From assembly GCA_964412225.1 (NCBI GenBank), contig CAYPNB010000006.1, positions 25,378 through 89,377 of the forward strand: a stretch of 64,000 nt of DNA, given 5' to 3'. The DNA comes from an uncultured bacterium. GTDB lineage: Bacteria; Hydrothermota; Tepidihabitantia; Tepidihabitantales; Tepidihabitantaceae. Within the stretch, counting starts at the first letter, position 1. The number at the start of each line of letters is the position of its first letter. The translations under genes and the position numbers were made by a program. Below are positions 1 through 64,000 of this stretch, piece by piece. The notes under the pieces are model-generated. The model saw nothing but the letters and a program-made list of their open reading frames with translations, was not told where the DNA came from and did no database searches.

Positions 1-11
1 TCTGGCTTGGG

Positions 12-998
12 TTGTGGTTATATCTTACTTTCGTCGCCCCGCTCATCGGCATCGTTTTCCGCCGGTTATTTCCCCAGCAGGTTGTCCTTGTTACCGATTT
101 CAACCGGGATAAACAGGCTCTCCTTCGCTGGTGGGGTTTTGATGTTGTCCGGGTGGTTGCGATTGAGGACCTGGTGACCTGGCTTAAGGAGCGTTCTGAC
201 CCGGTGGGCCGGGTGAAAGATTTTCATATGGTTGTAATTGACATCACCGACCCCCGTACCGAACAAATTGCTTCGGCTCTCGCCCCCAAGTACTTTGTTG
301 ATTTTGTTGGCATTCGTTCTTTCCGGATGTCCGCCTATCTCCTTGGGCCGCATCCCCGGGCGATAGGGCCGTTTGTTACCGATGGAATCGCCCGGCGGCT
401 GAAGCGGCTGGTGGACCTTTTTATTGTGGTTGTTGCCCTGGCTATTCTTTGCCCGTTTATGCTCATCATCGCCCTTTTGATTAAACTGACCAGCCCCGGG
501 CCGGTGTTTTATCGTCACCGGCGTCTGGGGAGAAATATGCGCGAGTTTGATGTCCTGAAGTTTCGCACAATGTACCAGGATGCGGACCGGCGATTGGATG
601 AGATTCTTAAGAACGATCCGGAAAAGAGAATGGAATTTGAGAAGACATTTAAACTTAAAAACGACCCCCGGGTTACTGCGGTGGGCAAGTGGCTACGTCG
701 GTTGAGCTTTGATGAACTGCCGCAGTTGCTCAATGTTCTCGCCGGACAGATGAGTTTGGTTGGGCCCCGGCCGATAGTAGAAAAAGAGGTCAATTACTAT
801 CAGGACTATTCGTTGCTTCTTTTTCGGGTGCCGCCCGGGCTAACCGGCTTGTGGCAGATTTCGGGCCGAACCGACACCAGTTATGAAGAGCGGGTGCGTC
901 TTGATACCCGTTATGTCCGGGAGTGGACCCTGGCCGGCGACGTGGCGATAATTTTTAAGACTTTACCGGCGGTGATTTCCCGGCGCGGGGCATATTAA
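12..998 (+). CDS. Bacterial sugar transferase (polyprenyl glycosylphosphotransferase, WbaP/WcaJ-like), probably 5'-truncated by the window edge
   Basis: Classic Bac_transf C-terminal region (PGLTGLWQISGR...EERVRLD..Y). Hydrophobic segment before the catalytic domain. The reading frame stays open to position 3, so the true start is likely upstream of the window. Confidence 0.8.
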   Translation: MWLYLTFVAPLIGIVFRRLFPQQVVLVTDFNRDKQALLRWWGFDVVRVVAIEDLVTWLKERSDPVGRVKDFHMVVIDITDPRTEQIASALAPKYFVDFVGIRSFRMSAYLLGPHPRAIGPFVTDGIARRLKRLVDLFIVVVALAILCPFMLIIALLIKLTSPGPVFYRHRRLGRNMREFDVLKFRTMYQDADRRLDEILKNDPEKRMEFEKTFKLKNDPRVTAVGKWLRRLSFDELPQLLNVLAGQMSLVGPRPIVEKEVNYYQDYSLLLFRVPPGLTGLWQISGRTDTSYEERVRLDTRYVREWTLAGDVAIIFKTLPAVISRRGAY

Positions 999-1004
999 AT
1001 TGGC

Positions 1005-1940
1005 TTGGGAGTAAAAAAGGAGGAATCGGTGATTATTGAACCTGCGGATGTGGTTGCTGTTCGGCTGGCAGAGAGCCGGGCTCTTTTCCCGTCTCCGGTT
1101 GACCTTGCTCGTGCCGGTCTGGAGCCGGATGAGTACCGTCGGCGCATAGCACAATTGGTTGCAGCGGGGGTTATCCGTTCCTTCCACCTGACATTGGTTG
1201 TACCGCCACTTATGGGGGGGAGCTGGGTCTGGGCCGCGGTGCTGGCGCAGAGCGACCGTCCGCTGGAAAGTGCCCGGCATCTGGTCAGCCGGTTACCGTT
1301 TGTGACCGAAATTGTGATCAACGCCAGTTTGCCGCTGGGCATCGGGCCAAATCTCGCCCTGCTCTTCTATTCCCGGGATTTTGAAACCGAGACCCGGTTC
1401 ATCAGAAGTCTTACCGGATTAAAACAACTGGAGGTGTTCCGGATTCAGGAGTTCTCGTTTCCGGTCAGCGTCTCCCTTTCCCGGGAGGAAAAAAGTTTTA
1501 TTCGTTTTCTGATGGAAAATGCGGGGCTGGATAGCGAAGCCATCGCCGCTAACTTCGGCCAGACCGTTACCTGGGTCCAAGCAAAACTGGAACGGCTTTT
1601 CTGGACTGAGAATAACCGCACCGGGGTGGTGCGGATTCAGCCGACGATTGACTGGACACCGGTCAGTAATTTTGGCCATTTTCATTTTCTGGTGGAAACC
1701 AGCCATCGTCCTGAGCAACTTGTCAAACTGCTCGGCGACCAGGGGATGGGTCTTGTTCTAGGGGGGCGAGAGATTAACGGGCGATACATTGGCATTGAAG
1801 CGGATATTTGGGGAATTGCCAAGTTGATGGAGCGGGTAGAGTTTCTGGACCGGATTACCGGGATCCGGGTAGCGGCTATCCTTTACAATCGGGAGGTTAT
1901 TATCAACGACGAATGGGTGGGCCGGATGATCGCGGTTTAG
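1005..1940 (+). CDS. Hypothetical protein, possibly a duplicated Lrp/AsnC-like (HTH + RAM) fold
   Basis: Two halves, each with a small beta-alpha-beta-like domain; the second half begins with an HTH-like stretch (LSREEKSFIRFLMENAGLDSEAIAANFGQT). No firm motif. Confidence 0.3.
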   Translation: MGVKKEESVIIEPADVVAVRLAESRALFPSPVDLARAGLEPDEYRRRIAQLVAAGVIRSFHLTLVVPPLMGGSWVWAAVLAQSDRPLESARHLVSRLPFVTEIVINASLPLGIGPNLALLFYSRDFETETRFIRSLTGLKQLEVFRIQEFSFPVSVSLSREEKSFIRFLMENAGLDSEAIAANFGQTVTWVQAKLERLFWTENNRTGVVRIQPTIDWTPVSNFGHFHFLVETSHRPEQLVKLLGDQGMGLVLGGREINGRYIGIEADIWGIAKLMERVEFLDRITGIRVAAILYNREVIINDEWVGRMIAV

Positions 1941-4180
1941 TTTAGCAAAACGATTCGGCCGCTGTGTTTAATGGCGGTTGTTGAATCCAGCCGATAGAAA
2001 TAAACACCGGCGCCAGCCCTGAGCCGGCATTTAATCCGGCCCTGGTCCGATGTTGCTTGGCCGACCAGTCTACCCTGAGCATCCCATACTTTCAGCAGGG
2101 CACCCGGGGGGGCGGGGCAGGTAAAGACCGGAGTGGTGAGAAAAATTGTGCGGTCCGGGACGATTTTGAGTTGCTGGGGGGCACGCTGGTTTTCTGATAC
2201 TGCGGGCGGTAGCCCCCGGATACCGGCTTTGATTACCACCGCGTAAGGCTGTCGTACCGTATAGAGACAGCGGGCATAAACCCGGATTTTCCAGGTGCCA
2301 ACAAGGGGGCGGGATATTCGGCAAACCTCTTCCACATTCCGTTCGTCCCATTGCACGGGATTGGGTATTGACTGGCCGAGATAAAATTGATTTCCCCGAT
2401 AGCGATTGCCATCCGGGCTTTCCAGTTCCAGGTTCAGGTCGTTCACCAGGGCGATTTGAGCGGCAGGCGCTGCGGCGGTATCGGTCCAGGCCAGAACCAC
2501 CTTTAATGGCTCGCGGCGGTCGATTTCAATCTGGTATTCGTCAAACTGTCCGGTTTCCAGTCCGATGGTGTCATCAATAAATGTGAGGCTGACCGAGTCA
2601 TCGGGGAAATGCATAATCCGGGAGAGGTTGAGCCGACCCCAGCCAACCCGGTAGTCCGGAACCACACCGGAGCCGACATTGGTATCGGCACCGCAGATGG
2701 CAAACGCCCGGAGTAGTGCTGCGCTCGGTGCTTCAATCCGGTTTCCGGTTCTCGGGATGCCGTAGGGAAACCACCCTTCTTTTAAATACTGACGGAGAAG
2801 GATAAGGGCACCACTTACCGCGGGGGAAGCAAGACTGGTTCCCTGGCGGACACTGTAGCCGTTGACGCCAGCACCGTCAACGGTCCAGACCGACTCTGCC
2901 GGAGCGACCACATTGGGTTTTATCCGCTGATCCCGGGTGGGACCTGCCGAGGAAAGCGAATAGACCAGGTTGCTTCTGGTGCCGTTACCACAGCCGCCAA
3001 CGGTAAGACAGTTTTTAGCACCGGAGGGATGTCCGATACGATACCGCTGGCCACCGCCATTTCCCGCTGCCCAGATTACCAGAAAACGTTTGTCCTGCCA
3101 GCAGACCGCGTCAACGGTTGCCTCGGCCAGGCGGTAATACCCTGGATTGTCCATTGTGCCAAAGGAACCTGAGACCTGGCGGACCGGTTCAGTCATTCCC
3201 AGGCTCAACCGGATTGAGTCCAGCATTTCGGTCAGATTATCAGAGTAAAGATACTCACCACTGGCGGTCGCGATGTCCAGGAAATAAAGGCGGGCATCCG
3301 GCGCCAGGCCGTCAAGCGAACTCAGATTGCCGCAGGCGGTGTCGTTGCCGGTAAGGGTTCCTGCGACCGCAGAACCGTGATAACCGGTACCCAGTTCGTC
3401 TCCAAACGCGGCCGAGCGGTAGAGTTTATAGGCGATTATCTTGCGGTGGGAAGGGTAGATTCCCGGTGCCTCCAGCGGCACCCAGGGGTCGCGAAACATA
3501 TCGTGTTCAGGATTAACCCCTGAGTCAAACAACCCGACAATCATCCCCTGTCCGCGGATGCCCCATCGCCATATCCGGCGGCTTTCTAATGGGTTCGGGA
3601 CAACCGAATCCCACCCGGTCTGCAGAACCCACTGGACGTCGCGGTTGAAAAAAGTAAGTGGGGCCCGGCTTTCAATCCAGGCGACGCCTTCGTCCCGGGC
3701 AAGGCTCATAAGATCGGCAGGCTGACCGGTAATTAATTCTCCGGGCCAGGTGACAACGATTGGCTGGTGGAGAAGGGAGGTTTTGGTACCGTTGCGGATT
3801 TCTGGCGCGAGTTTATATTCGGGCAGATAGGGACCGACCCAATCAACCGTTTCCGGGAGTTTTGCTCCGGGGCTGAAATTAGCGGTTTTCCGTACCACCA
3901 CTGTCTGGTAAGCGATATAGCATACCGGTTCCAAGCCGATCGCTTTGAGTTCGGCCAGCATCTTCTGCTGCACCGGTTGAGAAAAATGGATGAGCCAGTA
4001 ACGGTGTTCAGCGGTTATGAATGGCCGGGATGGGGTGATATTTACGTTTATGCCGTTGGCAAAGCAGATTTCTGAATAAAGATAGGGTTCGGGCGTTGCG
4101 GTTGCCCGATGAAGAGTTTTATTTAGCCCGGGTCCGAGGAAACTCAGGAGCGCCAGCCCGAGCCCTATGGCGCAGCTCAC
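1937..4180 (-). CDS. Subtilisin-like serine peptidase (S8) with N-terminal signal peptide and C-terminal T9SS/Por sorting domain
   Basis: S8 catalytic motifs (HGSAVAG; GTSLASPAVSGALILL). Signal peptide MSCAIGLGLALLSFL. C-terminus ...GVYFYRLDSTTAIKHSGRIVLLN typical of type IX secretion CTDs. Confidence 0.8.
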   Translation of the reverse strand: MSCAIGLGLALLSFLGPGLNKTLHRATATPEPYLYSEICFANGINVNITPSRPFITAEHRYWLIHFSQPVQQKMLAELKAIGLEPVCYIAYQTVVVRKTANFSPGAKLPETVDWVGPYLPEYKLAPEIRNGTKTSLLHQPIVVTWPGELITGQPADLMSLARDEGVAWIESRAPLTFFNRDVQWVLQTGWDSVVPNPLESRRIWRWGIRGQGMIVGLFDSGVNPEHDMFRDPWVPLEAPGIYPSHRKIIAYKLYRSAAFGDELGTGYHGSAVAGTLTGNDTACGNLSSLDGLAPDARLYFLDIATASGEYLYSDNLTEMLDSIRLSLGMTEPVRQVSGSFGTMDNPGYYRLAEATVDAVCWQDKRFLVIWAAGNGGGQRYRIGHPSGAKNCLTVGGCGNGTRSNLVYSLSSAGPTRDQRIKPNVVAPAESVWTVDGAGVNGYSVRQGTSLASPAVSGALILLRQYLKEGWFPYGIPRTGNRIEAPSAALLRAFAICGADTNVGSGVVPDYRVGWGRLNLSRIMHFPDDSVSLTFIDDTIGLETGQFDEYQIEIDRREPLKVVLAWTDTAAAPAAQIALVNDLNLELESPDGNRYRGNQFYLGQSIPNPVQWDERNVEEVCRISRPLVGTWKIRVYARCLYTVRQPYAVVIKAGIRGLPPAVSENQRAPQQLKIVPDRTIFLTTPVFTCPAPPGALLKVWDAQGRLVGQATSDQGRIKCRLRAGAGVYFYRLDSTTAIKHSGRIVLLN

Positions 4181-4181
4181 A

Positions 4182-5255
4182 TTATAACTTCAGGATTTCT
4201 ACGATTGCCGCAGTTACCGCTTTCATATCCTCCATTGTTAGGTCGCCCATATGGGCGATACGGAATGTCTTTTCCTTCAGGTCACCGTAGCCGTTGGAGA
4301 TCTGCATACCCCGTTGACCCAGAGCGGTATTTAAATCCTTAACGCTGATTCCCCGGGTGTTTGTTACTGTGGTAAGGGTAACCGATTCATAACCCGGTTC
4401 CGGGAAAAGGGCGAAGTATTTTTTTGCCCATTCCCGGGTGAACTCTGCCATTTGCCGGTGCCGCTGGTAGCGGTTCTCCATCCCTTCTTTCAAAATGGCA
4501 TCCAACTGAACATCCAGGGCCCAGAACAGGGAGATGGCGGGCGTAGTCGGTGTTTGTTTGTCCTTCTCATACCGTTTGAACATCGCGTCGTAGTCAAAGT
4601 AGTAACCCCGGTCCGGAATGGTCCGGCATTTTTCCATTGCCCGCGGCGATACAATCGCCACCGCTATTCCCGGAGGCAGCGCGACGCACTTCTGGCTGGA
4701 GGCGACAACCACATCCAGGCCCAGGGCGTCAATTTCAAACCAGTCGCCCATCAAACTGGAGACCGCATCAACCAGAATAAGCACATCGGGATATTTTGTC
4801 CGAATCATCTGGGCGATTTCCTCAATCGGGGAGCGGACGCCGGTTGATGTCTCGTTCTGGGTGATGGTTACCGCTTCAAATCCGCCTTTTGCCAGTTCGG
4901 CATCAACCAGCTCCGGTTTTATCGCCTTGCCCCATTCAACCCGGAGTGCCACCGCTTCCTTGCCACAGGCCTGTGCTATCTTGAACCAGCGGTCGGAAAA
5001 GGCGCCGTTAACGCAGTGCAGGACCTTTCTGTTAACGGTGTTGCGGATTGCCCCTTCCATCAGGCCGGTGCCCGATGCGGTCCACCAAAAAACATAGTTC
5101 TTTGTCTTGAGGATTTTTTGTGTCTTTTCCACGCACCGTTGATTCAATTCGCCGAACTCCTTGGAGCGGTGGCCGATCATCCACTGCGCCTGCGCTTTTA
5201 ACACCTCTTCCCGCACCTCGGTCGGGCCGGGAACAAAAAGTTTTTTATGAGCCAT
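4182..5255 (-). CDS. Class V aminotransferase (serine-pyruvate / phosphoserine aminotransferase-like)
   Basis: Full-length class V aminotransferase fold (~357 aa). Sits next to a divergently oriented serA. Confidence 0.75.
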   Translation of the reverse strand: MAHKKLFVPGPTEVREEVLKAQAQWMIGHRSKEFGELNQRCVEKTQKILKTKNYVFWWTASGTGLMEGAIRNTVNRKVLHCVNGAFSDRWFKIAQACGKEAVALRVEWGKAIKPELVDAELAKGGFEAVTITQNETSTGVRSPIEEIAQMIRTKYPDVLILVDAVSSLMGDWFEIDALGLDVVVASSQKCVALPPGIAVAIVSPRAMEKCRTIPDRGYYFDYDAMFKRYEKDKQTPTTPAISLFWALDVQLDAILKEGMENRYQRHRQMAEFTREWAKKYFALFPEPGYESVTLTTVTNTRGISVKDLNTALGQRGMQISNGYGDLKEKTFRIAHMGDLTMEDMKAVTAAIVEILKL

Positions 5256-5258
5256 TTC

Positions 5259-5663
5259 TTATCCTCCTTTTTCGGCAATTATTTTTACCAGACATTGGCG
5301 TTCACGAGGGCCGTCAAACTCACAGAAAAATACCCCTTGCCATCTACCCAATGCCAGCCGGCCATCCGTCACCGGAATCGCCTGGCAACAACCGACAAGA
5401 ACCGATTTGATGTGGGCGTCGGCGTTACCTTCGGTGTGATGGTAATGGCGATCAGCTGGAACGAGCCGGGACAGGGTGGTGATGATATCTTCTGCTACAG
5501 CCGGGTCATAGCTCTCGTTTACCGTTACACCGGCGGTGGTGTGAGGGACATAAATAAAACAAACACCAGATGTCACACCGCTTTTCTTTACCGCTTCCTG
5601 GACTAGGACGGTGATGTCAATCAGTTCCGTCCGGCGGTGGGTTGTAACCGAGAATGAGAGCAT
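5259..5663 (-). CDS. yjbQ: YjbQ/UPF0047 family protein (secondary thiamine-phosphate synthase-like)
   Basis: 134 aa with YjbQ signature (ITVLVQEAV...GVCFIYVPHTTAGVTVNE...HIKSVLVG). Confidence 0.75.
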   Translation of the reverse strand: MLSFSVTTHRRTELIDITVLVQEAVKKSGVTSGVCFIYVPHTTAGVTVNESYDPAVAEDIITTLSRLVPADRHYHHTEGNADAHIKSVLVGCCQAIPVTDGRLALGRWQGVFFCEFDGPRERQCLVKIIAEKGG

Positions 5664-5771
5664 ACCCAGTTTCTATCTTATCTGCCTATTTGCTTCTGTC
5701 AACAGAGTGCGCCGGTTGACCGGTAAGGAAGATTCAGATATTATTAATCAATCAAACAAAGGAGTTAACCG

Positions 5772-6674
5772 ATGAAAATAATTATTACCGACCCGATTGC
5801 ACCGGAAGGTGTGCAGATGTTACGCGAAGCCGGATTTACCGTTGATGAGAAACCGGGGTTAACGCCGGCCGAACTGCTTCAGGTGATTCCCGAATATGAT
5901 GCCATCATTGTCCGCAGCGCCACCAAGGTGACCGCGGAGGTGATTGCCGCCGGCAAGAACCTGAAGGTAATCGGCCGGGCGGGTGTTGGTCTGGACAATG
6001 TGGACAAAAAGGCCGCGGATGCGCGGGGGATTAAGGTGGTTAATACACCCGAGGCAACGTCAATATCGGTTGCCGAACTGGCGCTGGGGATGATGTTCGC
6101 CTGTGCCCGTTCTATTCCGCAGGCAACCGCTTCGTTGCGTGCCGGCAAATGGGAGAAGAAGGCTTTCCACGGAATAGAGCTTTACGGTAAGACGCTGGGT
6201 ATTATTGGTTCAGGAAGGATTGGTACGGAACTGGCGAAGCGGGCGCTGGCACTGGGGATGAAGGTGCTGGTTTACGACCTGCCCGGGGTGAAACCGGCAT
6301 ATGGCGAATCGGTTGCACTGGATGAGCTTCTTGCCCGAGCCGATTTCATATCGTTACATATTCCGAAGACCCCCGAGACCTATCACATTCTGAACCGGGA
6401 TGCCTTTGCCAAAATGAAGAAAGGCGTGGTTATTGTCAACTGTGCCCGGGGTGGGGTGATTGATGAGGCGGCTTTGTTTGATGCGCTTCAGTCCGGACTG
6501 GTGGCAGCGGCAGCGCTGGATGTGTTTGAGAAGGAGCCGCTGGATGACTTCCGGCTTTTCTCGCTTCCCCAGGTTATTGGAACACCCCACATTGGTGCTC
6601 AGACCAAAGAGGGTCAGCGCCGGGCAGGGGTCCAGATTGCGGAAAAGGTTCGGGATGCCTTAAAGGAGTCATAA
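5772..6674 (+). CDS. serA: D-3-phosphoglycerate dehydrogenase (short form, 2-hydroxyacid dehydrogenase family)
   Basis: NAD-binding GxGxxG (GIIGSGRIGTELAKRA) and D-isomer 2-hydroxyacid dehydrogenase catalytic region. 300 aa. Confidence 0.8.
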   Translation: MKIIITDPIAPEGVQMLREAGFTVDEKPGLTPAELLQVIPEYDAIIVRSATKVTAEVIAAGKNLKVIGRAGVGLDNVDKKAADARGIKVVNTPEATSISVAELALGMMFACARSIPQATASLRAGKWEKKAFHGIELYGKTLGIIGSGRIGTELAKRALALGMKVLVYDLPGVKPAYGESVALDELLARADFISLHIPKTPETYHILNRDAFAKMKKGVVIVNCARGGVIDEAALFDALQSGLVAAAALDVFEKEPLDDFRLFSLPQVIGTPHIGAQTKEGQRRAGVQIAEKVRDALKES

Positions 6675-7948
6675 TGGCTGATGTCAGGCCGTTTCCTGCG
6701 ATTCACTACAACCCGGCGAAGGTGGTAGAACTGAGCGATGTGATTACCCAGCCCTATGATAAGGTTACTCCGAAGATGCGGGAGGGGTACCTTGCCCGTC
6801 ATTCCTATAATTTCATCCGGTTGATTCTGCCCGGTGGCGATGATCCGTATACCGTTTCGGCCCGGACCTGTACCGAGTGGCTCAAGCAGGGAATTCTGGT
6901 GCGGGATAACCAGCCGGCGTATTACATTTTAGAGGAGGAGTTCCAGTTGGACAATACTACTCTAAAACGCCGGGGGTTTATCGGCGCCATCCGGGTGGAG
7001 GAGTTTGAAAAAGGGACAGTCCTGCCCCATGAGTTCACCCATTCCGGACCGAAGGCAGACCGGCTGGCACTACTGCGGGCCACGGCGAAGGATTACGAGC
7101 AGATATTTTTTCTTTACCCGGACCAGTCCGGAGAGATTGACCGGCTGCTTGTTACCGAAGGAGAGCCGGAGATGGTGGCAACCGATGAGTACGGTGTTAT
7201 CCACCGGTTATGGCGGTTGACCGATCCCGGGCGGGTTCAGGCTTTGCGTCAGGCGATGGTTTCCCGGGTGGTGCTGATTGCCGATGGTCATCATCGGTAC
7301 GAAACCGCGCTTAATTATCGTCGGGAGATGGAAGATAAGGGGGTGGTGCCCGAAGACGCAGCCCTGCGTTTCAAGACGGCGGCGTTTTTCAAAATCACCG
7401 ACCCCGGCCTGGTTATTTTACCTACCCATCGGTTGCTTAAAGGCGTCCAATTTCCGCTGGCCGATGTGCTCAATGGACTTGCCGAAATGTTTACCGTCCA
7501 GGCGGTTCCAGACGAGAAGGCGAAAGCAGAGTTAGAAAAACGGCGTCAGGAGCACGCTTTTGTTCTCTACTACGGCAGGGGTAAAAGCTATCTTTTGGTT
7601 CTTCGCGAGAAGGCGGGGCGGGAGCGGTTCTTTTCACCAGACCGCAGCCCGGAATACCGGGAACTGGATGTGGCTTTGCTTCATACCCTGGTGATTGAGC
7701 GGGTGTTTGGCATCAAACCGGATGAGGTGGAAGGGCGGGTGCTTTATGAGCGCTACTGGGATGATACCCTGGCCCGGGTTGATAGTGGTGAGGCGGACTG
7801 TGCTCTTTTCCTCAATCCCACCCGTCCGGAGCAGGTTCAGGCGCTGGCGGCAAAGAAAGAGCGGATGCCCCAGAAGTCTACCGATTTTTATCCCAAACTG
7901 ATTTCGGGAATGGTATTTATGGATGTTGCACCAGGTAACCGGCTTTGA
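6674..7948 (+). CDS. DUF1015 family protein
   Basis: N-terminal MADVRPFPAIHY...VITQPYDKV matches the DUF1015 start signature. ~420 aa. Start codon overlaps the serA stop (operon). Confidence 0.7.
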   Translation: MADVRPFPAIHYNPAKVVELSDVITQPYDKVTPKMREGYLARHSYNFIRLILPGGDDPYTVSARTCTEWLKQGILVRDNQPAYYILEEEFQLDNTTLKRRGFIGAIRVEEFEKGTVLPHEFTHSGPKADRLALLRATAKDYEQIFFLYPDQSGEIDRLLVTEGEPEMVATDEYGVIHRLWRLTDPGRVQALRQAMVSRVVLIADGHHRYETALNYRREMEDKGVVPEDAALRFKTAAFFKITDPGLVILPTHRLLKGVQFPLADVLNGLAEMFTVQAVPDEKAKAELEKRRQEHAFVLYYGRGKSYLLVLREKAGRERFFSPDRSPEYRELDVALLHTLVIERVFGIKPDEVEGRVLYERYWDDTLARVDSGEADCALFLNPTRPEQVQALAAKKERMPQKSTDFYPKLISGMVFMDVAPGNRL

Positions 7949-7961
7949 GGCATAAAGGGGT

Positions 7962-8924
7962 ATGCCGGCCAATTTAACCCCGGAGTATAAACAGGCAGAA
8001 GAGAAGTTCCGTCAGGCAAAGACGCCGGAGGAAAAACTGCTCTGTCTGGAAGAGATGCTTGCCACCATCCCCAAGCATAAGGGGACGGAGAAGATGCAGG
8101 CGGATATCAAAAGCCGGATTGCCCGGTTGCGTCGGGAGCTTTCCGAGGGGCAGAAGGGCGGTAAACGTTCCGACTGGTTCCACATTGAGAAACAGGGGGC
8201 GGGCCAGGTGGTGGTGTTCGGTCCACCCAATTCCGGGAAATCGGCGCTGGTGAAAACCCTGACCGGGTTGAATACCGAGGTTGCCGCCTATCCCTTTACC
8301 ACCACCCGTCCCCTTGCCGGGATGATGAAATTTGAGGACATTCAGATTCAGTTGATTGATACGCCGCCGCTGGTGTCAGATTCGCCCCCCTGGTTATTTC
8401 ACATCCTTCGCACCGCCGATGTCCTTGTCTGGCTGATTGACCTTGCCGATGATGCGGTGCTGGAGGCGACCGAGCAGGTCCAGCAGTTGCTGGTGCAGAA
8501 CCGGATTGTCGGTCCCGAGGCTTACCGCCAGCCACCTCTGTTGCGCGTCGGCACGAAGGCGGATGACCGGCAGGCAAAGGAACGGCTGGCGATTCTGCGG
8601 GAGATGATCGGCGATGTGCCGGTGCTTTTGGTCTCAGTTGAGACAAAACAGGGGCTGGAGGAGTTCGGGCGGCAGGTGTTTGTCAGTTTAAATATCATCC
8701 GGGTTTACACCAAAAAGCCGGGCAAGCCACCGGATATGGATGACCCGGTGATATTAAAGGTCCCGGCGACGGTGATTGATGCCGCCTATTATTTACATAA
8801 AGACTTTGCCCGCAAGCTTTCCTATGCCCGGCTCTGGAACGCAAACGGGTTTTCCGGTCAGCGGGTGGAGCGGGAGCATCTCCTCGCGGACAGGGATATT
8901 GTTGAATTTCACATTCAGGAGTAA
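7962..8924 (+). CDS. DRG-type (developmentally regulated GTP-binding protein-like, Obg superfamily) GTPase with C-terminal TGS domain
   Basis: N-terminal helical region ARLRRELS. G1 motif GPPNSGKSALV, G2 FTT, G3 DTPP. C-terminal TGS-like beta-grasp. Collinear with archaeal/eukaryotic DRG. Confidence 0.7.
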   Translation: MPANLTPEYKQAEEKFRQAKTPEEKLLCLEEMLATIPKHKGTEKMQADIKSRIARLRRELSEGQKGGKRSDWFHIEKQGAGQVVVFGPPNSGKSALVKTLTGLNTEVAAYPFTTTRPLAGMMKFEDIQIQLIDTPPLVSDSPPWLFHILRTADVLVWLIDLADDAVLEATEQVQQLLVQNRIVGPEAYRQPPLLRVGTKADDRQAKERLAILREMIGDVPVLLVSVETKQGLEEFGRQVFVSLNIIRVYTKKPGKPPDMDDPVILKVPATVIDAAYYLHKDFARKLSYARLWNANGFSGQRVEREHLLADRDIVEFHIQE

Positions 8925-8926
8925 AA

Positions 8927-10717
8927 TCAGGGAGCGGGGTGGAGGGAATGGTAAATCTTTTCGGCTAAACCCCGGCCGATGCCTTTGACCTGGGCAATTT
9001 CTTCCACGCTGGCGCCGCGCAGTTTTGCCAGTGAGCCGAAGTGCTGAATTAGCAACTGGCGGCGGGAAGGACCGACACCGGGAATTGTGTCCAGTTCTGA
9101 GGTGAGAACTTTTTTGCCGCGCAGTTTGCGGTGGAAGGTGATGGCAAAGCGGTGGGATTCATCCCGGATTCGCTTCAACAGTTTCAATGCCGGTGAGGTG
9201 GCGGGGATGGCGATCTCCCTGCCGTCAATGTAAAACAGGGTATCGGTGCGTTTGGCAATGCCGAGGAGGGGAATCTCCTGGTCGTACTGGTGATAGGCTT
9301 TAGTTGCCGCCGAAAGTTGCCCTTTGCCACCGTCAACCAGAACCAGGTCGGGCAGGGGCAGGTTTTTCTCCAGAAGTCCGCGCACCCGTCGCGCCAGGAC
9401 TTCGGTTATCATCGCAAAGTCATTTGGACCGGTGACGCTGCGGATTTTGAACAGCCGGTACTGACTTTTTAACGGTCGGTCATATTTGAATACCACCACC
9501 GAACCAACTGCATTGGTTCCCTGGGTGTTGGAGATATCTACCCCTTCAATTAACCGGGGCGGTGAGTTTAGACCCAGAATTTCCGCCAGTTCCACATTCG
9601 CCCGGGGAATCGGTTCCACTCCCGGGATCTCTTCGGCGAGCGCCTTTTCGGCATTTTTCTGCGCCAGTTCTACCAGACTCCGTTTTTCTCCCCGGCGGGG
9701 AGCAAGGATTTTTATCCGCCGACCCTGTCGTTCCTGAAACAGCCGTTCAAATAGGTCGGTTTCACCGATAGCAACAGGCAGGACAATTTCATCGGGCAGG
9801 TCGGCGGTGTGGGTATAAACTGAGCGCAGGAGCCCTTCCAGAACTTCTGCCTCCGGGATGTCTTTGGCCGCGGCTAGCCGGTACTCCTCCCGGGCAACGA
9901 TTTTTCCTTCCCGGATGCGGAATACCGTCGCCACGGCGGTTGTGCCACCCCGGGCCAGACCGACCACATCCCGGCTTACTTTATCCTGGCTCACCACCTG
10001 CTGATTGCGGATCACCTCTCGGATGGCGAGCAGCTGGTCGCGCAGCAACGCCGCCTGTTCATAGCGTTGCGCTGCCGCCTCCTGCCACATCCGTTTTTCC
10101 AGTTCGGCGATTAGTTTCTCAGAACGTCCGGAAAGAAATTCAATTACGTCGTTCACCCGTTGCCGGTACGCTTCGTCATTTACCTGGCCGGTACAGGGGG
10201 CAATACAGCGGTGGAGTTGAAAGTTGAGGCAGGGCTGGGTTGAGCTGGCGTCGGGCAGCTGTCGCTTACAGGTGCGCAGCTGGAAAATACGTTTTACCGC
10301 CCGCAGGGCCCGGCGCAGTTCCCGGGCACTGGTATAGGGCCCAAAGAGCACCGAACCGTCCGGTTTGATGTTTCTGGTGACGAATATTTTGGGGAACTGT
10401 TCGCCGGTGGTAATTTTTAGATAGGGGTATTTTTTGTCGTCCCGGAGGCGGACGTTATAGCGGGGTTTTTTGATTTTTATCAGGCTTTCCTCTAAAAGCA
10501 GCGCTTCCACTTCGGAACGGGTGACGATTGTTTCTAAGTCGCTGGTGCGATACACCAGGGCGGCCAGACGGGGGCTTGACTGAGGCTGGAGATAGTTGCG
10601 CAGCCGATCCCGGAGGGAACGCGCCTTGCCGATGTAAATCACCCGTCCCTTTTTGTCTTTAAGAAGATAGACACCCGGTTCAGTGGGTGCCTGCACCACC
10701 TTTGCTGCCAAACTCAT
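8927..10717 (-). CDS. uvrC: Excinuclease ABC subunit C
   Basis: GIY-YIG N-terminus (GVYLLKDKKGRVIYIGKARSLRDR). UvrBC-interaction region. C-terminal HhH (IPGVGPSRRQLLIQHFGS...GIG). Confidence 0.95.
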   Translation of the reverse strand: MSLAAKVVQAPTEPGVYLLKDKKGRVIYIGKARSLRDRLRNYLQPQSSPRLAALVYRTSDLETIVTRSEVEALLLEESLIKIKKPRYNVRLRDDKKYPYLKITTGEQFPKIFVTRNIKPDGSVLFGPYTSARELRRALRAVKRIFQLRTCKRQLPDASSTQPCLNFQLHRCIAPCTGQVNDEAYRQRVNDVIEFLSGRSEKLIAELEKRMWQEAAAQRYEQAALLRDQLLAIREVIRNQQVVSQDKVSRDVVGLARGGTTAVATVFRIREGKIVAREEYRLAAAKDIPEAEVLEGLLRSVYTHTADLPDEIVLPVAIGETDLFERLFQERQGRRIKILAPRRGEKRSLVELAQKNAEKALAEEIPGVEPIPRANVELAEILGLNSPPRLIEGVDISNTQGTNAVGSVVVFKYDRPLKSQYRLFKIRSVTGPNDFAMITEVLARRVRGLLEKNLPLPDLVLVDGGKGQLSAATKAYHQYDQEIPLLGIAKRTDTLFYIDGREIAIPATSPALKLLKRIRDESHRFAITFHRKLRGKKVLTSELDTIPGVGPSRRQLLIQHFGSLAKLRGASVEEIAQVKGIGRGLAEKIYHSLHPAP

Positions 10718-10735
10718 CTCTGGTGAGAGGAGGTT

Positions 10736-12193
10736 TTAACCCTTGACCACACCCAGGGGGCGCATCCGCGCCACCTTCTGGGCAATCCCGGCGCGATGGC
10801 AGACATCCACCACCTGGTTAACGTCTTTGTAGGCGTCCGGCACCTCCTCGTTCAGGACCTCCCGGCTTGCCGCCATCACCAGAATGCCTTTGGCGCGCAG
10901 TTCTGCTGCTACATCCCGGCGTTTTGTTTCCTCCAATGCCCTGGTGCGGGACCAGACCCGGCCGGCACCATGACAGGCAGAACCAAATGTCTCATTTGCC
11001 GCCCTTTCGGTGCCGAGGAGGAGATAGGAGCTGGTGCCCATATCACCGGGAATCAGAACCGGCTGGCCGAGATGGCGATACTTTGCCGGCAGTGCTGGAT
11101 GGCCGGGCGGGAATGCCCGGGTCGCACCTTTACGATGGACACAGAGTTTAAGTTTTTTTCCGTTGAGCTCGTGCTCCTCAATTTTGGCGATGTTATGCGC
11201 CACATCGTAGACCTGGGTCATTCCCAGTTTTTCAATCGGGATGCCAAGCACCTGGGAGAACGCCTCCCGTACCCAGTGACTGATCGCCTGCCGGTTTGCC
11301 CAGGCGTAGTTTGCGGCCGCCACCATCGCCCCAAAGTACCGTTTACCTTCTGGAGATTCAATTGGCGCACAGGCAAGTTGCCGGTCAACCAGTTCAATGC
11401 CGTATTTCCTTGCCGCCGCCACCAGACTTTTCACATTGTCGTCACAGATCTGATAGCCCAGACCACGGGAGCCGGTGTGAATCATTACCGTTACCTGTCC
11501 GAGATGGATGCCCAGTTCAGCGGCTTTTGTTGGGTCGTAAATTTCTACCACTTCCTGAATCTCCAGGAAATGGTTACCGGCGCCAAGGGTACCCAGTTGC
11601 GGCATCCCCCGTTCCAGCGCCCGGGCAGAGACACCGGCAAGGTCGGCATTCGCCATTTCGCCGTGTTCCTCGGTGTATTCCAGGTCTTCCGGGGTGCCAT
11701 AGCCTTGTTCAACCGCCCAGCGCGCCCCCTTGGTCAGCACCTCGGCGACCGTCTCCCGGGAGATTCTTATTTTGCCTTTTGAACCAACGCCCGAGGGGAC
11801 GTTATAGAAAATCGCCCGCACCAGTTTTTCCAGGAGTTCTGGTTTCAGGTCTTTGCGCTCCAGATTTGTCCGCAGGAGCCGGACACCGCAGTTGATGTCG
11901 TAGCCAACACCACCCGGGGAGATTACGCCGTCTTTAATATCAAATGCCGCGACGCCACCAATGGCAAAGCCATAACCCCAGTGAATATCCGGCATCGCCA
12001 GCGATGCCCGGACAATACCGGGTAGTGTTGCCACATTTGCCACCTGTTCTGGTGCCTGGTCGGCTTTAATATCCTCAATGAGGGTGGCATCGGCATAAAT
12101 TATCCCATCAACCTTCATTCCCGGTTTATAGTTCTTCGGAATGAGCAATCGGTTGTCGTCAATTCTCTCCAGAGGTCCGTTCCATCCTGCCAT
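10736..12193 (-). CDS. rtcB: RNA 3'-phosphate/5'-hydroxyl ligase RtcB
   Basis: 485 aa. Conserved RtcB metal-binding His/Cys pattern and C-terminal HGAGR motif. Confidence 0.9.
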   Translation of the reverse strand: MAGWNGPLERIDDNRLLIPKNYKPGMKVDGIIYADATLIEDIKADQAPEQVANVATLPGIVRASLAMPDIHWGYGFAIGGVAAFDIKDGVISPGGVGYDINCGVRLLRTNLERKDLKPELLEKLVRAIFYNVPSGVGSKGKIRISRETVAEVLTKGARWAVEQGYGTPEDLEYTEEHGEMANADLAGVSARALERGMPQLGTLGAGNHFLEIQEVVEIYDPTKAAELGIHLGQVTVMIHTGSRGLGYQICDDNVKSLVAAARKYGIELVDRQLACAPIESPEGKRYFGAMVAAANYAWANRQAISHWVREAFSQVLGIPIEKLGMTQVYDVAHNIAKIEEHELNGKKLKLCVHRKGATRAFPPGHPALPAKYRHLGQPVLIPGDMGTSSYLLLGTERAANETFGSACHGAGRVWSRTRALEETKRRDVAAELRAKGILVMAASREVLNEEVPDAYKDVNQVVDVCHRAGIAQKVARMRPLGVVKG

Positions 12194-12257
12194 ACTGATA
12201 AATTATAAACTGCGATCACCATTGCGTCAACAGGCTTTATTTGGAAAAAGAGGAGCG

Positions 12258-12437
12258 ATGTTTTCCATCCTGCCGGCAAGATTACGGTTTTATCGCTCCG
12301 GGATTTGTTTTCTAACGGGTTCGGTTTCAGATGGTATTTTTATCAACCTTTGTTTTGATAAGTCCCAATATTTTAGACAGTTAATTCTCAAAGGGGGCTA
12401 CCCCCGGGGTGACCCGGGGGGTGGTAGCCGTTTTTGA
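12258..12437 (+). CDS. Candidate small ORF (59 aa, Cys-containing), AGAGGAG Shine-Dalgarno 4 nt upstream, C-terminus encoded by a terminator-like hairpin
   Basis: ATG at 12258 preceded by aaagaggag. The ORF ends exactly at the GC-rich palindrome followed by a T-run. No homology recognised. Confidence 0.3.
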   Translation: MFSILPARLRFYRSGICFLTGSVSDGIFINLCFDKSQYFRQLILKGGYPRGDPGGGSRF

Positions 12438-12445
12438 GCCGGTTT
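12393..12445 (+). terminator. GC-rich palindromic hairpin followed by TTTTT (rho-independent terminator-like)
   Basis: gggggctacccccggggtgacccggggggtggtagccgttttt. Inverted repeat with internal CCCCGGGG core and a T5 tract on the + strand. Confidence 0.55.
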
Positions 12446-12618
12446 AAGGTTTGGTATAACTGTTCAGAGTTCTCCTGGTTATAGTTATTGGCGGTGAGTT
12501 CAGAATCGGGGGTAATTGGCTGGCCGGGTGTGGTTTTGATTCTGGACGCTGGGTGTGTTGTTATAGGTAATGGGTGGTGAGATGGGGTGTTTTGTTAGTT
12601 CCGGAATGGCTATGAGTC

Positions 12619-13923
12619 TCAGGGGGTGAGGCGAAACCGGTCGCGGGGGAAGAAACTTGCCTCCCGGACGTTGCTCAGGCCAAGGAGCTGCTGAGTGAGC
12701 CGTTCGGCGCCGATTGCCAGTCCACCGTGCGGCGGGACCGCATAGCGGAATATCTCCAGGTAGAACTCAAAGTTTTCCGGGTTTAGGCCAAAGTGGCGCA
12801 TGTTTTCTATGAGCATGTTGTAGTCGTGGATCCGCTGGCTACCGGTTGTTACCTCCAGGCCCCGGAAGAGGAGGTCAAAGCCAAAGGTGTAATCGGGGTC
12901 AGCCGGGTCCCACATTGTGTAAAATGGGCGGGTTTTGCGGGGGTAGTGGGTGACAAAGATAAATTCAGATTTGTGTGCCTTCTGGGCATAGTCGCATAAC
13001 TGTCGTTCGCCTTCCGGGTCAAGGTCAATCATCCCGGTGGTGTCCCGGTTGTAGTCTTTCTGGAGTACCTGCAGGGCGTCCTGGAACTTGATTTCCGGGA
13101 TGGTGCCGACTTCTGGCAGCCGGGCACCGATTACGCTCAGCTCTTCAGCGCAGTTTTGGGCAATGTTTGCCACCATCTCCTGGAGCAGACGGTTTTCCAG
13201 TTGGGTGACATCCCGGAATGATTCAATGAAGCCCATCTCGTAGTCAAGGGAGAGGTATTCGTTGATGTGGCGGGAGGTGGCGTGGTCTTCGGCCCGGTAA
13301 ACAAAGCCGATTTCAAATACCCTTTCGTAGCCGGCGCCGACGAGCATCTGTTTATAGAACTGGGGGCTCTGGGCCAGGAACGCCTTCTGTTCAAAGTACT
13401 GAATCGGGAAGAGGGCGGTTCCACCTTCAGTGCCGGCGGCGATGATTTTGGAGGTGTGGACCTGGAGGAACCCGGCGCGGCGGAGAAATTCGGCGAAGGA
13501 TCGGACAATCTCTGCCTGGACCCGGAAGACCGAACCGAACTCCGGGTTACGCAGGGCGAACGCCCGATGGTCTAAAATCATGTCCAGTTTCAGGTTTAGT
13601 TTTTCCCGGGAACGGTTGACCTCAAACGGGAGGGGTGCCACCGGTTGGACCAGGACACGCAGTTCTTCCATTTCCAGTTCTACTCCCTGTTTTGCCTGGG
13701 GTTCCGGTTTTACCCGGCCGATAATCTCCACCACCGATTCCCGTTCTAATGAGTTGAGGTTGAACTGTGCCGGGGTGGTGGTTATCACCTGACAGATGCC
13801 AGAGCGGTCGCGCAGCAGAAGAAAGGCGATTTTACCCACCGGACGGATGTGGTGGATCCAGCCGAGAAGCCGGACCCGCTCGCCCACCTTCTCGGGTAAC
13901 TGTTTTGCCAGAGTGCGTTCCAT
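12619..13923 (-). CDS. aspS: Aspartate--tRNA ligase, archaeal/eukaryal type (likely non-discriminating)
   Basis: 434 aa class IIb aaRS with N-terminal OB fold. C-terminus ...GGLAIGAERLTQQLLGLSNVREASFFPRDRFRLTP matches the archaeal-type AspRS ending. Confidence 0.8.
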   Translation of the reverse strand: MERTLAKQLPEKVGERVRLLGWIHHIRPVGKIAFLLLRDRSGICQVITTTPAQFNLNSLERESVVEIIGRVKPEPQAKQGVELEMEELRVLVQPVAPLPFEVNRSREKLNLKLDMILDHRAFALRNPEFGSVFRVQAEIVRSFAEFLRRAGFLQVHTSKIIAAGTEGGTALFPIQYFEQKAFLAQSPQFYKQMLVGAGYERVFEIGFVYRAEDHATSRHINEYLSLDYEMGFIESFRDVTQLENRLLQEMVANIAQNCAEELSVIGARLPEVGTIPEIKFQDALQVLQKDYNRDTTGMIDLDPEGERQLCDYAQKAHKSEFIFVTHYPRKTRPFYTMWDPADPDYTFGFDLLFRGLEVTTGSQRIHDYNMLIENMRHFGLNPENFEFYLEIFRYAVPPHGGLAIGAERLTQQLLGLSNVREASFFPRDRFRLTP

Positions 13924-13953
13924 GCTTTCAATCTACTTAACTGACCGCTTCTG

Positions 13954-14601
13954 TCAAGCAGTCCGACGTTCCCGGACCAGATAAATCCAGGGCAGGGAAA
14001 TGAGGGTACAGATACCTTTGAGGATGACGTTTGCCCAGAAGATGCTGACGACCACTGGCAGCGGCAGCCGCCCGATGAAGGCCAGGGAGCAGAAGAGCGC
14101 TGAATCCAAAGGCACGCTGACCGAATTGGAAACCAGTACCCGGAGCCACTGGCGGCGCGGTCCGACCCGGTTGACCCACAGCTGATAGATTTCCCCGTCC
14201 ACGAGTTCTGCGGCGACTTCGGCAACAATTGAGGCGATGACGATGCGCCAGACCGGAGAGAGGACCATACCAAATTCCAGTTGTGCGCCGACCTGAGGGT
14301 CCGGGGGCAGGCGGGCGACAAGCCAGAAAAGCCCGGCCATAAACAGGTTGATGACACCGGCGGCGGTGACCACCCGGCGGGCGACTTTGATGCCGGCGGT
14401 TTTATGCACCAGGTCCCGGATGGTGAAGGTGAAAGGGTAGATCAGGGTGCCGGCGTCAACGCTGAAGCCGGCGATGAGGAGGATGCGTAGGCTCGCCACG
14501 TCGGCGAGAATCTGGGCGGCGATGTAGGCGGCGGTAACCAGCGCCACATCCACCGCCAGGCGTTCGGGAAACGGTTGTTTTTCTGTTTCCGCCGCGGGCA
14601 T
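13954..14601 (-). CDS. yhhQ: Queuosine-precursor transporter YhhQ (DUF165/Vut family)
   Basis: Multi-TM protein with the YhhQ signature (IYPFTFTIRDLVHK). The likely start is the internal Met at 14601 (MPAAETEK); the track ORF extends to 14643. Confidence 0.7.
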   Translation of the reverse strand: MPAAETEKQPFPERLAVDVALVTAAYIAAQILADVASLRILLIAGFSVDAGTLIYPFTFTIRDLVHKTAGIKVARRVVTAAGVINLFMAGLFWLVARLPPDPQVGAQLEFGMVLSPVWRIVIASIVAEVAAELVDGEIYQLWVNRVGPRRQWLRVLVSNSVSVPLDSALFCSLAFIGRLPLPVVVSIFWANVILKGICTLISLPWIYLVRERRTA

Positions 14602-14608
14602 TTGAATC

Positions 14609-14636
14609 ACAATAAGGTGATTTTGTTTACTGTCAA
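14609..14636 (-). promoter_or_regulatory. Putative sigma70-like promoter for yhhQ (TTGACA-16-TATTGT), giving a near-leaderless transcript
   Basis: Minus-strand TTGACA at 14631-14636 and TATTGT at 14609-14614. The ATG at 14601 is ~7 nt downstream of the -10. Confidence 0.3.
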
Positions 14637-14688
14637 TAGGCACAGCGCTTGACTTGATTGCCGGGTCTTCTATGCTTTATTTGTTCCG

Positions 14689-16056
14689 ATGAATATTATC
14701 ACAACCGTTTCTGAAGAAGGTGGTGGACTGGTTCCGGTAACACCGGACCGGGCGCTGACCCCGGCCGAGATCGTCGCAGAACTGGACCGCTATATCATCG
14801 GGCAGGCAGCGGCGAAGAAGGCGGTGGCGATCGCCCTTCGCAACCGCTGGCGCCGGCAACGGGTACCGGACCGCCTGCGGGAAGAGATTCTGCCCAACAA
14901 CATCATCCTGATCGGGCCCACCGGTGTCGGCAAGACCGAGATTGCCCGGCGGCTTGCCCGTCTTGCCCAGGCGCCGTTTGTGAAGGTGGAGGCGTCCAAG
15001 TTTACCGAGGTGGGTTATGTGGGCAGGGATGTGGATGCGATGATCCGGGATTTGATGGAGATTGGCGTAAATATGGTCAAGGCAGAGAAAACCCGGCTGG
15101 TCCAGAGCCGGGCCGAGGCGCTCGCCGAGGAGAAAATATTGAAGATTTTACTGCCCGATGACGGGGTGTGCAGCCCCCGGACCCGGGAAAGGTTACGGGA
15201 GAAACTGCGTACCGGAGAACTGGACCAGCAGCTGGTGGAGATTAAATCCACCAGTCAGACGTTTCCGATTCCCGATATCTTTGCCCAACTGGGCGGGGAT
15301 GAGATGGTGATTCAGTTGCAGGAGATCCTGGCGCCGACAATGCCCAAACAGACCAAGCGGCGGAAGCTGACCGTTGCCGAGGCGAAACGGGTGCTTGTCC
15401 AGGAGGAGGCACAGAAATTAATTGATATGGATGAGGTGGTGAGCGAGGCAAAGCGGCGGGTGGAGCAGAGCGGTATTGTATTCATTGACGAGATTGATAA
15501 GGTGGTGAGCGCCACACCGTCAACCACCGGTCCGGATGTTTCCCGTGAGGGTGTCCAGCGGGACCTCTTGCCGGTAGTTGAGGGGGCGAGTGTTCTGACC
15601 AAATACGGGATGGTGCGCACCGATCACATTCTGTTTATTGCCGCCGGCGCCTTTCATAAGGTAAAACCGTCTGATATGATCCCGGAACTGCAGGGCAGGT
15701 TTCCGATTCGGGTGGAGCTGGCGCCGTTGAGCAAGGAAGATTTCCGGCGCATCCTGGTGGAACCGGAGAACGCCCTGGTGAAACAGTACACCGCCCTGCT
15801 TGCCACCGAGGGGGTGGAACTGACCTTCACCCGGGATGCGATTGATGCGATTGCCGAGATCGCCCACCAGGTGAACACCGATACCGAGAACATCGGTGCC
15901 CGGCGTCTGCACACGGTTATGACCACCCTGCTTGAGGACATCCTTTTTGAACTGCCCAATCCGAAAACCCGAAACGTGCGGATCAACGCCGGTTATGTGC
16001 GCAGGAAACTCAAGGCAATAGTTGCCAATAAGGATTTAAGCCGTTATATTTTATAA
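14689..16056 (+). CDS. hslU: ATP-dependent protease ATPase subunit HslU
   Basis: N-terminal [33 protein letters not shown]; Walker [16 protein letters not shown]; I-domain; C-terminal HslU region. 455 aa. Confidence 0.9.
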
Positions 16057-16058
16057 TT

Positions 16059-16991
16059 ATGAAAAAAGACCTGATTTCAATTGCCGATCTAAACCAGAAT
16101 GAGATTAGTGAACTTCTGCAGGAGGCGCAGGAATTAAAGGAGAAGGTAAGGCGAGAGAGTACGCTCAATATCGCCCGGGGCCGGATGGGCGTTTTGATAT
16201 TTGAGAAGCCCAGTTTGCGAACCCGGGTGACATTTGAACGGGCGCTCCAGCAGCTGGGCGGTGCCAGTACTTACCTTAGCCCGACTGACATCGGCCTGGG
16301 TACAAGAGAGTCGGTACCGGATGTTGCCCGGAACCTGTCCCGTTGGGTGGATGTGATTATCGCCCGGGTTTTTGAGCACGAAAAGGTGACCGGTCTGGCT
16401 GAGAACGCCACCATTCCGGTGATCAACGCCCTCTCTGATCTGGAGCACCCCTGTCAGATTCTTGCTGACCTGCTTACTATCTTTGAACACCAGGGGAGGC
16501 TGGCCGGGGTTACGGTTGCCTGGGTGGGTGATGGTAATAATGTCTGTCACTCGCTTATGCTTGCCGCGAGCATCATGGGCATTAACCTCAATGTGGCGAC
16601 ACCGAAGGGGTTTGAACCTAAGGTTGGAATTACCGCCCGAGCGCAGGAGCAGGCAAAAAATAGCGGCGCGCAGATTAAACTCACCTATGACCCCTGTGAA
16701 GCGGTTGGAAATGCCGATTTTATCTATACCGATGTCTGGGCGTCAATGGGACAGGAGAATGAAAAAGAGCAGCGCCGGCAGATATTCCGGCCCTATCAGG
16801 TGAATCGTAGCCTTATTGCCCGGGGGAAGCCTACCCTTAAAGTCCTGCACTGTCTGCCCGCCCATCGGGGTGAGGAGATAACCGACGATGTCCTGGATGG
16901 ACCCCAATCGATTGTCCTTGACCAGGCGGAGAATCGGCTTCACATTCAGCGGGCGATAGTCGCCCGGTTGTTGAATAATGTCCGGACCTGA
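16059..16991 (+). CDS. argF: Ornithine carbamoyltransferase
   Basis: STRTR motif (SLRTRVTFE), HCLPAHRGEE motif. 310 aa. Confidence 0.9.
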   Translation: MKKDLISIADLNQNEISELLQEAQELKEKVRRESTLNIARGRMGVLIFEKPSLRTRVTFERALQQLGGASTYLSPTDIGLGTRESVPDVARNLSRWVDVIIARVFEHEKVTGLAENATIPVINALSDLEHPCQILADLLTIFEHQGRLAGVTVAWVGDGNNVCHSLMLAASIMGINLNVATPKGFEPKVGITARAQEQAKNSGAQIKLTYDPCEAVGNADFIYTDVWASMGQENEKEQRRQIFRPYQVNRSLIARGKPTLKVLHCLPAHRGEEITDDVLDGPQSIVLDQAENRLHIQRAIVARLLNNVRT

Positions 16992-17904
16992 GATATTGAT
17001 TATTGGTGCCGGACCGGCCGGCATGACCGCGGGCATCTATGCCAGCCGGGCGGGTCATTCTGCGCTGATTTTAGAGAAGGAGGTTACCGGTGGTCAGGTG
17101 GCGAAGACCGCGGTGGTGGAGAACTATCCGGGTTTTGCCGAGCCAATAGATGCGGTTGAGTTGGTTCAGAGAATGGAAAACCAGGTCCGGCGGTTTGGCT
17201 GTCAGATTGAGAATGCGGAAGTTACCGGGATTGACCTTGCCGCGGAGGGCATTGAGGTTCAGACGAATATCGGGAAATTTTATCCTGGTGCGGTGGTTAT
17301 CTGTACCGGAACAAAACCAAGGTCGCTGGGTGTGGAAAACGAAGAAAGGCTGGTGGGCAGGGGTGTTTCTTACTGCGCGATCTGCGATGGTCCGCTTTTT
17401 CGGGACCGGGAGGTGGCGGTGGTGGGGGGCGGTGATTCGGCCCTTGCCGAAGCCAACTACCTCAGCCGGTTCTGCTCCCGGGTGTACCTCATTCACCGCC
17501 GGGATGAGTTTCGGGCGGCAAAGGTGTGTCAGGAGCGTACTCGCCAGAACCCCAAGATTACCTTACTTCTCTCTCGGGTGGTGACCAGAATCAATGGCAC
17601 CCAGCGGCTGGAAAGCCTGGAGGTTAAGGACCTGAAGACCGGAGCGGTGGCGAACCTGGCGGTTGCCGGTTTGTTTGTATACGTTGGACTGGTTCCGAAT
17701 ACCGGCTGGTGTCAGGGTGTCATAAATCTTGATGAGGCGGGGTTCATTATTACCGACGAAAACCTTCAGACGTCGCTGCCCGGTGTTTTTGCCGCGGGCG
17801 ATGTCCGGCGCAAGACCCTGCGTCAGATTGCCACCGCGGTCGGAGACGGCGCTCTTGCCGCGATGATGGCGCATGAGTTCCTCCGGAATCGGAGCGGACA
17901 GTAG
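16978..17904 (+). CDS. trxB: Thioredoxin-disulfide reductase
   Basis: FAD-binding GAGPAG, redox-active CAICDG, NADPH-binding GGGDSA. 308 aa. Overlaps argF by 14 nt. Confidence 0.9.
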   Translation: MSGPEILIIGAGPAGMTAGIYASRAGHSALILEKEVTGGQVAKTAVVENYPGFAEPIDAVELVQRMENQVRRFGCQIENAEVTGIDLAAEGIEVQTNIGKFYPGAVVICTGTKPRSLGVENEERLVGRGVSYCAICDGPLFRDREVAVVGGGDSALAEANYLSRFCSRVYLIHRRDEFRAAKVCQERTRQNPKITLLLSRVVTRINGTQRLESLEVKDLKTGAVANLAVAGLFVYVGLVPNTGWCQGVINLDEAGFIITDENLQTSLPGVFAAGDVRRKTLRQIATAVGDGALAAMMAHEFLRNRSGQ

Positions 17905-17970
17905 CGGTTCTTTTCCCGGTTGTTTGATCTTTCCGTTTGCAATTTGACACGGCCGGTATTATAATTATTT

Positions 17971-18347
17971 GAAGGCGGGTCGGACGGTCGCCCCGTTTTT
18001 GCGGGGAGGAAAGTCCGGGCACCAAAGGGCAGGACACTCGTTAATAGCGAGGCTGTCCGTAGCGGACAGACGGAAAGTGTCACAGAAACTACACCGCCCT
18101 ATTTGGGGTAAGGGTGAAATAGTGCGGTAAGAGCGCACTATCCGTGGTGGTGACATCACGGATGGATAAACCCTGTCCGGTGCAAGACCAAGCAGGGAGT
18201 TGTGAGTGCTGTTTTTGCACTCCCGGACTGGCCCGGTCCGCATTGGCTCCCGGGTAGGTCGCTTGAGGCCGGCGGGCAACCGCTGGTCCCAGATAAATGA
18301 CCGTCGCCCTGAAAAGGGAACAGAACCCGGCTTACAGACCCGCCTTC
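17971..18347 (+). ncRNA. rnpB: RNase P RNA (bacterial type A)
   Basis: Universally conserved P4 strands GGAAAGUCCGGGC and ACAGAACCCGGCUUA. P1 pairing (aaggcgggtc...gacccgcctt). ~377 nt. Overlaps only spurious ORFs in the track. Confidence 0.85.
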
Positions 18348-18405
18348 ATTGTTAATTATTCCCCTGTTTGACAGGAGAGAAATCGTTGATAAATTGAAAG
18401 ACAGT

Positions 18406-19716
18406 ATGAAAATTCTGGTTATTGGTAGCGGCGGAAGAGAACACGCCCTGGTCTGGGCATTTTCCCGTTCCGGACATAAGGTATATTGTGCGCCGGGGAA
18501 TGCCGGTATTGCCCGAATTGCCGATTGCGTGGCGATAGAGCCGATGGCGATTTCTTCGCTGGCCAGTTTTGCCAAAAAACAACGGGTTGACCTGACAGTT
18601 GTTGGTCCCGAGGCTCCCCTGGTCGCCGGGCTTGCCGATGAATTTATGCGTCAGGATTTGCTCGTGTTCGGTCCGGATGCAGGAGCGGCGCGGTTGGAGG
18701 GTGACAAGGCGTTTGCCAAGGATTTGATGGTCCGCTACGGAATTCCAACCGCGCGGTTTGAGGTATTTGATGATTTTGAGCGTGCGGAACAGTTTGTTCG
18801 CACCAGGGGGCAATTTCCGTTGGTGATCAAAGCAACAGGGCTTGCCGCCGGGAAGGGGGTAATGGTTGTTGGTTCTTATGAGATGGCGGTGAAGGTTCTC
18901 GCCGAATTGATGCAGGAGGGAAGGCTGGGTGAGGCAGGGAAAAGGGTGGTGATTGAGGAGTTCCTTCAGGGTGAGGAGGCTTCGGTTATCGGGTTATGTG
19001 ACGGGGAAAGGGTGCGGTTTCTTGTGCCCGCCCAGGACCACAAACGGCTTCTGGATGGCGATGAAGGACCAAACACCGGTGGAATGGGTGCCTATGCACC
19101 GGTGCCGGCGGTCACTGATGCGGTTTTTCAGCGGGTAGTGAAGGAGGTTTTTGATCCGTTGGTAAAAGGTCTTCAACGGGAAGGGGTTGTTTACCGGGGG
19201 GCGATTTATGCCGGATTGATGTTAACCGATGACGGTCCCAAGGTGCTGGAGTTCAACTGCCGTTTTGGTGATCCGGAGACCCAGACGGTGGTACCGCTTT
19301 TTGATGGTGACCTGGGGGAGCTGTGTTTGCAATGTGCCGGGGGAAAACTGCCGGAAGGGGAAAGCTACTCGTTAGTGTCCAGTGGGCGCTGGGCGCTGTG
19401 TGTTGTTGCTGCGGCAAAGGGGTATCCTGGTGATTATGAGAAGGGGCTGCCGATTTCCGGGCAACTTGAAGGTGGCGAGAGTACAATTGTTTTCCATGCC
19501 GGGACCAAACTGGTGGACGAAAGAGTGGTAACAAACGGGGGCAGGGTGCTGGGTGTAACCGGGATTGGCGGTACTCTTGCTGAGGCACGTGACCGGGCTT
19601 ATTACGGAATGGGGCTCATTCATTTTCCGGGTATGCACTATCGCCAGGACATTGGAGTGCGGGGGTTGCGCCGATTGCAAGAAGAGGATAAGCGGGCTTT
19701 TCTTGAGCGCAAATGA
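18406..19716 (+). CDS. purD: Phosphoribosylamine--glycine ligase
   Basis: MKILVIGSGGREHAL N-terminus, ATP-grasp domain, C-terminal PurD region. Start taken at the internal ATG at 18406, because the track ORF start at 18349 overlaps rnpB. Confidence 0.9.
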   Translation: MKILVIGSGGREHALVWAFSRSGHKVYCAPGNAGIARIADCVAIEPMAISSLASFAKKQRVDLTVVGPEAPLVAGLADEFMRQDLLVFGPDAGAARLEGDKAFAKDLMVRYGIPTARFEVFDDFERAEQFVRTRGQFPLVIKATGLAAGKGVMVVGSYEMAVKVLAELMQEGRLGEAGKRVVIEEFLQGEEASVIGLCDGERVRFLVPAQDHKRLLDGDEGPNTGGMGAYAPVPAVTDAVFQRVVKEVFDPLVKGLQREGVVYRGAIYAGLMLTDDGPKVLEFNCRFGDPETQTVVPLFDGDLGELCLQCAGGKLPEGESYSLVSSGRWALCVVAAAKGYPGDYEKGLPISGQLEGGESTIVFHAGTKLVDERVVTNGGRVLGVTGIGGTLAEARDRAYYGMGLIHFPGMHYRQDIGVRGLRRLQEEDKRAFLERK

Positions 19717-20693
19717 CTTTGCGGGTTAAACCGGAAAAGGTTAAGGTAACAGATGTGCTCCGGGCCCTTCAGCGGGGCGGAGTGTTATTGCCAGTCGCCG
19801 GTTCTTGGGCTGTGGTGAGCCGGGAGCGCGATGAGGTGATAAAAAGACTGGGTCAGGTTTATCGGTTGATTGGAGATGTGAATGAATGTCCGGTTGGGGG
19901 ACCGGCAGCTTTATTGCTCAATCAGGGCGCGCTGGTGCGGGTTGGCGGTGCGGATGGCTGGGCACGGGCACCGGCTGGGGTGCTTCAGGAGGTAATTAAG
20001 AAAGAAACAGGGGAGCTCTGGTTGGGTTTGTCCGAGGATGAAACCGCTCCTGAGGAACTGATTGATGAATTCGGTGAATGGGTGACGATGAGAATTGATG
20101 GCCCGGCCCGGGGTCCGGGTCCGACTGTAATTAACCTTGATAACGGAGTGCCTGAGGTTGTGCACCGGGGTGAACCAGGGATACTGGCACTGGAGGGTGT
20201 TTTAGGCCAGCGGTTGTTTTTGGGTGCTGGGGTGATATTCTCAACTGTTGTAGTCTGTACCGGAAATTCCTGTCGCAGTCCGATCGCCGCGGGGTTATTA
20301 CAGAAACTCTGTACCGGGATGCCGGTTCTGGTTGGCTCGGCGGGAATCGCCGCACCGGTGGGCGCTCCGGCAACCAATCTGGCGGTGGCGGTGGCCAAGG
20401 AGATGGGGGTAGACATCAGCGATCACCGGGCAAGACAGCTGGACCAGGAGACGATTGCCCGCAGCGACCTGGTTCTGGTAATGGAACCTGGGCACCGAGA
20501 ATGGATTTTAAACCGGCTACCGGAGGCAGAGGTTAAAGTTCGGTTTCTCGGCGGTTATCCAGACCGGATGATTGAAATTCCCGACCCGATCGGGCGGTCA
20601 ATAGAGTTTTACCGTCAGACCGCGGTTTTAATTAAAGCCGGGGTATTGAAGGTGTTTGCCGAGATAAAGGAAAGGTTGCCGAGCAAGCAATAG
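19713..20693 (+). CDS. Fusion protein: divergent YrdC/Sua5(TsaC)-like N-terminal domain + C-terminal low-molecular-weight protein tyrosine/arginine phosphatase (LMW-PTP)
   Basis: C-terminal CX5R P-loop VVCTGNSCRSPIAAG plus downstream DP motif. The N-terminal ~190 aa resembles YrdC only weakly. Confidence 0.6.
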   Translation: MTLRVKPEKVKVTDVLRALQRGGVLLPVAGSWAVVSRERDEVIKRLGQVYRLIGDVNECPVGGPAALLLNQGALVRVGGADGWARAPAGVLQEVIKKETGELWLGLSEDETAPEELIDEFGEWVTMRIDGPARGPGPTVINLDNGVPEVVHRGEPGILALEGVLGQRLFLGAGVIFSTVVVCTGNSCRSPIAAGLLQKLCTGMPVLVGSAGIAAPVGAPATNLAVAVAKEMGVDISDHRARQLDQETIARSDLVLVMEPGHREWILNRLPEAEVKVRFLGGYPDRMIEIPDPIGRSIEFYRQTAVLIKAGVLKVFAEIKERLPSKQ

Positions 20694-20699
20694 AAAGGG

Positions 20700-21857
20700 G
20701 TGAATATGGAGTATTTTCTTTCTGAGACACAAAAGGAGTTAAAGGAGCTTGCCCGTCGTTTTGCGGTGGACAAGATAAAACCGGTCCGGGCAGAACTTGA
20801 CCGAACCGGTGAGTTTCCCTTTGGGCTGATGAAGGAACTTGCCGAACTGGGTTTGATGGGCGTCTACATTCCTGAGGAGTACGGTGGTTTTGGTGGCGGG
20901 ATAATGGAGATGTGTCTGGTAGTGGAGGAGTTGTCCCGGATTGATGGGGCGGTGGCGCTGGGTTATGCCGCCTGTGGTCTAGGAACATTTCCGATTATCC
21001 TTGCCGGTACGCCGGAACAGAAGCGGAAATACCTGCCCCGGCTGGCGGCGGGCGAGCTGGCAGCGTTTGCCATCACCGAGGCACAGGCTGGTTCTGATGC
21101 CAGTAACGTTAAGACCCGGGCGCGTCGGGAGGGGGATTATTATGTTCTGAACGGCACCAAACAGTTTATTACCAATGGCAGCGTGGCGAAAATTTACACA
21201 GTCATTGCCTCCACCGACCCGACGCGGGGGGCGCGCGGGCTTTCGGCGTTCATCGTTGAGGACGGTACGCCGGGGTTCACTTTCGGCAAGATCGAAGACA
21301 AAATGGGGATCCGGTGCTCCAAAACCGCTGAGCTGGTATTTCAGGATTGCCGGGTGCCGGCGGAAAACCTCCTCGGTGGTAAGGAGGGAATGGGGTTCAT
21401 AATCACGATGCGGACATTTGACCGTACCCGCCCCGGTGTTGGTGCTCAGGCGGTGGGCATTGCCCAGGGGGCGCTGGATGAGGCACTGGAATACGCCAAG
21501 ACCAGGATTCAGTTTGATCAACCGATTGCCAGTTTTCAGGCGGTGCAGTTGATGCTGGCTGATATGGCGATTCAAATTGAGGCGTCAAGGACATTGGTTT
21601 ATCAGGCGGCCCGGGCGGCAGATGCCGGGGTAAAAAACATCGCCGGATTGGCAGCAATGGCAAAGGTGATGGCGTCTGATACGGCGATGCGGGTGACGAC
21701 CGATGCGGTGCAGATTCTCGGCGGGTATGGTTATATGAAGGACTATCCGGTGGAAAAAATGATGCGGGATGCCAAGATTACCCAGATTTACGAGGGGACG
21801 AACCAGATTCAACGATTGGTGGTTGCCGCGGAGTTAATTAAGGGAACGCTCTGGTAG
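20700..21857 (+). CDS. Acyl-CoA dehydrogenase (short/branched-chain type)
   Basis: ACAD N-, middle- and C-terminal domains. Catalytic-base region ...IYEGTNQIQRLVVA. Confidence 0.85.
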   Translation: MNMEYFLSETQKELKELARRFAVDKIKPVRAELDRTGEFPFGLMKELAELGLMGVYIPEEYGGFGGGIMEMCLVVEELSRIDGAVALGYAACGLGTFPIILAGTPEQKRKYLPRLAAGELAAFAITEAQAGSDASNVKTRARREGDYYVLNGTKQFITNGSVAKIYTVIASTDPTRGARGLSAFIVEDGTPGFTFGKIEDKMGIRCSKTAELVFQDCRVPAENLLGGKEGMGFIITMRTFDRTRPGVGAQAVGIAQGALDEALEYAKTRIQFDQPIASFQAVQLMLADMAIQIEASRTLVYQAARAADAGVKNIAGLAAMAKVMASDTAMRVTTDAVQILGGYGYMKDYPVEKMMRDAKITQIYEGTNQIQRLVVAAELIKGTLW

Positions 21858-21863
21858 GGCAGG

Positions 21864-23264
21864 ATGAAAGACACAATTGTTATTGGTGCTGGACCGGCTG
21901 GCTATGTGACGGCGATCCGTTTGGCTCAGCTGGGGCAGGAAGTGGTGGTGGTGGAGGAGGCACGGGTGGGAGGTGTGTGTCTTAACCGGGGTTGTATTCC
22001 GGTTAAGGCGTTACTCCACGCTGCGGCAACAGTACGCAATGCGGCTGAAGCCAGACAGATGGGGATAAACTTTGCTCCACCGACGATTGACCTGATTAGC
22101 GTTGCTTCCTGGAAGGCAAGGATAGTGGAGCGACTGGCAAAGGGAATAGAGTTTCTGTTCAAGACAAACGGCGTAGAGCTGGTGCGGGGCCGGGGAAGAC
22201 TGGCGGCACCGGACCGGGTAGTGGTACGGGGTCCAGACGGAGACCGAGAGCTTACCGCCCGTAATGTGGTCATCGCCACTGGCTCCCGGCCAGCGGTGCT
22301 TTCTGGATTGGAGCCAGACAATCGGCAGATAATTGACTCCAATGGCGCCCTCAATCTAGTGAAACTGCCGAACCGGGTGGTGATTGTTGGTGCCGGTGCT
22401 ATCGGTCTGGAGTTTGCCACAATTTTCCAGCGCTTCGGTGCCCGGGTTACTGTTCTGGAAATGTGTGATTCAATTCTGCCCGGCACCGACCCGGAGTTGA
22501 CCCAGATTCTCCGGCGTCAGATGGAACGGGAAGGCATTGAGTTCCGGTTGGGTGTGAAGGGAGCAAGTTGTGAGGCGATAACCGATAGCGGTGCCCGGGT
22601 TTGTGTTGCCGAGGAGACGGGTAAAACTGATCTGGATGCTGACCAGGTGTTGGTGGCGATAGGACGAGTGGCGAATTCCGGGGATTTGGGGTTGAACGAG
22701 CTGGGTGTAGAGATGGATGAACGGGGATTTGTAAAAACCGATTGCCGCTATCAAACGAATTGCAAAGGATTGTTTGCAATTGGCGATATCCGGGGGGGGC
22801 CATTACTGGCCCATAAGGCAATGTTTGAGGGAATAGAACTTGCCGAACTGCTTACCGGTACCCAGAACCGGAAGACTGGGAGAAAGCGGGCAATTCCATC
22901 AGTGGTTTATACCGATCCGGAGCTGGCAACAGTGGGCTTAAGTGAAGCGGCGGCAAGGGAAGCGGGTTTCAAAGTTAGGGTGGCAAAAATCCCGGTGACG
23001 GCAATCGGCAGGTCGTTGACCCTCAGTAGGAGTGAAGGGTTGTGTAAGGTGGTGGCAGATGATGCGAGCGGCAAGATTTTAGGGGTTGGGATAGTTGCCG
23101 CCCAGGCGGATGCATTGATTGCCGAGGCGGCGGTGGCAGTGGAACTGGGTTTAACCGCAGAAGAACTGGGCCGGGTTGTTCATCCCCATCCAACAATGAG
23201 CGAACTTGTCTTTGAGTCAGCGCATGCGCTTCTGGGGAGGGCAATTCACATTGTCAACCGTTAA
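21864..23264 (+). CDS. lpdA: Dihydrolipoyl dehydrogenase
   Basis: FAD-binding GAGPAGY, redox disulfide CLNRGCIPVKALL, NAD-binding GAGAIGLE, C-terminal dimerisation HPHPT motif. Confidence 0.9.
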   Translation: MKDTIVIGAGPAGYVTAIRLAQLGQEVVVVEEARVGGVCLNRGCIPVKALLHAAATVRNAAEARQMGINFAPPTIDLISVASWKARIVERLAKGIEFLFKTNGVELVRGRGRLAAPDRVVVRGPDGDRELTARNVVIATGSRPAVLSGLEPDNRQIIDSNGALNLVKLPNRVVIVGAGAIGLEFATIFQRFGARVTVLEMCDSILPGTDPELTQILRRQMEREGIEFRLGVKGASCEAITDSGARVCVAEETGKTDLDADQVLVAIGRVANSGDLGLNELGVEMDERGFVKTDCRYQTNCKGLFAIGDIRGGPLLAHKAMFEGIELAELLTGTQNRKTGRKRAIPSVVYTDPELATVGLSEAAAREAGFKVRVAKIPVTAIGRSLTLSRSEGLCKVVADDASGKILGVGIVAAQADALIAEAAVAVELGLTAEELGRVVHPHPTMSELVFESAHALLGRAIHIVNR

Positions 23265-23270
23265 GCGATA

Positions 23271-23984
23271 ATGCGTCCGGCACTGCTCTGGGAACTGGGT
23301 AGAGTTGAGTATCAGCGGGCTCTGGTATTGCAGCACGAGGTTCATCAGCAGCGGGTGGCAAGCCGGATACCGGATACGTTGCTTCTCCTTGAGCATCCTC
23401 CGGTTATCACCTTCGGTCGGACCGCGGACAAAAGCAACCTGCTTGTTGCTGAAGCGGAACTTACCCGGTTGGGGATTGCAGTAAAAAAGGTGGAGCGGGG
23501 GGGTGATGTCACCTATCACGGTCCGGGTCAGCTGGTCGGTTACCCGATTTTTCATCTCCGGGAGGGGTTGGTCGGAGTGCGCCGGTTTGTTGAAGGAGTG
23601 GAAACGGCGCTGGTTCTGGCGTTACAGGATTTAGGTATTCCCGCTGAGGTGCAACCGAAACTGGTCGGGGTCTGGGTAAAAGGAAAAAAAATCGCCTCTA
23701 TCGGCATTGCGGTCCGGGAGGGTGTTACACTGCACGGTTTTGCTCTGAATGTTAAGAATGACCTGAGCGGTTTTCGGCTGATTCATCCCTGTGGAATGAG
23801 GTCGGTGGCGATGACGGCGATAGAGATTGAAGTGGGAATGGCTGACCCGCCAACGGTCAGGGCGGCGGTTGTCAGTGGTTTTGAAAGGGTATTCGGTTTG
23901 GTTTTTCAGAAAAACTTACCCCGCAGTTTAACTACACGGATAAATTCAGACAGCGTTTTTGCCATTGATTCCGCTTCAGCCTGA
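23271..23984 (+). CDS. lipB: Lipoyl(octanoyl) transferase
   Basis: RGGDVTYHGPGQLVGYPIF motif and catalytic Cys region (HPCGM). Confidence 0.85.
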   Translation: MRPALLWELGRVEYQRALVLQHEVHQQRVASRIPDTLLLLEHPPVITFGRTADKSNLLVAEAELTRLGIAVKKVERGGDVTYHGPGQLVGYPIFHLREGLVGVRRFVEGVETALVLALQDLGIPAEVQPKLVGVWVKGKKIASIGIAVREGVTLHGFALNVKNDLSGFRLIHPCGMRSVAMTAIEIEVGMADPPTVRAAVVSGFERVFGLVFQKNLPRSLTTRINSDSVFAIDSASA

Positions 23985-24616
23985 GTGTAGGGCGTTTTTT
24001 TCTGATAGGCTTTGTTGCGGGCGTTTTCAGGCACAAACTGCTGGAGGACCACAGTGTGTGCACCCCGTAGCGCCCGGCCGATTTCCGGAATATCCACCGG
24101 GTTGACTAGCCCCGGCACCAGGGTGATTCGAAACTCGTGAGGAATACCGGATTCAATTATCAGCCGGATTGACCGCCAGATTGGGGCGAGGGTCAGCGAT
24201 TTTCTGCCCGCGGCGAGGGAATAACGTTCTTCGGTCAGTGGCGCCTTGATATCCATTGCGACAAAGTCAATTAACCCCAATGCCAGTGTCCTTTTCAAGG
24301 GATAGGGAAATGAACCGTTGGTATCCATTTTTATCTTCAGATTCAGCCGTTTAATCCGGGTGCAAAGGTCAAATATCTCAGGGTGGAGGAGTGGCTCACC
24401 GCCGGTGACGACTACCCCGTCCAGCCAGCCAAGTTTTCTTTCCAGTTCTTGTTTTAGTTCTTCCCAGGTGAGTGCTGGCAGGCTCGGGTCATCCTCGGCA
24501 ATCAGGCTGTTATGACAGAACGGACAGACGAAATTACACCCTCCGATGAAGATGACCGAGGTGATTTTGCCGTCCCAGTCAACAAGTGATGTGGGGATGA
24601 AGCCACGAATCCGCAC
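23906..24616 (-). CDS. Radical SAM activating enzyme of the anaerobic ribonucleotide reductase activase (NrdG) family
   Basis: SLVDWDGKITSVIFIGGCNFVCPFCHN (CX3CX2C). ~236 aa. 3' end overlaps the lipB 3' end by 79 nt (convergent). Confidence 0.7.
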   Translation of the reverse strand: MRIRGFIPTSLVDWDGKITSVIFIGGCNFVCPFCHNSLIAEDDPSLPALTWEELKQELERKLGWLDGVVVTGGEPLLHPEIFDLCTRIKRLNLKIKMDTNGSFPYPLKRTLALGLIDFVAMDIKAPLTEERYSLAAGRKSLTLAPIWRSIRLIIESGIPHEFRITLVPGLVNPVDIPEIGRALRGAHTVVLQQFVPENARNKAYQKKTPYTQAEAESMAKTLSEFIRVVKLRGKFF

Positions 24617-24784
24617 ATCTGAATATTAAGAGATAATGAATTTCAGTCAATAAACTTATTGTCTCCGGCCGCAGGTTAAATTAACCCCGGCGGGTATTTT
24701 TATTAACCGCTTATGTGACAAGAAATTAAACTGGCAATCGGCCGAAATTCTTCCCGTACGTCTCTTGTTTGTTTTCTCGCAGGG

Positions 24785-26611
24785 TTGATTTCTGCCGTTT
24801 TTGTTGTTAATCTAAAGTTGATGAGATGGCCATTTGGACGTAAAAGTGTGGATAAGAAACTTCTCGGGTTGTTGTCGCTCTGGCACATATTTGAAACGGT
24901 GGAGTTGAACCGACCGGAACTGACCGATAAACTCCGTGACCTTACGGTGCGGCTGGAGCAGGAGTTTGAGGAGGATAAGGCTTTAATCAGCAGACGGGCA
25001 GAGTCCGGTACCGAAGAGGATGTGCGTTTTATCATTGATGTTCTTTCCCGATTACCGGCACCGCCGGCGAAGCTGGGTCCCCTGCCGGATAAGTCGGCGT
25101 TCACCTGGGAGCGGGCCGAGTCGGAGTTCGGTCCGGTAGGCAAGGTGGTGAATCGGCTGCGGGTGGCGGTGCAAACACAAGCTATTGCACCACTGGAAAA
25201 GGAGATTACCGCACTGAAGCGGCGTAGCGCCGACCTCATTCGCACCGGTAAAGGCCGGGATAATCAGGAACTGAAACGGCTCCAAGAGGAGCTGACCGGT
25301 CGGGAAGAGGAACTACAGGAGGAGGTGGCACAGATTGACAAGGAGTTTCGGCGATATCTGTCTGTGCTGCTGCGGCTATATCAGCTGTCCGAACACTGTA
25401 TTAACGCCCTGGGCCGGGTTCAATCTCCTTCTGGAATCCAGAGATTGGTTGACCTTTTGAGTGAAGGCACCCCGACGGAGCGGGTTTTTGCCCTGAAGGC
25501 GCTTTTGCGTGCCAACTGGCGGCCTCAGGGTACAACACAGGTGTTGAACTTTGAGCTTGCCCGAGCTAAATTGAGCGATAGCGAGGCGGAGCGGAAGCAG
25601 GCTTTGAAGGAACTGGAGAAGTTGCTCGGTGCCATCCAGGACAGTCGGGAGTTGCGGGAGGCTGTTGAGCCCCGGCTCGCTGAGGAAGGGATGACCGTTC
25701 TTCAGACGCTGGCGCTGAGCAGGTTGGCGGAGATAGACCAGAAGGAGGCGGTGAGACGGTTCGGAGAGATTTTCAACACTCCGGATGAGCCAGAGGAGTT
25801 GAAGTCGGCGGTGGTGCTGGCGACCGGGGAGAGGCTTTTACCGGTAATGCCGGTTGAGGCGGTGAATATCATTTTGCGCGCATTGGATGATCTGGATATG
25901 CCGGTCCGGGTGGCGGCGGCAGGTGCACTCACCAGACTGCCTGCAGGGATACCCGAAGATGTGCGGGAAGCGGCGATGGAAAGGCTTATATTCGCTCTCC
26001 GGGATGGAGATCTGGAGGTGCGGGATGCGGCGGCAAGGGCATTGAATCCACATACCTATCCGGCAGCAGGGGAGAAACTGGTCCATTTTCTTTTAAATGA
26101 AACCAACCCCAGCGGCCGGGAGTTTGCCGCCCGGGCGTTGGGGTTGAACTTTCCGGCCACACCGCACACTACCGCGGCACTGATTAAGGCTTTGACCGAT
26201 GAGGATGCGGCGGTTCGGCGGGCAGCAGCCGATGCGCTGGTTGCCCAGGGTGCGGTGCCGACCGAACCGCAGAGCCGGCTGGAGTTTCTCTGTGCCCGAC
26301 AGGAATGGCAGGCACTGGTGAATGCAGGCAAACCGGCGGTGGTGTGTTTGCTGCCCCGGCTCCGGGACCTGCGTGAGGATATCCGGCTGGAAGTGGTGCG
26401 GACCCTGGGCAGAATTGGTGCGCCGGAGGCGGTGAACGAACTCTGCGTCGCTCTGTCTGACGCCAGTCAGGATGTCCGGCGGGCAGCGGCAAAGGCGCTT
26501 GGTGCGATTGGCGACCCGGCCGCGGCACCGGCGCTTCGGACCGCAATCAGCCGGGAGGGGTTTAAGGAGGTGCGGGCGGAGATGGAGCGGGCGCTCCGGC
26601 AGCTGAGTTAA
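24785..26611 (+). CDS. HEAT/PBS-lyase-like repeat protein with N-terminal coiled-coil region
   Basis: Repeated (V/I)R..AA.AL motifs in the C-terminal half. Heptad-like charged N-terminal half. The true start is probably an internal Met (e.g. 24824). Confidence 0.6.
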   Translation: MISAVFVVNLKLMRWPFGRKSVDKKLLGLLSLWHIFETVELNRPELTDKLRDLTVRLEQEFEEDKALISRRAESGTEEDVRFIIDVLSRLPAPPAKLGPLPDKSAFTWERAESEFGPVGKVVNRLRVAVQTQAIAPLEKEITALKRRSADLIRTGKGRDNQELKRLQEELTGREEELQEEVAQIDKEFRRYLSVLLRLYQLSEHCINALGRVQSPSGIQRLVDLLSEGTPTERVFALKALLRANWRPQGTTQVLNFELARAKLSDSEAERKQALKELEKLLGAIQDSRELREAVEPRLAEEGMTVLQTLALSRLAEIDQKEAVRRFGEIFNTPDEPEELKSAVVLATGERLLPVMPVEAVNIILRALDDLDMPVRVAAAGALTRLPAGIPEDVREAAMERLIFALRDGDLEVRDAAARALNPHTYPAAGEKLVHFLLNETNPSGREFAARALGLNFPATPHTTAALIKALTDEDAAVRRAAADALVAQGAVPTEPQSRLEFLCARQEWQALVNAGKPAVVCLLPRLRDLREDIRLEVVRTLGRIGAPEAVNELCVALSDASQDVRRAAAKALGAIGDPAAAPALRTAISREGFKEVRAEMERALRQLS

Positions 26612-26659
26612 ATTAAACTATGGACAAACCCACATTTATTGTTAAAATTATTATTATAG

Positions 26660-29600
26660 ATGCTGCAGGCGCTTAGGAAGTTAATTCCGTCCAAGAGTGA
26701 GAGGGAGGTCAGACGGCTACGCAAAACCGTTGCCGAAATCAATGCCATCTACGAGACCTACCGTTCACTTACCGATGCAGAATTACCGAAAAAGACCGAA
26801 GAGTTCATCGCCCGGGTTCGGGATGGTGAGTCGCTGGATAACATTTTACCCGAGGCGTTCGCCTTAGTAAAAGAGGCCTGCCGGCGTCTGGTGGGCAAGC
26901 GCTGGACCGTAACCAATCAGGAAATTACTTGGGATATGGTGCCTTTTGATGTCCAGTTGATCGGCGGAATTGTTTTACACGAAGGCAAGGTGGCGGAGAT
27001 GAAAACTGGTGAAGGTAAGACGCTCGTCGCCACGATGCCTTTATATCTCAATGCTCTGACGAAAAAGGGCTGTCATCTGGTAACGGTGAATGACTACCTT
27101 GCCCGAAGGGATCGGGAATGGATGGGTCCAATATACGAGACCCTCGGTCTGACCGTTGGTTACATTCAGGCCGGAATGAGTCCGGAGGAACGTCGCCCCC
27201 AGTATGCCTGTGATATTACCTATGGGACCAACAACGAGTTTGGCTTTGACTATCTACGGGATAATATGGTTATTAACTACGAAGACAAGGTCCAGCGGGG
27301 GCACCACTATGCGATAATTGACGAAGTGGATATCATTCTGGTTGACGAGGCACGTACCCCTCTGATCATCTCCGGACCGGTGGGCGTTTCCAAGGGTAAA
27401 CAGCTGGAGGAACTGGTGCCGCTGGTGAGCCGACTGTTTCGGGAGCAGGACCGGCTGGTTGACCGGCTGTGTGCTGAGGGTGAGCGTCTCTGGCGGCAGG
27501 GCAAGCAGTTTGAGGCAGCGGTAAAGTTTCTCCAGGCGCTGCGCGGTTCGCCGAAAAACAAGAACTTGATGCGTCTCCAGCAGGAGGAGGGGGTAAAGCG
27601 GGCGATTGAGAATGCCGACGGCGTTATCCGCCGGGATAAAAAATTGCACGAGATTGACGCCGAACTGTTTTTTGTTATTGATGAAAGGGACCATTCGGTC
27701 GACCTTACCGACAAGGGGCGCGCCGCCATCTCACCCAATGACCCGGAATTGTTTGTTCTGCCCGACTTAGCGAGCGAACTGGCGAAATGGGATGTTGACC
27801 CCAGCCTTTCATCACAGGAACGTGCCCGGGGTAAGGAGGAGACCTATCGCCGGTATGCGGAAAGGAGTGACCGGCTGGCCAACATTCATGCCCTATTAAA
27901 AGCCTATGCCCTGTTTGAGAAGGACGTTGACTACGTGGTGACGCCCAATGGCGAGGTGGTGATTGTTGATGAGTTCACTGGCCGGCTGATGCCCGGGCGG
28001 CGTTTTTCCGATGGTCTGCACGAGGCGCTGGAGGCAAAGGAACGGGTGGCGGTGCGAGAGGAGACCCAGACCTTTGGAACCATTACGCTACAGAATTACT
28101 TCCGGATGTACGAGAAGCTTGCCGGGATGTCAGGTACGGCGATGTCAATTGCCGCGGAGCTCTATCAGGTGTATAAACTGGAGGCGGTGGAGATTCCCAC
28201 CAATGCGCCGGTGCGCCGGATTGACTACCCGGATGTGGTATTTCGCACCCGGCGGGCAAAATACCAGGCGGTGGTTAAGGAGATCGTCAAATGGCACAAA
28301 CAGGGCCGGCCGATTCTTGTCGGCACCACCTCGGTTCAGGCTTCAGAAGAGTTGGACCGGCTTCTCCGTCCCACCGGTATCCGCTATGCCATTCTTAACG
28401 CCAAGAATCACGAGTCGGAAAGCCAGATTATTGCCCACGCCGGTGAGGCCGGGGCGGTGACGATTGCCACCAATATGGCCGGACGCGGTACCGATATAAA
28501 ACTGGGTAAAGGAGTGGTGAAGGGGGAGCGCTGCTATCTGGTATCGGGAGACGGGAAATGCGCCTACTGGGAAGAAAAACCGGGCCGGTGTTACGAGGAG
28601 GTTCCCTGCGGCCTTTATGTCATCGGGACCGAAAGGCACGAGGCGCGGCGGATTGATGACCAGCTGCGCGGTCGGTCAGGACGACAGGGTGATCCGGGTT
28701 CCTCTCGTTTTTTCTTGTCGTTTGAAGACGACCTGCTGCGGCTTTTCGGTAGTGACCGGATGGCCGCAATTATGGACCGGTGGGCCCCTGCCGAAGACGA
28801 ATCGGTGGAGAACAAACTGGTCACCCGGGTAATTGCCAATGCCCAGAAAAGGGTGGAGATGCGCAATGCGGAAATCCGGCGCCATCTTCTGGAGTATGAT
28901 GACGTGATGAACCGTCAGCGGGAGGTGGTTTACAACCTGCGAGACACCATTCTGAAAGAAAATGACCCCAGCGGGGTGTTCAACAATATCCTGGAGTCGT
29001 TTGTTGACCGGCTTCTGGACCGGTTTGCCCGGAGCCGGAACTCATCGGAATGGGACTGGGAAGGAATGCGGGAGGAGGTGCTGAAGACTTTTCTTGCCGA
29101 CCTGCCCGGTTATAGCGATGGCCAGCGTGATTTCACTCCGGATGAACTCAAGGAACAGCTCTTCCAGCTTGGCAGAAACCGCTACGAAGAGTTGGCTCAG
29201 GAGGTGGGCGTTGAGGTGATTGGCCAGTGGTGCCGCCGGGTGTTCCTCGCCACCCTGGATGAAGCCTGGCGCGACCATCTCCACCAATTGGATATTCTCC
29301 GCGAGGGCATCGGTCTGCAGGCTTACGGTCAGAAGGACCCGTTGGTGGAATACAAACAGGAGTCATTTCGTTTGTTCAGCGAGACGATGCAGGATTTTTA
29401 TGGTAACGCCCTGAAGATTCTCTTCCGGGTTGACCCGCGAAGTGGTGAGGATCGGCTCAGTCCACGCCGGATGGCGACGGTGCGGGCATATAAACCAGCT
29501 CAGTCGGCAGAAGAGCCCGCACCACAAACACCGGCAGCGGCACCGATCCGCCGGGAAACACCTAAGGTTGGTAGAAACGACCCCTGTCCTTGTGGGTCGG

Positions 29601-29689
29601 GGAAGAAATACAAACGCTGCTGCGGTCTTCTTGAATCCAACCGGGTCAAGGGGGCCGCTTCGGCTAGCAGGACCAAAGCCAAAACTTAA
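26660..29689 (+). CDS. secA: Preprotein translocase ATPase SecA
   Basis: DEAD motor motifs, preprotein cross-linking domain, C-terminal zinc-binding [14 protein letters not shown]. 1009 aa. Confidence 0.95.
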
Positions 29690-29701
29690 AAAGGAGGAGC
29701 A

Positions 29702-30076
29702 ATGGCAAAAATCCCAACGAGCAGAATCATTCTCTACGTGGTTCTTGCCATCGTTGTTATCGTGGTTGGAATCTGGGTGCTCCGAACCCGCGCCCAGGAG
29801 TCCAAAATTGGTAAAAGGGTAATGGAAGCCGAGGATATTGGACCGTTTGTCAATAAGGCGGCACGCCAGATTGAGAACGTTGAAAGCAAACTGGCTCGCT
29901 TTAGCGGTCCGGAGGTTGATCAGGCGAACCAGTTACTCAGCGAGGCGCGGACCGGTCTTCAGGAAATTCAGAGTCTAACCGAACCAGCCGAGATTACCAA
30001 GAAACGCGACGAGATAATGGATAAAATCGGCGAAGCCCGCAAATTGGTACGCAAGGCAAAGGGTGGTGGCGATTAG
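29702..30076 (+). CDS. Small membrane-anchored coiled-coil protein (paralog A)
   Basis: N-terminal TM helix (IILYVVLAIVVIVVGIWVL) then a helical charged region. AAGGAGG-like SD (aaaaggaggagca) upstream. Confidence 0.5.
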   Translation: MAKIPTSRIILYVVLAIVVIVVGIWVLRTRAQESKIGKRVMEAEDIGPFVNKAARQIENVESKLARFSGPEVDQANQLLSEARTGLQEIQSLTEPAEITKKRDEIMDKIGEARKLVRKAKGGGD

Positions 30077-30133
30077 ATAGCGCGAATTTAAACGGGGGTT
30101 TGCCCGTGCGGCAAGCCCCCGGGAGGTAAAACG

Positions 30134-30520
30134 ATGAAGGGGCGGATAATTTTATGGTCAGTTGTAGGAGTATTGGTTATTGCCGGTGTCCTGTTTATTC
30201 TACTCACCGGGAAAAGCACCCGTCGTAATCAGGTTACTATTGACGACCTGAAAAGGCAGGCGGCGCGTACTGAGACCTCAATAAATGAATTAACCGCAAA
30301 ACTGGCTCAAGCAAAGGCGGTGCCACTCCCGGCAGAAAAAGTTCAGATGCTCACCGAAGCGGAGCAGAAACTGAATCAGGCGCGTACCCTGCTGGCAGAG
30401 GTAAAGAATGCCACCGAACCGGGAAAGGCGAATGAGACACTTCGTAATGTGCACCGAGTTATCCGTCAGGTCCGGCGGCGGCTGCGGGAAGCGACCAAAC
30501 CTAAACCAGCTGGTCAGTAG
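30134..30520 (+). CDS. Small membrane-anchored coiled-coil protein (paralog B)
   Basis: Same architecture as 29702-30076 (TM helix IILWSVVGVLVIAGVLFILL, then coiled-coil). Shared segments such as L..EA...L.E......EP. Confidence 0.5.
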   Translation: MKGRIILWSVVGVLVIAGVLFILLTGKSTRRNQVTIDDLKRQAARTETSINELTAKLAQAKAVPLPAEKVQMLTEAEQKLNQARTLLAEVKNATEPGKANETLRNVHRVIRQVRRRLREATKPKPAGQ

Positions 30521-31399
30521 TTAAAACCAACGATATAGCAAGCGGGGATACTGGGAGACCCCGAGGAATCGGTTTAACCCCTCTTCAAAAATTTGCCGAA
30601 TCCAGAAACTGAACCGGGGTCGGGGTTTGATTAACCTTGGTTCACCTTCAATCCCACACAGGTTGGCAAGAATCCGCTTGGCGTCTTCCAGGGTGCCGAG
30701 GGTGTCAACCAGTCCGAACTTTAACGCCTGCTTGCCGGTGAGAATGCGCCCGTCGGCGATCTGTTTCAGGCTGTCCAAGGGGATATTTCTGGCGGTGCTC
30801 ACCGCTTCAAGAAACTGTTCATAGACATCACTCACCACTCTCTGGAGAAGTTGCCGGTCCTGGTCGGTCATCTCCCGGAAGGGCGAGCCAATGTCCTTTG
30901 CTTCCCGGGACTTAATCACTTCTACCTTCATACCCAGTTTATCCAGGAGACGATGGACAATGGGTAGTTCCATTATTACCCCGATGGAACCGGTTAGTGT
31001 CCCGGGGTTGGCAACGATCTTGGTTGCTGGTGCCGAGACATAGTAGCCGCCCGAAGCCGCGAGCGCGCCCATGGAGACCACTACCGGTTTACCCTCCTCC
31101 CGGATGCGCTTTATCTCGGAGTAAATTTCATGGGCGGCGGTGACTCCCCCACCCGGACTCTCCACCCGGACCAGAATGCCTTTTACCTGCCGATTCTTCT
31201 TCAGCGCCTGTAGTTGCTGGACCGTTTCCCGGGAATCGGTTATTGTTCCGCTGATGGTAATATAGCCCAGCGCCTTTCCCGAAACAACCGGCATCTCATC
31301 TTTTATTCCGGAGATAAAAATCGTTGTGGTCAGGATGGTGGGAATCAGCGTTACCAGCACCCCGACCACAATCAGGACAATCAAAGTCCGGCGGCTCAT
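30521..31399 (-). CDS. sppA: Signal peptide peptidase SppA (S49, 36K type)
   Basis: N-terminal TM. S49 catalytic region ...MGALAASGGYYVSAPATKIVANPGTLTGSIGVI. Confidence 0.85.
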   Translation of the reverse strand: MSRRTLIVLIVVGVLVTLIPTILTTTIFISGIKDEMPVVSGKALGYITISGTITDSRETVQQLQALKKNRQVKGILVRVESPGGGVTAAHEIYSEIKRIREEGKPVVVSMGALAASGGYYVSAPATKIVANPGTLTGSIGVIMELPIVHRLLDKLGMKVEVIKSREAKDIGSPFREMTDQDRQLLQRVVSDVYEQFLEAVSTARNIPLDSLKQIADGRILTGKQALKFGLVDTLGTLEDAKRILANLCGIEGEPRLIKPRPRFSFWIRQIFEEGLNRFLGVSQYPRLLYRWF

Positions 31400-31409
31400 A
31401 AAATTTGAA

Positions 31410-31482
31410 TGGGCCCTAGTGGACTTGAACCACTGGCCCCTGCGTTATCAGCACAGTGCTCTACCACCTGAGCTAAGGGCCC
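31410..31482 (-). tRNA. tRNA-Ile (anticodon GAT)
   Basis: The reverse complement GGGCCCTTAGCTCAGGTGGTAGAGCACTGTGCTGATAACGCAGGGGCCAGTGGTTCAAGTCCACTAGGGCCCA folds as a cloverleaf with anticodon loop CTGATAA. Confidence 0.85.
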
Positions 31483-31512
31483 AACAGATTTAATCATATT
31501 ATAAAACTTTAG

Positions 31513-32898
31513 TTAAGTCAAGCGTTTCAACCGCCAGCCGTCTTTTGTGTCTTCCACCAACCATCCCTGCTGGCGTAGTTCCTCGCGCAATCGGTCGGCC
31601 TCGGCCCAGTTTTTTGCTTGTCTTGCCTTTTCCCTTTTTTGGGCCAGGTGCTGAATTTCCAGCGGGATTTCGTCTCCGGCAATTGTTGCCGCCAGATTCA
31701 ATCCCAGGACCCGGTCAAAATCCAGCAGCCGTTCCCACGCCCGCGGGTCCTGGCGCCGATTGCCTTCCCGGACCATGTCCCATATCACCGCCAGCGCCTG
31801 GGGCAGGTTGAGGTCATCCTCAATCGCCGCCCGAAACTTAACCCGGAAACTCTCGGTCCAGTCTTCATCGGTCGGCTTTTTCCAGTTCCGTGAGTTCAGT
31901 TTCGTCTCCCGCAGGCCGCGCAGGGCGTTCTGGGCGCTGACGAGCGCCTCATTAGTAAAGTTTAAAGGCATCCGGTAATGGGCGGTATGACAGAGGTAAC
32001 GAAAGGCAATGGGTTCAAACCCCTGTTCTTCCAGTTCCGGAATTGTAACGATATTTCCCTCCGATTTTCCCATTCTTGATTCGCCCAGCACAAGAAAGGC
32101 GTTGTGTAACCAGTAGCGGACAACCTCCCTGCCAGTAGCGGCGAAGTTCTGCGCCCGTTCATTTGTATGGTGAATCGGAATGTGGTCAATGCCGCCGGTG
32201 TGGATATCAAATTCTTCTCCCAGGTACTTCATTGACATCGCCGAGCACTCAATGTGCCAGCCCGGAAAACCCCGGCCCCAGGGAGCATCCCACTGCATCA
32301 GATGTTTGGGTTGATTGGTAATCCAGAGGGCAAAGTCGGATGGGTTTCGCCGTTCCGGGTCTACTGCCACCCGGGCACCCGCCTGTTGTTCTTCCAGGTT
32401 CAGTCTGCCCAGGCGCCAGTAATCCGGATAGCGGGCGGTGTCAAATATCAGTCCGACGCCGGTTTTATAGGCAAAGCCGTTTTCCTCTATCCGTTTTATC
32501 AGGGCGATCATATCCGGGATGTGTTCGGTTGCCCGGCAGATGATGTGCGGTCGGAGGATGTTCAGTTTTGTCGCATCGCGGAAAAAGGCGTCTTCGTAAA
32601 ACCGGGCGATTTCTTCTGGACGCTTGCCTTCCCTTTTTGCCCCGGCTTCCAATTTGTCTTCGCCGAGGTCGTCATCAGTGGTGAGATGGCCGACATCGGT
32701 GATGTTCATCACGTGCTTTACCTGGAATCCGAGGTACTCAAACACCCGGCGCAGGGTATCGGCAAACACATAGGCCCGGAAGTTACCGATGTGGGCAAAC
32801 CAGTAAACGGTGGGGCCACAGGTGTAAATTTTCACCCGCCCGGGTTCAACCGGGATAAAATCTTGTTTGCTGCGAGTAAGGGTATTGTAAATTTTCAT
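31513..32898 (-). CDS. cysS: Cysteine--tRNA ligase
   Basis: Class I HIGH ([13 protein letters not shown]) and KMSKS-like (RMGKSEGN). Zn-binding Cys. 461 aa. Confidence 0.9.
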
Positions 32899-32970
32899 CT
32901 GCCGGCATTTTATCTTTAAACTCCGCTGCCGTCAACCAGCGGCATCGCGTCCTGGTAGTTGTCATTGCCG

Positions 32971-34002
32971 TTATTCCAGGATTGGTTTTGCCGATTCGTC
33001 GTTTTTGCGGGGTCGGATGTCCAGCGGTAGCCGGGCAAAAGCGGGCAGGTCCGGAGGGGAGGGGCCGAATCGTTGATAGCGTTCAAATCCTGCCGCCGCA
33101 ATCATCGCCGCATTATCGGTGCAGTACGCTGGTCGGGGAATGAAAAGTTGTAACCCCAGTCGTTCACCCAACTGCTGGAGTCGTTCCCGGAGATGGCGGT
33201 TAGCCGCCACTCCGCCGGAAATCCCGACCCGGTGGAATCCGGTGATTTGCACCGCCTGTTCTACCCTTCTTGTTAGCGCCCGCACCGCCGCTTCCTGAAA
33301 AGAGGCCGCTACATCTTCCTTTGCCGTATCCGGATGGTCACGCAGATAATAAAGCACCGCGGTTTTAAGCCCGGAGAAACTGAAGTTCATTCCCCCGGGG
33401 TCAGGAGCCGGAAAATCAATCACCGCCCGCCCTTTTCTTGCCAGGTTCTCTATTTCAGCGCCACCCGGATAGGGGAGGCCGAGTAGTTTTGCCACTTTGT
33501 CAAATGCCTCTCCGCAGGCGTCGTCAACTGTGGAACCCAGTTCTTCGTACTCACACCAGTCGCGGACAATCAGCAGTTCGGTATGACCACCGGAAACGAC
33601 CAGCCCGAGATATGGCGGTTGCAAGTCTGGATACTCTAAACGAAGGGCAAAGATGTGTCCTTCTAAGTGATTCACACCAACAAACGGTACCCCCAGGGCA
33701 AAGCTCAACCCTTTGGCGAATGGCAATCCGACAAGGAGCGCGCCGAGAAGCCCGGGGGCGTGAGTGACGGCAATCAGATTTAGATCCGAATACCCGATGC
33801 CCCCCTTCGCCAGCGCAGTCTCCACCACCGGAACGAGTATCCGGATATGCGCCCTTGCGGCCAGTTCCGGAACCACACCACCGTAGAGAGAATGAACTAT
33901 CTGGGAGGATACGATACTGGACCGCACCGTTACGCCGTCCACTACAACGCTGGCGGCGGTTTCGTCACAGGAAGTTTCAATTCCGAGGCAGAAGAAATTC
34001 AC
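32971..34002 (-). CDS. tsaD: tRNA N6-adenosine threonylcarbamoyltransferase TsaD (Kae1/Gcp)
   Basis: N-terminal LGIETSCDETAASVV and ASKH-fold metal-binding His pair (HLEGH). Confidence 0.9.
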   Translation of the reverse strand: MNFFCLGIETSCDETAASVVVDGVTVRSSIVSSQIVHSLYGGVVPELAARAHIRILVPVVETALAKGGIGYSDLNLIAVTHAPGLLGALLVGLPFAKGLSFALGVPFVGVNHLEGHIFALRLEYPDLQPPYLGLVVSGGHTELLIVRDWCEYEELGSTVDDACGEAFDKVAKLLGLPYPGGAEIENLARKGRAVIDFPAPDPGGMNFSFSGLKTAVLYYLRDHPDTAKEDVAASFQEAAVRALTRRVEQAVQITGFHRVGISGGVAANRHLRERLQQLGERLGLQLFIPRPAYCTDNAAMIAAAGFERYQRFGPSPPDLPAFARLPLDIRPRKNDESAKPILE

Positions 34003-34913
34003 CTGATGGTTACCACGAAAAGTTGGGGTTCACACTTCACCAATCGGAACCGCGGCGGCAGAAGGACATCGGCACCAAGCCGATGTTCTCCCACCGGCAA
34101 ACTGGCGATTTTAATTTGCACCGTGATATCGGTGGTTTTGAGGGAATCAATCATGTTGGCCGGTCCGGCAATCGCTATCTGGGCTTCATCTGGTTCTACC
34201 GAGATATCCATCGTGGGCGGCGCAATCACCTTTACCGGTAGTCCTAAAAATATCCGTGCCGCCTCCCGCTCCAGTGTTACTTCCACCATTACCGACTCGG
34301 GAACAGCGCTGAAGCCACGTCCGGTAGGAACCAGTACCCGCAAAACCCGCCGTTCGCCCGACTGGACTCGGCTTAAGTCCAGCGTTTCGGTTGTCACGGT
34401 GTTGTAGTTTTCAATCTCGTCGCTTGGCCCAATAAGTTTTACTCCGGAGAGCGGCCGGATCTCCGTAATCGTCATCCCGCCCGACGGCCAGTTTTTTGTT
34501 GGTACTATCACCTTCACATCCCGTGCCTGTGCCGGACCCAGTTTTACCTCTACCAACTCCGGTTCTATTGTCCGTACAGTAATCCCGGCGGGCAATTTCA
34601 GGTCGGCGGAGTTCAGCCGGACCTGCCGGCTGCCAAAACGACCTTCGGGCACCAGCGGCTGGAACGTCAGCTGCGACCGCCGGATCCGGAGCAGTTCTTT
34701 TCCCTTGCCGCTCAGTGTGACCCGGGCGTTCTTGGCGTCAACATTGGTAATCACCCGTTCCTTTTCCCCTTTTTCCACCACCTTTATCGGCACCTCCAGC
34801 GTTATCTCATATTGGCGCTCCAGAGCCGCCACCCCCCAGAGAAACAGGGCGAAGAGCAGGGCTAATAATTTCATGGGCAGATTGGCAAAGAGAATCCGGA
34901 GAAAGTGCATCAA
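33999..34913 (-). CDS. YbbR-like domain protein (CdaR-like)
   Basis: N-terminal TM, then repeated YbbR-type beta domains (...VTLSGKGKELLRI..., ...VIVPTKNWP...). No diadenylate cyclase gene nearby. Overlaps tsaD by 4 nt. Confidence 0.6.
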   Translation of the reverse strand: MMHFLRILFANLPMKLLALLFALFLWGVAALERQYEITLEVPIKVVEKGEKERVITNVDAKNARVTLSGKGKELLRIRRSQLTFQPLVPEGRFGSRQVRLNSADLKLPAGITVRTIEPELVEVKLGPAQARDVKVIVPTKNWPSGGMTITEIRPLSGVKLIGPSDEIENYNTVTTETLDLSRVQSGERRVLRVLVPTGRGFSAVPESVMVEVTLEREAARIFLGLPVKVIAPPTMDISVEPDEAQIAIAGPANMIDSLKTTDITVQIKIASLPVGEHRLGADVLLPPRFRLVKCEPQLFVVTIR

Positions 34914-34971
34914 GTAAATATAAACAGGCTGAACCGGGCTGTCAATTTACCCCCGGGCAGGGCTTGACTTT

Positions 34972-36795
34972 ATGGGTGAACCGGGCATTATTGGGGTGAT
35001 GGCAGATACGGTTTATTCGGCATTCGCCGGTGTTGTTAAACGTTTTCCGGACCGCACCGCATTGATGTATAAATCTGGTGGCAGGTATCGGGCCATCACC
35101 TATGCCCGGCTCAGTCAGATGGTTGACGAAGTCGCCGTGGCACTGGCTGAGCAGGGGGTAAAACCGGGGATGCGCGTGGGCATTTACTCTTACAACCGAC
35201 CGGAATGGGTGGTCGCTGACCTCGCCGCGATTAAACTGGGGGCGGTGGTTGTGCCGGTGTATCACACCCTGCCGCTGAGCACTGTCTGCTACATTCTTGC
35301 CGAGACCGAGGTCAGCCACCTGTTCGTGGAAACGCCGGAGTTGCTCAATCCGCTTGTTCCCCACCTTGCCGACTTGCCCGCTCTGCAAATGCTCATTACT
35401 TTCTTTGACCAGCTGGACGGAAAACTGGAGGGTAAGGGGTTTACCTGTCTTTCTGCTTTGCGTCTTGCCGGCGCCCGGTCTTGGCAAGAAAAACCGGCGT
35501 TGAGACAGCCCCACCCGGCCCAGCCGGATGAACTTTTGACCATCTGTTATACCTCCGGGACCACCGGTGAACCCAAGGGGGCGATGCTCTCACATCGCAA
35601 CATCATCGCGAATGTCCGCGGGGCAATTGAGCGGTTCAGCATCACCGCAAACGACCGTTTGCTTTCTTTTCTGCCCCTCTGCCATATGTTTGAGCGCACC
35701 TGTGGTTATTACACGATGCTTCTCGCCGGTGCCGCCATCGCCTATGCCGAATCGCTCCAGACCATCCGGGAAGACGTCCAGCGGGTGAAGCCTACCCTTT
35801 TAATCGTTGTGCCCAGGGTGCTGGAAAAGGTTTACAATGCGGTCCAGGAAAAGGTTCTTACCAGTTCTCCGCTCCAACGCCGGCTGATGGTTGCCACGAT
35901 TAAAACCTGTAACCGGTTTGCCATTCTGCGCCAGCAGCGCCGTCCAATTTCCCCCGGGTTGAGGCTGAAGAAAAAAATCCTTGACCTTATTGTTGTCCGG
36001 AAACTGCGCAAACTGGGGGGCGGCAAACTCCGGCTCATCGTTTCCGGCGGTGCGCCGTTAGAACGAAAACTGGCGCGGACCATCCGCAACCTCGGTTTCA
36101 ATCTTCTTGAGGGTTATGGTTTGACCGAAACTGCGCCGGTGGTCTGTGCTGCGGTGCCGGGAGAGGAGCGGGTGGGAACGGTGGGCAAGCCGTTTCCCGG
36201 AGTGGAGATAAAAATTGGCCCCAATGACGAGGTCCTGGTGCGGGGTCCTAATTTGATGCTGGGCTACTTCAAAAAACCTGCGGAAACCGCCCAGGTGATT
36301 GATCAGGAAGGCTGGTTTCACACCGGGGACCAGGGTAAAATTGATCCGGCCGGCAACCTCATCATCACAGGTAGAATCAAGGAGTTAATCGTCAACTCCT
36401 ATGGCAAGAACATTCCACCGGTACCGATTGAACAGGCGCTCAGTAACTCCAAGTATATTGAACAGGCGGTGGTAATTGGGGACCGGCGACCTTATCTGGT
36501 GGCCCTGATTGTCCCGGCCCGTCTTACCCTGGAGGATTACGCCCGGGAGCAGAAGATACCGTTTGCGGATTTTCCCGAGCTCCTTGAGCACCCAGAAATA
36601 AACCGGCTCTTCCGGGAGGAGATTGACCGCTGTTTGCTTCCTTTCGCCACTTACGAGCAGGTGCGCCGGTTCCGGTTAATTCCGGAGCCGCTTACTGTGG
36701 AAAACGGTTTCCTTACGCCCACCCTCAAGGTGAGACGGAAACCGGTAGCAGATGCCTACCGGGAACTGATTGAGGCGATGTACCAGGAGGGCTAA
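34972..36795 (+). CDS. Long-chain-fatty-acid--CoA ligase (AMP-dependent synthetase/ligase)
   Basis: AMP-binding motif YTSGTTGEPKGAMLSHRN and downstream A8/A10 regions. The likely true start is an internal Met near 35002. Confidence 0.85.
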   Translation: MGEPGIIGVMADTVYSAFAGVVKRFPDRTALMYKSGGRYRAITYARLSQMVDEVAVALAEQGVKPGMRVGIYSYNRPEWVVADLAAIKLGAVVVPVYHTLPLSTVCYILAETEVSHLFVETPELLNPLVPHLADLPALQMLITFFDQLDGKLEGKGFTCLSALRLAGARSWQEKPALRQPHPAQPDELLTICYTSGTTGEPKGAMLSHRNIIANVRGAIERFSITANDRLLSFLPLCHMFERTCGYYTMLLAGAAIAYAESLQTIREDVQRVKPTLLIVVPRVLEKVYNAVQEKVLTSSPLQRRLMVATIKTCNRFAILRQQRRPISPGLRLKKKILDLIVVRKLRKLGGGKLRLIVSGGAPLERKLARTIRNLGFNLLEGYGLTETAPVVCAAVPGEERVGTVGKPFPGVEIKIGPNDEVLVRGPNLMLGYFKKPAETAQVIDQEGWFHTGDQGKIDPAGNLIITGRIKELIVNSYGKNIPPVPIEQALSNSKYIEQAVVIGDRRPYLVALIVPARLTLEDYAREQKIPFADFPELLEHPEINRLFREEIDRCLLPFATYEQVRRFRLIPEPLTVENGFLTPTLKVRRKPVADAYRELIEAMYQEG

Positions 36796-37074
36796 ACGGT
36801 CGGTCTTTTTTTCTTTACAGTTCTGTTTGCCCAGACCCCGGACGCGGTCTGTGACCGGGCGCAGTTTTTCTTATTTAACCGCCATCGCGATGCCAGCTAC
36901 ATTGATTCTGCCTATGCGCTCCTGGCCGCGGCCCGGAAAGCGCATCCCACCCATGAGCGCACCCTTTATCTCTGGTCCCGGCTGCACACCCAGTTTGGCG
37001 AGAACGCATCACGGAAACAGGAAAAGATCCACTGGTATGAGCGAGCAAAGGCGATTGCGGAGACATTACAGCAG

Positions 37075-37512
37075 GTGAATCCGAATAATCCGGACGGGCA
37101 TATGTGGTGGGGAATTGCCCAGGGGAGAATCGGTCAGACCCGCGGGGTGCTTAATTCTCTGTTTATGGTCGGGGAGTTGAAAAGGGCATTTACCAAGGTT
37201 TTGGAACTGGACTCGGGTTATGCTGCTGCCTACGATGGGCTCGGGGTTCTCTATTACGAACTGCCCGGTTTTGCCGGTGGTGACCTGAAACGAGCGGAGC
37301 GGTTTCTTGTTAAAGGTATCGCCATTGACCCCAACTATACCATCATCCGGCTTGACCTCGCCCGGGTATACCTCAAACAGGGTCGTATTGATAAGGCAAA
37401 AGAGCAGTTACGGCTGGTAATTAAAACCGCCAATCCTACCTGTCCGGCCGATTTCTTTTTAGAAGACAAACCGGCGGCAGAGAAACTTTTAAGAGACTTG
37501 GAACAGCGCTAA
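37075..37512 (+). CDS. TPR-repeat protein (start uncertain; the in-frame coding-like sequence extends upstream to 36796 without a canonical start)
   Basis: TPR-like helical repeats. The same frame is open from the CoA ligase stop (36793-36795) and encodes a signal-peptide-like segment (VGLFFFTVLFAQTP...), but has no ATG/GTG/TTG before 37075. Confidence 0.55.
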   Translation: MNPNNPDGHMWWGIAQGRIGQTRGVLNSLFMVGELKRAFTKVLELDSGYAAAYDGLGVLYYELPGFAGGDLKRAERFLVKGIAIDPNYTIIRLDLARVYLKQGRIDKAKEQLRLVIKTANPTCPADFFLEDKPAAEKLLRDLEQR

Positions 37513-37518
37513 TCCGGT

Positions 37519-37857
37519 TCAGGCAGAAGGGGTACCCTTTTGTTCCTGGGGCTGGATTGCCGGCGGTTTCATTTCTTCGGCCATCGGTGAGGCGATGTTT
37601 TCTTCGGCTCGTTTTAGCGCCTCGTTAATAATTCTGATTTTCGTTGCCACCGAAGCGCGGCGGTTAATTATTACCATCAACCGGTTCTTTACCCGGCAGA
37701 CACCGCCTTCGCTCCGCAGGTCATCGTAAATTACCCGAATACCCAGTTCGGCACAGCGTGCCTCCAGGTCGGCAAGCACCATTTCTTGAGAGCCTTTTTT
37801 GATTTTTACCTCCGGTTTATCATCCCGGTTTAAATCCATCCCTGCTCCTTGTACCAT
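37519..37857 (-). CDS. Hypothetical small protein
   Basis: 112-aa ORF tightly packed downstream of the epimerase gene. No motif recognised. The start may be an internal Met (MDLN...). Confidence 0.35.
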   Translation of the reverse strand: MVQGAGMDLNRDDKPEVKIKKGSQEMVLADLEARCAELGIRVIYDDLRSEGGVCRVKNRLMVIINRRASVATKIRIINEALKRAEENIASPMAEEMKPPAIQPQEQKGTPSA

Positions 37858-38786
37858 TGCCAGGTTTCCTGGATCCCTTTTTTCAGGTCGTACTCGGGCA
37901 CAAAACCCAGTTCTGTTTTTGCCCGTTGATCAGAACATACCCAGCACTCCTGACCGAGTTCCTGCACTTTATCCGGGTTGAAGATGGTTCCCGCCGGTGT
38001 GAGGTTGCGGTTCAATCCCGCGGCAAGGTGGAGAAGCCAGGCTGGAATCCGAATCCGGAAAACCCGCTGGCCGGTGAGTTTTTCCCATTCCTCAGCCAGC
38101 ATATGATAACTGTAACAGACGCCGTCACTGACAAAATAAACCGAACCCGAGGGGACCGTCCTTTCCGCGGCAAGAAGCGCCGCCTGCGCTGCGTCCCGGA
38201 CGTAGATGAGGGAAAAAGTTCCCCCCAGAATTGGTGCTATCCCCCGGGAAAGCAACCGCCAGAACACCAGTCCATCCTGGTCCCGCGGTCCGTAAACCAC
38301 CGGTAACCGTAATACTACCGAATGGAGTTGTTCCCGGAGCGCGGTTACCGCCTGTTCCGCCTGTAACTTTGCCCGGCCGTACTCGCTCACCGGCTGCGGT
38401 GTCCGTTCTTCACTTAACCGTTCTCCGGCTTTTACCGGACCCGCTGCTGCCACCGAGGAAAAAAGCACAAACCGCTTGACCCCGGCACGCGCTGCCAGTT
38501 CTGCCAGCCGGAGGCTGCCGGTATAATTTACCCGGAGAAAGTCTTCACCCTTTTTCGCCCGCACCGCCGCCGCGGCGTGAAAAACAACCGTTATCTCATT
38601 CAGCGCCGGCGCGAGTGAATTTTCATCTTCCAGTTCGCCATAAGCCAGTTCCACTTTTAATCCCTGGAGCCAACGGAGGTTACTTGTCCGCCGCACCATC
38701 GCCCGCACCGTGTACCCCTTTGTCAGCAGCAGTTCGCAGAGATGGGACCCGATAAATCCGTTGGCACCGGTCACCAAAACCTTCAT
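37830..38786 (-). CDS. NAD-dependent epimerase/dehydratase (extended SDR)
   Basis: Rossmann motif MKVLVTGANGFIGSHL and the catalytic YxxxK region. Confidence 0.85.
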   Translation of the reverse strand: MKVLVTGANGFIGSHLCELLLTKGYTVRAMVRRTSNLRWLQGLKVELAYGELEDENSLAPALNEITVVFHAAAAVRAKKGEDFLRVNYTGSLRLAELAARAGVKRFVLFSSVAAAGPVKAGERLSEERTPQPVSEYGRAKLQAEQAVTALREQLHSVVLRLPVVYGPRDQDGLVFWRLLSRGIAPILGGTFSLIYVRDAAQAALLAAERTVPSGSVYFVSDGVCYSYHMLAEEWEKLTGQRVFRIRIPAWLLHLAAGLNRNLTPAGTIFNPDKVQELGQECWVCSDQRAKTELGFVPEYDLKKGIQETWQWYKEQGWI

Positions 38787-39625
38787 TTCAGTTCTGGCAA
38801 AACCCGTTTGAGGAGAAAATTTCTTGCCCGCAGTGCCGCCTCCTTCGGCCTCGTTTCCATCACCAGGAGCGCCGGGCTATTGCAGATCAACAGTCGGAGA
38901 TACGGCAAGACATCGGCACTGCCCTCACCCAGGGGCAGATGCTCATCCCGTACCCCGTTGTTGTGGTGGATGTGGCTGTGATAGATCAGTTGGGAGAAAC
39001 GTCGGAAAAAGGTCAACTCTCTTTTGCGCTTTTTTGGGGGCAGAATTGCGATATGACCGGTATCAAAACAGAGCCCTAAATTTTCTCCCAGAACCCGGGA
39101 CAGGATCCGCTGGCTCGGGGCGTAGCGAAAACCACCCACGTTTTCCACGCACAACCGGGCTTTGTCCCGGGCGTATTCCTTTAATTCGGCAAAGGCTTCG
39201 GCAAGCACCAGTTCATAGTAGCGGGGAAACTCCTGATGGGTGTAGCGGTTGGTGCCACCCAGACCGTAATGCATATCAAAGCCAAGGTGCATAACAACAT
39301 TTTCCGCGCCGATGTCACCCGCCCACCGCAGTGTCCGTTTTAACTCCCGGACCGCGCACCGGTGGACCGCCCGGCTCGGTGTGAAAAGGGACGGTCCTTC
39401 CAGCGCATGGATTGCCAGTTTCAGCCTTGCTCTTCGGGCCTGCCGACGGAGCCTTTCTCGTTCTCCGGGTTTCTGCAACTGCTCGCCAAAGCGGATATTT
39501 CCGAGATTTATCTCCAGGACGCCGAATCGGTGTTGGGCTGCAAAATCAATTGCGCTGGTGATGTCTGAGAAATCAAAGAGAATCTGGATGCCGACCCTTT
39601 GCCGGAGCCTTTCACCTTCAGGCAC
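38783..39625 (-). CDS. Sugar phosphate isomerase/epimerase (xylose isomerase-like TIM barrel)
   Basis: AP-endonuclease-2/XylA-like TIM barrel signature (conserved H/D/E metal ligands). 4-nt overlap with the upstream epimerase gene. Confidence 0.7.
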   Translation of the reverse strand: MPEGERLRQRVGIQILFDFSDITSAIDFAAQHRFGVLEINLGNIRFGEQLQKPGERERLRRQARRARLKLAIHALEGPSLFTPSRAVHRCAVRELKRTLRWAGDIGAENVVMHLGFDMHYGLGGTNRYTHQEFPRYYELVLAEAFAELKEYARDKARLCVENVGGFRYAPSQRILSRVLGENLGLCFDTGHIAILPPKKRKRELTFFRRFSQLIYHSHIHHNNGVRDEHLPLGEGSADVLPYLRLLICNSPALLVMETRPKEAALRARNFLLKRVLPELK

Positions 39626-40211
39626 AACCGATTATATTGCCCATTTTGCTTCTGTCAAGATAACACATTGCCCAACTGAGCGTTAACCGAAACCATCTTG
39701 AGCAGACCACAGACACATCGTAAATCTTTAGCTGTTTTGCCCTGTATTCGGGAAGAAGGTTAACCCGCAGAACAGAACTCTCAGGGTTGGGGGAAAACCA
39801 ATAATTAATTTTGCGGGCAAATTTGCCAATGGGGGCAAAGTTTTGTCTGGCGGAGAAATTATATAAGGCTTAATTTTTCAGCGTGTTGTCAGGAAAATCG
39901 GCCTTACCCCTTCCCAGTTCCCCCGGCTGTTTTCCGGGACGCGGTAAAGGTGGCGGTGCGGTCCGGGATACCGGTGGGAGCGACCTCTGGTGGTGTGTCT
40001 TTTTTGTTAATGAAATGGCGGTGGTTTTGGTGATTGCGATGGTTACTAATCGGGGGTTTGCTTTATCGATAGTTTAAGGAAAGAAAGAGGCTTGCCGCTA
40101 ACGGATTGGAAACAGGGGGAATTTTTCCCCGGATGGGGGAGATTGTTTCTTTGTGATTGTCCGCGTGAGCGCGGGCTTGATTGTTGGGCGGAGTGGGGTA
40201 TGATTTATTAT

Positions 40212-41147
40212 ATGGGAACAACTGTTATTGCAATTGGCGGCAATTCGTTGATCCGGCGCAAGGGTAACAGTTCTTTTCAAGAGCAGATGGCAACGCTGGA
40301 GGCAACCGGTGCGCCGATTGTCCAGCTGGTGCAGGGCGGTGAGCGGGTGGTGATAACCCACGGAAATGGTCCCCAGGTCGGGTTTGTGCTTTTACGTTCC
40401 CATCTGGCACGAAACCGGCTGCCAGAGGTGCCGCTGGACGCGGCGAACGCCCAGACCCAGGCGGAGATCGGGTATATGATCCAGCAGGTTTTGGGCAATC
40501 AGTTCCGGCGAATTGGTGTTTCCCGTCGGGTGGTTACGGTTGTTACCCAGGTGGTGGTGGACAAGGAGGACCCGGCGTTTCACAATCCGGCCAAGCCGGT
40601 GGGACCATTTTACACCCGGGAGGAGGCGATGCGGTTGCAGCGGGAACTGGGCTGGACAATGAAGGAGGATGCGGGTCGGGGGTTCCGGCGCCTGGTGCCA
40701 TCGCCGATGCCAAAGGCGGTCGTGGAGATTGAAGAGATTCGTTCTTTGATTTTGGCGGGTGCGGTGGTGGTGGCGGCAGGTGGGGGCGGGATTCCGGTGG
40801 TGGAGGATGATAACGGCTTGCGCGGGGTGGCGGCGGTGATTGATAAGGATCTGGCCTCGGCGCTACTGGCCAACCTTATCGGCGCCGATCGGCTGGTGAT
40901 TTCTACCGCGGTTGACCGGGTGTATCTGAATTACGGTCAGCCAGATGCCCGGTCGATTGAGCGGGCGAGTGCGGAAGAGATGCGGGGTTACCTGGAGGCG
41001 GGCCATTTTCCCGAGGGGAGTATGGGTCCGAAGGTGGCGGCGGCGCTGGCGTTTCTTGCCGGTGGTGGCAAAGAGGTTGTCATTACCGACCCGGAGCATA
41101 TTTTAGCCGCCTTAGCAGGTGCGGCCGGGACGAGGGTTGAGCGATGA
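40212..41147 (+). CDS. arcC: Carbamate kinase
   Basis: MGTTVIAIGGNSL N-terminus (amino-acid kinase family) and carbamate kinase body. The track ORF begins at 40092, but the ATG at 40212 matches typical arcC starts. Confidence 0.85.
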   Translation: MGTTVIAIGGNSLIRRKGNSSFQEQMATLEATGAPIVQLVQGGERVVITHGNGPQVGFVLLRSHLARNRLPEVPLDAANAQTQAEIGYMIQQVLGNQFRRIGVSRRVVTVVTQVVVDKEDPAFHNPAKPVGPFYTREEAMRLQRELGWTMKEDAGRGFRRLVPSPMPKAVVEIEEIRSLILAGAVVVAAGGGGIPVVEDDNGLRGVAAVIDKDLASALLANLIGADRLVISTAVDRVYLNYGQPDARSIERASAEEMRGYLEAGHFPEGSMGPKVAAALAFLAGGGKEVVITDPEHILAALAGAAGTRVER

Positions 41148-42415
41148 GATTTTTTTCTGGTGGGGCTGCCCCCCGGTTGTTGTTTACCCGGTTCGTTTTG
41201 CTGTTGCCCGTTTTTGTTTCGGGGATGATGCTCATTCCAATGGATTTGAGTCAGAGTGACCACCTTAAGGCTTATGGCATTGCCTACCGGCTGTTACAGC
41301 GGGGGCAACGGGTGGAGTGGCTTTTGAATTACCGGGGCGGTTCGTTTCTGTTTCCCGATGATGCCCAGACGGCAAAGGAGTGCCGGTTAAACGGGGTGCA
41401 GTTTGAAATTGTTGGTTCGGCCGAGGTGGTGGCAATTCGGCAGACAATAGAGGCGAACAATATGGCAGCGGTGGTGCTGGAGCGACCGACCCGGGTGGCG
41501 GTTTATGCCCCGCCAACCGCTGACCCGTGGGATGATGCGGTGCGGCTGGCGCTGGACTATGCCGGCATTCCTTATGAAGTGGTCTGGGATCGGGAGGTGC
41601 TTGCCGGCAGGCTTTCGCAGTTTGATTGGTTACATCTCCATCACGAGGATTTCACCGGTCAGTTCGGTAAGTTTTATTCCTCCTACCGCCACGAGAAATG
41701 GTATCAGGAGGAGGTGGCGCTCAACATCAGAACCGCGCGGGAACTCGGTTTCCGTAAGGTGAGCCAGTTGAAACTGGCGGTACTGGAGGCAATCCGGAAG
41801 TATGTGGCAGAAGGGGGGATGCTGTTTGCGATGTGTTCGGCGACCGATTCCCCGGATATCGCCTGGGCGGCAAGGAACACCGACATCTGTGCCGAGGTTT
41901 TTGACGGTGACCCGGTTGATCCGCAGTATCAGTCCCGACTTGACTTTACCGGCTGTTTTGCCTTTGAAAACTTTCAGGTTATCACCGATCCGCTGGTCTA
42001 TGAGCATTCCAATATTGATACCTATCTGGAGGCGACCGCCCGGGGGCAGGATGTCTATTTTTCCCTTTTTGATTTTTCCGCCAAGTACGACCCGGTGCCG
42101 ACGATGCTGGTGCAGAACCACGTTGGGCTGGTCAAGGAGTTTCTCGGGCAGAACTGTGGGTTCCGGCGTTCGGTCTTAAAGAAGGATGTTCTGATTATGG
42201 GAGAGGTGGCGAACACCGAGGAGGTTAAGTACATTCACGGTGAGTTTGGCAAGGGGACTTTTACCTTTCTCGGCGGACACGACCCGGAGGACTACGCCCA
42301 CCGGATTGGCGACCCACCCACCGACCTCTCCCTGCACAAGAACTCACCCGGTTACCGGTTGATTCTCAACAATGTCCTTTTTCCGGCAGCGGAGAAAAAG
42401 CCTTTAAAGACGTAA
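41144..42415 (+). CDS. Hypothetical secreted protein (signal peptide; possible GATase1-like/ThuA-like fold)
   Basis: N-terminal hydrophobic signal (LLFTRFVLLLPVFVSGMMLI). A Cys in a nucleophile-elbow-like context (GGMLFAMCSATD). Translationally coupled to arcC (ATGA overlap). Confidence 0.35.
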   Translation: MRFFSGGAAPRLLFTRFVLLLPVFVSGMMLIPMDLSQSDHLKAYGIAYRLLQRGQRVEWLLNYRGGSFLFPDDAQTAKECRLNGVQFEIVGSAEVVAIRQTIEANNMAAVVLERPTRVAVYAPPTADPWDDAVRLALDYAGIPYEVVWDREVLAGRLSQFDWLHLHHEDFTGQFGKFYSSYRHEKWYQEEVALNIRTARELGFRKVSQLKLAVLEAIRKYVAEGGMLFAMCSATDSPDIAWAARNTDICAEVFDGDPVDPQYQSRLDFTGCFAFENFQVITDPLVYEHSNIDTYLEATARGQDVYFSLFDFSAKYDPVPTMLVQNHVGLVKEFLGQNCGFRRSVLKKDVLIMGEVANTEEVKYIHGEFGKGTFTFLGGHDPEDYAHRIGDPPTDLSLHKNSPGYRLILNNVLFPAAEKKPLKT

Positions 42416-42419
42416 ACCG

Positions 42420-43277
42420 ATGCGGTCGGCTGCCGAATGTTTTGAGTGCGGGATGAGGCAGTGTTTGAAGATGGTCCGGATGGTTAACGGTGGCGAGCAG
42501 GATGAGGCGAGGGTGCACGACCGGCTGGAAAAGTTGCGGCCGCAACTGGACGAAACGGAACCGCCCAGTACTTATACCTCCCGGATGCTCGTGGCAACGA
42601 TGGACCTGCTGGGGATTACCGATCCGTTTCAGGAGGTAAAAGAGGAGCAGAACCGCCGGGCGGCAGAACTGGCAACGCGGTTTGATGCCGAACTGGACCG
42701 CTGTGATTCACCCCTGTACCGGGCGTTGATTCTGGCGGCGGCGGGTAATGTGATTGACGTCGGACCGCAGCGCCGTTTTGACATTCAGAAGCAACTGCAG
42801 CGGCTTGCCTTTGCCCGCGATGATAGCGGGTTGTTGCTGGAACGGCTGGCAAAGGCAAAGCGGGTGATGTTCATTCTGGACAATGCGGGCGAGGTTTTCT
42901 TTGACCGGCTTCTGCTCAAGCGCCTGCCCGAAGTGGAACTGACCATTGTTGCCCGGTCGGCGCCGATTCTCAACGATATCACGGTGACCGAGGCGGCGGC
43001 GCTGGGATTGGGAGAACTGGGTCGATTAATTGGCACCGGTTCCCGTTATCTGGGGGTGGATCTAAAGACCGTATCGGCAGAATTTCGGGAGAGTTATTAC
43101 CAGGCGGACCTGGTGATTGCCAAGGGGCATGCCAACTTTGAGTCGCTGGTTGAGGAGGGCCGGGACGGGTTTTATCTACTTGCCGCCAAGTGCGAACTGG
43201 TGGCGGAGCGGTTAGGGGTGAAGCCGGGGGATTTGGTCTGCTGTTATTCACCGGGGAAGGGGGAGCGATGTGTTTAG
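42420..43277 (+). CDS. DUF89 family protein (ARMT1-like metal-dependent damage-control phosphatase family)
   Basis: DNAGE motif (FILDNAGEVFFD) and KGxANFE motif (IAKGHANFESL), characteristic of DUF89. N-terminal Cys pair. Confidence 0.7.
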   Translation: MRSAAECFECGMRQCLKMVRMVNGGEQDEARVHDRLEKLRPQLDETEPPSTYTSRMLVATMDLLGITDPFQEVKEEQNRRAAELATRFDAELDRCDSPLYRALILAAAGNVIDVGPQRRFDIQKQLQRLAFARDDSGLLLERLAKAKRVMFILDNAGEVFFDRLLLKRLPEVELTIVARSAPILNDITVTEAAALGLGELGRLIGTGSRYLGVDLKTVSAEFRESYYQADLVIAKGHANFESLVEEGRDGFYLLAAKCELVAERLGVKPGDLVCCYSPGKGERCV

Positions 43278-43570
43278 CGGTTCCGACTCGGATTAAAGCG
43301 ATTGAAGGAGACCGGGCAATTGGCGAGGTTGGCGGTGTGGAAAGGGAGATTTCAATTGTGATGACCCCGGGGGTGAAGGTCGGGGATTATGTGATTGTCC
43401 ATGCCGGTTTTGCGATTCAGGTTCTTGACCGGCAGGCGGCAGAGGAGAGCCTGGCGATTTTTACGAAAATGGCAGAACGGGTTGAGGAGTTTAAAAAAGG
43501 CGTGGTTAACAGACCGGCTCAATCACCACCTCGCCGCCCGCCTCCTGCTGCTGGGCGCTCTGGGCGATGA
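43268..43570 (+). CDS. hypC: HypC/HybG/HupF-family hydrogenase maturation factor (orphan)
   Basis: Starts MCLAVPTRIKAIEGDRAIGEVGGVEREISI...VGDYVIVHAGFAIQVLD, i.e. the hallmark N-terminal Met-Cys and HypC fold. Start overlaps the DUF89 gene. Confidence 0.75.
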   Translation: MCLAVPTRIKAIEGDRAIGEVGGVEREISIVMTPGVKVGDYVIVHAGFAIQVLDRQAAEESLAIFTKMAERVEEFKKGVVNRPAQSPPRRPPPAAGRSGR

Positions 43571-44006
43571 TCTGTGCGGCAACAGCCGCATTGGGCGCAT
43601 TGCGCGCCAGTTCCCGAACTGGCGCCAGATGCAGGGCCCGGGCCAGCGCCGCCAGAACCTGCAGATAAACCGAATAGAGTGATGGTGGCGATATTAGCGC
43701 CACCACCAGGTCAACCGGTTCGTTGTCCCGGGCGTGCCAGTCAAGAGCGGGGTTGAGGCGGACGACCACCACGATAATCCGGTCAATGCTATCGGTGGCA
43801 GAATGGGGCAGGGCAACGCCGTGGCCGACCCCGGTGGAGCAAAGTTCTTCTCTTTTTCGGAATCCCTCTATAAGGGAGTCGTGATCAACGGAGATACCCG
43901 CGGTCAGGAGCTGGTCGGCGATCAGGTGAAACAGTTCTTCCTGCAGGTTGATGGGCGGGGCGTCCAGAGCGAGTTCAGGGGAGACGATCTCGGTGAGCTT
44001 AATCAT
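43506..44006 (-). CDS. ptsN: PTS EIIA-Ntr/fructose-type (PtsN-like) phosphotransferase component
   Basis: PTS_EIIA_2 fold with phosphorylatable His in GVALPHS. Confidence 0.75.
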   Translation of the reverse strand: MIKLTEIVSPELALDAPPINLQEELFHLIADQLLTAGISVDHDSLIEGFRKREELCSTGVGHGVALPHSATDSIDRIIVVVVRLNPALDWHARDNEPVDLVVALISPPSLYSVYLQVLAALARALHLAPVRELARNAPNAAVAAQIIAQSAQQQEAGGEVVIEPVC

Positions 44007-45051
44007 AAGTCAGAAAAAATTTTTCTACCGTAGAAATGATGAACGCCTGCTCGTCATCTGTCAAGTTTTGTCGGATGGGCAGGCAAAGAGTTTCCTCAGC
44101 CGCGCGTTCGGCTTCGGGAAGAACGAGGTTGCCGAACAGGGCGGCAAAATCCGAGCACCGATGGATCGGTTGGGGATAATAGACCATTGTCTCAATGCCC
44201 GTCCGGGTAAGGAAGGTGCGCAATTGGTCCCGGTGCGGGGTGCGGATGGCAAACTGATGGAAATTGGGCCGGCTATCCGGGGCGCTGGCGACGATTTTGA
44301 CCAGCGGGTTAAGCGCCGATTGATACCGCCGGGCGATGGCCCGGCGCCGGGTCAGCCCGGAGTCAAGATGGCGGAGTTTGAGGCGCAGAAATGCCGCCTG
44401 CAGTTCGTCCAGACGGGCCGAGGTTTCACAATCAACCCGGATTGATGAGGCTGCTATTGCTCCGCCGTTGCCGAGTGCGCCGAGGTTTTTGGTGGGGTAA
44501 AAACTGAAGGCGCTGGCGGTGCCAAAACTGCCCAGTTTTTTCTCGTGGTAAGTTGAGCCGATTGCCTGGGCGGCGTCTTCAATCAGGAGGATGTTTTCCT
44601 GCTGGCAGAGGGAAAGAAACTGGTTGACGTCGCTACAGTTGCCAAAAAGGTGGACGAGAAGAATCGCCTTTGTGTGGGCGGTGATGACCGCCCGGCAGCG
44701 TTCCGGAGACAGGCAGAGGGTGTCGGGGTCAATGTCCGCAAGAACCGGTGTGGCACCGGTGCGTAGGATGGCGGTGATGGTGCCGGAGAAGGTGAACGGA
44801 GCGGTAATCACTTCGTCGCCGGGGCCGATGCCGAGTGCCTTCATTGCAAAAAACAGCCCGTCGGTACCGCTCTTCACCCCCCAGACCTGATTAACACCAA
44901 GGTACTCGGCCAGTTCCTTTTCTAACTGTGCCAGTTCCGGACCGAAGACAAACCTGCCGGTCCGGAGGATGCGTTCCAGAGTCTGATGAAAATCGGCGGC
45001 AAAAGGAAGGTTTTCCGATTTCAGGTCGTAGAAGGGGACACGGAAAGACAT
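43999..45051 (-). CDS. DegT/DnrJ/EryC1/StrS family PLP-dependent sugar aminotransferase
   Basis: N-terminal FYDLKSENLPFAADF...; PLP-Lys region; C-terminal CLPI motif. Confidence 0.85.
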   Translation of the reverse strand: MSFRVPFYDLKSENLPFAADFHQTLERILRTGRFVFGPELAQLEKELAEYLGVNQVWGVKSGTDGLFFAMKALGIGPGDEVITAPFTFSGTITAILRTGATPVLADIDPDTLCLSPERCRAVITAHTKAILLVHLFGNCSDVNQFLSLCQQENILLIEDAAQAIGSTYHEKKLGSFGTASAFSFYPTKNLGALGNGGAIAASSIRVDCETSARLDELQAAFLRLKLRHLDSGLTRRRAIARRYQSALNPLVKIVASAPDSRPNFHQFAIRTPHRDQLRTFLTRTGIETMVYYPQPIHRCSDFAALFGNLVLPEAERAAEETLCLPIRQNLTDDEQAFIISTVEKFFLTYD

Positions 45052-45169
45052 CAGGAGCGATAATAGTCAGGAGAGGAGATAAGTCAATGAAAATTGCAGG
45101 TCAGCGGCAGCCCGGGGTGGCGGTTTTTATCGGGCTTGACCCGGGGACGGCCGGGTTTAGAATTTATCT

Positions 45170-47200
45170 GTGAGTGAGCGTTTTCGGTTAAAGGCGCCGT
45201 TTAAGCCAGCCGGGGACCAGCCGGAGGCGATTGAGCGGTTGGTGGAATTTGTCCGGTCCGGGGCAAAGTTTTCCACCCTTTTAGGTGTAACCGGTTCGGG
45301 CAAAACCTTTGTGATGGCAAATGTGATTGCCAGGTTGAACCGGCCGACGATTGTCCTTTCCCATAACAAGACCCTGGCGGCGCAGCTTTATGGAGAGTTC
45401 AGGCAGTTCTTTCCGGAGAATGCGGTGGAGTATTTTATTTCCTATTACGACTATTATCAGCCCGAGGCTTATGTGCCGGAGCACGACCTCTATATTGAGA
45501 AGGACGCCTCCATTAACGAGGAGATTGAGCGGTTGCGGTTACGCGCCACCTCCAGTCTGATTGAGCGCCGGGATGTGATTATCGTTGCTTCGGTGTCCTG
45601 TATTTACAATCTCGGTGAGCCCTGGGAGTTCAAGGAGGCGCTTTTTCCAATTGAGATGGAGCGGGAAATGGATCGGGAAGGGTTGCTGGAAAAACTGGTA
45701 AAACTGCAGTACACCAGGAATGATTTTGAGTTAAAGCGGTCAACCTTTCGGGTAAGGGGTGATGTGGTTGAGATTCACCCTTCCCACCGGGATTACGGGG
45801 TGCGGGTGGAGTTTGACCGGGAGTGGGTGGCGAGGTTGAGCATATTTGACATCCTTACCGGTGACCTGATTGAGCGCCGGGAGCGGGTGGTGATTTACCC
45901 GGCAAAGCATTTTGTTACCGGGCCAGAACGAATAGAACGGGCGCTGGTGTCAATTGAAGAGGAACTGCATCAGCGGGTGGCAGAACTGGAGGCACAGGGG
46001 AAGCACCTTGAGGCACAGCGGTTAAAGACAAGAACCAGGTTTGACCTGGAGATGATTCGGGAGTTTGGCTACTGTCCGGGGATTGAGAACTACTCCCGCC
46101 ACTTTCTGGGCAAGGCGCCCGGGGAAAGACCTTACTGCCTTTTAGACTATTTTCCTGCCGACTATTTGATGTTCGTTGACGAGTCCCATGTGACCGTTCC
46201 CCAGATTCAGGGAATGTATAACGGCGACCGGTCCCGTAAGCAGGTTCTGGTTGATTACGGGTTCCGGTTGCCCTCCTGCCTTGATAACCGGCCGTTGCGG
46301 TTTGATGAGTTTGAGACGCTGGTCAATCAGGCGATTTTTACCTCGGCAACGCCGGGTGATTATGAACTGGCGGTGAGTCAGGAAAGGGTAGCAGAGTTAA
46401 TTGTCCGCCCGACCGGTCTGGTTGACCCGAAGATGACGGTGAGACCGACGAAAAACCAGGTTGATGACCTGATAAATGAGATTCGTCAGCGGGTGCAACG
46501 CCGGGAACGGGTACTGGTTACTACCCTGACTAAGAGAATGGCAGAGGACCTTGCCGAATATCTGACCGAAATGGGGGTCAAGGTGCGGTATCTTCATTCC
46601 GAGATTGAGCCGCTGGACCGGGTGGAGATTCTGCGTGGTTTAAGGCTGGGTGAGTTTGATGTGCTGGTCGGGATAAACCTTTTACGGGAGGGGCTGGACC
46701 TGCCCGAGGTTTCCCTGGTGGCGGTTCTGGATGCGGATAAGGAGGGGTTTCTGCGGGACGCCCGTTCGCTGATTCAGACCGCGGGCAGGGCGGCGAGAAA
46801 TGTTCAGGGAGAGGTAATCCTCTATGCGGACAACATCACCCGTTCCATCCGCAATGCACTCAAGGAGACGGAAAGGAGAAGGCAGAAGCAGATTGAGTTT
46901 AATGAACGTTATGGCATCACCCCGCGTTCCATTGAGAAGACAACCGAACAGGTCCTAGGGACAACCGCGGTTGCGGATGCGAAGAGGTCTGAGGAGATCG
47001 AGACAACCGAATGGCTGACCGCGGAGAAAGAAAATCCCCTGGAACTGCTTGCCGCTTTAGAGAAGGAGATGGCGCGGGCGGCACAGAATCTGGAGTTTGA
47101 AAAGGCGGCAAAAATCCGGGATAAAATCTGGGAACTGAGACAGCAGATTGACGATGAGGAGTGGAAAAGACAGAGGCGCAAAAGGCTGAAGCGGCGGTAG
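45170..47200 (+). CDS. uvrB: Excinuclease ABC subunit B
   Basis: [14 protein letters not shown], Walker [10 protein letters not shown], helicase motifs, beta-hairpin, C-terminal UVR domain. 676 aa. Confidence 0.95.
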
Positions 47201-47230
47201 GAGATTTTCTGTCCGGACGCTGATTCTGGG

Positions 47231-47857
47231 GTGAGGAGCAAATTGCATTTGGCAGAAGTGGCAGCGGAAAACCGGGAAAAAGGGGGGATTTTGGGCCAAG
47301 GTTTGAGGCGGTGCCGGCGGTGCGGGTTGCCGGGAGATGTCCGCCCGGTGTTCAGCAGCTTTACCGGTCAGCGGTGGATGCTGGTTGGGCAGGCGCCGGG
47401 AATAAAGGAGCAGATTTTCAGAAGGTTGTTTGTCGGTGCGGCAGGAAGGAGGCTTTTTAAGTGGCTGGCAGAGGTGGGGTTGGCCGAGGAGGAGTTCCGT
47501 TCTTTCTGTTATATCACCGCGGTGATGAAGTGTTTTCCGGGTAAAGGCAGGCGCGGCGACCGGAAGCCCAATAAAAGGCAACTTGGTAACTGTGCTTTTT
47601 GGCTGGAGAAGGAACTGGCATTGATTAAACCGGCGGTGGTGATTCTGGTTGGAAAGTTGGCGATTGAGCGTTTTCTGGGCGGGGTTAAACTGGCAGAGGT
47701 GGTGGGTAAAAGTTTTGTGAAGACAGTTAACGATCAGAAGGTGACCGTTATTCCCCTGCCGCATCCGTCCGGCGCGTCGGTCTGGACAAATCGGCGGGAG
47801 AATCAGAAATTGATAAAGCAGGCGCTGCGGCTAATTGGCCGGGCTAAAGTTCAGTGA
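47231..47857 (+). CDS. Uracil-DNA glycosylase, family 4 (Fe-S containing UDG superfamily)
   Basis: CxxC Fe-S ligands, GQAPG (family 4 GEAPG-like) motif, and C-terminal HPSG motif. Confidence 0.75.
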   Translation: MRSKLHLAEVAAENREKGGILGQGLRRCRRCGLPGDVRPVFSSFTGQRWMLVGQAPGIKEQIFRRLFVGAAGRRLFKWLAEVGLAEEEFRSFCYITAVMKCFPGKGRRGDRKPNKRQLGNCAFWLEKELALIKPAVVILVGKLAIERFLGGVKLAEVVGKSFVKTVNDQKVTVIPLPHPSGASVWTNRRENQKLIKQALRLIGRAKVQ

Positions 47858-48951
47858 GCGGTTGCCCGCAACCAGAGGCTCCTCAGGTGGCTGGCGATGG
47901 TTATCGCCTTTTCCGGGCAGATTTCCGAACAGCAGAAACAGCGGATGCATTTGCGGCGGTTAATTTCCGGATAGGGGGTGAGGCTTATCGCCTGGACCGG
48001 GCAGTTTTCGGCACACTTGCCACAGCGGATACAGCGGGATTTTTTCAGTACCGGCACGCGGGGCAAAAGAAACCGGTAAACCGGTATTGACAGCCGGCTG
48101 ATGAGGGCGGCGAAACCGATACCAGGCAGACGGAAGTCCTTAATCGGAACAAAATCGCCGATGATTTTGATCTCCTCTTTTTGGAGCGGACCTAGGCCGC
48201 GCTCACCGGCGATGCGAATCGTGGGAATTGTTTCCGGTTTGGCGCCGGCAATGAGCGCCATCACCGCATCCAGGGCAATGCCGTTGGCACTGGCAAGGAG
48301 GTAGTCCATTTTGCGCACCCTGCCGCCGCTGGGTCCGTTGATACCGTCCATCACCCGAATACCGTCCATAATGGTGATAATCGGTCTGGGCACCGCCTGG
48401 TAGATGTCAACCAGCAGTTCGGCAAACGCCTCGGCGCTGGGGGCAACGGTGTGGAGATAGGTTTTGTGGCCCCCGGGAATGATGCCGAAGATGTTCTTGA
48501 CCGCGCCGGTGAGGAGGGTAAGGGCATGGGTCTTGAATACCGGCAGGTTAAGGATGACATCCGCTTCGGTGATGAGGCGCGAGACCGGGATTTCTGAGAC
48601 AAAGCGGGAGGAGAGGCGGAGTTTTACCGGGTTGACCGATGGGTTGACAAAGCAGTTGTCGCTGGCTACCACCACACCGGTGGGGCTCAGGTAATCGGCG
48701 AGCGAGGGGCGGGGAATGCCGGCAGGGTTGTCGGCAACCCAGATGACATTGGCACGCCGTTGCCGGAGTTCCCGCACGACCTGGCGGACAAGGTCCGGAT
48801 TGGTTGTTACCCCGGCTTCGGGCGGGTGGGGCGCCAGGAGGTTGGGTTTTACCCAGACTTTTTTGCCGGTGAAGTCAAAACCAATTGTATCCAGCGCTTC
48901 CCTAACCGCGTCGGACAGGTCGGTAATTTTCCGGACGAGGACGGTGGCCAA
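47851..48951 (-). CDS. DUF362 domain protein with C-terminal 2x[4Fe-4S] ferredoxin domain
   Basis: DUF362 body followed by two ferredoxin motifs (CIRCGKCAENCP; CIRCFCCSEICP). Confidence 0.7.
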   Translation of the reverse strand: MATVLVRKITDLSDAVREALDTIGFDFTGKKVWVKPNLLAPHPPEAGVTTNPDLVRQVVRELRQRRANVIWVADNPAGIPRPSLADYLSPTGVVVASDNCFVNPSVNPVKLRLSSRFVSEIPVSRLITEADVILNLPVFKTHALTLLTGAVKNIFGIIPGGHKTYLHTVAPSAEAFAELLVDIYQAVPRPIITIMDGIRVMDGINGPSGGRVRKMDYLLASANGIALDAVMALIAGAKPETIPTIRIAGERGLGPLQKEEIKIIGDFVPIKDFRLPGIGFAALISRLSIPVYRFLLPRVPVLKKSRCIRCGKCAENCPVQAISLTPYPEINRRKCIRCFCCSEICPEKAITIASHLRSLWLRATAH

Positions 48952-48963
48952 CTGTTGAGGCGA

Positions 48964-49146
48964 TTACTGACCGGGTATTATGTAGAGGACGTTGGCGAGA
49001 GAGACAAGCGCCTCGGGCTGTTTTTCTTTGCCCTCCGGGACGCCGGCGTCCTTGAACAGGACGTCCACCATTTTCACCACGCCCTCTTTTATCGTATAGC
49101 CACCACAGACCGCAACACCGCCGGATTTAAGAAAGACGACAGGCAC
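48964..49146 (-). CDS. Hypothetical small protein (60 aa) inside the ACAD-ferredoxin operon
   Basis: Tightly packed between the ACAD (49159) and DUF362 (48951) genes. No motif recognised. Confidence 0.3.
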   Translation of the reverse strand: MPVVFLKSGGVAVCGGYTIKEGVVKMVDVLFKDAGVPEGKEKQPEALVSLANVLYIIPGQ

Positions 49147-49158
49147 AGCGCCTCCTTT

Positions 49159-50397
49159 TTACTCTTCGGGTTGGGGCAGTTTTACCCGCAACTCTTTTTC
49201 AGTACGGAACCCCAGGGCAAAGTCCGCCTGGAGGAGTTTGTGAATTTCCCGGGTGCCTTCGTAGATCTGGGCACCTTTGGCGTTGCGGTAAAACCGTTCT
49301 ACCGGGTATTCGTCGGAGAAGCCGTAGGCACCGAAAATCTGCACCGCATTGCTCGCCGCCTTTTCCGAAGCGGCACAGGCAAAGAATTTCGCCGCCGATG
49401 TTAGCCGGGTGCTGGGTTTGCCCTGGTTTTTGAGCCAGCCCGCCTTGAAGTAGAGCAGTCTTGCCGCTTCATAGTCAACCGCCATTTCACCGATCATCTC
49501 TTTTACCAGTTGGTGTTCGGCAAGGGGTTTACCAAAGGTGCGGCGGGTTTTGGCGTACTCTACCGAGGCATCAAGGCAGGCGCGGATGAGACCGGTGGCA
49601 CCGGCCGCGACGGTATAACGCCCCTGGTCAATGGCGAACATCGCAATCTTAAAGCCCTCGCCTTCATTGCCCAGCCGGTTTTCCTCCGGTACCACGACGT
49701 CATTCATCGCAATGGAGCCGGTGTTACCAGCGCGGACCCCCAGTTTGCCTTTAATTGTTGATGTAGTCAGTCCGGGCATACCCCGTTCCAGAATAAAGCA
49801 GGTGATGCCCGAGTGGTCGCGTCTTTGCTGTTTTTCCCGGTCAGTCCAGGCAAAAACGAGAAAGTGGTCGGCAACATCGGCAAGGGAAATCCAGGTTTTT
49901 TCACCGTTGAGGATGTAGTTTTTGCCGTCCTTTCGTGCCCGGGCTTGAATTCCTATTACGTCGGTGCCGGCGCCGGGTTCGGTCAGGCCGAAGGCGGCGA
50001 TTTTTTCCCCTTTTGCCTGAGGGATGAGGAAGCGCCTTTTCTGTTCTTCGGTGCCCCAGGTGAGGACGGTGAGGGAGTTGAGTCCGATGTGGACAGAGAG
50101 AACCACCCGCAGTGAGGTATCCACAAACTCCAGTTCCTCACAGGCAAGACCGAGGGCGATGTAGTCGTTGCCGCTGCCGCCGTAACGGGAAGGGATGGAG
50201 AGGCCGAGAATGCCCAGTTCAGCCATTTGTTTTAAGATGTTCTGGTTGAATTCGTGGCGGGCGTCGTAGTCTCTGATGGTCGGGAGCACCTCCCGCTGGG
50301 CCCAGGACCGGGCGAGGTTTGCTATTGCCTGTTGGTCTTCGGTTAAGGCGAAATCAATCATTCTATTCCTCCTTTGGTTTGTTTTTGTAATTGTCAA
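49159..50397 (-). CDS. Acyl-CoA dehydrogenase
   Basis: Three-domain ACAD architecture. C-terminal ...IYEGTREIH catalytic region. Confidence 0.85.
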   Translation of the reverse strand: MTITKTNQRRNRMIDFALTEDQQAIANLARSWAQREVLPTIRDYDARHEFNQNILKQMAELGILGLSIPSRYGGSGNDYIALGLACEELEFVDTSLRVVLSVHIGLNSLTVLTWGTEEQKRRFLIPQAKGEKIAAFGLTEPGAGTDVIGIQARARKDGKNYILNGEKTWISLADVADHFLVFAWTDREKQQRRDHSGITCFILERGMPGLTTSTIKGKLGVRAGNTGSIAMNDVVVPEENRLGNEGEGFKIAMFAIDQGRYTVAAGATGLIRACLDASVEYAKTRRTFGKPLAEHQLVKEMIGEMAVDYEAARLLYFKAGWLKNQGKPSTRLTSAAKFFACAASEKAASNAVQIFGAYGFSDEYPVERFYRNAKGAQIYEGTREIHKLLQADFALGFRTEKELRVKLPQPEE

Positions 50398-51694
50398 CCG
50401 GGCTGGTTGTTGTCAGTGTTGCCAGCTGGTCCAGCAGTTTCGGGAGGCTGTCCCTCCGTCCCCGGCTGGTGGCTTTTAACTGCTCAATTAACGCCGCTGG
50501 CGGTAGCAGGTTGGTGGTTTGCAACAGGAATAACAGCGCGAGGAGCGCGGCGTTTTTGTTCCCGGCGATTTTGCCAAAAGGCTGCCGGAGCACATTTGCC
50601 CCGGATTCGGGTAAGGGGAGCGCGCTGTCAATTACCAGGAGCCCGGCGTCCATTCGGCGGACAGTTTTTTCGGCATAACGGAGCCCGTCCGGAGAAACGA
50701 TTATCGCCACATCGGGTTTGTCAATGCCGGTGAAGAGGATGGGGTCCGGGGAAAGGATAACTTCGGCAACTGAATAGCCGGTTCCGACCGTAACCGGATA
50801 GGTGCCTTTTTTTGTGGCGTAAATGCCGGCCGCGATTGCGGCAGCGGCAAGCGCTTCGGCTGTCTGCTGCACACCGCCGCCCGCCGAGCCGGCAATGAGA
50901 ACAGCGGTCCGGGAGAAGTTTTCTGGCGGTGAGAACTTTTTCTCCGGAGTTGAGCCGAGGTCAGTAAATAGAGAGGGGCGGCCGGGATCGGGATGGAGCC
51001 GGAAAACCGGTTGTTCTACCTGGTTACGCCAGGTCCCGAACTCAAAACCCGCCTGTTCGGCGATCGCTTCGGGTTTTTTGTCCGGATTGTATTTCAGTCC
51101 GTAACTGGGGCAGGTTTCAATTACTTCTACAAGTGAGAAGCCAGGTGTGACGAACGCCTCGGCAAGTGCTTCCGGAAGGTTAGCGCTGCTGGCGACCCGC
51201 TGGACATAGGGTGCTCCGGCAGCGCGGATCACCCGGCAGAGGTCAAGCCCGGGGTCGGGTTTACCCTCAGGAATCAGGGGGGTGCGGAATCCACAGGGGG
51301 TAAGGGCGCTGGGCTGGCCACCGGTCATCCCGTAGAGCATATTGTTGTGGACAACGACACTGAGCGGAAAGTTGCGGCGGGCACATTCCACCAGGTGCTG
51401 CAGTCCAATTGATGCGCCACCGTCTCCCATAAAGACAATTACTTTACCCTGGGAGAGACCGGCGGCGATACCGGCACCGAGCGCGGCGGCGCGACCGTGC
51501 AGTCCGTGAACGGTGTGGGTTAAGAAAAACTGGTCAACAATGCCGTGACAGCCGATATCGGTGACCAGCACGACTGATAACGGTTTCAGTCCGATCCGGG
51601 CGAGCGCCCGGGCGGTGCTACGGGCAACCAGATGGTGACCGCAACCGGCACAGAAGGGCAGGGGTTCGGGACGGATAAACGCAGATTCACTCAT
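50363..51694 (-). CDS. 2-oxoacid:ferredoxin oxidoreductase beta subunit (TPP-binding) fused to a gamma-subunit domain
   Basis: N-terminal CAGCGHH and GDGG TPP-binding motifs (beta). C-terminal ~170 aa with an AGSAGGGVQQ-type gamma catalytic domain. Confidence 0.75.
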   Translation of the reverse strand: MSESAFIRPEPLPFCAGCGHHLVARSTARALARIGLKPLSVVLVTDIGCHGIVDQFFLTHTVHGLHGRAAALGAGIAAGLSQGKVIVFMGDGGASIGLQHLVECARRNFPLSVVVHNNMLYGMTGGQPSALTPCGFRTPLIPEGKPDPGLDLCRVIRAAGAPYVQRVASSANLPEALAEAFVTPGFSLVEVIETCPSYGLKYNPDKKPEAIAEQAGFEFGTWRNQVEQPVFRLHPDPGRPSLFTDLGSTPEKKFSPPENFSRTAVLIAGSAGGGVQQTAEALAAAAIAAGIYATKKGTYPVTVGTGYSVAEVILSPDPILFTGIDKPDVAIIVSPDGLRYAEKTVRRMDAGLLVIDSALPLPESGANVLRQPFGKIAGNKNAALLALLFLLQTTNLLPPAALIEQLKATSRGRRDSLPKLLDQLATLTTTSPVDNYKNKPKEE

Positions 51695-52794
51695 ATCCTT
51701 AACACCGCGGTGACAATATCTTCGGGTGTGATCATATTACCTAGGGCGTTAACCCCGGTGATTCCGTCCCGCTCAGCGGTTCCGAACAGGATTTGGCGGA
51801 GGTGTCCGGAATGGTTCTGCTCGGCAATCACAATCCGGTGATAGCGGGCGAGAATCTGGTAATAGTCGTCGGGAATCGGCAGGATGGTGCTGGGCAAAAA
51901 CAGGGACACCTTGTGGTTCCGGGAGCGAATTTCCGCCACCGCCTTCCGAGCGGCAAGTGCGGTTATTCCCCAGGATACAATCAGGACTGTTGCCCCAGGT
52001 TGTTCATCCAGATAATAGCGGGTATAAAGGTTCAGGTTTTTTATTAGTTTTTTTTCTAACCGGGTGGTGTTTTCCATCGCCTCCGGTGCCAGATGCTGGA
52101 TGATACCCCGGGCGTCGTGAGTGGAGGCGTTGAGCCGGACCTGGTGGTTCAGGTTGCCGACGGGTAGAAAAGGTGGCACCAGGTCAGGTTCCGGGGCGTA
52201 GGGTTCGTAATGTTGACCGTGAAAGCCGCGGCGGGACACCGGTTTTACCTCGGGCAGTTCGGAGAGGTTGACGGTGAACTGGGTCATCATCATTTCTTTT
52301 GAGGTCAAAAGGACAACCGGGGTGCGCAGCCAGGCAGACATCGCCAGGGCGACCGGCGGGATGGTCCAGCAGTCTTCCAGGCTGTTGGTGGCAAGAACCG
52401 GCAGGATGTGTCCGCCCGAGATAGTACCCCGCAGAAGCAGGAGGTCGCCGTCAGCACCGGCGGTTGCCGAACCGGTTGCCGGTCCCAGGCGCTGGGCAAG
52501 GATGACCAGGAGGGGTAGTTCCATCATATACGCCATATTTATCGTTTCCAGCATCAGGGCGAATCCCGGGAATGAGGTGGCGGTTACCGGCAATAGACCG
52601 GTGGCAGAGAGGCCGCTGAGCCACTGGGCAGCGGTAATTTCGTCCGGGGCGTTGAGTGCCACGGGTAGCCGGCGCATGGCGTATTGGTAGAGGAGGTTTG
52701 CCGGTGTGATTGGATAGCCGACAAAGACATCGGCACCGGCACGGGCAAGGGATTCAATAACCAGGCGGGAGCCATCGGTTAAGGTATCAGGCAT
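51691..52794 (-). CDS. 2-oxoacid:ferredoxin oxidoreductase alpha subunit
   Basis: Alpha-subunit domain I signature (ARAGADVFVGYPITP). ~367 aa. 4-nt overlap with the beta-gamma gene. Confidence 0.7.
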   Translation of the reverse strand: MPDTLTDGSRLVIESLARAGADVFVGYPITPANLLYQYAMRRLPVALNAPDEITAAQWLSGLSATGLLPVTATSFPGFALMLETINMAYMMELPLLVILAQRLGPATGSATAGADGDLLLLRGTISGGHILPVLATNSLEDCWTIPPVALAMSAWLRTPVVLLTSKEMMMTQFTVNLSELPEVKPVSRRGFHGQHYEPYAPEPDLVPPFLPVGNLNHQVRLNASTHDARGIIQHLAPEAMENTTRLEKKLIKNLNLYTRYYLDEQPGATVLIVSWGITALAARKAVAEIRSRNHKVSLFLPSTILPIPDDYYQILARYHRIVIAEQNHSGHLRQILFGTAERDGITGVNALGNMITPEDIVTAVLRI

Positions 52795-54082
52795 CAGGAA
52801 TTACACGCTTATATATTGCGGCGGTGTTTTTCAGTAGTTTTTTGAGGTCAAAAATTCGGTCCAGTTCTGCCGGGGTGATGTACCGGGTGACCGCTGAAGA
52901 CCGGCGGGCGAGTTCCGGGAAACCGGTGCCGGTGGTGGTGGCTTCAAAAGCTAGGCCTTGAACCAAGCGATATGCCCGGGTGCGGTTTACCCCTTTGTTT
53001 ATCAGGGCGAGGAGGAGCGCCTGGGAGAAGTAGGTTTCACCGGACAATTTGAGGTTTTTCAGCATCCTGTCCGGTTTTACCACCAGACCGGCAAGGATTT
53101 TGTTCATCTGGCGCAGGCAGTAGTGGAGAAGGGTAAACGCTTCCGGGATGATAATGCGCTCGGCAGCGGAGTTGGTCAGGTCGCGTTCGTGCCAGAGCGG
53201 TATGTTTTCAAATGAGGCAAAGGCATAGGAGCGAATCACCCGGGCCAGGGAGCAGACCCGCTCGCAGATAATCGGGTTTTTCTTGTGGGGCATTGCCGAC
53301 GAGCCCGCCTGGGTTCTGCCAAATGGTTCGCCCAGTTCGTCAATTTCGGTGCGCTGGAGGTTGCGGATCTCGGTGGCGATGCGTTCCAGGGCGGTGGCGG
53401 TTAACGCCAGGACGGTAAGCATCAGGGCGTGTCGGTCCCGGGGAATAACCTGGGTTGATGCCGGCTCCACCTTCAGGCCGAGGCGCTTTAAAACCATTTT
53501 TTCCACCCGGGGGGGCAACTGGGTATAGGCACCGACAACTCCGGAGATTTTGCCATAGCCGATTTCCGTTTGTGCTTGATTGACCCGTTCCAGCGCTCGT
53601 CCGATTTCACTTGCCCAGGAGAGGCATTTCAAACCAAAGGTAATCGGTTCGGCGTGAACACCATGGGTTCGGCCCATCATCGGCGTATCCCGGTGTTTCC
53701 GGGCGAGGTCGGCAATGGTTTTCTTTAGTTCCTGGAGCGCGGCGGCGATGATCTTTAAACCCTGTCGGCAGCGAAGCGCCAGCGCGGTATCAACCACATC
53801 ATAGGAGGTTAAGCCGTAATGGACAAATCGCCCGGCATCGCCCACGCTTTTAGCAACACTGCGGGTAAAGGCGATAACGTCATGATTGGTTTCCTTTTCA
53901 AATTTTTCAATTTCTTTTAGGTTGAAACTGGCGGTCTGAATTTTATCTGCGGCCCAGCGGGGAATTAAGCCCAGTTCCGCTTCAACTGCGGCGACCGTTT
54001 TTTCTACCAGGAGCCAGGAGTTAAACTTTGCCTCCTCGCTCCACAGTTCAGTCATTTCCGGGGTCAAATAGCGGGAACTCAT
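52787..54082 (-). CDS. purB: Adenylosuccinate lyase
   Basis: Fumarate lyase family with the signature GSSAMPHKKNP loop. 431 aa. Confidence 0.9.
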   Translation of the reverse strand: MSSRYLTPEMTELWSEEAKFNSWLLVEKTVAAVEAELGLIPRWAADKIQTASFNLKEIEKFEKETNHDVIAFTRSVAKSVGDAGRFVHYGLTSYDVVDTALALRCRQGLKIIAAALQELKKTIADLARKHRDTPMMGRTHGVHAEPITFGLKCLSWASEIGRALERVNQAQTEIGYGKISGVVGAYTQLPPRVEKMVLKRLGLKVEPASTQVIPRDRHALMLTVLALTATALERIATEIRNLQRTEIDELGEPFGRTQAGSSAMPHKKNPIICERVCSLARVIRSYAFASFENIPLWHERDLTNSAAERIIIPEAFTLLHYCLRQMNKILAGLVVKPDRMLKNLKLSGETYFSQALLLALINKGVNRTRAYRLVQGLAFEATTTGTGFPELARRSSAVTRYITPAELDRIFDLKKLLKNTAAIYKRVIPDA

Positions 54083-55251
54083 TTTGCATGATAAAGTATT
54101 CTTAACTGTTCGCCCTGACGGTTAATCACCAGGTCAATCGCGGGGCCGGTTCGTTCCAGCCGTTCCTTTAAAGAGCGGGCCGATGTTACCGCCTTGCCAT
54201 AGGCGGCAAGGATCACATCGCCCGGCAGGAGGCCAATTTTTTCCGCGGTGCTGCCCTGCTGAACGCTGATCACCACCACCCCTTTGCTGTAGGTAAGACC
54301 AAACCGGTTGCGCAGGCTCGGGTTGATGTCTGCTACCACCGCGCCGATGCGGGTGGTGAAGCGTTCAAAATCCGCCGTGGTTTGACCAAGCGCCTCGTTG
54401 ATAAAACGTTTTACCTCGTTAATTGGTCGGGCAAAGCCCACCCCTTCGGAACCGCCGGCATGGGAGAGGATAAAGGTGTTGATGCCGATCACCTCGCCGA
54501 TGGCGTTGACCAGGGGACCGCCGGAGTTTCCCGGGTTGATTGCCGCATCGGTTTGAATCATATCGGTGTACAGTGCCCCGCTGGTGCCGGACTTGATGTC
54601 CCGGTGCAGGGCGGAGATGACACCCACGGTAACGGTGGGCTGGGCGTCCTCTATCAAAAAACCGAACGGGTTACCAATTGCTATCGCCCACTCACCGATC
54701 ATCAGGTCATCAGAGTTGCCGAGGGGCGCTACCGGCAGGTTCTCACCGGTAATCTGCAGCAGCGCCAGGTCCCGGTCGGTATCAATCGCCACCAGTTTGG
54801 CGTCAAAACCGCGGTTGTCCGGCAGGGTGACCCGGATTTTTGTGGCGTTGCGGACCACGTGGGCGTTGGTGACGATATGACCCTGGGGGTCAACAATTAC
54901 GCCCGAGCCCATTGATTTAATCTCCTGCCGGAAAGTATGGCGGGGGAAAAAGTCTCGGAAAAAGTCGTCAAATTCCCAAAGACCAAACGGGTCATAACTG
55001 ACCACCCGGGTCTGGGTGACAACTACCGATACCACCGCCGGACTCACCCGCTGGGCGGCAAGGACAATGGCGTTCACCCGGGAACGAGAGACGTCGGTAT
55101 TGACATCAATTGCCAGCGGCGCAGTTGGGGGCGGTGAGTGGGTTTGAGTGCCACCGCAGGCAAGCGGGTATAAAAGCAAAGCGATTAAAAGCAGCGATTT
55201 TACTGAGTTTCTCACGGTGATAAGTTTAACAATCAGTGCTTTAGTGGTCAA
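54079..55251 (-). CDS. htrA: HtrA/DegP family serine protease (S1C) with PDZ domain
   Basis: Signal/TM N-terminus, catalytic triad context (TNAHVV; GNSGGPLVN), C-terminal PDZ. Confidence 0.85.
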   Translation of the reverse strand: MTTKALIVKLITVRNSVKSLLLIALLLYPLACGGTQTHSPPPTAPLAIDVNTDVSRSRVNAIVLAAQRVSPAVVSVVVTQTRVVSYDPFGLWEFDDFFRDFFPRHTFRQEIKSMGSGVIVDPQGHIVTNAHVVRNATKIRVTLPDNRGFDAKLVAIDTDRDLALLQITGENLPVAPLGNSDDLMIGEWAIAIGNPFGFLIEDAQPTVTVGVISALHRDIKSGTSGALYTDMIQTDAAINPGNSGGPLVNAIGEVIGINTFILSHAGGSEGVGFARPINEVKRFINEALGQTTADFERFTTRIGAVVADINPSLRNRFGLTYSKGVVVISVQQGSTAEKIGLLPGDVILAAYGKAVTSARSLKERLERTGPAIDLVINRQGEQLRILYHAK

Positions 55252-55556
55252 GATGTAAAACTTTAACCGGTGAAGGCGTTTTTTAACCAGAACCAGAAAT
55301 GGGGTCGATAAGGCAACAGTTCCAGAAAACCAGATTGTCTTTTATTGTGGGGACGGTCCCCTCCACCGTTACCCGGATAAAACCGGTTATGCTGTTTATT
55401 TTACTAACATATTGTTAATATGCAACTTAAACAGTAGGTCCTGCCCGATTTGTGATTCCGGTTGTTAATTTTGCCGGTTTCAGGGCTCTAAAAGTATGTG
55501 AGATGGTGTTTAGCCGGTTGACTTCCGGGGCATTTTTTCTACTATTATAGATACCT

Positions 55557-56333
55557 ATGAAGATAAGTGAAATAGAGGTTACTCGAGCAATAGTGGAGCG
55601 GTATTTGGAGCGGTTACTGGAAAACCTTGAGACCGATGTGGCGGTTGTTGGTGCCGGTCCTTCGGGATTGACCGCGGCGTGGAAGGCGGCGGAGCGGGGT
55701 TTGAAGACGGTGGTTTTTGAGCGGGCGCTGAAGCCCGGTGGTGGAATGCCTGGCGGCGGAATGATGTTTTCTGAGATTGTTGTTCAGAAAGACGCGGTGC
55801 CGGTTATGGAGGAACTGGAGGTGCGGTTGGTGGAGAAAAGGCCGGGGTATTATGTGGCGGATGCGATTGAGACGCTCGGGGCTCTGCTGGTCCGGGTGAG
55901 CCGGGCCGGGGTGAAAATTTTTAACCTTATTTCGGTTGAAGATGTGATGCTGATTGAAGACCGGGTGTGCGGCCTGGTTTTGAACTGGAGTGCGGTGGAG
56001 ATGGCGAAGTTACACGTTGATCCGCTGACTGTTGCCAGCCGGGCGGTGATTGACGCCTCCGGTCATTCTGCGGAGGTTGTCAACCGGCTGGTGAGCAAGG
56101 GCAAGGTTGTGTTGCTCACACCTTCGGGCGGTTTTGAAAGCGAAAGACCGATGTGGGCGGACAAGGCGGAGCGATTTGTGGTGGAGAATACGAAAGAGGT
56201 TTATTCTGGACTTTGGGTTGCCGGTATGGCAGTAAATGCGGTTTTTGGTGGACCCCGAATGGGTCCGATATTTGGCGGTATGTTTCTTTCCGGTGTTAAG
56301 GTGGCAGAGATGGTTGCCGATTCCCTGCGGTAG
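55557..56333 (+). CDS. thi4: Thiazole synthase Thi4 family (sulfide-dependent ADP-thiazole synthase)
   Basis: FAD/NAD-binding VAVVGAGPSGLTAA and Thi4-type Gly-rich loop KPGGGMPGGGMMF. Confidence 0.8.
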   Translation: MKISEIEVTRAIVERYLERLLENLETDVAVVGAGPSGLTAAWKAAERGLKTVVFERALKPGGGMPGGGMMFSEIVVQKDAVPVMEELEVRLVEKRPGYYVADAIETLGALLVRVSRAGVKIFNLISVEDVMLIEDRVCGLVLNWSAVEMAKLHVDPLTVASRAVIDASGHSAEVVNRLVSKGKVVLLTPSGGFESERPMWADKAERFVVENTKEVYSGLWVAGMAVNAVFGGPRMGPIFGGMFLSGVKVAEMVADSLR

Positions 56334-56345
56334 ATAGGGGGCGAT

Positions 56346-56747
56346 TTGATGCTATTAAATGTAAAAGAGTCGGGCCGGTTTCACGGTCATATCGGTCCCT
56401 GGCTGATTTTGGGTTGGCGCTGTGGCCGATATGGGGCACGAAAACTGAAGGGTTCACCGTTTGAACTTTTGGTTCTGGTGGAGTGTCCGGCAAAACCGCC
56501 GGCAAGCTGCTTTATTGACGGCATTCAGACCGGCTCGGGGTGTACGATGGGTAAGGGAAACATCAGCCATCGCCGGCGCAATGGCGTCTGCCGGGCTTTC
56601 TTTCAGCACCGGGGAAATGGCCGGAGATTGTTAATTCAGGTCCGGCCGGAGTTGATTCCCGGATTGCATTTAATCCCTCCGGAAAAGGTAAAAAGGACCC
56701 CCCTGCAAAGTTTTGTTGGGATTCAGAAAATTGGCGCGGGATGGTGA
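56346..56747 (+). CDS. FmdE/FwdE-domain family protein
   Basis: FHGHIGPWLILGWR motif resembling the FmdE HGH.CPG signature. 133 aa. Confidence 0.45.
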   Translation: MMLLNVKESGRFHGHIGPWLILGWRCGRYGARKLKGSPFELLVLVECPAKPPASCFIDGIQTGSGCTMGKGNISHRRRNGVCRAFFQHRGNGRRLLIQVRPELIPGLHLIPPEKVKRTPLQSFVGIQKIGAGW

Positions 56748-56806
56748 ATCCTGAAAATACGGTGGTAGTCTAAATAGGTGAGGAAAGTTAAAAGGAGGTA
56801 AGGCAT

Positions 56807-57256
56807 ATGGCAAAGCACATAACAACATGGGATCCATTCCGGGAGGTATCTTCGATTCGGGATGAACTGGACCGGTTTTTTGACTCGCTGTTTGGCCGAT
56901 TCCCGCGCGAGCGAGGCGAGACTTTCTGGGCACCGCCGATAGACATTGAAGAGACCGATGAAGCGATTGTTATCCGGGCCGAACTACCGGGGATGAACAA
57001 AGAGGATATTAAGGTGAATCTTTCGGGAGATACGCTGACCATTTCTGGTGAGAGGAAACAGGAGGCCGAAAAGAAGGGCAGGACCTACTACCGGATTGAG
57101 CGCGCCTACGGCAAGTTCCAGCGGACAATTACCCTGCCGGCTGAGGTAGAAGGAGAAAAGGCGAAGGCGTCCTACAAGGCGGGGGTTCTGGAACTGGTCC
57201 TCCCGAAATCGGAGAAAGCCAAGGCGAAAGAGATTACCATCGTCGCCGAGGACTAA
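56807..57256 (+). CDS. Small heat shock protein (Hsp20/alpha-crystallin family)
   Basis: Alpha-crystallin domain (...IVIRAELPGMNKEDIKVNLSGDTLTISGER...GVLELVLPK). AAAGGAGG SD upstream. Confidence 0.9.
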   Translation: MAKHITTWDPFREVSSIRDELDRFFDSLFGRFPRERGETFWAPPIDIEETDEAIVIRAELPGMNKEDIKVNLSGDTLTISGERKQEAEKKGRTYYRIERAYGKFQRTITLPAEVEGEKAKASYKAGVLELVLPKSEKAKAKEITIVAED

Positions 57257-57270
57257 CCTACTGGAACTAC

Positions 57271-57305
57271 AAAGAGACGCCCCGTATGGGCGTCTCTTTT
57301 TTAAT
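57271..57305 (+). terminator. Rho-independent terminator after hsp20
   Basis: Perfect 12-bp inverted repeat (aaagagacgccc / gggcgtctcttt) with a 5-nt loop, followed by TTTTTTAATTTT. Confidence 0.8.
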
Positions 57306-57386
57306 TTTAGCCGGTATCAATTATGACTTCTTTGATCGAATTACCGTGAGGCAATGCGTTTCCTTGACTAAAATTGCCGGTTATTT

Positions 57387-57575
57387 ATGATTAATAGAAT
57401 GTGGAGAGATTTTTTCTTCTTACGGACTGGTGGTCATCGGTTGGCATTGAGTAAAGTCGGTCTGACGATTTTTGCCGGGCTGGGGTTGCTTTCCTGTTCG
57501 GATGCGCCGCAGATTGTCCGGGAGGCAAACCGGATAGTCCTGGTGGAAATTTTTTCCACGTTGCCCGATGAATGA
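57387..57575 (+). CDS. Lipoprotein N-terminal part ending at in-frame TGA (possible selenoprotein N-terminus; see findings)
   Basis: Lipoprotein signal (RLALSKVGLTIFAGLGLLSC, lipobox LLSC), then IVLVEIFSTLPDE, then TGA at 57573-57575. Confidence 0.45.
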   Translation: MINRMWRDFFFLRTGGHRLALSKVGLTIFAGLGLLSCSDAPQIVREANRIVLVEIFSTLPDE

Positions 57576-57593
57576 GCCTACTGTGCGTCTGCG

Positions 57594-58223
57594 GTGCAGG
57601 CGCTGGATAGTTTGATTGTGGATTACCAGGATTCCCTTGCCGGTGTCGTTTACTATTCTGCCGAGATGCACCCGGAGATGGAGGGGCGGGGCGGTCGGGG
57701 AAGGGCAAGATGGTATGGCGTGGGAATGGAGTTGCCACTCGCATTTTTTGATGGCACCCGGCGGGCACCCCAGATTACGATCAGAGACTCTTTTTACCCG
57801 ATTTACCAGTCTCTGGTTGATGCCAGCCGGGCCCAGAAGACGGTGCTGGAGATGGAGCTGGACAGTGTTCAGACACGAATTGAATCGGGTTATTTGCATG
57901 TGGGGGTACACATTACTTCCACCGATTCGGTGGTTGACACGATGAGCACCCTGCGGCTGGTGGCGGTGGTTTTTGAGGACAGTGTGCCTTATTACTCTTT
58001 TCTGAGGGGGGAGACAACCTATGCCCGGATGGTAGTGCGGGAGGTTATTGGGGATAGTCTGGGGGTCCCTCTGCAGTTGAGGTTTGGGCAGGATTTTGAC
58101 ACGGTCCTTACCGCCCCGGTTACCGGCTATAGTTTCGGTCGGGTCGGTGTGGCGGTTTCGGTTCAGGAGGTTGCGAACCGGGCGGTGTTGCAGTCGGTAA
58201 TCAGGAGAAGAGTTGGCAATTAA
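57594..58223 (+). CDS. Hypothetical protein (same frame as 57387-57575; possibly the downstream part of a TGA-interrupted selenoprotein)
   Basis: GTG start with no SD, only 18 nt after the TGA and in the same reading frame. The antisense ORF 57420-58397 is R/H/P-rich and judged spurious. Confidence 0.45.
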   Translation: MQALDSLIVDYQDSLAGVVYYSAEMHPEMEGRGGRGRARWYGVGMELPLAFFDGTRRAPQITIRDSFYPIYQSLVDASRAQKTVLEMELDSVQTRIESGYLHVGVHITSTDSVVDTMSTLRLVAVVFEDSVPYYSFLRGETTYARMVVREVIGDSLGVPLQLRFGQDFDTVLTAPVTGYSFGRVGVAVSVQEVANRAVLQSVIRRRVGN

Positions 58224-58233
58224 GGAGGTTTTT

Positions 58234-58869
58234 ATGAAGGTGAACCGGAATGGTTTTTGCCGTCTCCTTGCGGGGGGATGGGCAGTGGCGGTATCCCTGA
58301 TCGTCTTTGTCTCAGGGAGGGCGCTGGCGGCAGAGGAGAAACCGAAGGGGAAAACCAGGTATGAAATGGCGCCCGATTTTACCCTCCGCGATGTCAACGG
58401 TGAGGAGGTAACACTTTCCGAACTGTTGAAAAACGGTCCGGTTTATCTGGAGACGTGGGATTTACCCTGCGTTAACTGTGTTGCGGAACTGGATGCGCTC
58501 TTACCGGTTTATGACTCGCTGAAGTCGCGGGGCTTGCAGATCGTTGCCCTTTCCGTTGACAAACCTTCCGATGAGGCACGGGTAAAGGCGTTTGTGAAAG
58601 CCAAGAAGTGGCCCTACATCGTGCTCCTTGACCAGCAGCAAAAGGTGAAAAAGGCTTACAACGTCATCATCAAGCCAACCGCGGTTTTAATCAATATGAA
58701 GGGCGAGATTGTCTATACCCATATCGGATATAAAAAGGGTGACGAAAAGCGGATTGCCGAGGAGATGAAAAAGTGGTTGCCCGAGAAACCGGTTGACGAT
58801 ACGCCGGTAGAGAATGACAGGGGAGAAGAACCGGAAGGGGAACAGGAGAAAGGTAAAGGGCAGCAGTGA
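58234..58869 (+). CDS. TlpA/ResA-like thiol-disulfide oxidoreductase (thioredoxin fold, CxxC), signal-anchored
   Basis: Perfect AAGGAGG SD 6 nt before the ATG at 58234. N-terminal signal/TM. Redox motif WDLPCVNC with APDFTL... upstream (TlpA/AhpC-TSA family pattern). Confidence 0.75.
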   Translation: MKVNRNGFCRLLAGGWAVAVSLIVFVSGRALAAEEKPKGKTRYEMAPDFTLRDVNGEEVTLSELLKNGPVYLETWDLPCVNCVAELDALLPVYDSLKSRGLQIVALSVDKPSDEARVKAFVKAKKWPYIVLLDQQQKVKKAYNVIIKPTAVLINMKGEIVYTHIGYKKGDEKRIAEEMKKWLPEKPVDDTPVENDRGEEPEGEQEKGKGQQ

Positions 58870-60356
58870 AGGGGACCGGAGAGAGGCGGCCGGGGTTATT
58901 TGTTCTGGGCGTTGTTTTTCCCCTGTTTTTGACTGCGGCAGAATTCACAATCCAGGGCTCCAACCGGGCGGAGTTCTGGGGATATCAGAAGGACTGGGCA
59001 ACCCATTTTGAAGACAAACTGGAGATAATTGCCCGCTACGGTGATTTTGAGGGGGAGTTCGGGGCGCTCGTTTTTGAACCGTCAAAGCATGGACCGAGTG
59101 AGCGGAAGCCGGTGCGGTTGCTGGATTACACCATTGGTTATAACCCCCGGGAGGTGGAGCTGCGGCTGGGAAGGTTTTTCGCCACCTTCGGGCAGGGGCT
59201 GGCGCTGCGGACCTATTCTGATGACGATTTTCGGCATTACAAAAGCCTGCACGGGCTGCTGGGCAGGTTTAATTTACCGTTGCGAACACAGGTGACCCTT
59301 TTGGGGGGCAGGTTGCGGGATGTTTTCTTTCAGGAGAACACCTACAAGACGATGAACGAACTGGATACCACCGACCAGGTGCTGGGAGCAGACTTGACCG
59401 CGCAACCGGTGCGATTTCTTTCGTTGGGGGGGAGGTATGTGCGGATTAACCGGGAGGTGGATCCGACCGCAAAGGCGTTTACTGAGATTTTTGGCGGTGA
59501 TATCGGGCTGGATTTCGGACCGGTGGCGGTCTCCGGTGAGTTGTGCTGGCGGCTCGGTACAAAGCCCGGGATTGGCGGCAGGGAGAAAGGTTTTGGTGGA
59601 GTGGCGAATGTCATTTTGACCCTTGCCGGGTTTTCTGTTCTTGGGCAATACGTTGACTACACCCGTTTGGGTTTTCCGCCCGGCGTTTATCATTATAACG
59701 ACCCGCCGACACCGATTAAGTCCGGGGTGGCGATAAACCGGGGTGTTGATGAGCGCGGTTTCGGAGTCCAGGTTTCTGGAATGCCGACGGCCGCGGTTTA
59801 TCTTGAGGGGGATCTGGGTCGGTTGTTTGTTCATGACGATACAAGTGCCGGGGTTCTGGAAGGCGAAGTTAAGGGGAGATATACTCCTGGCGGCAACTGG
59901 ACATTAGAGACAAAGTTTAACCATATGGAGCAGAAGAACATTGAACTGGGCACCTATCGCCGGATCAACGACCGTCCGGGTCTACTTTTTAATTATCTGG
60001 CAGGTGGACATACCTTTGCCCTGGAGGCAGAAATGGGCTGGGTCGAGGAATGGCCTTCAGATACCACCCACGGGGCGGTGTGGCGGTATCACGAGCCGGT
60101 GATTGCCTTCAGTTACGGTTACGGTGAAAGGTGGCTTTTTACTATCGGCTGGCAGGGTGTGGACCGGGATTCGCTAAAGCGTTATGACAATCAACGGTCC
60201 TGGCCGATGTTTGAGACGGTCTGGAACATAAGCGAGAGGAACGTTTTGCGGGTGCGGGTTGGTGCGGAGAAGGGGGGGTATACCTGCTCGGGTGGTGTAT
60301 GCCGTTATGAGGCGCCATTTCAGGGTGTGAAGTTACAGTTGATCAGTCGGATATAG
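58866..60356 (+). CDS. Hypothetical secreted protein, predicted outer-membrane beta-barrel
   Basis: N-terminal signal peptide. 496 aa with alternating aromatic/Gly-rich beta-strand-like segments. 4-nt overlap with the TlpA-like gene. Confidence 0.4.
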   Translation: MKGTGERRPGLFVLGVVFPLFLTAAEFTIQGSNRAEFWGYQKDWATHFEDKLEIIARYGDFEGEFGALVFEPSKHGPSERKPVRLLDYTIGYNPREVELRLGRFFATFGQGLALRTYSDDDFRHYKSLHGLLGRFNLPLRTQVTLLGGRLRDVFFQENTYKTMNELDTTDQVLGADLTAQPVRFLSLGGRYVRINREVDPTAKAFTEIFGGDIGLDFGPVAVSGELCWRLGTKPGIGGREKGFGGVANVILTLAGFSVLGQYVDYTRLGFPPGVYHYNDPPTPIKSGVAINRGVDERGFGVQVSGMPTAAVYLEGDLGRLFVHDDTSAGVLEGEVKGRYTPGGNWTLETKFNHMEQKNIELGTYRRINDRPGLLFNYLAGGHTFALEAEMGWVEEWPSDTTHGAVWRYHEPVIAFSYGYGERWLFTIGWQGVDRDSLKRYDNQRSWPMFETVWNISERNVLRVRVGAEKGGYTCSGGVCRYEAPFQGVKLQLISRI

Positions 60357-60359
60357 AGG

Positions 60360-60470
60360 ATGCGGCGGGTAGTGATTGCGGTTATGATTTTAATCGGGGT
60401 GGCAGCGCTGATTCTCGGGGTCAAAGTTGGCCTGCTGGCGGTAATTCACGGTTTTGCCTCTCAGATATGA
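60360..60470 (+). CDS. Candidate 36-aa single-TM small membrane protein
   Basis: ATG at 60360 preceded by AGAGGA. Encodes MRRVVIAVMILIGVAALILGVKVGLLAVIHGFASQI. Not in the ORF track. Confidence 0.35.
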   Translation: MRRVVIAVMILIGVAALILGVKVGLLAVIHGFASQI

Positions 60471-60506
60471 CTGTCCTGTATGGGCCTCGTGTAGGCCATT
60501 AAAAGA

Positions 60507-61787
60507 ATGAAGAAACGGAAAATCGCCCCTTATCGCATCGGTCAGATAATCGGAACGGTGGTACTCAATGCCTATATCCTTGCCTATATTCAGGGAAAGA
60601 TTCTTTATTCTGGTTTTCTGAAGAGCATCCCGGAGCCGGTGCTCAACTGTTATGGCGGTCCGCTTTCGGTTTTCGCCTGTCCGCTTGGCTCATTCCAGCA
60701 GATTCTCGCCCAGCAGGGGTTGGCGTTCTATTTAAGGGTGCCCTGGGTTATTCTGGGGTTATTTATTGTGATTGGCGCTTTTGTCGGTAGGAGCCCCTGT
60801 GCTTGGGTGTGTCCATTCGGACTGGGGCAGGATTTACTTTATAAGATTAAACTCGGTCCGCGAGCAAAGGATAAACGGTGGATTTCCTTTGTGGTCATCG
60901 GCGTCATCGGATTGCTCGCGGTGGCGCTGCTCGCGGTTTTTGTCAAGGTTAATATTGCGAAGGCGCTCCTTTTCGGCTGGCTGCCGTTTATGGCGCTTTA
61001 CCTGTTCGGGGTATTCAAGGGGAAGATGGGACTGCCCAAGCGTTGGTTTCCGGGTGGAACGCTGGTGGGAATCGGTCTGGGGTTATTGATCGGCTGGCGT
61101 TATGATGTGAATCTGGGGATAGCCAGTGGGGTGGTGGCGACCACGGGGTTGGGGTTGGTAGGACCGGTGCCAACGCTGCTGCTGGCGGTGCCGGCTGGTT
61201 TTATCCTGGCGCTTTTTGGTAAAGGTGCTCATCTCGGACCTTTTGCCGGTGCTGAACTGGGGCTGCTGTTTGTCGTTTTTGCCGTTGTGGTGGTACTTTT
61301 GGTTGACCACTGGCTGAAACTCGCGCTGCCGGCGACGGGTTTGAAGTATCTATTTTTTGTCCTGGTGGCGGGGGTGCTGGCGTTCTTCACCGCCGAGCCC
61401 TGGTTTTGCAAACTGTGTCCGCAGGGAACCCTGGAGGCGGGTATTCCGCTCGTTCTCTGGGATCCGGTTCAGGGTTTGCGCAGTCTGGTGGGCTGGCTGT
61501 TTTACCTGAAGGTGGCGATACTTTTATTTGTTCTCTGGGCGGCAATGGTTATCAAACGGCCTTTCTGTCGGGTGGTTTGTCCAATTGGCGCAATTTATGC
61601 CCTTTTCAACAGGGTCAGCCTTTTGCGGCTTAAACTGGACCGGGAGAGTTGCAACGAATGCCAGTTGTGTCGCCGGGTCTGTCCAATGGACATTGAGCCT
61701 TACCAGGAGCCGAATCAAATAGACTGTATTCGTTGTTTTGAGTGTGTCTGGCATTGTCCGAAATCCAGTCTCAAAATTTCTGTCTGA
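60507..61787 (+). CDS. NapH/MauN/FixG-like integral membrane iron-sulfur protein with C-terminal 2x[4Fe-4S] ferredoxin motifs
   Basis: Multiple TM helices with CX3CP motifs (CAWVCP; CRVVCP), plus C-terminal CNECQLCRRVCP and CIRCFECVWHCP. Confidence 0.7.
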   Translation: MKKRKIAPYRIGQIIGTVVLNAYILAYIQGKILYSGFLKSIPEPVLNCYGGPLSVFACPLGSFQQILAQQGLAFYLRVPWVILGLFIVIGAFVGRSPCAWVCPFGLGQDLLYKIKLGPRAKDKRWISFVVIGVIGLLAVALLAVFVKVNIAKALLFGWLPFMALYLFGVFKGKMGLPKRWFPGGTLVGIGLGLLIGWRYDVNLGIASGVVATTGLGLVGPVPTLLLAVPAGFILALFGKGAHLGPFAGAELGLLFVVFAVVVVLLVDHWLKLALPATGLKYLFFVLVAGVLAFFTAEPWFCKLCPQGTLEAGIPLVLWDPVQGLRSLVGWLFYLKVAILLFVLWAAMVIKRPFCRVVCPIGAIYALFNRVSLLRLKLDRESCNECQLCRRVCPMDIEPYQEPNQIDCIRCFECVWHCPKSSLKISV

Positions 61788-61793
61788 AAAGCG

Positions 61794-62636
61794 GTGCGGA
61801 AACCGGAATGGCTGAAGGTGCAGTTACCCGGAGGCAAGGGGTTTAATCGGGTCAACGCAATTTTACTCCGGCACCGGCTGAATACGGTATGCAGCAGCGC
61901 CCGCTGTCCCAATATCGCCGAGTGTTGGAGTTCCGGGACCACAACGATAATGATTCTCGGCAATGTCTGTACCCGTGCCTGTCGCTTTTGTGCGGTGCGG
62001 ACCGGCAATCCGCAGGGCAAAACGGAGGTGGATGAGCCAGAAAGGGTGGCGCTGGCGGTTAAGGAACTGGGGGTTAGCTATCTGGTTCTTACATCGGTTG
62101 ACCGGGATGATCTGGCAGATTTCGGTGCCGGGCATTTTGCCCGAACAGTTCAGGTGGTGAAGGAGAGAAACCCCGGGGTGAAGGTTGAGGTTTTGGTGCC
62201 CGATTTTGGTGGACAGGAGGATTTGATAGCCGCGGTGCTGGCAGCTGGACCGGATGTATTCGGACATAATCTGGAGACGGTTGAACGTTTGACCCCCCTG
62301 GTGCGGGACCGGCGGGCAGGTTACCGGCTTTCCTTAACGGTTCTGGAGAAGGCAAAGAAAATTGCCCCTGCGGTGATAACCAAGAGCGGGTTGATGCTGG
62401 GGTTGGGGGAGACGCTGACAGAGGTCTTTGCCACCCTGGGAGATTTGCGCGCGGTGGGATGCGATGTGGTTACAGTTGGGCAGTACCTGCAGCCGAGCCG
62501 AGGGTGTCTGGATGTGGTGCGTTTCTGGACCCCCGCGGAGTTTGCCGAGATTAAAGCCCGGGCCGAGGTGATGGGGTTCCGGCAGGTTCAGGCAGGACCG
62601 CTGGTGCGCAGTTCTTATCGGGCGGCAGGAGATTAG
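61794..62636 (+). CDS. lipA: Lipoyl synthase
   Basis: N-terminal auxiliary cluster Cys (CSSARCPNIAECW) and radical SAM CTRACRFC. GTG start. Confidence 0.9.
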   Translation: MRKPEWLKVQLPGGKGFNRVNAILLRHRLNTVCSSARCPNIAECWSSGTTTIMILGNVCTRACRFCAVRTGNPQGKTEVDEPERVALAVKELGVSYLVLTSVDRDDLADFGAGHFARTVQVVKERNPGVKVEVLVPDFGGQEDLIAAVLAAGPDVFGHNLETVERLTPLVRDRRAGYRLSLTVLEKAKKIAPAVITKSGLMLGLGETLTEVFATLGDLRAVGCDVVTVGQYLQPSRGCLDVVRFWTPAEFAEIKARAEVMGFRQVQAGPLVRSSYRAAGD

Positions 62637-62638
62637 GG

Positions 62639-64000
62639 GTGGCCCCGACCGGTCAGGAGCGACCGCTCGCTCCCAAGGAGATTAAGTACGGGCTGAAGAT
62701 ATCAATAATTGAGGGTGCCTTTGCTACGCTTCATACCACCTTTGCCGGCGGGATGTTTCTTGCCGGTCTGGCGTTATATCTGGGGGCCAATTCGTTTCAG
62801 ATCGCCTTGATTTCTGGTATTCCGGCACTGGTGACCGGGTTCAGTTTTCTTGCCGGCTACCTTGTGCGCCAGATTCAGTCCCGGAAAATTCTGGTACTTT
62901 GGAGTGCGGGTTTAGGCAGGGCGATTTATATCGTTCTGGTGCCATTTCTTTTTCTTGAGATAAGGGTAAAAATCGCCTTTTTTCTTGCCTTGATTACCAT
63001 TGCCAGCGTTCTGATGACGATTGCCGGAACCACCTGGACATCCTGGATCAGCGATCTGGTGCCGGAGGACCAGCGGGGAAGGTTTTTCGGAGTGCGGAAT
63101 GCCGTTCTCGGTGTTACCGGTGTTTTTGCCGGCTATGCCGCGGGCAGAGGAATGGATTTTCTGAAGGCGAGCGGTAGGGAGTCGCTGGGTTATGCTCTTG
63201 CCTTCAGTCTGGCGATAGTAATGGGGTTAATTTCTACTCTTTTACTTGTCCGTCAACCCGAGCCAAAGCTGTCACCCAGGCCCGCAGCGAGGATAAAGGA
63301 GGTTGTCTTTGGTCCTTTGCAGGAGCCGCAGTTCCGACGGCTGACCGTTTTTCTTGCGATCTGGTTTCTCACCGGGACCCTGGCGTCGCCGTTCTATCTG
63401 GTGCATCTGATTAAAAACCTTCGTTTCGGTTTTGCCGCAATTGCCATCTACTCAATGATTGGCGGTGTAATCGGTGTTTTATTCCAGATTTTCTGGGGCA
63501 AGGCGATTGACCGGTTTGGTTCCCGGCCGGTAACAGTGCTCAATTTTGCCCTGGTTGGGGTTATGCCGTTTCTCTGGCTTTTTGCCACACCTGGTTTTCG
63601 TCTGCCGATCTGGATTGACGGGGTGCTGAACGGAGTGGTCTGGACCGGTGCCAGCCTCGGACTCTGGAATTTGCTTTTGGACCTGGCGGACAATCCGGCA
63701 CGGAAGGAAAGTTATTTTGCCATTTACAGCGTAGTAACCGGCCTGGGCGCCTTTGTTGCTTCACTGGTTGCGGGAACTCTTGCCCAGTTGCTGGGCCGGT
63801 TTCACCTGGTTATCGCGGGCGCGGATTTTTATAACTACGACGTGATGTTTCTCCTTGCCGGCTTTGCCCGTTTTGCCTGTTTGCCGCTGCTGTTAAAGGT
63901 TCAGGAGTCGGGCAGTAAACCGGTTCGTCATACGATCAGGGAGTTGTCCAATATGGCGCTCTGGCGGTTGAATGCGGGGAAGGATGTGCTCTTGCAGGCG
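62639..64000 (+). CDS. MFS-type transporter (3'-truncated at window end)
   Basis: The frame is open from GTG at 62639 to the end of the window. Twelve-TM-like hydrophobic periodicity with a basic loop (DRFGSRP). Not in the ORF track because it has no stop. Confidence 0.6.
   Translation, partial: MAPTGQERPLAPKEIKYGLKISIIEGAFATLHTTFAGGMFLAGLALYLGANSFQIALISGIPALVTGFSFLAGYLVRQIQSRKILVLWSAGLGRAIYIVLVPFLFLEIRVKIAFFLALITIASVLMTIAGTTWTSWISDLVPEDQRGRFFGVRNAVLGVTGVFAGYAAGRGMDFLKASGRESLGYALAFSLAIVMGLISTLLLVRQPEPKLSPRPAARIKEVVFGPLQEPQFRRLTVFLAIWFLTGTLASPFYLVHLIKNLRFGFAAIAIYSMIGGVIGVLFQIFWGKAIDRFGSRPVTVLNFALVGVMPFLWLFATPGFRLPIWIDGVLNGVVWTGASLGLWNLLLDLADNPARKESYFAIYSVVTGLGAFVASLVAGTLAQLLGRFHLVIAGADFYNYDVMFLLAGFARFACLPLLLKVQESGSKPVRHTIRELSNMALWRLNAGKDVLLQA

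Follow-up and report, generated by a model that had tools for sequence, protein, structure and literature searches.

Comparative evidence for a selenocysteine codon in an Omp28-like thioredoxin-fold lipoprotein gene of candidate division WOR-3

The gene at positions 57387..58223 on the + strand of the window (by which we mean the whole 64,000-nucleotide stretch of DNA that was analysed) is very likely a genuine selenoprotein gene, with a probability of about 0.88; the insertion of selenocysteine (Sec) itself is what we infer. In the window sequence, two open reading frames, 57387-57575 (starting with ATG) and 57594-58223 (starting with GTG), lie in the same frame and are split by the TGA at 57573-57575 plus 18 nt, as a preliminary description of this DNA had pointed out. 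These two frames almost certainly constitute one gene, coding for a Sec-carrying, thioredoxin-like lipoprotein of the cell envelope. The same description had proposed a U-x-x-C selenoprotein, and that reading is now supported by a TGA found in 58 of 58 loci, by a cysteine at the same site in the homolog P0045, and by covariation in the hairpin that follows the TGA.

Gene layout and conservation of the in-frame TGA

The features of the gene are as follows.

57387..58223, + strand: complete gene of the probable selenoprotein, 278 codons from ATG 57387, with the stop TAA at 58221-58223 and one internal TGA in a single frame.
57441..57497, + strand: probable lipoprotein signal peptide MALSKVGLTIFAGLGLLS-C, counted from an alternative TTG start, with GGTGG at 57429-57433 upstream.
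57573..57575, + strand: in-frame TGA, the probable selenocysteine codon (Sec63), first residue of U-x-x-C; TGA in 58/58 loci and Cys in homologs.
57576..58220, + strand: remainder of the thioredoxin-like domain, from helix alpha1, and C-terminal Omp28-type beta-sandwich, according to an AF2 model and PDB matches.
57582..57584, + strand: TGT for Cys66, the resolving cysteine of U-x-x-C and an invariant alignment column (C66).
57585..57603, + strand: SECIS-like hairpin, with an 8-bp stem (57585-57592/57596-57603) and a 3-nt loop GGU (57593-57595).

By translation of the window, the read-through product is ...RIVLVEIFSTLPDE-U-AYC-ASAVQALDSL..., and its Sec-spanning segment is ...IFSTLPDE-U-AYCASAVQALDSL.... 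At the N-terminus, the window protein carries the lipobox LLSC, in which L-L-S-C satisfies the pattern [LVI][ASTVIL][GAS]C. The lipobox Cys, encoded by TGT at 57495-57497, is invariant in the alignments (C37), which upholds the lipoprotein signal peptide claimed earlier. In orthologs, 18-21 residues precede this Cys. Starting at TTG 57441 would yield a canonical, ortholog-like signal peptide of 18 residues, and this TTG is possibly the true start rather than ATG 57387. The earlier statement that neither reading frame has a Shine-Dalgarno sequence was right only in part, given the GGTGG ahead of this alternative start.

Of the 46 long ORFs of the window, 16 end in TGA as an ordinary stop, and the genetic code there is accordingly the standard one; moreover, TGA serves as the real stop of this very gene in 9 orthologs. 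Both observations agree with the local recoding, and not a reassigned code, that had been suggested. Other TGA-joined ORF pairs in the window were also considered and set aside; they are without a redox motif and look like chance or adjacent genes.

Homolog DNA was taken from the encoding contigs, with one genome per species, and from JGI metagenomes, the loci coming from NCBI, JGI, ENA, and Logan. Among the 58 loci covering the site, which span 34-98% identity, every one had TGA at the homologous codon, and a sense codon, TAA, or TAG was found in 0. Almost all of the named host genomes of these loci belong to candidate division WOR-3. Carriers of the gene include GCA_049969595.1, GCA_037441285.1, GCA_002347155.1, and GCA_964575495.1, as well as the 461-kb contig Ga0101945_1000027. 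Homologs that end at the TGA, or have a gap there, were not seen among these loci; coding is conserved on both sides. When entropy was compared over codon positions 1, 2, and 3, values of 0.50, 0.38, and 1.40, respectively, were obtained between the lipobox Cys and the TGA, and 0.90, 0.71, and 1.50, respectively, downstream of the TGA. This pattern indicates purifying selection, with both flanks of the TGA coding in one frame.

The protein databases contain a single full-length homolog, P0045 (251 aa, 30% identity). Its sequence is ...FFTWQR-C-AYC-PYAARALDSL..., and its codon in place of the TGA is TGC, giving C-A-Y-C; a Cys homolog aligned at this position had been among the things to look for. 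In the superfamily alignment, column C63 is at least 90% Cys, and the first Cys of CxxC is near-invariant. A paralogous subgroup has one extra codon in the motif, U-P-A-Y-C (UxxxC).

A SECIS-like hairpin past the UGA

The 8-bp hairpin with a G-containing loop that was first described is present in the window, beginning 9 nt past the UGA; its DNA is GCGTCTGC/GGT/GCAGGCGC and its RNA GCGUCUGC/GGU/GCAGGCGC. The distance from the UGA to the apical loop is 17 nt; this loop also contains the GTG at which the second ORF would "start", as had been noticed. By criteria of the bSECISearch type, the apical loop of a bacterial SECIS element is situated 16-37 nt from the UGA and is 3-14 nt long, with a G among its first two bases and an upper stem of at least 4 bp. 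The window hairpin, with its loop at 17 nt, 3 nt long, G as the first base, and a stem of 8 bp, agrees with each of these.

When the window alone was examined, the hairpin did not stand above chance: 47 comparable hairpins were counted on the + strand versus about 38 in simulations, coincidences of a TGA with a hairpin on the + strand numbered 5 versus about 4.6 expected, and the z-score of the 61-nt fold of the window sequence was only -1.2. Because these single-sequence tests were at chance level, the significance of the hairpin comes from the comparative data only. An Rfam scan of the region at E<=10 returned noise only and no SECIS family.

For the covariation analysis, 38 distinct aligned sequences were used, many of them closely related. 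Across this set, the 8-bp stem had standard pairs in 97.7% of cells, and 5 of the 8 stem pairs changed on both sides (C-G/A-U, U-G/G-U, C-G/U-A, G-C/A-U), which answers the earlier question of covariation support in the affirmative. The covariation score was 0.384, compared with 0.130 for shuffled alignments (0/500 as high) and at most 0.154 for slid partners. The compensatory changes include amino-acid changes on both arms (Ala...Ala versus Glu...Ser), and constraint on the protein alone is therefore insufficient to account for the covariation. Because of the relatedness within this set, independent compensatory events are fewer than the cell counts suggest.

The loop opens with G in every sequence. 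Third-codon-position entropy was 0.80 in codons +1..+10, compared with about 1.4-1.5 elsewhere, and this drop indicates suppressed synonymous variation over the hairpin. In the UxxxC paralogs, the hairpin is displaced by exactly 3 nt, the length of their insertion; in the Cys homolog P0045, the 8-bp stem is degraded. An extended lower stem (alignment columns 17-21/44-48) was also considered; it was 79% paired with little covariation, and was dropped from the model. Whereas the E. coli fdhF SECIS has a bulged U, the window hairpin is without one.

Protein family, fold, and gene neighborhood

Among NCBIfam models, the read-through protein matched best to NF045500, "Omp28-related selenoprotein" (E 2e-7; 30.7 bits versus a cutoff of 200), with window residues 47-221 aligned on profile positions 37-210. 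The UxxC motif is present in the Omp28-like window protein as U-A-Y-C. NF045500 corresponds to "Hypothetical protein GOS_C", a prediction from marine metagenome data (GOS) that is entered with the motif UxxC in Table 1 of PMC13188914. The two proteins share the superfamily, the UxxC motif, by profile coordinates an equivalent N-terminal position of this motif, and the principle of Sec in place of the first Cys in a thioredoxin-like CxxC. However, the score of the window protein (30.7 bits) is no better than that of ordinary Cys-containing members of the superfamily (22-82 bits), and its length is about 260 aa versus 377 positions in the NF045500 model. Unlike NF045500, moreover, it is a lipoprotein, is restricted to WOR-3, and belongs to a specific operon. 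Because it falls far below the NF045500 cutoff, is a WOR-3-confined lipoprotein, and has an operon of its own, we regard it as part of a separate, unannotated subfamily. A Sec-containing Omp28-like branch is thus already catalogued as NF045500, and the window gene is a new unannotated member or subfamily. Full-text literature searches found no paper joining Omp28 with selenoprotein or WOR-3 with selenoprotein; the sole match for WOR-3 together with selenocysteine was unrelated, and recent selenoprotein resources mention neither Omp28 nor WOR-3.

Other family models were matched weakly or not at all by the window protein. Pfam Omp28 (PF11551; threshold 34.9 bits) gave no match at E<=1, NF033782 gave 13.2 bits versus a threshold of 150, Por_Secre_tail was not matched (the C-terminal end is beta-sandwich), and Pfam Glutaredoxin matched residues 53-81 weakly. 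P0045, on the other hand, scored 41.6 bits with Pfam Omp28 and so passed the threshold of 34.9. With P0045 as query, an exhaustive phmmer search at E<=1e-3 collected 1,711 clusters (50% identity). Representatives of this superfamily match PF11551 and NF033782, some have T9SS sorting domains, and the motif reads, for example, AELFTATW-C-GY-C-PYA. Truncated entries also occur among the hits (P0062, P0074, P0100, and P0150). Like the Omp28 family (PF11551; NF033782; 2R2C), the window protein is a lipoprotein with a C-terminal beta-sandwich, but it misses the thresholds of the Omp28 models and probably carries Sec. It is related to Omp28 at the level of superfamily and fold only.

The Cys homolog P0045 and the post-TGA polypeptide of the window were folded with AF2. 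The P0045 model (pLDDT 77.5, pTM 0.78) has a strand at residues 31-37, C41xxC44, a helix at 44-61, and a strand at 62-68, in the topology beta1, CxxC at the start of alpha1, beta-alpha-beta-alpha, and beta-sandwich. In the model of the window polypeptide (pLDDT 90, pTM 0.87), the first helix begins at residue 2 after Sec. The best PDB match for both models was HBP35 (5Y1A), with TMq of 0.73 for P0045 and 0.68 for the window; the Omp28 domain 2R2C matched both models, and the DUF1223 protein 2AXO matched that of P0045. When the narrow family profile was run against PDB sequences, nothing useful came out, and the superfamily profile was needed. The latter matched HBP35 at E 6e-8, with VVLEVFTAEW-C-GY-C-PGG of HBP35 aligned on the family CxxC, so that Sec63 corresponds to Cys48 and Cys66 to Cys51; it also matched the archaeal thioredoxins 1nho and 1fo5. 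In both the models and the profile alignment, U or C stands at the N-terminus of helix alpha1, which bears out the thioredoxin fold assigned from the motif. The C48S/C51S mutation in HBP35 abolishes its insulin-reducing activity (PMC2907840). Given its alignment with the catalytic Cys48, Sec63 has the place of the nucleophile in an active site of the thioredoxin type.

HBP35 of Porphyromonas gingivalis, a cell-surface protein, resembles the window protein in combining a thioredoxin domain with a beta-sandwich and in its aligned CxxC. HBP35 uses Cys, whereas the window protein would use Sec; HBP35 is exported by T9SS via a C-terminal sorting domain, whereas the window protein has a lipobox. Furthermore, HBP35 binds hemin, and sequence identity is only 11-18%. 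In the UxxC selenoproteins of the Trx, Grx, DsbA-like, and thiol:disulfide interchange kinds (PMC13188914, Table 1), as in the window protein, UxxC begins with Sec and is placed where alpha1 starts, and the SECIS hairpin is likewise situated inside the ORF, just past the UGA. The window protein differs from these in belonging to another family, and in its extra beta-sandwich and predicted lipid anchor.

Downstream of the Sec gene, the following genes were identified.

58234..58869, + strand: exported TlpA/ResA-like thiol:disulfide oxidoreductase (WDLPCVNC) with a signal peptide; AhpC-TSA 1.2e-20 and Redoxin 6e-18 (Pfam), ResA 6e-23 (NCBIfam).
58866..60356, + strand: DUF6029 protein with a signal peptide, a putative outer-membrane beta-barrel; Pfam DUF6029 6.9e-17, and synteny.
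60507..61787, + strand: NapH/MauN-like polytopic membrane protein with 4Fe-4S motifs; Fer4_5 5e-12, NCBIfam napH 2.9e-16 (below cutoff), and synteny.
61794..62636, + strand: lipoyl-synthase-like radical SAM protein, a conserved neighbor; LIAS_N/Radical_SAM in orthologous loci, and synteny.

The first of these agrees with the original description of the next gene as a TlpA-like CxxC oxidoreductase. It has a strong Shine-Dalgarno sequence, AAGGAGG, at 58222-58228, and lies immediately 3' of the Sec gene in every UxxC locus with enough flank. In all such loci, the order Sec-lipoprotein, TlpA-like redoxin, DUF6029, NapH-like, and LipA-like is kept, at Sec-protein identities of 34-98%. None of these operon genes accompanies the UxxxC paralogs, which stand alone.

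Decoding of the UGA and its significance

The window and about 0.7 Mb of related DNA revealed no selA, selB, or tRNA-Sec, but this DNA consists of genome fragments only and is uninformative on this point; SelD was likewise found neither in the window nor in its flanks. A 90-nt "tRNA-Glu" called by ARAGORN in one related contig (L061) was considered as a miscalled tRNA-Sec, and was rejected because Rfam finds no tRNA there. In another contig (L029), SelD adjoins P0045 and has an in-frame TGA of its own, MSKRLFDFAKAAG-U-ASKVCQEDLL, followed by a hairpin of 8 bp with a GUU loop. When this SelD was used as a probe, its closest named relatives were SelD proteins of candidate division WOR-3, and L029 shares a nine-gene order with a named WOR-3 genome (L068, GCA_037481955.1). 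Contig L067 has the same core cluster as L029, and a Sec-type SelD too. Given the Sec-type SelD in these WOR-3-syntenic contigs, at least some WOR-3 bacteria decode Sec. In three MAG submissions, pairs of SelD and Sec-lipoprotein accessions (MGC8797780/MGC8797918, MGB9742491/MGB9742222, and MGC9110987/MGC9111112) are separated by gaps of 138, 269, and 125, respectively. To judge by this consecutive numbering, SelD, one of the genes that the preliminary description had wanted looked for, very probably has its gene in the same MAGs as the Sec-lipoprotein. SelD also serves the selenouridine and Se-cofactor pathways.

The best-surviving of the other explanations, though improbable, is that near-cognate decoding places a standard amino acid (Trp, Cys, or Arg) at the UGA, with the hairpin as a generic stimulator of read-through. 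Such decoding would fit genome fragments in which selA, selB, and tRNA-Sec were not demonstrated, as well as a hairpin as simple as this one (8 bp, 3-nt loop) that has no Rfam match. However, the codon sits at the nucleophilic position of CxxC, where homologs have Cys, as in the classic exchange of Cys and Sec. The simpler means of placing a standard residue there would be a sense Cys codon, yet it occurs in 0/58 loci; in addition, a related UxxC Sec family is catalogued (NF045500; PMC13188914), SelD is very probably present in the same MAGs, and a Sec-type SelD exists in the lineage.

It is more improbable still that the TGA is a real stop, yielding a 62-aa lipopeptide and an independently initiated cytoplasmic protein of about 205 aa. 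Public annotation has the gene in this form: the protein databases hold about 45 homologous clusters, which are fragments of about 170-209 aa annotated as "hypothetical protein", apart from two aberrant entries, P0046 (a distant fragment) and P0045 (full-length); in the window, a GTG is available 18 nt past the TGA. But the annotated starts are not conserved, varying from +7 to about +45 codons past the TGA, and the fragment-length entries are thus explained by gene callers choosing inconsistent starts downstream of the TGA. Gene callers typically leave such varying post-TGA fragments when they truncate selenoprotein genes. The residues between the TGA and the annotated starts show high conservation at the protein level, there is no drift from TGA to TAA or TAG at any of the 58 loci, and P0045 is one continuous protein. 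Moreover, with two separate products the thioredoxin fold would be broken after beta1, ahead of alpha1, and the beta-sandwich would have no signal peptide. A pseudogene or a sequencing or assembly error, to which a lone in-frame stop in a single sequence would also fit, is refuted by the comparative data, namely the identical TGA in 58 independently assembled loci and the strong purifying selection on both sides of it.

For the selenoprotein gene, we therefore favor the following course of events. From one gene, an exported two-domain protein of the Omp28/HBP35 superfamily would be made, and its lipobox suggests that it is lipid-anchored. UGA 57573-57575 would be recoded to Sec by SelB and tRNA-Sec, directed by the intragenic hairpin 57585-57603 acting as a SECIS of the bacterial type, to give the predicted active-site motif Sec63-Ala-Tyr-Cys66. 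The mature protein would most likely be a thiol/selenol:disulfide oxidoreductase of the cell envelope, with Sec, at the position of HBP35 Cys48, as the attacking nucleophile. Its partner may be the periplasmic TlpA-like redoxin, presumably co-transcribed with it; electrons may be drawn through the NapH-like membrane Fe-S protein, if the flow runs in that direction, and the protein may act at or near the DUF6029 outer-membrane protein.

Mechanistically, such a gene is conventional, and it leaves the knowledge of Sec decoding unchanged. All public copies are mis-annotated as a truncated "hypothetical protein", and are consequently missed by selenoproteome censuses and in MAG annotation; the alignment, together with the SECIS-like element and the Cys homolog, would be enough for a family model that corrects this annotation. 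The conserved operon represents a concrete redox module of the envelope, and the repeated linkage of selD with Omp28-like genes offers a clue to how selenium is handled. Cys-type paralogs of the window protein directly adjoin selD, together with an Omp28 protein of about 600 aa, in four independent contigs (L029, L067, L068, and L069). This linkage suggests the speculative and rather unlikely reading that the Omp28-like thioredoxin-fold lipoproteins of WOR-3 are dedicated to the handling of envelope selenium (or S/Se chalcogen) and are not generic oxidoreductases. If that were true, the operon would serve to reduce or take up oxidized Se/S species at the envelope, supplying selenide to SelD, a step that, to our knowledge, has so far been poorly defined in bacteria. 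With the gene described here, candidate division WOR-3, an uncultured phylum, gains a selenoprotein subfamily with good support, and evidence that gives a first view of its use of Sec.

Genes and RNAs around the selenocysteine lipoprotein gene

When sequence conservation was compared across loci, the downstream TlpA-like redoxin (window 58234-58869) was found to retain 60-91% identity, whereas the selenocysteine (Sec) lipoprotein (window 57576-58220) retained 34-64% across the same loci and was far less conserved. Directly upstream of the selenoprotein gene, members of the subclade nearest the window carry two genes, one with an FmdE domain and one for HSP20:

window 56346-57256: FmdE-domain and HSP20 upstream genes

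Loci L003, L011, L013, L015, L031, L032, L035, L036, and L054 share these upstream genes; in the remaining subclades, the upstream genes were unrelated to the FmdE/HSP20 pair. An antisense 325-aa ORF (window 57420-58397, - strand) was rejected as a gene candidate; it is low-complexity and P/R-rich, a shadow of the coding strand, which is GC-rich.

By Rfam and ARAGORN, the following were the sole RNA genes of the window:

window 17972-18350, + strand: bacterial RNase P RNA class A (Rfam, 284 bits)
window 31409-31483, - strand: tRNA-Ile(GAT)

In addition, ARAGORN called a 90-nt tRNA-Glu(ttc) at 3560-3649 of contig L061, but this call matched no tRNA in Rfam and is probably a false positive.

UxxxC paralogs and aberrant database entries

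A subgroup of paralogs carries one additional codon separating Sec and Cys (U-P-A-Y-C), and their hairpin is displaced by 3 nt:

L024 3115: UxxxC paralog
L055 200: UxxxC paralog
L056 10115: UxxxC paralog
L058 655: UxxxC paralog
L059 450: UxxxC paralog

Unlike standard UxxC copies, these paralogs lack the redoxin/DUF6029/NapH-like operon. One MAG holds both a UxxxC paralog (L024) and a standard copy (L023).

Four protein entries matched in the Omp28-superfamily search (P0062, P0074, P0100, and P0150), all representatives from beyond the WOR-3 subfamily, were cut just past the CxxC position (beginning ...DSL...). More in-frame TGA (Sec) forms may be hidden here in other lineages. Two other entries were aberrant: in P0015, the signal peptide and beta1 are fused straight to mid-protein, without the Sec region, and in P0013 the C-terminus is frameshifted. 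Both probably reflect misassembly or decay of the gene copy.

SelD and its gene neighbourhood

SelD of contigs L029 and L067 is itself a selenoprotein. Its Sec site reads …AAG-U-ASKVCQEDLL…, and Cys occupies the aligned position in the WOR-3 SelDs P0209 and P0237.

L029 5612-6643: Sec-type selD, TGA at 5651
L067 upstream of 5020: Sec-type selD

Downstream of the TGA in L029 selD lies a hairpin whose apical stem has 8 bp and whose loop is GUU; its shape resembles that of the hairpin in the window gene. Among SelD database entries, many are 321 aa long and begin directly past the Sec site; these are probably truncated Sec forms as well.

Moreover, a conserved trio was found immediately upstream of selD in four independent WOR-3 contigs:

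L029 2303-6643: selD and trio cluster
L067 507-5877: selD and trio cluster
L068 6833-11044: selD and trio cluster
L069 6830-11032: selD and trio cluster

The trio comprises an Omp28 protein of ~580-600 aa, a ~250-aa paralog of the Sec protein in the window that carries CxxC instead (e.g., P0045), and a ~190-250-aa protein without a Pfam match; contig L067 additionally contains a TusA-domain gene. This linkage of the trio to selD may tie the window protein's family to selenium metabolism.

Follow-up and report, generated by a model that had tools for sequence, protein, structure and literature searches.

How could reducing equivalents be carried to thiol and selenol groups of the cell envelope by an operon that pairs a NapH-like membrane Fe-S protein with a TlpA-like redoxin and holds no DsbD or CcdA? 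The question is raised by a locus in a 64-kb stretch of DNA from a bacterium of the uncultured WOR-3 group, which was analysed as a whole and is here called the window. Five same-strand genes were found at 57387-61787 (+), where an earlier note on this DNA had placed five co-directional genes after the hsp20 terminator. The features of the locus are as follows.

56807-57256: hsp20, the gene upstream of the operon
57271..57308, + strand: hsp20 intrinsic terminator, the upstream boundary of the operon (12-bp stem with 7 G-C pairs, 5-nt loop, T-run; the stem terminator with its T-run spans 57271-57299)
57364..57391, + strand: candidate sigma-70-like promoter, TTGACT-16-TATGAT (10/12 matches; consensus match only)
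57387..58223, + strand: gene 1, Omp28-like thioredoxin-fold lipoprotein, predicted selenoprotein, motif U63-A-Y-C66, lipobox LLSC/SDAP (single frame broken only by TGA)
57573..57575, + strand: predicted UGA selenocysteine codon (TGA-x-x-TG[CT] conserved in ~45 loci)
57585..57603, + strand: bacterial SECIS-type hairpin, GCGUCUGC-GGU-GCAGGCGC, starting 12 nt after the U of the UGA
58235..58869, + strand: gene 2, TlpA/ResA-like periplasmic thiol:disulfide oxidoreductase with signal peptide and W-x-x-x-C-V-N-C (AhpC-TSA 74 bits, Redoxin 65 bits)
58866..60356, + strand: gene 3, DUF6029 outer-membrane beta-barrel with invariant C474-S-G-G-V-C479 and a C-terminal beta-signal (PF19494, 61.7 bits)
60360..60470, + strand: gene 4, 36-aa single-pass membrane peptide (same position in 20 loci)
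60507..61787, + strand: gene 5, NapH-like polytopic Fe-S membrane protein (Fer4_5 x3; NapH/MauN 59.8 bits)
61794..62636, + strand: lipoyl synthase LipA (379 bits to NF004019)

The five genes form one conserved operon. The TlpA-like gene has an AAGGAGG Shine-Dalgarno sequence that lies 8 nt ahead of its ATG at 58235 (the ORF lister had instead started this gene at TTG 58213) and shares letters with the stop codon of gene 1 (TAA, 58221-58223), and the TlpA-like stop overlaps the DUF6029 start in a shared GTGA at 58866-58869; the perfect Shine-Dalgarno sequence and the 4-nt overlap into the barrel gene that had been described earlier were thus both recovered. The 36-aa ORF starts after a gap of 3 nt from the DUF6029 stop and shows, in 20 loci, the C-terminal motif IH[GR]FA[SA]QI with an identical stop; the NapH-like gene begins 36 nt past this ORF. 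The TTGACT-16-TATGAT sequence was the sole promoter-like match in the scanned region 56700-64000, and if it is used, ATG 57399 instead of 57387 may be the true start of gene 1. At the other end, 6 nt separate the NapH-like stop from lipA, which is probably co-transcribed with the five genes. It was found 3′ of the NapH-like gene in 32 loci, in closer (long-form) relatives only and not in short-form lineages, and is a neighbour in these relatives, outside the operon core. Besides lipA, an MFS transporter is likewise syntenic in the closer relatives, with no obvious functional tie.

In gene 1, the ORFs 57387-57575 and 57594-58223 share a frame, and the TGA at 57573-57575 alone stands between them, giving E-U-A-Y-C. 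TGA-x-x-Cys was found to be kept in ~45 related genomes or loci, with coding conservation on both sides of the TGA, and other homologues (P0244, P0263, P0264, P0265, P0266) have CxxC in place of UxxC. The hairpin downstream of the UGA has an 8-bp stem and a GGN loop in the aligned loci, with compensatory double changes at 6 of the 8 pairs; its single-sequence fold energy is by itself unremarkable (z = -0.62), and no Rfam model matches it. Since TGA-x-x-Cys is conserved in ~45 genomes, the hairpin covaries and CxxC homologues exist, the UGA is, on sequence evidence, a selenocysteine codon and gene 1 a selenoprotein gene, which turns the "possible Sec" of the earlier note into a firm prediction. 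The gene has the conserved in-frame UGA, the downstream hairpin with a G in its apical loop and the Cys homologues by which bacterial selenoprotein genes are recognised. None of selA, selB, selD and tRNA-Sec was found within the 64-kb window.

The lipobox C-S-[DE]-A-P was present in 45 of 45 Omp28-like homologues, in which position 37 (Cys), 63 (Sec), 66 (Cys) and Pro117 are invariant; Pro117 may be the cis-Pro of the thioredoxin fold. Gene 1 shares the lipoprotein signal, the N-terminal thioredoxin-like CxxC/UxxC motif and the C-terminal beta-rich domain with the Omp28 family (NF033782 / PF11551 / NF045500 "Omp28-related selenoprotein"). However, its profile match to Omp28_seleno is weak (30.7 bits compared to a cut-off of 200), 16 of 18 family members match NF045500 Omp28_seleno and NF033782 lipoprot_Omp28 each below cut-off (~30-50 bits compared to cut-offs of 150 and 200), and even the best member (E = 3.5e-12) stays under the curated cut-off. 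The gene 1 group is therefore a divergent WOR-3 branch. Public entries mostly end at the UGA.

The TlpA-like protein is an exported thioredoxin fold with the W-x-x-x-CxxC motif of the TlpA/ResA group; its translation has an N-terminal signal sequence ending ALA-AEE, and the CxxC was present in 43 of 43 homologues aligning across the site. Its scores against the equivalog models were both below cut-off (ResA 81.5 bits compared to 170; TlpA 32 bits compared to 230). The gene 3 product matched PF19494 (DUF6029) at 61.7 bits compared to a cut-off of 27, covering part of the profile only, and its AlphaFold2 model is a large beta-barrel (pLDDT 90.3) of ~24 strands by count. The best Foldseek matches of this model in the PDB were FimD/PapC ushers (TM-score 0.54), TonB-dependent receptors, MtrB and LptD, outer-membrane barrels of 22 to 26 strands. 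Both the Pfam gathering score and the beta-barrel architecture place the protein in DUF6029, and the beta-barrel predicted earlier is borne out by profile, model and structural matches alike.

The NapH-like call likewise held: the two cytoplasmic CX3CP motifs (C98AWVC102P and C354RVVC358P) and the C-terminal 2x[4Fe-4S] ligands (C382/385/388/392 and C407/410/413/417) of gene 5 align with those of E. coli NapH, and the C-terminal domain gave Fer4_10 and Fer4_7 matches as well as PDB ferredoxin-domain matches. Unlike NapH, the WOR-3 long form contains a six-helix central insert (residues ~123-270), and its HMM scores are far under the NapH/MauN cut-offs (TIGR02163 and NF007013; 59.8 bits compared to 213, and 57.9 bits compared to 234). 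In the NapH-like subfamily, which comprised 363 cluster representatives at E <= 1e-30, the core consists of four membrane helices, two cytoplasmic CX3CP motifs and a cytoplasmic 2x 4Fe-4S ferredoxin domain, and this NapH core is joined by extra invariant cysteines in two loops on the opposite membrane face. Among 89 sequences, C48, C58 and C301xxC304, predicted to lie on the outer face, were invariant, as were C98, C354/C358 and the eight 4Fe-4S cysteines, and C102 was conserved in at least 90%. E. coli NapH was without these outer-face cysteines in the alignment, so that the NapH-like protein differs from it by four to five extra invariant outer-loop cysteines. AlphaFold2 predicted 10 membrane helices (pLDDT 79.6), with confidence lowest at the outer Cys loops (residues 33-47 and 308-317). 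The Lys+Arg density of the predicted loops was 0.17 per residue on the inner and 0.05 on the outer side, and this positive-inside bias, together with the fusion architecture described below, supports the outer-face placement of the Cys loops. The outer motifs, CxxCx6CP and Cx2-3CP, look like ligands of Fe-S clusters; it is difficult to see how clusters would be built there, on the outside of a protein inserted by Sec.

The gene order was found to recur in dozens of species-level genomes, down to ~35% identity for DUF6029 and 24-30% for the Omp28-like protein, which is far beyond chance. The loci came from a genome scan in which the outer-face motifs were used as search patterns, and the adjacency statistics, with E. 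coli napH as single control, therefore apply to the NapH-like subfamily only: in 55 of 60 species-level genomes, a same-strand TlpA-like gene preceded the NapH-like gene by at most 2.6 kb (5 genomes had the NapH-like gene without TlpA neighbour), DUF6029 was the immediate upstream neighbour in at least 53 of 66, and a UGA-bearing Omp28-like gene was present in ~45 genomes. The co-conservation check proposed in the earlier note thus came out in favour of the module. The order of the selenoprotein-type Omp28-like gene, TlpA, DUF6029, (36-aa peptide) and NapH-like gene was kept across WOR-3, TA06 and Stahlbacteria; in Chloroflexi and other loci, only the TlpA/NapH-like pair was retained. One locus (L083) contains the Omp28-like, TlpA and DUF6029 genes, that is, the outer-membrane submodule, with no adjoining NapH-like gene, and TlpA is therefore the shared link of two submodules.

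In 31 of the 150 best family representatives, a ResA/TlpA-like domain was fused to the C-terminus of the NapH-like protein. In each of the 31, exactly one hydrophobic helix links the ferredoxin and thioredoxin domains, so that the thioredoxin domain comes to lie on the same side of the membrane as the Cys-rich loops. By gene neighbourhood, and often by fusion, the subfamily is tied to a TlpA-like domain on the Cys-loop side. Fusion to a GltD-like NAD(P)H Fe-S flavoprotein, in either order, was found in 4 of the 150; a membrane-anchored GltD-like gene lay 3′ of a short-form NapH-like gene in ~17 loci, and the arrangement Mrp - PDO-like thioredoxin - TrxB - glutaredoxin - TlpA - NapH-like was present in 5 loci. 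No adjacent reductant-input gene was found in this window. A 2-oxoacid:ferredoxin oxidoreductase is encoded in the window, and the WOR-3 metabolism there is ferredoxin-based.

A Pfam sweep (E-value limit 1e-10, covering the ORFs from ~150 aa upwards and part of the shorter ones) detected no ccdA or dsbD within the 64-kb window. PF02683 (DsbD_2) matched none of the five proteins or other scanned window ORFs, which places none of them in the DsbD/CcdA family, and a CcdA-type SPCxxP membrane ORF was found neither in the window nor in 77 loci; the canonical genes that the earlier note had wished to see checked were not detected by these searches. NapG/NapA or Mau operon partners were absent from the window and the conserved neighbourhoods, with the E. 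coli nap operon as comparison. PF12801 is present, but FMN_bind and ApbE were not found among the five genes or the scanned neighbours, and the locus does not fall into the flavinylation-associated type.

With the co-conservation, the barrel and NapH-like calls and the TlpA fusions, the earlier reading of a DsbD/CcdA-independent route of reductant to periplasmic thiols is supported. On balance we lean towards the operon being a DsbD/CcdA-independent, envelope-spanning reductive thiol/selenol relay, of which we infer the direction, the membrane-crossing chemistry and the substrate. The cytoplasmic 4Fe-4S clusters of the NapH-like protein would be loaded by reduced ferredoxin; in relatives, the donor would be NAD(P)H via the adjacent or fused GltD-like Fe-S flavoprotein, or the neighbouring TrxB/glutaredoxin set. 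Electrons would pass from the CX3CP site across the membrane to the outer-face C48/C58 and C301xxC304; no haem or quinone site was identified in the NapH-like protein for this crossing of ~30 Å. Thiol-disulfide exchange would take the electrons on from the outer-face cysteines to the CxxC of the secreted TlpA-like protein, and this protein would keep the UxxC of the Omp28-like outer-membrane lipoprotein reduced; the lipoprotein may act with, or sit on, the DUF6029 barrel. As terminal substrate, disulfides of the envelope or the cell surface are conceivable, as is a small oxidised compound of sulfur, selenium or a metal.

NapH-like proteins (PF12801) have been proposed as modular transmembrane conduits that link electron pools of the cytoplasm or the membrane with a redox partner outside the cytosol (Méheust et al., 2021, PMC8238504), and NapH, NosR and PceC(RdhC) have been treated as "NapH-like" electron-transfer modules there and elsewhere (Buttet et al., 2018, PMC5928378). 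The present protein shares the four-helix core and the two cytoplasmic CX3CP motifs with all of these, and the C-terminal 2x[4Fe-4S] with NapH and NosR. In contrast to them, it is paired outside the cytosol with a TlpA-like thioredoxin, encoded next to it or fused to it, and not with NapG or a flavinylated FMN-binding domain, and ApbE, FMN-binding, Nap, Nos and Rdh genes are absent here. The protein might also be a conduit or quinol dehydrogenase for another periplasmic process, with TlpA only as a maturation or repair factor that holds the outer cysteines in reduced form, as it does for Sco and CoxB, and that is itself fed by a CcdA encoded elsewhere. The CP endings of the outer motifs, like those of Fe-S or metal ligands, would fit this, as would the L083 submodule that has no adjoining NapH-like gene and the fact that the characterised family members NapH, NosR and PceC all serve periplasmic reductases (PMC8238504, PMC5928378). 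We consider it rather unlikely, since no periplasmic reductase, NapG-like ferredoxin, FMN-binding domain or ApbE was found in the conserved neighbourhoods, a CcdA-like ORF was found neither in the window nor in the 77 loci, and covalent thioredoxin-domain fusion in about one fifth of the representatives exceeds what is expected of a transient maturation factor.

In the oxidative direction, the NapH-like protein would be an analogue of DsbB/VKOR, with electrons moving from the TlpA-like protein to the outer cysteines and on to quinone or to Fe-S and a cytoplasmic acceptor; with this inward flow, disulfides would be made, not reduced. In DsbB and VKOR, a Cys pair in a loop is combined with a CxxC where a membrane helix reaches the outer face, and a loop Cys pair and a CxxC are likewise predicted on the outer face of the NapH-like protein. 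The characterised TlpA/ResA-type redoxins, on the other hand, are reductants, and the partner here belongs to this family. Although NapH is viewed as a quinol-interacting subunit (PMC5928378; PMC8238504), relatives are fused or adjacent to reductant suppliers, namely NAD(P)H GltD-like flavoproteins, TrxB and glutaredoxin, and the 2-oxoacid:ferredoxin oxidoreductase in the window points to ferredoxin-based WOR-3 metabolism, which makes the oxidative direction distinctly unlikely.

A role in metal or metalloid handling would make the NapH-like protein a CcoG-type cupric reductase, and species of copper, mercury, selenium or tellurium would be trafficked or rendered harmless by TlpA together with the barrel and the UxxC lipoprotein. 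TlpA proteins serve the assembly of copper centres, and UxxC/CxxC motifs bind soft metals. Many homologues carry a CcoG-type Fer4_18 annotation, with weak CcoG matches, and the copper transporter OprC is among the DUF6029 barrel matches, though this is generic barrel similarity. However, the CcoG match reached 17 bits compared to a cut-off of 317, and the neighbourhoods contain no copper chaperone, P-type ATPase or mer/ars genes; we regard such a role as highly unlikely. Barely credible is inherited synteny devoid of shared function, with the UGA as a pseudogene mark: synteny in closer relatives extends to lipA and the MFS transporter as well, but this reading is contradicted by a pairing that persists at <=35% identity, across phyla and as gene fusions, and by a UGA that is conserved with a covarying hairpin and matched by CxxC at the same position in some homologues.

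The reductive relay resembles DsbD, CcdA and ScsB with their TlpA/ResA/CcmG clients in its proposed job, the transfer of cytoplasmic reducing equivalents to an extracytoplasmic thioredoxin-fold protein, and the fused NapH-like/TlpA forms mimic the covalently attached thioredoxin-like domain of DsbD. It differs from them in having no DsbD_2 membrane-domain homology and in its input, which would be a ferredoxin domain here (NAD(P)H via GltD-like proteins in relatives), compared to cytoplasmic thioredoxin acting on membrane-embedded cysteines. Gene clusters of DsbD, thioredoxin-like, DUF3570 and DUF4266 (CXC lipoprotein) proteins have been described (PMC8238504); compared to these, the families all differ, with NapH-like for DsbD, DUF6029 for DUF3570 and Omp28-like UxxC for DUF4266 CXC, and flavinylation is not involved in the present operon. 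As in MtrCAB, LptDE and SusCD, the gene of a large barrel has as neighbours those of a redox carrier in the periplasm and of a lipoprotein of the outer membrane that bears a redox centre, and MtrB and LptD are among the structural matches of the DUF6029 barrel. Unlike in MtrCAB, haems are absent, and thiol/selenol chemistry needs protein contact, not electron tunnelling. No description of a NapH-like protein paired with a TlpA/selenolipoprotein relay was found in the literature, in line with the earlier remark that the combination was not recognised as a described system. If it operates as proposed, the relay would therefore do the job of DsbD/CcdA plus its client without a DsbD-family protein.

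The five-gene operon follows hsp20, and all elements that an earlier note on this DNA had placed here were found where it had put them:

56807-57256: hsp20, upstream neighbour of the operon
57271-57299 plus T-run: strong intrinsic terminator 3′ of hsp20
57364-57391: sigma-70-like site after the terminator, the sole such site in the scanned region
57387-61787 (+ strand): operon encoding an Omp28-like lipoprotein with in-frame UGA (gene 1), a TlpA-like redoxin (gene 2), a DUF6029 barrel (gene 3), a 36-aa peptide (pep36, gene 4) and a NapH-like Fe-S membrane protein (gene 5)

ORF listing and reading of the sequence showed the five + strand genes to follow the sigma-70-like site with minimal gaps. 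The Shine-Dalgarno sequence of gene 2, AAGGAGG, shares bases with the stop codon of gene 1, gene 3 overlaps gene 2 in GTGA, the 36-aa ORF begins 3 nt past the gene 3 stop, the NapH-like gene begins 36 nt past the 36-aa ORF, and lipA begins 6 nt past the NapH-like stop. The NapH-like protein had an exact match in GCA_900098825.1, and its nearest relatives were all labelled WOR-3. Elsewhere in the window, a class A RNase P RNA (17972-18350; 284 bits) and a single tRNA-Ile(GAT) (31409-31483) were detected. A 133-aa FmdE-domain protein is encoded at 56346-56747 between a Thi4-type thiazole synthase and hsp20, with no formylmethanofuran dehydrogenase context around it.

In the NapH-like protein, the two CX3CP and the two 4Fe-4S motifs aligned with those of E. 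coli NapH, but the score lay far under the NapH cut-offs. Its AlphaFold2 model (pLDDT 79.6) contained ten membrane helices, of which helices 1, 2, 9 and 10 correspond to the four-helix core of NapH, and residues ~123-270 form a six-helix insert that contains no conserved Cys or His and is absent from shorter relatives (~265-290 aa). PDB searches found no solved structure covering the membrane domain. C48 and C58 in the loop past helix 1 and C301-x-x-C304 in the loop past helix 9 were invariant across 89 sequences, and in the alignment E. coli NapH had no cysteine in either corresponding loop. Given an N-terminus inside, these Cys-rich loops are predicted to face outward; Lys plus Arg per residue amounted to 0.17 in the predicted inner loops compared to 0.05 in the outer loops of the 89 sequences. 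This placement agrees with the accepted topology of NapH. Repeat matches in the alignment showed the core to be an internal repeat, each half consisting of a helix, an outer Cys motif, a helix and an inner CX3CP, so that centres of one kind may be present at both membrane faces. These could be redox-active dithiols or Fe-S clusters. Fe-S clusters would be hard to assemble at the outer face, and a paper that also describes a module common to NapH-type proteins suggests redox-active dithiols when discussing the iron content of NosR (PMC5928378). The six-helix insert opens with the module KRW-x-SF...LLFGW[LV]PF, and since ~535-aa homologues (P0073, P0104 and P0116) repeat it as an N-terminal extension, this module has been duplicated or relocated in the family.

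When 1.84 billion cluster representatives were searched with a profile, 8363 relatives of the NapH-like protein were detected, 363 of them at E <= 1e-30, and the best 150 were analysed. All 133 complete proteins among these showed one order: loop-1 motif, CX3CP, loop-2 motif, CX3CP and ferredoxin domain. The outer loop-1 motif was CxxCx6CP in most and Cx9CP in the WOR-3 long form, i.e., the form with the insert, and the outer loop-2 motif was Cx2CP in 35 and Cx3CP in 98 of the complete proteins. A C-terminal ResA/TlpA-like domain was fused to the NapH-like part in 31 of the best 150, and NCBIfam models for napH_ and ResA/TlpA likewise matched within single chains. The ferredoxin and thioredoxin domains were separated by exactly one hydrophobic helix in 31/31 fusions, which places the thioredoxin domain opposite the Fe-S domain, on the side of the Cys loops. 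Besides, four of the best 150 were fused, in either order, to a GltD-like flavoprotein. The strongest support for a single pathway of NapH-like protein, TlpA and NAD(P)H/Fe-S input comes from these fusions. The GltD-like part of one fusion (P0283) also matched NF045663 ('diclust_near_Sec'), a pyridine nucleotide-disulfide oxidoreductase/dicluster protein named for its nearness to selenoprotein genes, which hints that flavoproteins of this type are more widely tied to selenoprotein systems.

The genomic context was compared using one genome per GTDB species, in which 255 relatives were found and 77 loci examined; since the outer-face motifs had served as scan patterns, the following adjacency statistics are valid for this NapH-like subfamily only. 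In 55/60 loci with enough flank, a TlpA gene lay no more than 2.6 kb upstream in the same orientation, and DUF6029 was located directly 5′ of the NapH-like gene in at least 53/66. The order Omp28-like gene with UGA, TlpA, DUF6029, (pep36), NapH-like gene was kept through WOR-3, TA06 and Stahlbacteria, with DUF6029 down to ~35% identity; the refuting condition set by the earlier note, a lack of co-conservation in related genomes, was thus not observed. Complete WOR-3 chromosomes with the module include CP070680, CP070834, CP070705, CP070664, CP070802 and CP070686. The TlpA/NapH-like pair alone was retained in Chloroflexi and some other loci, and a distant locus, L083, contained two Cys-type Omp28-like genes, TlpA and DUF6029 with no NapH-like gene adjoining. 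Because TlpA pairs with either set alone, it is the link joining an inner-membrane and an outer-membrane submodule. In ~17 loci, a membrane-anchored GltD-like Fe-S flavoprotein (Fer4_20 and Pyr_redox_2) was encoded downstream of a short-form NapH-like gene, and five loci showed the arrangement Mrp/NUBPL, PDO-like thioredoxin, TrxB, glutaredoxin, TlpA (lipoprotein) and NapH-like gene.

Genes for LipA (32 loci) and an MFS transporter (27 loci), at 61794-64000 in the window, followed the NapH-like gene in all long-form relatives and not in short-form lineages. LipA, trailing the NapH-like gene in the long-form clade only, was set aside as a functional member; dihydrolipoyl dehydrogenase and LplA/B are also encoded in the window (21864-23984), a dithiol-cofactor connection that may be functional or no more than synteny. 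Several distant loci (L039-L042, L051-L053, L057, L062, L063 and L071) carried tandem pairs upstream of the module, composed of a ~190-aa secreted protein without Pfam match and proteins of ~400 aa with C-terminal T9SS sorting domains; these could be surface clients of the system or just its neighbours. The sequence cluster 'c2' was rejected as one family, being unrelated proteins joined via common T9SS C-terminal domains.

Gene 2 was shown to encode an exported TlpA/ResA-type redoxin with AhpC-TSA and Redoxin domains (ResA, 81.5 bits), the CxxC of which was kept in all homologues aligning across the site. Gene 3 matched DUF6029 at 61.7 bits (cut-off 27), and its AlphaFold2 model was a confident barrel (pLDDT 90.3) with probably ~24 strands, as counted from the strand list, and short periplasmic turns. 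The best PDB matches of the model were the 24-strand ushers FimD/PapC (TM-score 0.54), with TonB-dependent receptors, MtrB and LptD next; a published HHpred note likened DUF6029 to the Wzi barrel (PMC9603273). An invariant C474-S-G-G-V-C479 was found at the tip of the last hairpin, which by strand parity should be extracellular, and the distant homologue in L083 keeps the Cys pair as CTGGRC. The 36-aa ORF (60360-60470) occupied the same position between the DUF6029 and NapH-like genes in 20 loci and is a genuine conserved microprotein: its N-terminus is rich in Lys and Arg, it has a single membrane helix, and IH[GR]FA[SA]QI is conserved at its C-terminus. Other lineages have a different small membrane protein in this slot, in L071 (7810-8112) one of 100 aa with three hydrophobic segments and CLSC at its end.

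In gene 1, the ORFs 57387-57575 and 57594-58223 lie in one frame with a TGA as the sole break (...LVEIFSTLPDE-U-AYC...). An in-frame TGA-x-x-Cys was present in the gene directly 5′ of the TlpA-like gene in ~45 related loci, with coding conservation on both sides down to ~24-30% identity, and none of these loci had Cys in place of the TGA. In the aligned loci, an 8-bp hairpin with a GGN loop begins 12 nt after the U of UGA, and compensatory double changes were found at 6/8 of its pairs. The fold energy of the single sequence was unremarkable (z = -0.62), comparative analysis alone being informative for this SECIS hairpin and single-sequence folding not, and Rfam scans of the region (gathering and E-value) yielded no SECIS family matches. 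More distant homologues (P0244 from WOR-3, P0264, P0265 and P0266) showed CxxC at the selenocysteine position; T9SS sorting domains are carried by P0264 and P0266, and P0265, from Bacteroidota, is annotated as 'Omp28-related outer membrane protein'. The lipobox (..C-S-[DE]-A-P) was present in 45/45 homologues of the gene 1 product, and a proline was invariant in the 45 at the place expected for the cis-Pro of a thioredoxin fold. Of 18 homologues, 16 matched NF045500 (Omp28-related selenoprotein) as well as NF033782 (Omp28 lipoprotein), always far under the cut-offs, and a PDB sequence search found no matches. On these grounds, gene 1 encodes a selenoprotein, a thioredoxin-fold lipoprotein that has a UxxC centre and is a divergent member of the Omp28 superfamily.

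Public database entries for this protein were mostly 174-208 aa fragments beginning past the UGA. A 325-aa antisense ORF (57420-58397, - strand) that runs across the UGA-split gene, with similar ones in 23 loci, was first picked in ORF clustering and is liable to be miscalled as a gene; it was rejected as an artefact, a by-product of the split sense gene. One full-length homologue, P0241, had Gly at the selenocysteine position (…EDF-G-TFC…) and is either a natural inactive/single-Cys variant or an annotation artefact. The Cys-type P0244 and P0265 were located outside the module, which is therefore not a general feature of Omp28 proteins. In L080, from another WOR-3 genome, a 98-aa ferredoxin:thioredoxin reductase catalytic subunit (PF02943 FeThRed_B; 2584-2880) is encoded ~5 kb 5′ of two Cys-type Omp28-like genes, which suggests that Fe-S-dependent disulfide reduction is in use elsewhere in WOR-3. 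No tRNA-Sec was detected within the 64-kb window, and no sel genes in the window or the 77 loci.

The analysis shows the components and how they are conserved, the selenocysteine, the genomic coupling and the topology of the domains relative to each other. Beyond these, we infer an electron path in which ferredoxin would reduce the cytoplasmic 4Fe-4S clusters of the NapH-like protein; a 2-oxoacid:ferredoxin oxidoreductase is encoded in the window, and in relatives the donor would be NAD(P)H via the GltD-like protein. Electrons would then pass by the CX3CP site across the membrane to the outer cysteines, this crossing being the weakest step of the relay. The outer cysteines would reduce the CxxC of TlpA, which in turn would reduce the UxxC of the Omp28-like lipoprotein, positioned at or on the DUF6029 barrel. 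Neither the 64-kb window nor any of the 77 loci yielded ccdA or dsbD. Rival explanations are that the path runs in the oxidative direction, in the manner of DsbB/VKOR, that TlpA is a mere maturation factor, or that the operon serves metal handling.

Taken further, the reductive path might make the whole operon a full thiol/selenol conduit across the envelope, in effect an MtrCAB counterpart that lacks haem; we regard this as unlikely. The NapH-like protein would be a transmembrane Fe-S/cysteine wire reducing TlpA, and TlpA would dock into, or reach through, the ~24-strand barrel and so maintain the Omp28-like lipoprotein, as a selenocysteine thioredoxin at the cell surface, in reduced form. 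In this way an anaerobe could spend ferredoxin/NAD(P)H electrons on an extracellular substrate, with surface disulfides, polysulfide/sulfur, and selenium or metal species as candidates.

The earlier note did not recognize this gene combination as a described system, and literature searches on DUF6029, Omp28 selenoprotein, NapH, PF12801 and DsbD topics likewise found no description of the NapH-like/TlpA pairing; NCBIfam contained no model specific to the system. 'NapH-like systems' have been described as modular transmembrane electron conduits with flavinylated FMN-binding domains (PMC8238504). The same paper notes that flavinylated domains, cytochromes and thioredoxin-like proteins may stand in for one another, and a DsbD - thioredoxin-like - DUF3570 - DUF4266 cluster reported there has a layout analogous to the present operon. 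Compared to the flavinylated systems, the present operon gives the NapH-like module a thioredoxin-like output, the missing combination. It belongs neither to NapH proper nor to the flavinylated NapH-like systems, and its own features are the outer-face Cys signature and the outer-membrane selenoprotein/barrel pair. It is not a member of DsbD/CcdA either, yet plausibly works alike.

To our knowledge, the DsbD/CcdA family is the only established route by which reducing equivalents cross the bacterial inner membrane to thioredoxin-like proteins. Our data point to a second reductant route, built on the NapH scaffold, with outer-face CxxCx6CP or Cx9CP plus Cx2-3CP as its signature; it comprises hundreds of sequence clusters, and its frequent fusion to the proposed client makes it directly testable. 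The findings place DUF6029 and Omp28-type lipoproteins in a functional context for the first time, and they add a selenoprotein whose gene is split or overlooked in public annotation. The idea that a given membrane module may have a flavinylated domain, a cytochrome or a thioredoxin-like protein as its exchangeable output (PMC8238504) is thereby extended. If the whole operon does work as a trans-envelope conduit, the outer-Cys NapH-like subfamily would be a second, widespread, DsbD-independent answer to the export of reducing power, present in many bacteria and often as a single fused polypeptide.
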